Source: a virus | Reading direction: 5' to 3' (one strand) | Length of the DNA: 5,445 bases | Virus record (IMG/VR): IMGVR_UViG_3300022758_000011 | Span: 1-5,445 of that record | Shown here: positions 1 through 5,445 of the stretch, piece by piece | Layout of the letters: every line of letters starts with the position of its first letter | How positions within the stretch are numbered: the stretch's first letter is position 1 | Notes under the pieces: generated by a model | Database searches by the model: none | What the model was told of the DNA's origin: nothing | The model's input: only the letters and a program-made list of their open reading frames with translations | Program-made: the position numbers and the translations under genes

Positions 1-127
1 GCGGGTTTAAATCCAATACTCGCATATCAGCAAGGCGGAGCAAGCACACCGGGCGGAGCACAGGGCTCAATCGGGCAAAGCTCGATCAGTGCGCCAAGCG
101 TCGGAACGCAGTCATCCAGTATGCCGA
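1..127. repeat. Terminal direct repeat, copy 1 (identical to 5319-5445); a circular-genome overlap
   Basis: A base-by-base read shows 1-127 equals 5319-5445 exactly. The VP2 reading frame runs through the junction without interruption. The 127-nt length fits a k=127 de Bruijn assembler overlap (inference). Confidence 0.95.
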
Positions 128-354
128 CAATCTCCGGCACAGTAGCAAACTACAGCAAGACAAAAGCCGAAAGCTGGTCATGGACAGACTCGCACGGAGA
201 GCAACATAGTAGCGGCTACAACAGCTATCAAACGGACTTTCCGGACTTAAGTCAGTGGTTCAACCAAAACAGCAACAGCGGCAAACAAACCGCAACAAGT
301 AGCAAGAGAGATAAAGACGGCTTCGGCGGAAGCAGAGGAGGCAGTTTTAAATGA
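1..354 (+). CDS. VP2: VP2 DNA pilot / minor capsid protein, C-terminal part (wraps from 4869-5318; full protein 267 aa)
   Basis: Position 1 is codon position 1 of the frame opened at ATG 4869 ([19 protein letters not shown]...). The frame runs in phase into track ORF 121-354 and stops at TGA 352-354, overlapping the VP4 ATG as ATGA. The Gly/Ser/Gln-rich tail is typical of gokushovirus VP2. Confidence 0.9.
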   Translation, partial: AGLNPILAYQQGGASTPGGAQGSIGQSSISAPSVGTQSSSMPTISGTVANYSKTKAESWSWTDSHGEQHSSGYNSYQTDFPDLSQWFNQNSNSGKQTATSSKRDKDGFGGSRGGSFK

Positions 355-1373
355 GTTGTGCAAGACCACTAATAAGAGTATACAATCCAAACGACCACAA
401 TATAACGGGGTCCATCATGACGCTGGAAACGTACCGCGAAAGGGCGCACAATCCAACAGCAACGTATGAAAGCATTGCGTACAGGACAGACGTGATGTTA
501 CTGCCATGTGGCAAATGTCTGGGATGTAGACTCAGACAACGGCAGGATTGGGAAACAAGAATGCTGATGGAGTCAAAAACACTGTCACCAGTATGGTTTT
601 TAACTCTGACCTGGAATCAAGAGTACGTCCCGGGCATGGTAAGAGCAACCGGCGAGATCATAAGAGGTGCAACACACCAGTGGACGAACGGAGAAGCACC
701 GGAAGTCGTGCAAATACTACTGCAGGAAGACATGGTACGCTTTAACAAGAGACTACGCAAAAAGCAAGAAACGTCCGATAAATGGGGCTTAGACCTAAGA
801 TATTTTTATTGTGGCGAATACGGCGAAAACACGGGCAGACCACATCACCACGGCATTTATTACGGTTTGGAAATTCCAGATCTCAAGAAAAAAAGGGGTG
901 ATAATCCGTACTTCGAAAGCGAAGAGATAAACAAAATCTGGGGAATGGGTAACGTCATCATTGCAGAGGCATCACCAGAAACAATGGCTTATGTAGCAGG
1001 ATACGTAACAAAAAAGACATATGGAAACGACAACAAAAGATATAGGGAGCTAGGCTTAACACCGCCTTATTGTTGTATGTCGAGGAATCCGGGTTTAGGC
1101 TACGACTACTACACGAGCCACAAAAAACAGATGTACACAGATGATGGACTATATTTTAACGGCAAAAAAAGACCGATACCACGATACTTTGATAAAAAGT
1201 ACGAAAGTGAGCATCCGGAAGATCTGTGGGAAACGAAACGTAAAAGGCAGACAAGCGCAATCAACGCGCTAAAGCTCAAAATGAGCAATACAGGGCTGAC
1301 CATCGAACAAGAAGCAAAAGTGGAAGAAGAGACGAAACAGCAGAGGTTTAGAAAAGCCAGAGGGCTGTTATAG
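351..1373 (+). CDS. VP4: VP4 replication initiation protein (HUH rolling-circle endonuclease)
   Basis: This is a 340-aa ORF with SD GAGGAGG at 335-341, 9 nt upstream of the ATG. It has a Cys cluster CGKCLGC (507-527), motif 1 FLTLTW, an HUH-type motif RPHHHGIYY (His codons 843-851), and a two-tyrosine catalytic motif YVAGYVTKK (Tyr codons 990-992 and 1002-1004) spaced like phiX174 gpA YVAKYV. Confidence 0.95.
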   Translation: MSCARPLIRVYNPNDHNITGSIMTLETYRERAHNPTATYESIAYRTDVMLLPCGKCLGCRLRQRQDWETRMLMESKTLSPVWFLTLTWNQEYVPGMVRATGEIIRGATHQWTNGEAPEVVQILLQEDMVRFNKRLRKKQETSDKWGLDLRYFYCGEYGENTGRPHHHGIYYGLEIPDLKKKRGDNPYFESEEINKIWGMGNVIIAEASPETMAYVAGYVTKKTYGNDNKRYRELGLTPPYCCMSRNPGLGYDYYTSHKKQMYTDDGLYFNGKKRPIPRYFDKKYESEHPEDLWETKRKRQTSAINALKLKMSNTGLTIEQEAKVEEETKQQRFRKARGLL

Positions 1374-1378
1374 TGTCA

Positions 1379-1415
1379 GTGGGCCTAATCCTATCAAGAG
1401 AAGGATTAGGCCCAC
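1379..1415 (+). repeat. Perfect 14-bp inverted repeat (stem-loop A) directly after the VP4 stop
   Basis: GTGGGCCTAATCCT (1379-1392) pairs perfectly with AGGATTAGGCCCAC (1402-1415) around the 9-nt loop ATCAAGAGA. No T-run follows, so it is not a canonical intrinsic terminator. Confidence 0.85.
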
Positions 1416-1430
1416 ACCCAAGTTTCACAG

Positions 1431-1439
1431 CTATCCACG
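1431..1439 (+). promoter_or_regulatory. Isolated DnaA-box-like 9-mer CTATCCACG (7/9 to TTATCCACA)
   Basis: This is a direct read. It lies between stem-loops A and B, in the opposite orientation to the downstream TGTGGAAAA boxes. It could be a chance match. Confidence 0.2.
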
Positions 1440-1466
1440 GCTAATTAAAAGCATCATAAAACAAAG

Positions 1467-1499
1467 AAGGGGTCTCCTGTCGCCACGGGAGACCCCTTT
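1467..1499 (+). terminator. GC-rich stem-loop B, candidate intrinsic terminator for the VP2-VP4 transcript
   Basis: AAGGGGTCTCC (1467-1477) pairs with GGAGACCCCTT (1488-1498). Two more pairs form after a T/G mismatch, closing a 4-nt loop CGCC. An A-rich run precedes it, but the trailing T-run is only TTT, so it is weak as a terminator. Confidence 0.45.
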
Positions 1500-1502
1500 C
1501 GT

Positions 1503-1524
1503 GTACGCCCCTAGTAGGGGCTAC
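1503..1524 (+). repeat. Stem-loop C (6-bp GC stem plus a 3-bp outer stem with one bulge)
   Basis: GCCCCT (1507-1512) pairs with AGGGGC (1516-1521) around the loop AGT. Outer GTA (1503-1505) pairs with TAC (1522-1524), with C1506 bulged. It abuts stem-loop B. Confidence 0.5.
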
Positions 1525-1559
1525 CGAGGTACGAGACAAATCATAGGTTCAATTACGAT

Positions 1560-1601
1560 CACGCGCACGCACGCGCGAAACGCGCACGCACGCACGTGTA
1601 T
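1560..1601. repeat. Two alternating purine-pyrimidine (CG/CA) tracts containing a 14-nt direct repeat ACGCGCACGCACGC
   Basis: Strict Pu/Py alternation holds over 1560-1577 (18 nt) and 1580-1601 (22 nt). ACGCGCACGCACGC occurs at 1561-1574 and 1580-1593. There is a central GCGCG-AAA-CGCGC mini-palindrome and a CACGTG palindrome at 1593-1598. Confidence 0.85.
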
Positions 1602-1610
1602 TTGCAAACA

Positions 1611-1633
1611 TCATCTATTATATATAACTTGTT
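1611..1633. other. AT-rich element with the 10-bp perfect palindrome TTATATATAA (1618-1627); candidate unwinding element
   Basis: The sequence TCATCTATTATATATAACTTGTT is read directly. It is the most AT-rich short patch of the region and sits immediately 5' of the TAG-trinucleotide run. It contains AACTTG at 1626-1631. Confidence 0.35.
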
Positions 1634-1634
1634 G

Positions 1635-1649
1635 TAGTAGTAGTGGTAG
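1635..1649 (+). repeat. Trinucleotide run TAG-TAG-TAG-TGG-TAG (DnaA-trio-like)
   Basis: This is a direct read. It is separated by GCAC (1650-1653) from TGTGGAAAA (1654-1662). The published DnaA-trio is 3'-GAT-5', which reads 5'-TAG-3' on that strand, and it lies between a DnaA box and an AT-rich region. Confidence 0.35.
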
Positions 1650-1653
1650 GCAC

Positions 1654-1828
1654 TGTGGAAAAGTTGAAAACGATAATGATTCTTCGTTATCACGTGAAAA
1701 TTAAGAATTATTCGCAGTTGAAAACTTTGTTGAAAACTTGTTGAAATGTTGAAACACTTTAGCAGACTAAAATCTATTGCGTATAACGATGTTGAAAAGT
1801 ATGTGGAAAATGTTGAAACTGTTGAAAA
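1654..1828 (+). repeat. Same-orientation iteron array: TGTGGAAAA x2 plus (T)GTTGAAA(A/C/T) x8 (DnaA-box-like 9-mers)
   Basis: TGTGGAAAA occurs at 1654-1662 and 1802-1810. GTTGAAA starts at 1663, 1717, 1729, 1740, 1748, 1791, 1812 and 1821, with a degenerate GTGAAAA at 1694. Spacings are 8-12 nt, and 1802-1828 is three abutting 9-mers. I found no GTTGAAA elsewhere in the window by eye. All copies are on the + strand. Confidence 0.85.
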
Positions 1829-1856
1829 CTTAAGAAAACCGCGCCTGCAGCGGGCA

Positions 1857-1915
1857 AACCGTTCCGAAGCCGTCAACGCTTACGCGTTGCCACCTTCGAA
1901 GCGGTTAAAATTTTT
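1857..1915 (+). terminator. Long imperfect hairpin followed by AAAATTTTT; candidate terminator or insulator just upstream of the promoter
   Basis: The lower stem 1857-1869 / 1894-1906 has 13 positions: 11 Watson-Crick pairs, 1 G-T and 1 mismatch. Above an internal loop, the upper stem CAACGC (1874-1879) / GCGTTG (1884-1889) closes on the TTAC loop. A T5 run follows at 1911-1915. Confidence 0.5.
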
Positions 1916-1924
1916 ACGAAAAAC

Positions 1925-1952
1925 TTGAAAATAAACAAAAAAATGATATAAT
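1925..1952 (+). promoter_or_regulatory. Sigma70/SigA-type promoter with extended -10: TTGAAA - 16 nt - TGaTATAAT
   Basis: The -35 is TTGAAA (1925-1930). The TG is at 1944-1945 and the consensus -10 TATAAT at 1947-1952. The upstream flank (1907-1923) is A/T-rich. It lies about 35 nt upstream of the strongest SD in the genome (AAGGAGG, 1973-1979). Confidence 0.75.
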
Positions 1953-1985
1953 CAAATAAAGAAAACCCAAAGAAGGAGGTAAACA

Positions 1986-2192
1986 ATGGACAACCACGCA
2001 TACTACCAGCTATACAAAGGATACAGAGGACCAAAAACAGAGGATGAATATGAATACACCATCAAAAAGCTTTACAGACAGCTCAAAAAAGCGTATACTT
2101 TAGATGAGGCGAAAGCCATCATTGACGAAATCTACAAATACAAAGGCCAAAAGGCAGAAATGGAGCTGAACAAATGGCAATCATCAGTGTGA
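1986..2192 (+). CDS. Hypothetical 68-aa tyrosine-rich, charged protein (ORFan); first gene after the promoter
   Basis: SD AAGGAGG (1973-1979) lies 6 nt upstream of the ATG. The protein has 10 Tyr in 68 aa, is Lys/Glu-rich with predicted helical character, and has no hydrophobic segment. I recognise no family for it. Confidence 0.7.
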   Translation: MDNHAYYQLYKGYRGPKTEDEYEYTIKKLYRQLKKAYTLDEAKAIIDEIYKYKGQKAEMELNKWQSSV

Positions 2193-2293
2193 AAGAAGTC
2201 AAGAACGCCATCAAAATCATGATGGAGATCCTGGAAAAGCTGGATGCAATTTACCACGCACTACACGACAAGGAGGACGAAAGCAATGGCTAA
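2174..2293 (+). CDS. Possible 39-aa small protein (amphipathic helix), not in the ORF track
   Basis: ATG 2174 has GGAG (2162-2165) 8 nt upstream. The product is MAIISVKEVKNAIKIMMEILEKLDAIYHALHDKEDESNG. The start overlaps the end of the previous ORF, and the stop TAA 2291-2293 overlaps the next ATG (ATGGCTAA), which fits a translational-coupling chain. It is short, so uncertain. Confidence 0.4.
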   Translation: MAIISVKEVKNAIKIMMEILEKLDAIYHALHDKEDESNG

Positions 2294-2405
2294 ACGTACC
2301 AAGATGACCAGCAGTAAGGACAAAAAAGTCTTTACCCAGACGGCGAAGAAAACCAAAGCCGTCAACGTAAGTCCGAAGAACATGAGAGGAGGCACAAGAC
2401 TGTAA
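2286..2405 (+). CDS. Small highly basic DNA-binding/packaging protein (phiX174 J-like; gokushovirus ORF8-like), not in the ORF track
   Basis: AGGAGG (2271-2276) lies 9 nt upstream of ATG 2286. The product is MAKRTKMTSSKDKKVFTQTAKKTKAVNVSPKNMRGGTRL, with 12 of 39 residues Lys/Arg. The ...F(T)xTA(K)xT...N...P.MRGG.RL pattern matches my recollection of gokushovirus ORF8 peptides. Confidence 0.85.
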   Translation: MAKRTKMTSSKDKKVFTQTAKKTKAVNVSPKNMRGGTRL

Positions 2406-2647
2406 TGCTCAAACGTTATTATTCAATCTACGACAAGGTCTCCAAGTCCTACAGCGGACTTTTCGAGCAGCAGAACGACGCTGTTGCAAGCAGACTCTTT
2501 GAGAGCCAGCGGAAGAACAAAGACAGCTTTATCAGCATGAAGCCGGAAGACTTCGGGCTGTACTACATCTGCACCATGGAGGACGAAACCGGCCAGATTA
2601 TCGATAACACCAAAATGCTGGTGTGTGAGGGCAAGCCCAATGAGTGA
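2405..2647 (+). CDS. VP5: VP5-like small conserved non-structural protein (80 aa)
   Basis: The ATG overlaps the preceding TAA as TAATG. The pattern YSIYD..(K).Y...F...ND..A.R.F......PEDF.LYYI...D.ETGQI matches the small VP5/ORF5-type protein found next to VP3 in gokushoviruses. The family assignment is from memory, not a search. Confidence 0.8.
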   Translation: MLKRYYSIYDKVSKSYSGLFEQQNDAVASRLFESQRKNKDSFISMKPEDFGLYYICTMEDETGQIIDNTKMLVCEGKPNE

Positions 2648-3116
2648 GTTCAGAAGCGCATACAGCGGCCACGTGAGACATACGAGTCCAACCGGGAACG
2701 GACACGAGCCCGAATACGAGTACAAAGTAACCGAAACCGGCAGAGAGTTGGTAAAAACCGGCGAAACAGACATCTATGCACTCATCCAGAGCCGTCTCGA
2801 TGAAACCAAAATCGAAAACATCATCAAAAGAGCAACCTACGATCCGGCGGCGCTGGGCAGCCAGGAATGGCAGAACAGTGCACAGATGGTAGACATCACC
2901 GACGTGCCGACGGACTACCACACATGGTACAACCGCATAGAGGACGCAAAGAAGCAGTTTGAAGCGCTGCCCATCGAAGTCAAAAACAAGTGGGACAACG
3001 ATGTGGAAAAATACATCATGGCCTATGGAACCCAAGAGTGGGCAGACAAAATGGGCATAGCAAAACAGAAAGCCGAAGCGGAAAAACCGGCTGAAAAAAG
3101 TGAGGTGAAAGAATGA
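2640..3116 (+). CDS. VP3: VP3 internal scaffolding protein (158 aa from ATG 2640; the track's GTG 2625 start is less likely)
   Basis: GAGGG (2627-2631) lies 8 nt upstream of ATG 2640, which overlaps the upstream stop (ATGAGTGA). The C-terminal AKKQFEALPIEVKNKWDNDVEKYI resembles the conserved F..LP..(V/I)(R/K)..(F/W).N(D)... block of gokushovirus VP3. The stop overlaps the VP1 ATG as ATGA. Confidence 0.9.
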   Translation: MSEFRSAYSGHVRHTSPTGNGHEPEYEYKVTETGRELVKTGETDIYALIQSRLDETKIENIIKRATYDPAALGSQEWQNSAQMVDITDVPTDYHTWYNRIEDAKKQFEALPIEVKNKWDNDVEKYIMAYGTQEWADKMGIAKQKAEAEKPAEKSEVKE

Positions 3117-4765
3117 ACCGCAACAGTGAATACAACTTTGCACAGAATCCGCAGGTCGGAGTAAGCCGCAGCCGATTCCAACGCAACAGTGACAACAAAA
3201 CCACCTTTAATACCGGCGATCTCATCCCGATCTATCTGGATGAGGTGTTGCCGGGCGATACGCACCAAATCGACGTTGCCTGTGTCATGCGAATGGCGAC
3301 ACCCATCTTTCCTGTGATGGACAACGCCTTCTGCGACTTCTATTTCTTCTTCGTGCCTAACCGCTTGCTCTGGGAACATTGGAAGGAGTTCATGGGCGAG
3401 AACAAAGAAACCGCATGGACGCCCAAAACAGAATACAGCATACCGCAGGTGACGGCACCAAAAGGCGGATGGGCTGAGGGTACGCTAGCAGACTATCTGG
3501 GTCTGCCTACCAAAGTCGAGGGAATCAGCGTGAGCGCTCTGCCGGGCCGAGCCTATGGCCTTATCTACAACGAGTGGTTTCGAAACCAAAACGTCACACA
3601 GCCGACTCTCGTAGAGGTGACGGACGCGACCACGACCGGAAAAAACGACGGCAGTAATACCAACGACAGCGCAATCACGTTGGCAAAGCCTCTTAAGGCG
3701 GCAAAGGTGTTCGACTACTACACCGGGGCGCTGCCAGAACCTCAGAAAGGCGAGCCAATTACAATCCCGATAACGGGGAGCGCGCCAATCGGATTATATA
3801 ACGCCGCCACAGGAGACGTGACAACCAATTCAGCGAAGATGAAGGAAATCTTCGCTGATGCAGGGCTTGTCGCAACAAATGGGACATATCAAGCGAGTTA
3901 CTGGGATCCGGGTGACGGGCCAACAGCAAACCAAGGCTTAGCGGTGGGAAATACAACCGGCAGCATCTACAGGGGCGTAAGCCTCGGCGCAGACCTATCA
4001 AGCGTAAATGCAACAACCATCAACCAGCTGCGACAGGCATTCCAGATCCAGAAACTGTTGGAAAAAGACGCACGCGGCGGCACGAGATACCGCGAGGTAT
4101 TGCGTGAGCACTTTGGAGTTATCTCACCCGACAGCCGAATGCAAATTCCGGAGTATCTGGGCGGCTACAGACTGCCTATCAACGTGTCACAGGTTATCCA
4201 GACTTCTTCGACCGACAACACAAGCCCGCTGGGCAACACGGCGGCGCTGAGTGTGACCACGATGAACAAACCTATGTTTACCAAGTCCTTCACGGAACAC
4301 GGCTTTATCATGGGGCTCGCAGTTGTCCGTACTGACCAGACGTACCAGCAGGGCATCGACCGCATGTGGAGTCGTAAAGGCCGGTACGACTACTATTGGC
4401 CGGTACTGGCGAACATCGGTGAGCAAGCAATTCTAAACAAAGAGATCTATGCAGAAGGAAACCCAAATGACGACAAGGCATTTGGATACCAAGAAGCATG
4501 GGCCGATTACAGGTACAAGCCAAGCAAAGTAACGGGCCTGTTCAGGAGCAACGCAACGCAAAGCCTCGATGCATGGCACTATGCACAAGACTACAAATCC
4601 CTGCCATTCCTCGGAACGCAATGGATGGAGCAGGGCGACACCGAAATGAAGCGGACGTTAGCGGTGCAGAACCAGCCGGACTTTATCGCTGACTTCTACT
4701 TTATGAACAAAACAACGCGATGCATGCCGGTCTACAGTATTCCGGGACTTATCGACCATCATTAA
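3113..4765 (+). CDS. VP1: VP1 major capsid protein (F-like jelly-roll), 550 aa
   Basis: SD GAGGTG lies at 3102-3107. The N-terminal NPQVGVSRSRFQRNSDNKTTFNTGDLIPIYLDEVLPGDT closely mirrors the Chlamydia-phage/gokushovirus VP1 signature (KTTFDAGxLIPIxxDEVLPGDT). The size is typical. A variable Gly/Thr/Asn-rich insertion at about 3750-4010 sits where the gokushovirus three-fold protrusion loop lies. Confidence 0.97.
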   Translation: MNRNSEYNFAQNPQVGVSRSRFQRNSDNKTTFNTGDLIPIYLDEVLPGDTHQIDVACVMRMATPIFPVMDNAFCDFYFFFVPNRLLWEHWKEFMGENKETAWTPKTEYSIPQVTAPKGGWAEGTLADYLGLPTKVEGISVSALPGRAYGLIYNEWFRNQNVTQPTLVEVTDATTTGKNDGSNTNDSAITLAKPLKAAKVFDYYTGALPEPQKGEPITIPITGSAPIGLYNAATGDVTTNSAKMKEIFADAGLVATNGTYQASYWDPGDGPTANQGLAVGNTTGSIYRGVSLGADLSSVNATTINQLRQAFQIQKLLEKDARGGTRYREVLREHFGVISPDSRMQIPEYLGGYRLPINVSQVIQTSSTDNTSPLGNTAALSVTTMNKPMFTKSFTEHGFIMGLAVVRTDQTYQQGIDRMWSRKGRYDYYWPVLANIGEQAILNKEIYAEGNPNDDKAFGYQEAWADYRYKPSKVTGLFRSNATQSLDAWHYAQDYKSLPFLGTQWMEQGDTEMKRTLAVQNQPDFIADFYFMNKTTRCMPVYSIPGLIDHH

Positions 4766-4800
4766 AACCAGCAAAATGACCAAAAAACCATAACACAAAG

Positions 4801-4824
4801 GCAAGTTATTTGTCACTAACTTGC
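4801..4824 (+). repeat. Stem-loop downstream of VP1 (7-bp stem, 10-nt loop)
   Basis: GCAAGTT (4801-4807) pairs with AACTTGC (4818-4824). Confidence 0.5.
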
Positions 4825-4839
4825 TGCAGAAAGGAGGAC

Positions 4840-4863
4840 GCCGGGGCAAAACCCGGCTGTTTT
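4840..4863 (+). terminator. GC hairpin plus T-run after VP1: candidate leaky intrinsic terminator lying between the VP2 SD and the VP2 ATG
   Basis: GCCGGG (4840-4845) pairs with CCCGGC (4852-4857) around the loop GCAAAA and is followed by TGTTTT (4858-4863). AGGAGG (4832-4837) lies immediately 5' of the stem, and the VP2 ATG is at 4869. Confidence 0.55.
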
Positions 4864-4868
4864 AGTAT

Positions 4869-5445
4869 ATGTCAATTTTAGCAGCGTTAGCAACAGGCGC
4901 AAAATTACTGGGTGGCGTGAGCACACTCATAAACGCCGGAACGGGCATATTTAACGCGCTCAAAGGCACATCCGGCAGCGGAGCAACAAGCTCAAGCGGA
5001 TACCAGACAAGCCAAGGTGCAAGCGGGTCAACAATGACCGGTGAAAGTGGCGTAAATGTTGATCAAACGAAAGAACTCGCCAAATACTTTTTGGGGCAAA
5101 GCCAGCAAGCGCAGGGAATGCAGAGTCAGCAAAACGATAAGAACAGCCTCTTGGCTCTGGGCTTAAACACTCTGGGAGCTATCCAGCAGGGCGTTTATAA
5201 CCGTATCCAACAGGATGCAGCCATGTCTTATAACTCCGCAGAAGCGGCGGCTAACAGGGCATGGCAAGAACGTATGAGTAACACGAGCTACCAAAGAGCA
5301 ATGAACGATATGAAAAAAGCGGGTTTAAATCCAATACTCGCATATCAGCAAGGCGGAGCAAGCACACCGGGCGGAGCACAGGGCTCAATCGGGCAAAGCT
5401 CGATCAGTGCGCCAAGCGTCGGAACGCAGTCATCCAGTATGCCGA
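4869..5445 (+). CDS. VP2: VP2 DNA pilot / minor capsid protein, N-terminal part (open to the window end; continues at 1-354 on the circle)
   Basis: ATG 4869 is the first start after the in-frame TAG at 4863-4865. The N-terminus is hydrophobic ([28 protein letters not shown]). The block [26 protein letters not shown] is the conserved VP2 signature of gokushoviruses. There is no stop before the window end, which is why the ORF track misses it. Confidence 0.9.
5319..5445. repeat. Terminal direct repeat, copy 2 (identical to 1-127)
   Basis: Exact 127-nt identity with the window start. Confidence 0.95.

Follow-up and report, generated by a model that had tools for sequence, protein, structure and literature searches.

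A putative host-type DnaA unwinding module in the long intergenic region of a gokushovirus genome

The 612-nt intergenic region of the gokushovirus genome analyzed here (positions 1374-1985) is best explained, judging from its sequence, as a replication-control region of the phage. Its core, at positions 1599-1829, probably copies or mimics that half of the Oscillospirales chromosomal origin (oriC, located between dnaA and dnaN) at which unwinding occurs, and would recruit the DnaA protein of the host to open the replicative-form DNA. The identity, layout, conservation and host-likeness of the component elements are evident from sequence comparison. The phage also appears to retain a rolling-circle system of its own, comprising the VP4 initiator and a hairpin with a nick motif. 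Textbooks present the Microviridae as phages that replicate with a nickase of their own and the elongation factors of the host; if the module is indeed a conserved DnaA origin of the chromosomal type, a major gut lineage of these phages also uses the host initiation machinery. A literature search for Microviridae or gokushoviruses combined with DnaA box, oriC or iteron yielded no description of the module, and by this search a host-origin-type module appears to be new in this phage family.

The window, i.e., the entire stretch of 5,445 nt that was analyzed, represents a circular gokushovirus genome of 5,318 nt with a terminal redundancy of 127 nt, such that the region accounts for 11.5% of the genome. 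The region contains no credible gene and is built of discrete elements; all of the items listed in the original prediction, which had described a long, modular non-coding region, were located at or near the positions proposed. The other gene junctions, as had also been claimed, consist of overlaps of 1-19 nt or, between VP1 and VP2, of a gap of about 100 nt (103 nt). Family searches identified VP4 as the rolling-circle initiator, a homologue of protein A. The features of the region are as follows.

1366-1415, minus strand: probable rolling-circle (double-strand) origin with the putative VP4 nick site; hairpin and phiX174 words
1416-1598, no strand: variable insert between the nick hairpin and the DNA-unwinding element, with hairpins, box-like words and a purine/pyrimidine (Pu/Py) tract
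1421-1438, no strand: two inverted degenerate DnaA-box-like words in the variable insert
1467-1498, no strand: hairpin of 14 bp (fold z = -5.5 together with the hairpin at 1507-1521)
1507-1521, no strand: hairpin in the variable insert
1560-1598, no strand: GC-rich alternating Pu/Py tract in the variable insert
1599-1628, no strand: AT-rich DNA-unwinding element (DUE), GC 0.20; core ATCTATTATATATAAC at 1613-1628, GC 0.12
1629-1649, plus strand: DnaA-trio array TTG TTG TAG TAG TAG TGG TAG, with four canonical 5'-TAG-3' (3'-GAT-5') trios
1650-1653, plus strand: GC cluster GCAC, directly after the trios and before box TGTGGAAAA
1654-1671, plus strand: DnaA-box cluster A, two boxes, TGTGGAAAA and GTTGAAAAC, abutting the trios; TGTGGAAAA is a perfect TTWTNCACA on the other strand
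1716-1755, plus strand: DnaA-box cluster B, four boxes (starts 1717, 1729, 1740, 1748)
1790-1829, plus strand: DnaA-box cluster C, four boxes (starts 1791, 1803 [perfect box], 1812, 1821)
1843-1906, no strand: conserved structured element; small hairpin 1843-1855 and long hairpin 1857-1906, then AAAATTTTT
1925-1952, plus strand: strong sigma-70-type promoter, TTGAAA-16-TGaTATAAT (11/12, extended -10), the best in the window
1973-1979, plus strand: Shine-Dalgarno site AAGGAGG, preceding the ATG of the next gene at 1986

The iterons, trinucleotide repeats and AT palindrome of the original prediction are genuine elements, but their unity had been missed. They form a single unit (1599-1829), in which an AT-rich unwinding element is followed by DnaA-trios of the TAG type, a GC cluster and ten DnaA boxes (tGT[T/G]GAAAa) in three clusters. 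The palindrome at 1613-1628 is the core of the DUE, which is situated on the far side of the trios, lies within the part of the genome lowest in GC, and is predicted to form no stable structure as a single strand. The ten copies of GT[T/G]GAAA at 1655-1827 fall within 175 nt, and the whole window contains 11 copies versus 1.6 expected, a number reached in none of 200 shuffled sequences. With the consensus TTWTNCACA, allowing one mismatch, seven boxes (two of them perfect) were detected within 1654-1828 versus 11 in the remaining 5.3 kb, with at least three less than 100 bp apart, as in a DnaA-box cluster. Most of the boxes carry one mismatch to this consensus, at a position fixed in E. coli. 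DnaA-trios are defined as 3'-[G/A]A[T/A]-5' repeats (n>3) preceded by a GC cluster (PMC7561715, PMC10797057); the window contains more than three repeats, the GC cluster and an adjacent box, with its four canonical trios at 1635-1649. The module as a whole fits the definitions of the DnaA-trio and the basal unwinding system (PMC7561715, PMC6669920, PMC10797057), and cluster A, the trios and the putative DUE together have the layout of the latter. The orientation of the boxes relative to the trios is that of genuine origins (loci L019, L056, L084 and L123, described below, and the C. difficile sequence in PMC7561715).

The module is kept in at least 138 distinct gokushovirus genomes, and was found in 47 GenBank records and more than 120 microvirus contigs of IMG/VR. 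In the most distant megablast matches the core of the region is the only matching segment. Few parts of the genome are as well conserved between diverged relatives as this core, in keeping with the original argument that so much structured non-coding DNA implies function. The spacers of relatives are equally long, but related and constrained, rather than of the unrelated, unconstrained sequence that had been named as evidence against a function. Across the 138 modules, column conservation was 0.9-1.0 in boxes and trios, compared to 0.4-0.7 in the spacers; the value for the trio columns (∼0.9-1.0) is partly inflated, since 120 of the 138 modules were retrieved with a pattern containing part of the trio array. 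The array was also present in all of the modules that BLAST or a pattern of boxes alone retrieved. Each module contains four to six canonical trios, and in 127 of the 138 the first box follows the trios at a distance of 25-26 nt. Spacing between clusters A and B is 53-54 nt in 113 of 137 modules, while the spacer sequence itself varies; between B and C, 87 modules have a spacing of 44-45 nt and 19, including the window (43 nt), one of 42-43 nt. An AT-rich patch occupies the position of the DUE in all of the aligned phage modules and Oscillospirales oriCs. The closest relative (L002) has kept the DUE, the trios and two cluster A boxes and has lost clusters B and C, while L004-L006 and L014 carry the canonical box TGTGGATAA at positions homologous to cluster B. 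Six matches to the trio pattern in non-microvirus records of IMG/VR were dismissed as chance: they lack boxes and lie in coding repeats rich in Ser and Thr.

In 97 genomes the module is located downstream of VP4 in the same orientation as in the window, and in five it is inverted at that site; in 25 others it lies, inverted, just upstream of VP4. Its occurrence in both orientations and on either side of VP4 is evidence for a module that would act autonomously and on double-stranded DNA. It was present in 36-37 of 40 relatives with close VP1 sequences versus one of 40 distant ones, and the median genome lengths of these groups (5,460 versus 4,669 nt) differ by ∼0.8 kb. This distribution is evidence that the module is accessory and lineage-specific. 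Most other gokushoviruses, Chp2 among them, replicate without the module, which is therefore not needed for basic microvirus replication. Within the module-bearing genomes, VP1 has diverged to 45% and VP4 to 33% identity.

These patterns bear on the proposal of a small-protein gene or a non-coding RNA in the region, to which we give next to no credence. Open reading frames of 60, 67 and 105 aa are present, and a 'hypothetical protein' is annotated across the arrays in GenBank entries of relatives. The plus-strand frames (1501-1704, 1643-1744 and 1746-1928) lack a Shine-Dalgarno site, however, and the two longer ones and the 105-aa minus-strand frame matched no Pfam or PHROGs family. The pattern of conservation traces 9-nt boxes and not codons, and modules are found in either direction with respect to the transcribed strand. 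A search of both strands of the whole window with the covariance models of Rfam 15 gave no match at E <= 1. The non-coding RNA suggested in the original prediction is thus disfavored, in contrast to its suggestions of function, origin and host capture, which have gained support.

A pattern scan over the genomes of 185,579 species returned at least 120 matches. Among the matches listed, contigs of Oscillospiraceae, Ruminococcus and Negativibacillus carry arrays of the same boxes, and in at least five bacterial loci (L019, L056, L084, L096 and L123) the array is located between dnaA and dnaN. For L056, L084 and L123 the flanking genes were recognized by NCBIfam models (DnaA, E = 1e-139 to 1e-149; DnaN, E = 1e-75 to 1e-92), while those of L019 and L096 were assigned by tblastn. 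Four of the five loci (L019, L056, L084 and L123) are ordered as positions 1613-1671 of the window: AT-rich stretch, TAGTAGTAGTAG, GGGGT, box, box. In L096, a (TAG)6 run lies 3' of the AT-rich stretch and the box clusters are separate, a layout missed by the filter for a TAG run followed by a box. The box frequency matrices of the phages (n=1173) and the oriCs (n=66) are nearly identical: the T/G split at position 4 is 80/20 versus 83/17, position -1 is T in 87% versus 83%, and the 3' flanks agree. When the 138 phage modules were made into a profile, its trios and all three box clusters aligned in collinear order with L056 (E = 4e-17), L123 (3e-13), L084, L019 and L096, with E-values that are inflated by repeats and composition bias. 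From its position in the dnaA-dnaN spacers, we infer that tGTTGAAAa is the DnaA box of the Oscillospirales. Matches to the box pattern outside this order (Bacteroidota, Verrucomicrobia, Lentisphaera and others) were rejected as origins, as none of those among the matches listed lies beside dnaA or dnaN. The phage module is flanked by VP4 and a small ORF, and the window contains neither dnaA nor dnaN; what the phage carries is therefore an oriC-like module, not a chromosomal origin. This match of the core in box sequence, order and orientation speaks for two options of the original prediction, namely origin function and capture of the module from the replicon of a host.

Compared with Firmicutes dnaA-dnaN origins (the incC 'basal unwinding system' of B. 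subtilis and oriC2 of C. difficile), the phage module has the same parts in the same order and orientation, i.e., box clusters, two boxes abutting a GC cluster, at least four trios of 3'-GAT-5' and an AT-rich DUE, and it shares its box variant and collinear alignment with the Oscillospirales origins. In contrast to these origins, it is located beside the rolling-circle rep gene of a 5.3-kb single-stranded-DNA phage rather than beside dnaA, occurs in either orientation, represents only one half of a bipartite arrangement, and adds TTGTTG before the TAG run and the Pu/Py tract beside the DUE. For C. difficile, no melting was observed in vitro when the dnaA-dnaN half of the origin was used by itself (PMC7561715). 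Of the 138 phage modules, 90 have a Pu/Py tract (12 nt or longer) no more than 70 nt away from the trios, versus 0.02 expected; none of the five bacterial oriCs does. The tract of the window was rejected as a hairpin, its fold being no better than that of shuffled sequence (z = +1.1).

An array of DnaA boxes might alternatively serve as a sponge or sensor, binding host DnaA without starting replication and either titrating it or coupling the promoter at 1925-1952 to the level of DnaA-ATP; in the sponge version, the multicopy replicative form would deplete DnaA at the host origin, and initiation by the host would cease. Titration or sensor roles are known in bacteria for datA and for DnaA-box clusters, the phage carries ten boxes per genome copy, and the array of the window lies 95 nt upstream of its strongest promoter. 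Moreover, box clusters outside oriC are present in the same bacteria (L034, L043 and L062), and such clusters are known regulators in B. subtilis (PMC3245932). This reading is nevertheless unlikely. Neither titration nor promoter control needs trios, a GC cluster or an AT-rich element, yet these are conserved most and are exactly what L002 retains after the loss of clusters B and C. The array is inverted or moved away from the promoter in 30 genomes, and the fixed spacing between clusters suggests an ordered complex. The known titrating loci (datA of E. coli and the B. subtilis clusters) resemble the module in their dense DnaA boxes outside the chromosomal origin, but lack the trios and DUE that are its best-conserved parts.

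It is quite improbable that the repeats are phage-specific iterons, bound by VP4 or by a small VP5-type protein that organizes the rolling-circle origin, with a coincidental or convergent likeness to oriC. Iterons adjoin the nick site in geminiviruses and circoviruses; the array always adjoins VP4, on either side, and lies near the nick-motif hairpin, and an 80-aa ORF (2405-2647) matches a PHROGs family annotated as DNA-binding protein. Against this, bacterial dnaA-dnaN spacers are filled with this very word, at the same T/G ratio and with matching flanks, the canonical box TGTGGATAA replaces it at homologous positions in some phage relatives, and the boxes are constant while VP4 falls to 33% identity. 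The combination of trios, GC cluster and DUE is, furthermore, an arrangement specific to DnaA (PMC7561715).

The repeats also resemble the 0A box of Spo0A, TGTTGAA differing from TGTCGAA at one position. Bacillus phage phi29 is silenced or trapped in sporulating hosts through 0A boxes, and many Oscillospirales form spores, such that a comparable silencing or trapping could be envisaged here. We find this extremely doubtful: GTCGAA is not among the 15 commonest of 1,425 GTNGA-centred words in the 138 modules, position 4 of the box is T (80%) or G (20%) and thereby departs from the 0A consensus, the trios and DUE would be left unexplained, and the simplest reading of the words in dnaA-dnaN spacers is as DnaA boxes.

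The first stem-loop of the original prediction is indeed a hairpin (1379-1415), with a perfect 14-bp stem (fold z = -7.5) that is unchanged in six close relatives; the phiX174-like nick motif on its opposite strand had been overlooked. On the minus strand the loop reads TCTCTTGAT and includes CTTG/ATA at 1398-1392 (the slash marking the predicted nick, between G1395 and A1394), and the 3' flank is TGACACTATAA (1378-1368), overlapping the VP4 stop codon. The annotated origin of phiX174 (rep_origin) reads CAACTTG/ATATTAATAACACTATAGACCAC, and shares the 7-mer CTTGATA and the 8-mer ACACTATA with minus-strand positions 1369-1398. Because CTTG/ATA and ACACTATA coincide with the first stem-loop, the hairpin, read on the minus strand, is probably the nick site of VP4. 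As in double-strand origins of the phiX174/pC194 type, CTTGATA is followed by ACACTATA 11 nt 3', both words being identical to those of the 30-nt phiX174 origin. The gap between the words is 6 nt in phiX174, however, the nick word of the window sits inside a hairpin loop, and the element is on the strand complementary to the genes, in contrast to both phiX174 and Chp2. A direct search of the window for the 18-mer of the phiX174 origin gave no match within three mismatches.

A similar hairpin is found on the sense strand of Chp2 (2904-2941) and in 12 gokushoviruses that lack the module, while strict criteria detected no CTTGAT-loop hairpin in phiMH2K or SpV4. In 77 of the 77 module-bearing genomes in which it was detected, the hairpin is antisense, i.e., inverted relative to Chp2. 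It represents a concrete candidate for the gokushovirus nick site, so far undefined. A second candidate, the phiX-like AACTTG at 1626-1631 (the junction of DUE and trios), was rejected: its AAC varies (AAC, AAT, AAG, TAC, CAC), TTGTTGTAG and TAG runs are absent from 39 relatives lacking the module, and the hairpin at 1379-1415 is a much better candidate.

DnaA binding, unwinding and the step that these would serve are inferred from this layout. Host DnaA-ATP would bind the ten boxes on the double-stranded replicative form and spread from the two boxes of cluster A, past the GC cluster, to the TAG trios on one of the strands, whereupon the adjacent AT-rich element would melt. The opened DNA might be used in two ways. 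The replicative helicase of the host could be loaded, and its replisome would then copy the phage in theta mode, either ahead of VP4 action or in its absence, with early amplification or plasmid-like carriage as the outcome. Alternatively, melting might expose the neighboring CTTG/ATA hairpin as a single strand, which VP4 would nick to start rolling-circle synthesis. The distance from the nick-motif hairpin to the DUE is 8-15 nt in genomes of the L007, L015, L002 and L012 types. The second use is weakened by the gap of ∼200 nt between hairpin and DUE in the window, and by a DUE that points away from the hairpin in four to five genomes.

A bolder and tentative proposal, somewhat unlikely as a whole, is that a large clade of uncultured gut gokushoviruses has fused a host-type DnaA origin to its rolling-circle origin, and thereby gained a second, host-controlled replication mode, with a plasmid-like carrier state resembling an oriC minichromosome and requiring no integrase, and with packaging of the strand complementary to the mRNAs. 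VP4 homologues were found only on contigs of at most 6.4 kb, never on one longer than a phage genome, which is consistent with a plasmid-like carrier state. The inversion of the nick hairpin in every module-bearing genome implies that the packaged strand may be complementary to the mRNAs; if so, these phages would be the first 'negative-sense' microviruses. A host-type origin could also account for the years-long persistence of non-integrating microviruses in a given gut community. The idea of a prophage, or of an attP or dif site, was discarded: none of the bacterial contigs among the matches listed (at least 120 loci) encodes microvirus genes, or phage proteins like those of the window, and VP4 homologues are confined to the contigs of at most 6.4 kb. 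Positions 1908-1922 resemble the left arm of the streptococcal difSL site; this stretch is not conserved in relatives.

The theta origins of P1 (oriR), F, pSC101, RK2 and R6K carry host DnaA boxes beside the sites of their own initiators. Such origins, and the oriC minichromosomes and M13-oriC, share with the phage module the DnaA boxes near an AT-rich region, an own initiator gene and dependence on the host initiator. They differ in that one to a few boxes assist a plasmid Rep on its own iterons, whereas the phage module would constitute a whole unwinding unit of the chromosomal type, trios included, beside an initiator that is an HUH nickase; M13-oriC is man-made, whereas the phage module belongs to a natural, conserved lineage. 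The module may be regarded as a natural, minimal (∼75-230 bp) 'basal unwinding system', available in hundreds of variants as a tool for origin research. It would also be a built-in host label, in which box variant and layout point to the Oscillospirales as a testable host for an abundant phage group without a cultured host, and the matching of phage-borne origin mimics to bacterial oriCs could be used more widely for host prediction.

The n'/PriA site of phiX174 and the A-site of the 'ABC primosome', a hairpin containing a DnaA box, are primosome assembly signals. The hairpins in the intergenic region of the window are comparable to such signals (PMC9865509), but the boxes are arrayed as direct repeats, which would be single-stranded in the virion strand, and occurrence of the module in both orientations is not expected of a single-strand signal. 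In five relatives, pairing between an inverted box and the last cluster C box gives a DnaA-box hairpin; the window lacks it, and its predicted single-strand fold includes a long-range stem between 1421-1438 and 1803-1820.

Microviruses need a hairpin signal for synthesis of the complementary strand (PMC9865509), and it could be argued that only the hairpins function, as a single-strand origin and terminators, with the oriC-like stretch as recently captured, functionless host DNA. There are genuine hairpins at 1379-1415, 1467-1498 and 1857-1906, the last with covariation. This explanation is very improbable, since the module is kept in at least 138 genomes despite the divergence of VP1 and VP4 (45% and 33% identity), its conservation is specific to boxes and trios with fixed spacing, and it adds ∼15% to the genome length in a size-limited capsid. 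In addition, the segment with the second and third hairpins is dispensable in close relatives: the insert at 1416-1598 is missing from L007, L015 and L002, and has diverged in L001 and L003, which retain hairpins.

On the far side of the putative DnaA module, the element at 1843-1906 is a candidate terminator/insulator or single-strand priming site. Its consensus fold across seven relatives contains 24 pairs, five of which are changed on both sides yet remain paired; the element is weak when folded as a single sequence (z = -1.9). Hairpin 1467-1498 is followed only by TTTC, and 1857-1906 by AAAATTTTT; a scan with the consensus for intrinsic terminators made no call among the plus-strand hairpins of the region, and two weak terminator-like matches were found on the minus strand (1859-1843 and 1851-1838). 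The hairpins on the flanks could act as terminators or priming sites, and the strong promoter would drive the downstream genes. The transcription control envisaged originally would apply at the edges of the region only, in the promoter and the possible terminators. At the position of the promoter, relatives carry TTGACA-16/17-TAAAAT within a different surrounding sequence.

The 5,445 nt of the window represent a circular gokushovirus genome, 5,318 nt in length, in which the 127 nt identical at both ends (1–127 and 5319–5445) constitute an assembly overlap. Its nearest GenBank relatives are gokushoviruses from human, pig and dog faeces (82–86% identity). All of its genes are carried by the plus strand, as listed here.

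4869 to 354, spanning the circle junction, plus strand: VP2
351–1373, plus strand: VP4, the rolling-circle initiator (Pfam REP_ORF2-G2P, PHROG 942)
1986–2647, plus strand: four small ORFs
2640–3116, plus strand: VP3
3113–4765, plus strand: VP1

The genes of the phage have strong Shine-Dalgarno sites, which are compatible with a Firmicutes host. The best terminator-like site on the plus strand is located in the VP1–VP2 gap, where a GC-rich hairpin (4840–4857) is followed by TGTTTTAG; VP2, behind this hairpin, has no Shine-Dalgarno site.

The original prediction described the 612 nt between VP4 and the next gene (1374–1985) as a non-coding string of discrete elements. Both parts of this description held: the ORFs of the region lack a ribosome-binding site, searches of Rfam and protein families returned no match within it, and all of the listed elements are present. 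These comprise three stem-loops, an AT-rich palindrome, triplet repeats, an alternating purine/pyrimidine tract, a long hairpin with a T-run 3' of it, the highest-scoring promoter match anywhere in the genome and ten copies of the word GT[T/G]GAAA, which occurs 11 times in the window versus 1.6 expected by chance. That the region yields an RNA or protein product is thus left with an almost negligible probability. In three relatives, GenBank features annotated as "similar to hypothetical protein" lie over or beside the corresponding sequence (L003, 1294–1524; L006, 1336–1569; L010, 1320–1529), covering the arrays of these words in L006 and L010 and mainly the purine/pyrimidine tract, the AT-rich DNA-unwinding element (DUE) and the TAG repeats in L003; these are probably spurious ORFs.

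When bacterial genomes, one for each species, were scanned with three closely spaced GTTGAAA words as the query, arrays of the same word were detected in many contigs of Oscillospiraceae, Ruminococcus and Negativibacillus, and no microvirus was among the matches listed. In five of these contigs the array occupies the dnaA–dnaN spacer, which in Firmicutes is the half of the chromosomal origin where unwinding takes place. Four of these spacers share one arrangement: the array ends with two boxes, GGGGT, TAGTAGTAGTAG and an AT-rich stretch, and positions 1613–1671 of the window follow the same layout, with ATCTATTATATATAAC, TTG TTG TAG TAG TAG TGG TAG, GCAC, TGTGGAAAA and GTTGAAAAC. The fifth origin (L096) carries a TAG run adjoining an AT-rich stretch, with separate box clusters. 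The window layout also fits the published definition of the DnaA-trio and basal unwinding system, i.e., boxes, a GC cluster and more than three repeats of 3'-[G/A]A[T/A]-5', followed by the DNA-unwinding element (PMC7561715, PMC6669920, PMC10797057).

The box matrices of the phage and bacterial arrays are nearly identical, including the flanking bases and an 80:20 ratio of T to G at position 4. Since the matrices agree, seven of the window boxes satisfy TTWTNCACA with at most one mismatch, and the canonical TGTGGATAA is present at homologous positions in some phage relatives, the phage repeats can be tied to host DnaA boxes, the Oscillospirales box itself being inferred from its place in dnaA–dnaN spacers. 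Against this agreement, the proposal that the repeats are iterons for a phage protein is improbable, and their identity as Spo0A boxes has an even slighter likelihood. A profile of the phage modules aligned collinearly with the bacterial origins over the whole stretch from the trios to the third box cluster, with E values down to 4e-17 that are biased by the repeats. From these sequence comparisons we conclude that positions 1599–1829 represent a putative oriC-type DnaA module, tuned to an Oscillospirales host and probably captured from one. Clusters of the same box were also observed in Oscillospiraceae/Ruminococcus contigs (L034, ∼940–1010; L043, ∼3800–3930; L062, ∼2915–2945), 5' of a conserved small ORF (M..KG..K.I.E...YFEKA..F), which could be a gene under DnaA control away from the origin. 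A lone perfect DnaA box, TTTTCCACA, lies far from the array, on the minus strand within the VP3 gene (3002–3010).

The original prediction took the region to be functional rather than an unconstrained spacer, and comparison with relatives supported this: related, conserved sequence was found. In BLASTN the 612 nt matched 47 phage records, all of them Microviridae, and in more distant genomes 1614–1829 was the sole segment of the whole genome detectable by megablast. In the 15 relatives compared, the repeats are likewise grouped into three clusters, with 2, 4 and 3–4 boxes. Two pattern scans of IMG/VR contributed more than 120 microvirus contigs (a lower bound), which, pooled with the BLAST finds, gave at least 138 distinct modules. 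Over 138 modules, column conservation was 0.9–1.0 for boxes and triplets versus 0.4–0.7 for spacers; the score of the triplet array is to be read in light of the 120 modules retrieved by a pattern containing part of it, and modules recovered through BLAST, or with a pattern of boxes alone, carry the same array. The distances between clusters were nearly constant (A to B, 53–54 nt in 113 of 137 modules; B to C, 44–45 nt in 87).

In a sample selected by VP1 only, the module was present in 36–37 of 40 close relatives, the three without it being short contigs, versus just one of 40 distant relatives; median genome lengths were 5,460 and 4,669 nt, respectively. In view of this split and the difference in length, the module is a costly, maintained and lineage-specific addition, outside the basic microvirus kit. 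The opposing explanation, a functionless passenger beside functional hairpins, appears very unlikely, if slightly less so than Spo0A boxes.

In every case the module adjoins VP4, although its placement varies. It is located downstream of VP4 in the orientation of the window in 97 genomes, downstream but inverted in five, and inverted just upstream of VP4 in 25 genomes of a clade with a VP4 identity of about 33%. Because it occurs in either orientation and on both sides of VP4, the module behaves as a double-strand protein-binding unit would; such changes of place and direction would not be tolerated by an RNA, a coding sequence or a signal acting on single strands. A peptidase M15 (likely a cell-wall hydrolase) is encoded 3' of the module in L009 (2011–2403), L010 (2073–2462), L012 (3879–4280) and L013 (3729–4121); the window contains no such gene. 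In the closest relative, L002 (KT264799; 3540–3585), and in L337, clusters B and C have been lost, while the DUE, the trios and two adjacent boxes are retained, a natural variant that would constitute the minimal unwinding unit. In L002 an apparent inserted gene lies 3' of the remaining part.

The first stem-loop, at 1379–1415, is a candidate for the site of nicking. A hairpin of this type is conserved among gokushoviruses. In the reference phage Chp2 (L403, 2904–2941) and in relatives lacking the module (L365–L401) it lies on the sense strand, with ACTTGAT at the end of its loop and (C)TGACACC or GTGATAGC following the hairpin; the minus strand of the window hairpin reads as the same element, GTGGGCCTAATCCT-TCTCTTGAT-AGGATTAGGCCCAC-TGACACTATAA. 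Both CTTGATA and ACACTATA also occur in the annotated origin of phiX174 (CAACTTG|ATATTAATAACACTATAGACCAC), and we therefore take the hairpin as the probable VP4 nick site. If so, the packaged strand would possibly be complementary to the mRNAs. Under strict detection criteria, the hairpin was antisense in 77 of 77 module-bearing and sense in 12 of 12 module-lacking genomes (Fisher 4e-15), an association that may reflect one ancestral event and would then carry no independent weight for functional coupling. In the types of L007, L015, L002 and L012 the DUE faces the hairpin at 8–15 nt, despite flips of the module between types; in the window itself the two are kept apart by a variable insert of 200 nt, and in 4–5 genomes the DUE is distal to the hairpin.

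The reading we favor, with reasonable but by no means full confidence, is that host DnaA would bind the boxes on the replicative form, extend from them onto the trios and open the DUE. The open DUE would then permit helicase loading and theta-type copying, expose the nick hairpin to VP4, or both. Pure titration or sensing of DnaA is a less likely, though appreciable, alternative. A weakness of the favored reading is that the phage module matches one half only of a bipartite origin; in C. difficile that half by itself gave no melting in vitro (PMC7561715).

In the full-text literature, searches for Microviridae or gokushoviruses together with DnaA box, oriC, iteron or origin found no description of the module, and in the GenBank records of relatives the region either bears no annotation or has its arrays covered by "hypothetical protein" features. 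Origins that depend on DnaA are well known, as are DnaA boxes in the theta origins of plasmids and phages. What is new is the predicted occurrence of a complete chromosomal-type unwinding unit, including trios, maintained beside the probable nick site in a large clade of single-stranded-DNA phages with rolling-circle replication. Such a unit is unexpected for the Microviridae, offers a testable host assignment and brings the persistence of gut microviruses within experimental reach.

The sequence between the nick hairpin and the module (1416–1598), which contains two further hairpins and the purine/pyrimidine tract, is dispensable in close relatives. The tract itself (1560–1598) is GC-rich and Z-DNA-prone; 90 of the 138 phage modules have a tract of this kind no more than 70 nt from the unwinding element, whereas none of the five bacterial origins has one, and it could serve as a supercoil sink or boundary beside the DUE. 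Upstream of the DUE, two inverted, degenerate box-like words (1421–1438) are 72% complementary to the cluster C boxes (1803–1820), and a predicted single-strand fold pairs the two segments, which would loop the whole module; segment 1421–1438 is absent from L007, L015 and L002. On the other side, the place of the promoter is conserved among relatives, but its sequence is not. Positions 1843–1906 are structured, with five base pairs in which both sides have changed and pairing is preserved (seven sequences), and could act as a terminator or insulator that separates the promoter from the origin module, or form the priming signal that microviruses require for complementary-strand synthesis (PMC9865509).

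Follow-up and report, generated by a model that had tools for sequence, protein, structure and literature searches.

The window analysed here is a 5,445-nt stretch of DNA (positions 1 to 5,445 of IMG/VR virus record IMGVR_UViG_3300022758_000011) that closes via a 127-nt overlap to give a 5318-nt circular microvirus. Between VP4 and the structural genes, in the phage's one long non-coding region, it carries a cassette of about 230 nt (1599-1828) that probably copies the DnaA-dependent basal unwinding system (BUS) of a Clostridia dnaA-dnaN origin and would let DnaA open the replicative form (RF) for helicase loading or the start of replication. The 52-nt segment at 1611-1662 is the core of this cassette. 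This segment, with one DnaA box, had been proposed in an original prediction to mimic a minimal origin-unwinding system in order and polarity. The mimicry is supported by published BUS sequences and by 50 of 51 matches at dnaA/dnaN loci, and the element is real, the actual unit being the larger cassette with its ten boxes; the observation is confirmed and stronger than first described. What was established directly is the sequence with its polarity, geometry and conservation, along with its identity to real host origins. Binding and opening of the cassette by host DnaA are very likely judging from these sequence data, and helicase loading or replication start is a quite possible use of the resulting bubble.

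Table 1. Positions of the cassette elements and their surroundings in the window
Feature	Position (nt)	Strand	Remarks
VP4, HUH rolling-circle replication initiator	351..1373	+	PHROG 942, E = 8e-104; Pfam PF23343 REP_ORF2-G2P
G+C-rich alternating purine/pyrimidine tract	1558..1598		71% G+C; left border of AT-rich stretch
AT-rich candidate unwinding element	1599..1634		78% A+T vs 52% in genome; includes palindrome 1618-1627
DnaA-trio run TAG TAG TAG TGG TAG (3'-GAT-5' repeats)	1635..1649	+	Polarity as in published BUS table
G/C gap GCAC, from trios to first box	1650..1653		4 nt
Tandem co-oriented DnaA-type boxes TGTGGAAAA (1654-1662) and AGTTGAAAA (1662-1670)	1654..1670	+	Overlapping, starts 8 nt apart
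Spacer from box pair to array 2	1671..1715		Length invariant, sequence free; at least three unrelated versions
Box array 2: AGTTGAAAA, TGTTGAAAA, TGTTGAAAT, TGTTGAAAC	1716..1755	+	Starts 1716, 1728, 1739, 1747
Box array 3: TGTTGAAAA, TGTGGAAAA, TGTTGAAAC, TGTTGAAAA	1790..1828	+	Starts 1790, 1802, 1811, 1820
G+C-rich inverted repeat, then A/T run	1857..1906	+	Right flank of cassette
Predicted strong sigma-70/sigma-A-type promoter TTGAAA-16-TGATATAAT	1925..1952	+	11 of 12 matches plus TG extension
39-aa ORF co-occurring with cassette	2174..2293	+	tblastn

From left to right, the cassette begins with an AT-rich stretch and continues with TAG triplets and a 4-nt G/C gap; two DnaA-type boxes, overlapping and co-oriented, come next, and two phased four-box arrays complete it (Table 1). 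All core elements were found where the original prediction had placed them, that is, AT-rich TCATCTATTATATATAACTTGTT at 1611-1633 with the perfect palindrome TTATATATAA at 1618-1627, followed by the TAG run, GCAC and the first box, so that the window core reads 5'-TAGTAGTAGTGGTAG GCAC TGTGGAAA AGTTGAAAA. No 20-bp duplex in the genome is less stable than 1610-1630 (z = 3.2). When the window was searched with a 36-nt family consensus, (TAG)5-N4-TGTGGAAAAGTTGAAAA, one match with 1 mismatch was obtained, compared with 0 in 200 shuffles. DnaA-box matches with at most 1 mismatch numbered 5 (0.92 expected) and matches to GTTGAAAA at the same stringency 15 (5.85 expected), with ten co-oriented copies within 1655-1828. 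All boxes are co-oriented; inverted boxes were not found in the window.

BUS membership was assessed with the criteria of Pelliciari 2021, which ask for a DnaA box with at most 2 mismatches from TTATCCACA (TTWTNCACA). The box at 1654-1662 deviates at 1 position and conforms to TTWTNCACA, and the co-oriented, adjacent second box at 1662-1670 has 3 mismatches, where up to 4 are allowed. GCAC agrees with a G/C-rich spacer of at most 16 and typically about 4 nt. At least three consecutive NAN trios with the consensus 3'-GAT-5' lie 5' of the box on its 5'-TGTGGATAA strand, and the easily melted region beyond them is 1599-1634. TGG interrupts the run near the box in the window; the trio rule still holds if the spacer is counted as 10 nt, as long as in the E. 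coli entry. A BUS also belongs to a chromosome origin adjoining dnaA/dnaN. The cassette is sited in a microvirus and not at dnaA/dnaN, and therefore it works like or copies a BUS but is no oriC.

Several metagenomes yielded the cassette in a total of more than 100 distinct microvirus contigs, and GenBank adds independent genomes from pig, human, monkey and dog that carry it. The 105 distinct modules compared include phages whose VP4 and VP1 are only 32-49% and 44-55% identical, respectively, to those of the window. The original prediction was to be judged by whether related phages keep the TAG run and its spacing to the box, and those with the cassette do. At least 103 of the 105 modules have TAG as trios #1 to #3 and #5, #4 being variable; the gap is always 4 nt (72% G+C, mostly GGAG or GGGC); and the cores of the box pair are found at 0 in 96% and at +8 in 91% of the modules. 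The cores of array 2 lie at +62, +74, +85 and +93 in 81 to 86% of them, and array 3 is kept with a positional play of 1 to 2 nt. Thus, the motifs are conserved and the box positions fixed, with divergent spacers between them. A conserved hairpin in the spacer at 1671-1715 was rejected, as the minimum free energies were mostly 0 to -5 kcal/mol and no common structure emerged (14 of 84 variants folded). The complement of the trio run contains the two TnnT motifs that DnaD needs, resembling a DnaD recognition element (DRE). The TGG triplet of the window is a private variant, 103 of 105 distinct relatives having TAG there; it removes the central A of the second box-proximal trio, a change expected to weaken the element in B. 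subtilis.

Conservation was also high (at least 0.9) over 1623-1634. This stretch includes ATAACTTGTTG (1624-1634), a phage-specific, nearly invariant motif that adjoins the trios and moves with the cassette, inverted copies included; some modules carry the variants AATTTG, AAGTTG or TATTTG. ACTTGTTGTAG was found neither in cassette-less relatives nor at the corresponding position in the bacterial origins shown. With no counterpart in host origins, ATAACTTGTTG is left unexplained by the best model.

Wholly inverted cassettes, relative to the genes, were found in 6 of 66 cases, and two genome positions are used. In the window, as had been pointed out, the packaged (+) strand bears the TAG run, but this placement is not conserved. 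To judge from the inverted copies, the cassette acts as an invertible unit. Many equally distant relatives lack it; these have short non-coding regions and encode a homologous VP4 but no ATAACTTGTTG. Close phage pairs differing only by the cassette, as expected for a recent gain or loss, were not present in our sample, in which the best VP1 identity across the two groups was 57%. Occurrence in both orientations together with absence from equally distant relatives identifies the cassette as an accessory, self-contained, double-strand element that is dispensable for the basic microvirus cycle, and since so many relatives do without it, it cannot serve the group as its basic origin for VP4 rolling-circle replication.

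Translation of the region, which would have spoken against the original prediction, is not indicated, as no conserved ORF covers it. A coding role was rejected: open frames over the trios range from 18 to 264 codons among 59 relatives, and the two ORFs of the window have no PHROG family. Moreover, an Rfam scan of the whole window gave nothing at E <= 1, and 1600-1665 lacks structure when single-stranded (-2.2 kcal/mol, z = +0.9). The lack of a conserved ORF, of an Rfam family and of single-strand structure fits a protein-binding element that acts as a duplex.

The surroundings of the cassette were inspected as well. The VP4 gene, whose translation has readable HHH and YxxxY motifs, is context outside the cassette, which lies in the non-coding region just downstream; a search for this exact VP4 found no record of it. 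The tract at 1558..1598 is formed by two copies of the 17-nt direct repeat ACGCGCACGCACGCGCG (family D5; 94% identity), and in relatives it is present as (CG/CA)n or swapped for a G+C hairpin. On the other side, the inverted repeat I2 at 1857..1906 (23-nt arms, 78% complementary; -17.7 kcal/mol, z = -1.8) could be a terminator or insulator. The promoter, about 100 nt downstream of the cassette, is predicted to serve the downstream gene block, and the ATG at 1986 has a Shine-Dalgarno sequence, AAGGAGGT, ahead of it. By tblastn, the 39-aa ORF turned up in 34 of the 58 distant genomes that carry the cassette and in none of the 32 that lack it; searches of PHROG and Pfam gave no family match for it, and whether it is part of the cassette is uncertain.

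To look for the cassette in bacteria, the 30-nt phage-derived pattern TAGTAGTAG-N4-TGTKGAAANGTTGAWAA was searched in bacterial genomes, and the loci were stored as 8 kb. In all, 51 genomes matched, 50 of them Bacillota, and 50 of the 51 matches lay beside dnaA and/or dnaN; in all 35 loci that hold both genes, the match was between them. The flanking proteins were confirmed by Pfam as DnaA and beta-clamp, and neither VP1 nor VP4 was found in the matched loci. In its sequence features, the phage cassette comes closest to a Ruminococcus/Oscillospiraceae-type origin. Origins of this type, in genomes and MAGs (loci L189, L193, L213, L216 and others), have TGTTGAAA-type boxes in dense co-oriented arrays, as in the phage, and share its TGTTGAAAA box type and its array geometry, with boxes at +62/63 and +73/74 that match the distance of the first phage array. 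The core TAGTAGTAGGGGCTGTGGAAAAGTTGAAAA (26 to 30 nt) is identical between these origins and some phage relatives. Unlike the phage cassette, they have 14 to 18 boxes, include inverted TTTTCAACA boxes and lack ATAACTTGTTG. Extended nucleotide homology to one host origin was looked for and rejected; all matches were motif sized, the longest being 36 to 39 nt, and therefore a recent capture from a sampled genome is not supported. The T-type boxes go along with a variant DnaA recognition helix, DHSTIVY instead of the canonical DHTTV[I/L]H, which suggests that these boxes are cognate to the DnaA of those hosts and that TGTTGAAAA is the cognate box of a DnaA lineage whose recognition helix is altered. 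Binding of TGTTGAAAA by DnaA in these hosts is a prediction from DoriC-type prediction and helix covariation. CRISPR spacers independently predict Clostridiales as hosts of gut gokushoviruses (PMC10159846), in agreement with the host predicted here for abundant uncultured gut phages, Clostridia of the Oscillospirales type.

From these data, the following chain of events can be proposed. Host ATP-DnaA would bind the tandem box pair and the two phased arrays on the double-stranded replicative form, a DnaA filament would grow onto the TAG triplets of one strand, and the neighboring AT-rich stretch, the least stable duplex of the genome, would melt. DnaD might then bind the TnnT strand, and DnaB/DnaI would load the replicative helicase, as at a Firmicute origin. 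In this way, the host initiator would start or boost duplex replication of the phage in addition to VP4 rolling-circle replication, and phage replication would become tied to the initiation potential of the host. It is conceivable, but rather doubtful, that a large clade of gut gokushoviruses captured the unwinding half of the origin of its Clostridia host to have its RF replicated or maintained as a DnaA-dependent mini-chromosome with a second, theta-type origin; this could underlie a plasmid-like carrier state or a replication phase coupled to the host cell cycle. The phage carries only the dnaA-dnaN-type half-origin, an observation that counts against an origin. On its own, this half does not suffice for autonomous replication or in vitro opening in B. 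subtilis or in C. difficile, where it is oriC2.

Ten co-oriented boxes inside 175 nt of an accessory, nonessential element might also bind DnaA for purposes other than starting phage replication. As a sink, the multicopy RF with ten boxes per copy would titrate DnaA and stop host initiation in an 'inc'-like manner; as a sensor, the cassette would control a nearby phage promoter through DnaA occupancy, and a strong one is predicted about 100 nt downstream. Multicopy DnaA-box regions of the B. subtilis oriC inhibit initiation, and DnaA is also a transcription factor. Boxes alone would suffice for either, yet selection has also preserved the trios, a gap of exactly 4 nt, the tandem spacing of 8 nt and the AT-rich flank; these are specific to strand opening and exceed what titration of the datA/DBC type needs. 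A sensor would, in addition, have to tolerate inversion or relocation relative to the promoter in 6 of 66 genomes. We consider a DnaA sink unlikely, and a sensor likewise.

The near-invariance of the phage-specific ATAACTTGTTG, which travels with the cassette even when inverted, raises the question of whether DnaA-driven opening exposes a VP4 nick site in this motif or its complement CAACAAGTTAT and so assists the start of rolling-circle replication, with the cassette as the plus-strand origin; exposure of a VP4 nick site had been suggested in the original prediction. HUH nucleases require a single-stranded substrate, and AACTTG resembles the phiX174/pC194 core, CTTG^ATA. But relatives with homologous VP4 have neither motif nor cassette, the motif stays constant while VP4 falls to 32% identity, and it varies in some modules; the similarity to phiX is weak, being that of a 6-mer, and AACTTGTTG is also generated within the box arrays (repeat family D12). 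A DnaA-assisted nick is quite improbable for these reasons. A universal VP4 nick site at ACTTGTTG was rejected, the motif being missing from 32 cassette-less relatives, and is retained as a minority hypothesis only.

Direct repeats beside an AT-rich region are typical of Rep-iteron origins, and most boxes differ from TTATCCACA at 2 or more positions. If the GTTGAAAA repeats bound VP4 or another phage protein, their likeness to DnaA boxes and trios would be a coincidence. The repeats of a Rep-iteron origin are specific to its own initiator and covary with it. Here, the same boxes stand alongside VP4 proteins of 32 to 98% identity without covariation, in some relatives they are changed to the perfect consensus TGTGGATAA, and the same repeats, TAG run, gap and spacing recur in bacteria lacking VP4, where they lie between dnaA and dnaN. 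We regard such iterons as highly improbable. Finally, three further readings are hardly credible: a single-strand (complementary-strand) origin, a chimera of the assembly, and host DNA carried as an inert passenger. The host-like character of the sequence is plain, and primosomes can be nucleated on single-stranded DNA by a hairpin that contains a DnaA box, as at the R6K A-site, but the core is unstructured and its boxes are all co-oriented, the circle closes and the many contigs, metagenomes and independent GenBank genomes contradict a chimera, and inert DNA would not conserve motifs amid diverging spacers.

The textbook example of rolling-circle replication driven by a Rep protein and independent of DnaA is that of the microviruses. 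In the literature searched, no paper joined Microviridae with 'DnaA box', and gokushovirus together with DnaA gave only a Rep-evolution paper. By their titles, none of the papers found with Microviridae, DnaA and 'origin of replication' was on this subject, and by title and abstract none of those on DnaA-trio and phage apparently dealt with a phage DnaA-trio; the best 20 of 468 loosely matching papers of a broader search did not mention microviruses. DnaA recruitment, which the phage cassette suggests, is thus undescribed for this phage family in the literature searched. If the copied BUS does function with host DnaA, a widespread group of gut phages taps the master initiator of its host, and origin mimicry would allow uncultured phages to be assigned to hosts from sequence alone, here to Ruminococcus/Oscillospiraceae. 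This can be tested with purified DnaA and short DNA scaffolds, and strand separation assays for such modules are already established. The more than 100 diverse modules would also provide natural, selection-filtered BUS variants with respect to trio #4, gap sequence, T-type boxes and array phasing.

Mobile elements are known to use host DnaA through DnaA boxes; examples are P1 oriR, the lambda pR region, pSC101 and RK2. These are double-stranded DNA replicons with few boxes plus their own initiator and iterons, and to our knowledge none has been reported to have the full module of box, gap, trios and DUE. Among 72,556 plasmids, a distant blastn search with 1596-1832 found nothing but four weak Acinetobacter matches of 37 nt; thus, the cassette is not supported as a known plasmid replicon. 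The A-site of the ABC primosome (R6K, engineered M13), a DnaA box in a single-stranded hairpin, is similar in that DnaA acts on a single-stranded DNA replicon. It requires a box base paired in a stable hairpin, whereas the cassette has neither a fold nor an inverted box. At the phiX174 plus-strand origin, CAACTTG^ATATTAATAAC, a conserved origin of about 30 nt is nicked by a Rep of the same HUH class as VP4, and AACTTG beside an AT-rich run is common to it and the phage motif. In contrast to phiX174, the phage likeness is limited to a 6-mer, lies outside the Rep gene, is cassette specific and is missing from relatives with homologous VP4.

The comparison with E. coli oriC made in the original prediction is correct according to the E. 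coli entry of the published table, 5'-TATTAGGAT CGCACTGCCC TGTGGATAA, but the better model is a Clostridia/Firmicutes origin. The phage differs from a Firmicutes oriC in that a 5.3-kb single-stranded DNA phage with its own HUH Rep carries a half-origin only, away from dnaA and in either orientation relative to the genes, with the invariant ATAACTTGTTG and a distal G+C-rich alternating tract in addition. The published BUSs of B. subtilis, 5'-..TAGTAG GGCC TGTGGATT TGTGGATAA, and S. aureus, 5'-..TAGTAGTAG GTGC TGTGGATT GGTGGATAA, have the order and polarity of the window. The Firmicutes gaps, written 3'->5', are CCGG, CGTG, GAGG and TCGG and thus equal the phage gap in length and kind. In B. subtilis, boxes #6/#7 of incC with the DnaA-trios are the named counterpart of the phage box pair and trios, and the box starts (TTAGGTGT and AATAGGTGT) are 8 nt apart, as in the phage; such 8+9 overlapping tandem boxes are common to the phage, B. 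subtilis, S. aureus and C. acetobutylicum. The TAG run of C. difficile oriC2 is identical to that of the phage, trio #4 is the deviant one in phages and bacteria alike, and both have more box clusters farther out. Taken together, order, polarity, the 4-nt G/C gap and the 8+9 boxes equal the published BUSs of B. subtilis, S. aureus, C. acetobutylicum and C. botulinum, the origins of the two clostridia being predicted ones.

The window spans the complete circular genome of a gokushovirus-type microvirus; its first 127 nt recur at its end, which leaves a genome of 5318 nt, and every recognisable gene lies on the + strand. The sole long non-coding region, 1374-1985, contains a cassette (or module) of ~230 nt at 1599-1828. 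An AT-rich palindrome, a TAG run, GCAC and a DnaA box had been noted here, and each element was confirmed at its position. The box is indeed present but is one of ten, each of them on the + strand. DnaA-box-like 9-mers and GTTGAAAA-like 8-mers are over-represented in the window, and the 36-nt family consensus had one match in it, with one mismatch, and none in 200 shuffles. The segment is a non-chance arrangement. Inside the AT-rich stretch adjoining the TAG run lies the 20-bp duplex with the lowest stability in the genome.

Features of the window
Feature	Position	Strand	Remarks
VP2 pilot protein	both window ends (wraps around)	+	
VP4 HUH replication protein	351-1373	+	
Hairpin 1	1379-1415		directly 3' of VP4 stop codon; very stable, -16.7 kcal/mol, z = -7.5
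Hairpin 2	1467-1498		3' of VP4; very stable, -14.4 kcal/mol, z = -4.9; then TTTCG
Two 17-nt direct repeats	1558-1598		ACGCGCACGCACGCGCG / ACGCGCACGCACGCACG; alternating purine/pyrimidine; 71% G+C; immediately left of AT-rich stretch
AT-rich stretch with palindrome	1611-1633	+	
TAG run	1635-1649	+	
GCAC	1650-1653	+	
Overlapping box pair	1654-1670	+	TGTGGAAAA + AGTTGAAAA
First array, four boxes	1716-1755	+	
Second array, four boxes	1790-1828	+	
Extended -10 promoter	1925-1952		near-consensus; TTGAAA-16-TGATATAAT
Shine-Dalgarno sequence	within 1925-1985		strong; AAGGAGGT; ahead of gene block beginning 1986
Small ORFs incl. VP5-like protein		+	
39-aa ORF	2174-2293	+	MAIISVKEVKNAIKIMMEILEKLDAIYHALHD...
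VP3 scaffold protein		+	
VP1 capsid protein	3113-4765	+	

All 29 distinct sequences from close relatives, with VP4 at 83-98% identity, kept the module. When IMG/VR was scanned with a pattern, at least 120 DNA stretches came back, and 66 of the 117 new loci examined were microvirus contigs, some with VP4 only 32-49% and VP1 44-55% identical to those of the window. GenBank held 47 matching microvirus records, from faeces of pig, human, monkey, dog and others; in MG945423 (pig faeces), the sole GenBank record inspected, the cassette region is unannotated. Among 105 distinct modules, the gap between trios and boxes was 4 nt without exception (72% G+C) and box cores lay at 0, +8, +62, +74, +85 and +93 in 81-96%. 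Trios #1-3 and #5 were TAG in at least 103 of the 105, where the selection pattern had pre-fixed TAG at #1, TA[A/G] at #3 and the AG of #5, leaving only #2 as a fully free measure. The TAG run and its spacing to the box, whose loss among relatives was one of the outcomes that would have spoken against the original idea, are retained in these modules. The trio at 1644-1646, second from the box, is TGG in the window, TAG in 103 of 105 distinct relatives and TAA in one; the TGG may reflect a weakened allele or an error in sequencing.

Between the motifs, spacers of equal length came in several unrelated versions. That from the box pair to the first array (1671-1715) was of constant length in nearly all 105 modules and had at least three unrelated sequence versions; a small ACG near its centre was conserved and no conserved hairpin was found in it, which suggests that phasing must be strict or that a site at its centre has gone unrecognised. 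Fixed motifs with free spacers of equal length are the pattern expected of a protein-binding array under selection. A gene, a known RNA or a folded single strand does not fit this pattern of conservation.

The flanks and the second array vary. The ~180 nt upstream of the module (1416-1598) are optional and missing in many relatives (e.g., phage loci L007 and L010). The tract at 1558-1598 is kept as (CG/CA)n in many relatives, with a G+C hairpin instead in others; no such alternating tract was seen in bacterial origins, and it could have Z-DNA-forming potential or be a G+C clamp. Hairpin 1 is kept in relatives, and both hairpins are candidate terminators or a candidate complementary-strand origin. 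In loci L009, L010, L012, L014, L016, L021, L022, L025, L026 and L036, the second-array region has an insert of 19 nt that includes an inverted box, TTTTCCACA, and is absent from the window; if this box paired with a nearby TGTGGAAAA on the single strand, the resulting hairpin could contain a DnaA box in double-stranded form.

GTDB representatives, one genome per species, were scanned with the phage-derived pattern TAGTAGTAG-N4-TGTKGAAANGTTGAWAA, for which ~0.1 to a few chance matches are expected. The scan found 51 bacterial loci, all from Bacillota except one Blastocatellia MAG (Oscillospiraceae, Ruminococcus, Lachnospiraceae, Clostridium, Selenomonas and others, cultured isolates included). 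The match adjoined dnaA and/or dnaN in 50 of the 51 and lay between them in 35, i.e., those with both genes in the stored 8 kb; Pfam identified the flanking proteins as DnaA and beta-clamp, and VP1 and VP4 genes were absent from all 51. Since the matches sit at dnaA/dnaN, the phage 30-nt core is, by sequence, a signature of these bacteria's chromosome origin. In Ruminococcus/Oscillospiraceae origins the boxes are of the TGTTGAAA type, number 14-18 per 400 nt and form co-oriented arrays with the phasing seen in the phage; again as in the phage, the first array starts at +62/63 and +73/74, counted from the first box. The DnaA recognition helix in these genomes is a variant, DHSTIVY or DHSTIKY rather than DHTTV[I/L]H, and accompanies T-type boxes. 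The helix GGRDHSTIVY(A/S) was seen with TGTTGAAA-dominated origins in bacterial loci L188, L189, L193, L195, L196, L201 and L213, and the canonical GGRDHTTV(I/L)HA with TGTGGATAA-type-dominated origins in L168, L171, L173, L203 and others. This correlation, which ignores kinship, suggests TGTTGAAAA as the cognate DnaA box of variant-helix hosts, and initiator and box may co-vary in Oscillospirales. The host clade inferred from the cassette fits the Clostridiales hosts predicted for gut gokushoviruses from CRISPR data (PMC10159846), and the promoter and Shine-Dalgarno sequence, both Firmicutes-type, are consistent with it.

Among 80 genomes picked by VP1 alone, the module was found in 31 of 35 close relatives; the four misses were three short contigs and one pattern miss, so that essentially all have it. 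At 51-57% VP1 identity it was present in 6 of 45, plus one variant overlooked by the pattern, and the remainder had no box clusters in their non-coding regions, which were short. The entire cassette was inverted relative to the genes in 6 of 66 genomes, at the usual site or ~85 nt upstream of VP4. Inversion and patchy presence argue for a self-contained unit acting independently of gene orientation, which is consistent with action on duplex DNA. Of 58 distant cassette-bearing genomes, 34 had the 39-aa ORF, whose stop codon overlaps the ATG (2286) of a basic VP8/J-like ORF; of 32 cassette-less relatives, none had it. Identity was 47-80% in 32 of the 34 matches, against only ~45% for VP1 and VP4; PHROG and Pfam families gave no match. 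It could be a cassette partner or merely a lineage marker.

In the best-supported reading of these sequences, host ATP-DnaA would bind the boxes of the replicative form, polymerise onto the TAG strand and open 1599-1650. The complementary strand of the trios carries the two TnnT motifs needed by B. subtilis DnaD, and with these available the bubble could serve helicase loading as at a Firmicute origin. We consider DnaA binding and opening quite likely; that the host initiator would then start or boost duplex replication, as the downstream use, is more tentative, its chances falling just short of even. Dispensability of the cassette in relatives, the window's own TGG trio and the finding that C. 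difficile half-origins alone are insufficient in vitro count against DnaA-driven opening for replication. Alternatively, opening might expose a VP4 nick site, as first proposed. This would account for ATAACTTGTTG, the only feature left unexplained by the host model, which is phage-specific, almost invariant and abuts the trios; cassette-less relatives lack it, and none of the bacterial origins shown was seen to have it at that position. A further rival is that the cassette titrates DnaA, or that DnaA regulates the promoter at 1925-1952 through it. Since many relatives lack the cassette, it cannot be the group's basic VP4 origin.

The unwinding module itself is already known; in the literature searched, none was found in a single-stranded-DNA rolling-circle phage. 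Non-microvirus viral loci (L066/L144, L132, L152, L155, L091, L149/L119 and L077; source contigs, where known, 36-95 kb) also carried (TAG)n, a 4-nt gap, tandem TGTGGATA boxes and canonical TGTGGATAA clusters; no dnaA/dnaN was found in these fetched loci, and modules like the basal unwinding system (BUS) of bacterial oriC may therefore also occur in double-stranded-DNA phages. An ORF adjoining the L077 module resembles, by eye only, the DnaA C-terminal domain. Predicted BUSs are listed, 3'->5' on the trio strand, in Supplementary Table S1 of Pelliciari et al. 2021 (PMC8287927). In the 5'->3' direction these read TAGTAGAAGTAATAGTAG GGCC TGTGGATT TGTGGATAA in B. subtilis, TAGTAATAGTAGTAG GTGC TGTGGATT GGTGGATAA in S. 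aureus, ..TAGTAGTAG GGAG TGTGGATT TGTTGATAA in C. acetobutylicum and (TAG)6 GGCT TGTTGATA TGTTAATAA in C. botulinum (PMC8287927); the window reads TAGTAGTAGTGGTAG GCAC TGTGGAAA AGTTGAAAA and contains every sequence feature of the published search rule (PMC8287927). The Firmicutes BUSs and the window agree in strand polarity, in a G/C gap of 4 nt and in tandem boxes with the 8+9 overlap, the trio run of C. difficile oriC2 is the same sequence on the equivalent strand, and trio #4 is variable in phage modules and Firmicutes origins alike. The likeness to E. coli oriC originally drawn is correct against the published table, but by sequence the closer model for the module is the Firmicutes origin, much more so than that of E. 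coli.

What the first reader, a model, noticed from the sequence alone, without database searches (positions are those of the whole stretch)
1654..1828. Dense one-orientation array of DnaA-box-like 9-mers (TGTGGAAAA / TGTTGAAAA) in a microvirus intergenic region
Seen in the sequence:
- TGTGGAAAA occurs twice (1654, 1802).
- GTTGAAA occurs eight times within 166 nt, usually preceded by T to give TGTTGAAA(A/C/T).
- All copies are on the + strand, spaced 8-12 nt apart, including three abutting 9-mers at 1802-1828.
- Both TGTGGAAAA copies head the same higher-order unit, TGTGGAAAA(T)GTTGAAA.
Established knowledge:
- The DnaA box is TTATCCACA, with relaxed consensus TTWTNCACA.
- The reverse complement of TGTGGAAAA is TTTTCCACA, a full match to the relaxed consensus.
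- The reverse complement of TGTTGAAAA is TTTTCAACA, one mismatch from it.
- A relaxed-consensus match is expected only about 0.3 times by chance in 5.4 kb on both strands.
- E. coli oriC uses closely spaced, same-orientation arrays of low-affinity boxes to build DnaA oligomers, and datA/DARS loci are box clusters that titrate or recharge DnaA.
Inference: the phage may recruit host DnaA to open or prime its replicative form, or may titrate DnaA to perturb host initiation. I am not aware of a DnaA-box array being described for Microviridae, which are thought to rely on the VP4 nickase plus host priming factors.
Alternatives: iterons for VP4 or another host factor, A-tract-driven DNA curvature activating the nearby promoter, or a repeated motif in a transcribed RNA.
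Basis: partly seen in the sequence, partly recalled or inferred. Interest (0 to 1): 0.85.

Follow-up and report, generated by a model that had tools for sequence, protein, structure and literature searches.

The report
Host-origin-like DnaA module in a microvirus
A tiny single-stranded DNA gut phage carries, in its large non-coding region, what looks like a working copy of the part of a bacterial chromosome origin that the initiator protein DnaA binds and opens, written in the same sequence variant as the origins of Oscillospiraceae/Ruminococcus gut bacteria. This suggests that the phage recruits its host's chromosome initiator and also points to its likely host.

Summary
Ten GT(T/G)GAAA boxes lie on the + strand at 1654-1828, against 1.6 expected in the whole genome.

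Directly 5' of the first box, on the same strand, lie:
- a 4-nt spacer (GCAC)
- five triplets, TAG TAG TAG TGG TAG (1635-1649)
- a 79% A+T stretch (1598-1634)

This is the order, strand, polarity and spacing of the bacterial oriC "basal unwinding system": DnaA boxes, GC spacer, DnaA-trios (3'-GAT-5'), AT-rich unwinding element.

The odd box variant TGTTGAAAA is the dominant repeat in the dnaA-dnaN intergenic regions of four Oscillospiraceae/Ruminococcus MAGs, and present in a fifth (Negativibacillus). Four of the five show the same layout: AT-rich, TAG-type trios, a G-rich 4-mer, then TGTTGAAAC.

More than 150 gokushovirus genomes carry the module. It occurs in either orientation and in different intergenic regions, alongside VP4 proteins only 32-98% identical. 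It is absent from 37 of 45 relatives with 51-57% VP1 identity. A distant microvirus lineage has the same layout with perfect TGTGGATAA boxes.

The best reading is an accessory, host-derived DnaA-binding and unwinding module acting on the double-stranded replicative form. What it does downstream is inferred, not shown: replication start, help for VP4, or a DnaA sink. I found no description of it in the searchable literature.

The parts
1598..1634 (+). AT-rich stretch, the candidate duplex-unwinding element. It ends in the phage-specific conserved AACTTGTTG (1626-1634).
   Evidence: 76-79% A+T against 52% for the genome. It is conserved upstream of the trios in all module-bearing relatives. The 5' part of the 9-mer varies among lineages (AACTTG, AATTTG, AAGTTG, TACTTG, TATTTG) while TTGTTG stays fixed. 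Host origins have a TATATA-rich stretch at the same place but lack AACTTGTTG.
1635..1649 (+). DnaA-trio array TAG TAG TAG TGG TAG (5'-TAG-3' = 3'-GAT-5')
   Evidence: TAGTAGTAG is unique in the genome, with 0.01 expected. Relatives have TAG at the three box-proximal positions. Four host origins have TAG-type trios here: (TAG)5 in three and TAG TAG TAA TAG in L276. The window alone has TGG at the second-proximal position.
1650..1653 (+). 4-nt G/C-rich spacer (GCAC) between the trios and the first box
   Evidence: The spacer is 4 nt in 87 of 124 non-redundant phage modules. It is 4 nt (GGGG or GGTA) in four host origins. The published bacterial average is 4 bp.
1654..1670 (+). Trio-proximal tandem boxes: TGTGGAAAA (1654-1662) and AGTTGAAAA / GTTGAAAAC (1662-1671)
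   Evidence: TGTGGAAAA is a full match to TTWTNCACA and one mismatch from TGTGGATAA. The GTGGAAA form is enriched at the first position: 65 of 124 modules, against 16% of all boxes. The same head-to-tail arrangement is seen with canonical boxes in L409 (TGTGGATAAGTTGATAAG).
1671..1715 (.). Spacer between box clusters. Its sequence varies but its length is conserved.
   Evidence: The sequence differs between relatives, while the box offsets from the trios stay at 4, 12, 66, 78, 89 and 97.
1716..1755 (+). Second box cluster: AGTTGAAAA (1716), TGTTGAAAA (1728), TGTTGAAAT (1739), TGTTGAAAC (1747)
   Evidence: 29 of 30 nt are identical to a three-box run in the Ruminococcus sp. dnaA-dnaN region. 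In one subgroup of relatives the 1728 box is the perfect consensus TGTGGATAA.
1756..1789 (.). Second variable spacer
   Evidence: Two unrelated sequence versions occur among close relatives, while the flanking boxes are kept.
1790..1828 (+). Third box cluster: TGTTGAAAA (1790), TGTGGAAAA (1802), TGTTGAAAC (1811), TGTTGAAAA (1820)
   Evidence: It is conserved at offsets of about 141, 152, 161 and 170 from the trios. About a quarter of the modules add one or two inverted boxes (TTTTCCACA) here.

Best explanation
The array is a set of DnaA boxes in the sequence variant of the phage's probable host group (Oscillospiraceae/Ruminococcus, order Oscillospirales). It forms the double-strand-binding part of a complete oriC-type basal unwinding module carried by the phage.

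Proposed mechanism, acting on the double-stranded replicative form:
1. Host ATP-DnaA binds the boxes. The trio-proximal pair at 1654-1670 acts as the nucleation site. The two further clusters, about 5 and 4 helical turns away, act as cooperative loading or oligomerisation sites.
2. A DnaA filament extends 3'->5' along the + strand onto the TAG trios (1635-1649).
3. The filament stretches and opens the adjacent AT-rich DNA (1598-1634).
4. The complementary (CTA)n strand presents TnnT motifs, the DnaD recognition element known in Bacillus subtilis.

What is shown: the anatomy, its strong conservation, its independence from orientation and from the VP4 lineage, and its match to host origins.

What is inferred: that DnaA binds and opens it.

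What the opening is for, with my estimates given that DnaA binds:
- About 0.45: it loads the host helicase or primosome, so that the replicative form can start DnaA-dependent (theta-type) replication, or be maintained in step with the host.
- About 0.2: it helps the HUH nuclease VP4 by melting DNA next to the conserved hairpin at 1379-1415. In minimal relatives this hairpin directly abuts the AT-rich end.
- About 0.25: it mainly sequesters or senses DnaA.

The module is accessory and was probably acquired from a host origin. It is not part of the core microvirus replication machinery.
For: 1. Statistics: 11 GTKGAAA against 1.58 expected, with 10 in 175 nt and all on one strand. TAGTAGTAG is unique, against 0.01 expected, and lies 11 nt 5' of the first box.

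2. Match to the published definition of the basal unwinding system. That definition requires a box with at most 2 mismatches, a tandem second box with at most 4, a spacer of about 4 bp, at least 3 NAN trios (3'-GAT-5' commonest) on a 5' tail relative to the boxes, and flanking AT-rich DNA. All of these are found at 1598-1670.

3. Host origins:
- In L209 (a 53-kb Oscillospiraceae contig) the same layout lies between dnaA and dnaN, with rpmH, rnpA, yidC and jag upstream.
- Its box density is 28 per kb there, against 0-2 per kb elsewhere.
- L237 (Ruminococcus sp.), L172 and L276 (Oscillospiraceae) show the same layout next to dnaA. L249 (Negativibacillus) has (TAG)6 but only weak trio-proximal boxes, with three GTTGAAA boxes further on.
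- The commonest 7-mer in the first three of these regions (L209, L237, L172) is GTTGAAA (45 copies), and GTGGAAA has 14. This is close to the phage's 8:2 ratio.
- Phage and host share 29 of 30 nt over a three-box run.

4. Conservation pattern in 124 non-redundant phage modules:
- 4-nt spacer in 87.
- Phased box offsets.
- Invariant G2 T3 G5 A6 A8 within the boxes, with only G/T at position 4 and A/T at position 7. These are the positions that interconvert TGTTGAAAA, TGTGGAAAA and TGTGGATAA.
- Variable spacers between clusters.

5. Independence from phage genes:
- 100 genomes have the module in the gene orientation, downstream of VP4.
- 23 have it inverted, just upstream of a VP4 only 32-34% identical.
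- 4 have it inverted and downstream of VP4.
- Coding-strand base composition is the same in all classes.

6. Accessory nature. All 31 contigs of at least 4.9 kb with VP1 identity of at least 79% carry 7-11 boxes. 37 of 45 relatives at 51-57% VP1 identity have no array and no associated trios.

7. Independent replicate. The 4.7-kb microviruses L391 and L393 (VP1 37%, VP4 28% identical) carry AT-rich DNA, (TAG)5-6, GCAT, two TGTGGAAAT boxes, and 4-5 perfect TGTGGATAA boxes.

8. No significant single-strand structure (z +0.93 as DNA, -1.0 as RNA), no Rfam match and no Pfam match for overlapping ORFs. This fits a duplex protein-binding element.
Against: - No binding or unwinding experiment exists.
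- That GTTGAAA boxes are the DnaA sites of Oscillospirales is inferred only from their position in the dnaA-dnaN region next to trios.
- Eight of the ten boxes break the C at position 6 of TTWTNCACA.
- The window's second-proximal trio is TGG (central G). Its three consecutive TAGs therefore sit 10 nt from the box rather than 4. Only this genome shows the change.
- The second box starts 8 nt after the first, tighter than the usual 9-12 nt.
- The host of these phages has not been identified by any independent line.
- Known microvirus replication (phiX174) needs no DnaA, and many relatives do without the module, so any replicative role cannot be essential.
- In the window about 185 nt separate the conserved hairpin from the AT-rich end. 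This weakens the VP4-assist idea.
Confidence: 0.75

Rival explanations
1. DnaA does bind, but the module is a sink or sensor rather than a replication element. Multi-copy replicative forms with about 10 boxes each would soak up ATP-DnaA, as datA or the Bacillus DnaA-box clusters do. This would delay host initiation, or couple phage gene expression to host DnaA status.
For: A dense same-orientation box cluster resembles titration loci. The module is accessory, as a host-manipulation device would be. Other phages carry DnaA-box clusters that are not thought to be origins, for example the T5 injection-stop region, which has 8 boxes including TTATCAACA.
Against: Titration needs only boxes. Here the trios, the 4-nt spacer and the AT-rich flank are the most strictly conserved parts, and in bacteria they serve unwinding. 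The promoter for the downstream genes (1925-1952) lies about 100 nt beyond the last box, behind a hairpin. The module also sits in different places relative to genes, which argues against a fixed operator role.
Confidence: 0.18
2. The repeats are iterons for the phage Rep protein VP4 or another phage protein, marking the rolling-circle origin. Plasmids with HUH-type Rep proteins and the eukaryotic circular Rep-encoding ssDNA viruses (CRESS-DNA viruses) have such iterons.
For: Direct repeats at roughly helical spacing next to the rep gene are typical of iterons. AACTTG at 1626-1631 recalls the phiX174 nick-site core CAACTTG (from memory). The module is usually adjacent to VP4.
Against: The same repeats accompany VP4 proteins of 32-98% identity. 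37 of 45 relatives at 51-57% VP1 identity lack any repeats yet must still have a VP4 origin. The module occurs in both orientations, while coding-strand composition is unchanged. The repeat is the dominant repeat of bacterial dnaA-dnaN regions that contain no phage genes. AACTTG is not invariant. A different element, the GTGTCA-flanked hairpin at 1379-1415, is present in nearly all relatives, including almost all of those without the module, and is a better origin candidate.
Confidence: 0.04
3. The boxes are bound by some other host DNA-binding protein that also acts at the host origin. An OmpR/WalR-type response regulator (TGTWAH direct repeats at 11-bp spacing) or a Spo0A-like factor (TGTCGAA) would be examples. 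The phage would then couple itself to that regulator.
For: TGTTGAA is one mismatch from the Spo0A box, and TGTTGA resembles response-regulator half-sites (from memory). Some spacings are 11-12 nt. Spo0A boxes are known in Bacillus phage phi29 and overlap DnaA boxes in oriC (from memory).
Against: The variation among relatives runs towards TGTGGAAAA and TGTGGATAA, the DnaA consensus, and not towards TGTCGAA or TGTTAA. The fixed 4-nt link to TAG trios is a DnaA-specific arrangement. The canonical-box version in L391/L393 keeps the same layout.
Confidence: 0.04
4. The repeats act at the RNA or peptide level: a repeated motif in a transcript, the 60-aa ORF at 1746-1928, or a single-strand complementary-strand origin like those of G4, M13 or phiX174.
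For: ORF 1746-1928 reads the abutting 9-mers in frame as VE-rich repeats. One GenBank relative annotates a hypothetical ORF over the array.
Against: The orientation flips relative to transcription and to the packaged strand. Indels and replaced flanks break the ORF in relatives. There is no Pfam match and no Rfam match. Folding is no better than shuffled sequence.
Confidence: 0.02

Closest known systems
Bacterial oriC basal unwinding system (Bacillus subtilis incC type: DnaA boxes 6/7, GC spacer, DnaA-trios, AT-rich element; Richardson/Murray; Pelliciari 2021, PMC8287927)
   Same: Same parts, in the same order and on the same strand: AT-rich DNA, at least three 5'-TAG-3' trios, a 4-nt spacer, and tandem same-orientation boxes reading TGTGG/TGTTG on the trio strand. 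The complementary (CTA)n strand offers TnnT motifs like the DnaD recognition element.
   Different: It sits on a 5.3-kb single-stranded-DNA phage that has its own HUH Rep protein, not between dnaA and dnaN. It has ten boxes almost all in one orientation. The box variant is non-canonical. Its function has not been tested.
dnaA-dnaN origin regions of Oscillospiraceae/Ruminococcus MAGs found here (L209, L237, L172, L276)
   Same: Same box variant (GTTGAAA more common than GTGGAAA), the same trio block (mostly (TAG)5) plus a 4-nt spacer and TGT(T/G)GAAA, and up to 29 of 30 nt identical over box runs.
   Different: The host regions are longer (0.4-1.3 kb), hold 10-35 boxes in both orientations, and lack the phage-specific AACTTGTTG between the AT-rich DNA and the trios.
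DnaA-titrating or DnaA-recharging box clusters (E. coli datA and DARS; B. subtilis DnaA-box clusters)
   Same: A cluster of closely spaced DnaA boxes outside the chromosome origin.
   Different: Those loci have no trios or unwinding element (from memory). Here these are the best-conserved parts.
DnaA boxes in other mobile replicons: P1 oriR, F, pSC101 and RK2 plasmid origins; lambda pR region; the phage T5 injection-stop region (bioRxiv 10.1101/866236)
   Same: A mobile element uses host DnaA sites. T5 even uses the same position-6 variant, TTATCAACA.
   Different: Those origins combine a few boxes with the element's own initiator and iterons. None is described with a trio array, and none is in Microviridae.
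Complementary-strand origins of ssDNA replicons (phiX174 primosome assembly site, G4 and M13 hairpin origins, sso of rolling-circle plasmids, and the DnaA-box hairpin 'A site' of the ABC primosome)
   Same: They are host-factor entry sites on an ssDNA replicon. The A site also uses a DnaA box.
   Different: Those act as folded hairpins on one specific strand (from memory). This region has no significant single-strand structure and works in either orientation.
Iterons of HUH-Rep replicons (pMV158 family plasmids, geminiviruses and circoviruses)
   Same: Direct repeats near a rep gene.
   Different: Iterons co-vary with their Rep protein. These repeats do not, and they match a bacterial origin instead.

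Membership tests
oriC basal unwinding system (BUS) | A DnaA box with at most 2 mismatches to the consensus, lying next to the trios | tested here: met
   TGTGGAAAA at 1654-1662 has one mismatch to TGTGGATAA and none to TTWTNCACA.
oriC basal unwinding system (BUS) | A tandem second box in the same orientation, with at most 4 mismatches | tested here: met
   AGTTGAAAA at 1662-1670 has 3 mismatches. Its start-to-start distance of 8 nt is tighter than usual, but the same arrangement occurs with canonical boxes in L409.
oriC basal unwinding system (BUS) | At least three consecutive NAN trios (3'-GAT-5' preferred) within 16 bp of the box, on the 5' side of the strand reading TGTGGATAA | tested here: met
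   TAG TAG TAG lies at 1635-1643, then TGG, then TAG at 1647-1649, and the box starts at 1654. Relatives have an uninterrupted (TAG)3-6 with a 4-nt spacer.
oriC basal unwinding system (BUS) | AT-rich unwinding element beyond the trios | tested here: met
   1600-1632 is 79% A+T, against 52% for the genome.
oriC basal unwinding system (BUS) | ATP-DnaA binds the boxes, oligomerises on the trios and separates the strands | not testable with these tools
   This needs purified cognate DnaA and a strand-separation or footprinting assay.
oriC basal unwinding system (BUS) | Chromosomal location next to dnaA/dnaN, serving chromosome replication | tested here: not met
   The element is on a 5,318-nt microvirus genome, between VP4 and small phage ORFs. 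It is a BUS-type module but not a chromosome origin.
DnaA-titration locus (datA-like) | A cluster of DnaA boxes without unwinding elements | tested here: not met
   The boxes are clustered, but the trios and the AT-rich element are present and conserved.
Rep (VP4) iteron origin | Repeats co-vary with the Rep protein and are present wherever that Rep lineage is | tested here: not met
   The same boxes go with VP4 at 32-98% identity. 37 of 45 relatives at 51-57% VP1 identity lack them.
Single-strand (complementary-strand) origin | Stable hairpins on the packaged strand, in a fixed orientation | tested here: not met
   z = +0.93 against shuffles as ssDNA. Both orientations occur.

The most novel reading that the evidence does not exclude
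A sizeable group of gut gokushoviruses has captured the DnaA-dependent unwinding core of its host's chromosome origin. The double-stranded replicative form would then behave as an oriC-type mini-chromosome: started by host DnaA, possibly once per host cell cycle. That would allow plasmid-like carriage (pseudolysogeny) without an integrase, or DnaA-gated firing of the VP4 rolling-circle origin. The box variant would at the same time serve as a sequence-readable marker of the host, here Oscillospirales. Another microvirus lineage carries a canonical-box version of the module.
Probability: 0.3. Interest if true: 0.9.

Novelty: new variant of a known kind. Interest (0 to 1): 0.82.

Why it matters
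Microviridae are the textbook case of replication by a phage HUH nuclease plus host elongation factors, with no role for the chromosomal initiator. Several things follow if a conserved, host-matched origin-opening module sits in their genomes.

1. These abundant but uncultured gut phages may use DnaA, and in Firmicutes DnaD/DnaB/DnaI, to start or regulate replication of the replicative form. This opens a route to episomal persistence. Another ssDNA phage is already known to persist as extrachromosomal dsDNA.

2. Matching the box and trio variant to bacterial origins gives a new, purely sequence-based clue to the host of microviruses, which currently have almost no host assignments.

3. It indicates that Oscillospirales use TTTTCAACA-type DnaA boxes. 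That matters for predicting origins in these genomes.

4. It gives the DnaA field a natural minimal module of about 230 bp, sampled in hundreds of variants, for studying the rules of box-trio spacing and box phasing.

Tried and rejected
1. Rfam scan of the whole window at E <= 1: no match.

2. Pfam on the three ORFs overlapping the region (1501-1704+, 1746-1928+, 1559-1876-): nothing.

3. Single-strand folding of 1598-1832 as DNA and RNA: no better than shuffles. This rules out hairpin-type complementary-strand origins and structured RNA.

4. AACTTG as a phiX174-like VP4 nick site inside the module: dropped. The hexamer varies among lineages, the module flips relative to the genes, and module-less relatives exist.

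5. A hairpin made of a forward and an inverted box (an ABC-primosome-like A site): an inverted box occurs in only about a quarter of the modules and not in the window.

6. The pattern scan AACTTGTTGTAGNNGTAGTAG also hit four large contigs (L092, L110, L112, L113). These are chance matches inside Ser/Thr-rich coding repeats.

7. Search for microvirus genes or prophages among the 120 bacterial loci from the box scan: none. There is therefore no independent host link.

8. Canonical-box scan of viral contigs: 17 hits on 9-162-kb contigs. Several have a full BUS layout, but I could not tell whether they are phage DNA or host origin DNA, so they are not used as evidence.

9. The small ORF downstream of triple-box arrays in four Oscillospirales loci has no Pfam family.

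10. Host DnaA domain IV compared with E. coli: most residues that I recall as base-contacting are conserved, with T435S and P423A/V changes. This is suggestive for the altered box, but I cannot verify the contact map here, so I give it no weight.
Full report
**What the window is**

The 5,445 bases are a 5,318-nt circle with a 127-nt terminal redundancy. It is a gokushovirus. All genes lie on the + strand:
- VP4/Rep, 351-1373
- small ORFs from 1986
- ORF5-family protein, 2405-2647
- Chlamydia-phage-type scaffold protein, 2625-3116
- F-type capsid protein VP1, 3113-4765
- VP2, from 4869 across the junction

The finding lies in the 612-nt non-coding region 1374-1985. The closest GenBank genomes are faecal gokushoviruses from human, pig and dog, at about 85% identity.

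**Check of the observation**

GTTGAAA occurs eight times, all on the + strand between 1663 and 1827, and nowhere else on either strand. GT[TG]GAAA occurs 11 times against 1.58 +/- 1.30 in dinucleotide-preserving shuffles (0 of 200 shuffles reach 11), and ten of these lie in the region.

Minor corrections:
- A third TGTGGAAAA lies at 3002, in coding DNA.
- The boxes form three clusters (1654/1662; 1716/1728/1739/1747; 1790/1802/1811/1820). The clusters are separated by 54 and 43 nt. The array is not uniform.

Reading 5' from the first box on the same strand gives GCAC (1650-1653), then TAG TAG TAG TGG TAG (1635-1649), then AACTTGTTG, then a 79% A+T stretch. TAGTAGTAG is unique in the genome, with 0.01 expected.

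This is the layout of the bacterial oriC basal unwinding system:
- one or two DnaA boxes
- a spacer averaging 4 bp
- at least three DnaA-trios, 3'-GAT-5' being the commonest, on a 5' tail relative to the boxes
- AT-rich DNA beyond the trios

The definitions come from PMC8287927 and PMC10201434. 3'-GAT-5' is 5'-TAG-3'. The strand that carries the trios reads the box as TGTGGATAA, exactly as here. The complement, (CTA)n, contains the TnnT motif that DnaD recognises in B. subtilis.

**Conservation**

Relatives found through VP4 (48 loci), through GenBank (47 records share the intergenic DNA; some share nothing else at the DNA level) and through a pattern scan (at least 116 microvirus contigs) all keep the module.

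In the alignments the boxes and trios are fixed, while the two inter-cluster spacers are replaced by unrelated sequence of the same length.

In 124 non-redundant modules:
- The trio-to-box spacer is 4 nt in 87.
- Boxes sit at phased offsets of 4, 12, 66, 78, 89, 97, about 141, 152, 161 and 170. These are the window's own positions.
- Within boxes, G2 T3 G5 A6 A8 are invariant. Only position 4 (T 84%, G 16%) and position 7 (A 96%, T 4%) vary. These two positions interconvert TGTTGAAAA, TGTGGAAAA and the perfect consensus TGTGGATAA.
- The consensus-like GTGGAAA form is enriched at the trio-proximal box: 65 of 124, against 16% overall.

One subgroup of relatives has a perfect TGTGGATAA at the position of the window's 1728 box. 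Another adds an inverted TTTTCCACA.

**The variant belongs to a host group**

Among the 120 loci returned were many Oscillospiraceae, Ruminococcus and Ruminococcaceae MAG contigs. None of the 120 loci contains microvirus genes.

Five loci contain dnaA:
- L209, L172 and L276 (Oscillospiraceae)
- L237 (Ruminococcus sp.)
- L249 (Negativibacillus)

In L209 the gene order is jag, yidC, rnpA, rpmH, then dnaA, the array, and dnaN.

On the strand complementary to dnaA the intergenic region reads GTATATATGTT-(TAG)5-GGGG-TGTTGAAAC-TGTTGAAAAC, followed by about 20 more boxes in both orientations. Box density is 28 per kb there, against 0-2 per kb in the flanks.

L237, L172 and L276 have the same layout, with GGTA or GGGG spacers. 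L276 has TAG TAG TAA TAG as its trios. L249 has (TAG)6 but weaker trio-proximal boxes.

The most frequent 7-mer in the L209, L237 and L172 regions is GTTGAAA (45 copies). GTGGAAA has 14. The phage and L237 share 29 of 30 nt over a three-box run.

So the "one-mismatch" boxes are best read as the normal DnaA boxes of Oscillospirales, and the phage module as a compact copy of such an origin's unwinding core.

The host DnaA proteins keep R399, D433, H434 and T436 (E. coli numbering). They have T435S and P423V/A. I note these changes but cannot interpret them with the tools at hand.

**Independence from the phage's own genes**

Among 128 genomes:
- In 100 the module is in the gene orientation, downstream of VP4.
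- In 23 it is inverted and lies about 67 nt upstream of the start of a VP4 that is only 32-34% identical to the window's.
- In 4 it is inverted and downstream of VP4.
- One case could not be placed.

Coding-strand base composition is the same in all classes (A 0.36, T 0.17-0.18). An element that works in either orientation, in different intergenic regions and with very different Rep proteins is acting as duplex DNA and through a factor the lineages share, that is, a host factor.

A set collected by VP1 similarity alone shows that the module is accessory:
- All 31 contigs of at least 4.9 kb with VP1 identity of at least 79% have 7-11 boxes.
- Only 8 of 45 relatives at 51-57% VP1 identity have the module.
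- The other 37 have no repeated 7-mer array of any kind. None has trios next to a box cluster. One has an isolated TAGTAGTAG.

Nearly all of these genomes, with or without the module, do have a GTGTCA-flanked hairpin with an A(T/A)CAAG loop. In the window it lies at 1379-1415. It is the better candidate for the VP4 origin.

**An independent replicate**

A scan for TAGTAGTAG-N4-TGTKGAAA found two 4.7-kb microviruses, L391 and L393 (VP1 37% and VP4 28% identical to the window's). They carry AT-rich DNA, (TAG)5-6, GCAT, two TGTGGAAAT boxes, and four or five perfect TGTGGATAA boxes.

The same architecture built from the textbook DnaA box, in a far-removed microvirus, is hard to explain except through DnaA.

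**Alternatives**

- RNA or peptide: no Rfam match, no Pfam match, folding no better than shuffled sequence, ORFs not conserved, and orientation flips.
- VP4 iterons: rejected for the reasons given under gene independence above.
- Another host regulator (Spo0A-like or response-regulator-like): the variation runs towards the DnaA consensus, and the fixed link to the trios is specific to DnaA.
- DnaA sink or sensor: this remains a real rival for the purpose of the module. It does not explain why the trios, the spacer and the AT-rich flank are the most strictly kept parts.

**Mechanism proposed**

- Shown: the anatomy, the conservation, the host match, and the independence from orientation and from Rep.
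- Inferred: on the replicative form, host ATP-DnaA binds the boxes, extends onto the TAG trios of the + strand, and opens 1598-1634.
- Further inferred, with decreasing support: (a) host helicase or primosome loading gives DnaA-dependent replication or host-coupled maintenance of the replicative form; (b) opening of the DNA next to the conserved hairpin helps VP4, since in minimal relatives the hairpin abuts the AT-rich end, at 66-70 nt from the VP4 stop or start; (c) DnaA sequestration.

Weak points:
- There is no experiment.
- The Oscillospirales box variant is inferred.
- The window has TGG at the second-proximal trio.
- The host is not independently known.
- The module is dispensable in many relatives.

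**Novelty**

Full-text searches found no paper that links Microviridae or gokushoviruses to DnaA boxes, oriC or DnaA-trios.

Known parallels:
- DnaA boxes in plasmid origins and in lambda (from memory).
- The eight DnaA boxes of the phage T5 injection-stop region, including TTATCAACA.
- Episomal dsDNA persistence of the ssDNA phage FLiP.

A complete trio-plus-box unwinding module on an ssDNA phage, matched to a host group's origin variant, appears to be undescribed. I file it as a new variant of a known kind: an oriC-type unwinding module in a new carrier and context.

Noticed in passing
window 1379-1415 (flank from 1374); relatives: A perfect 14-bp hairpin, GTGGGCCTAATCCT-ATCAAGAGA-AGGATTAGGCCCAC, starts right after the VP4 stop codon and is preceded by TGTCA. 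A homologous GTGTCA-flanked hairpin with an A(T/A)CAAG loop is present in nearly all related gokushoviruses, including those without the DnaA module. It occurs in either orientation relative to the coding strand. The loop complement (CTTGAT) recalls the phiX174 nick-site core. It is a likely VP4 origin. The orientation flips raise the question of which strand each lineage packages.
   Followed up: partly
window 1559-1597: An alternating purine-pyrimidine G/C-rich direct repeat, ACGCGCACGCACGCGCG-AA-ACGCGCACGCACGCACG, lies directly upstream of the AT-rich element and is prone to forming Z-DNA. Similar (CG/CA)n tracts flank the module in distant lineages (L049, L050, L052). It could be a supercoil-absorbing or bubble-limiting element.
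   Followed up: no
window 1416-1600: About 185 nt between the conserved hairpin and the module are present in only some close relatives and cleanly absent in others, where the hairpin abuts the AT-rich end. The segment holds a second strong hairpin (1467-1498, then TTTCG) and GCCCCTAGTAGGGGC (1508-1522).
   Followed up: partly
window 1645: The window has TGG where all aligned relatives have TAG (one has TAA) at the second box-proximal trio. This could be a singleton polymorphism, a sequencing error or a tolerated variant.
   Followed up: partly
window 1838-1952: GC-rich inverted repeats (1843-1859; 1857-1879/1884-1906) are followed by AAAATTTTT. Next comes a near-consensus promoter, TTGAAA-16 nt-TGATATAAT (1925-1952), and then an AAGGAGG ribosome-binding site before the ORF at 1986. 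These are Firmicutes-style expression signals. Relatives replace 1830-1920 with an unrelated conserved GC-rich segment (TAAAGGCAGTCCG...CATGACC).
   Followed up: no
L391 and L393 (IMG/VR 4.7-kb contigs): A distant microvirus lineage (VP1 37%, VP4 28% identical) carries the same module layout built from canonical boxes: (TAG)5-6, GCAT, two TGTGGAAAT boxes, and 4-5 perfect TGTGGATAA boxes. The module is inverted relative to the genes.
   Followed up: partly
L407/L410/L418, L409, L413, L417, L421, L422, also L367, L402, L375 (IMG/VR contigs of 9-162 kb): Large contigs labelled viral carry a textbook unwinding module: AT-rich DNA, (TAG)3-6, GGGG or GGGC, then TGTGGATAA with further boxes. They may be host origin DNA within prophage calls, or other phages or plasmids with oriC-type origins. 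I did not resolve which.
   Followed up: no
L187, L196, L215, L222 (Oscillospirales MAGs); L204: Triple GTTGAAA arrays also lie just upstream of a conserved small ORF of 84-95 aa, uncharacterised (MIKG(I/V)(S/N)K.I.E...YFEKA), which in L196 is followed by a SpoU-family methylase. In L204 they lie between gyrB and gyrA. These are candidate DnaA-regulated promoters in these bacteria.
   Followed up: partly
L209, L237, L172 dnaA genes (alignment A1): DnaA domain IV of the GTTGAAA-variant bacteria has T435S and P423V/A (E. coli numbering), while R399, D433, H434 and T436 are kept. This is a possible basis for accepting A at box position 6.
   Followed up: no
It is isolated and probably chance or coding-driven.
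   Followed up: yes
L227 6680-6760 (Ruminococcus sp. MAG): A run of GTTGAAA/GTGGAAA repeats lies inside a protein-coding sequence, read as VETVENSVENFVDIVETVENYVEKEF. This shows that such arrays can also arise from V-E-rich coding repeats, which is a caution for pattern-only scans.
   Followed up: no
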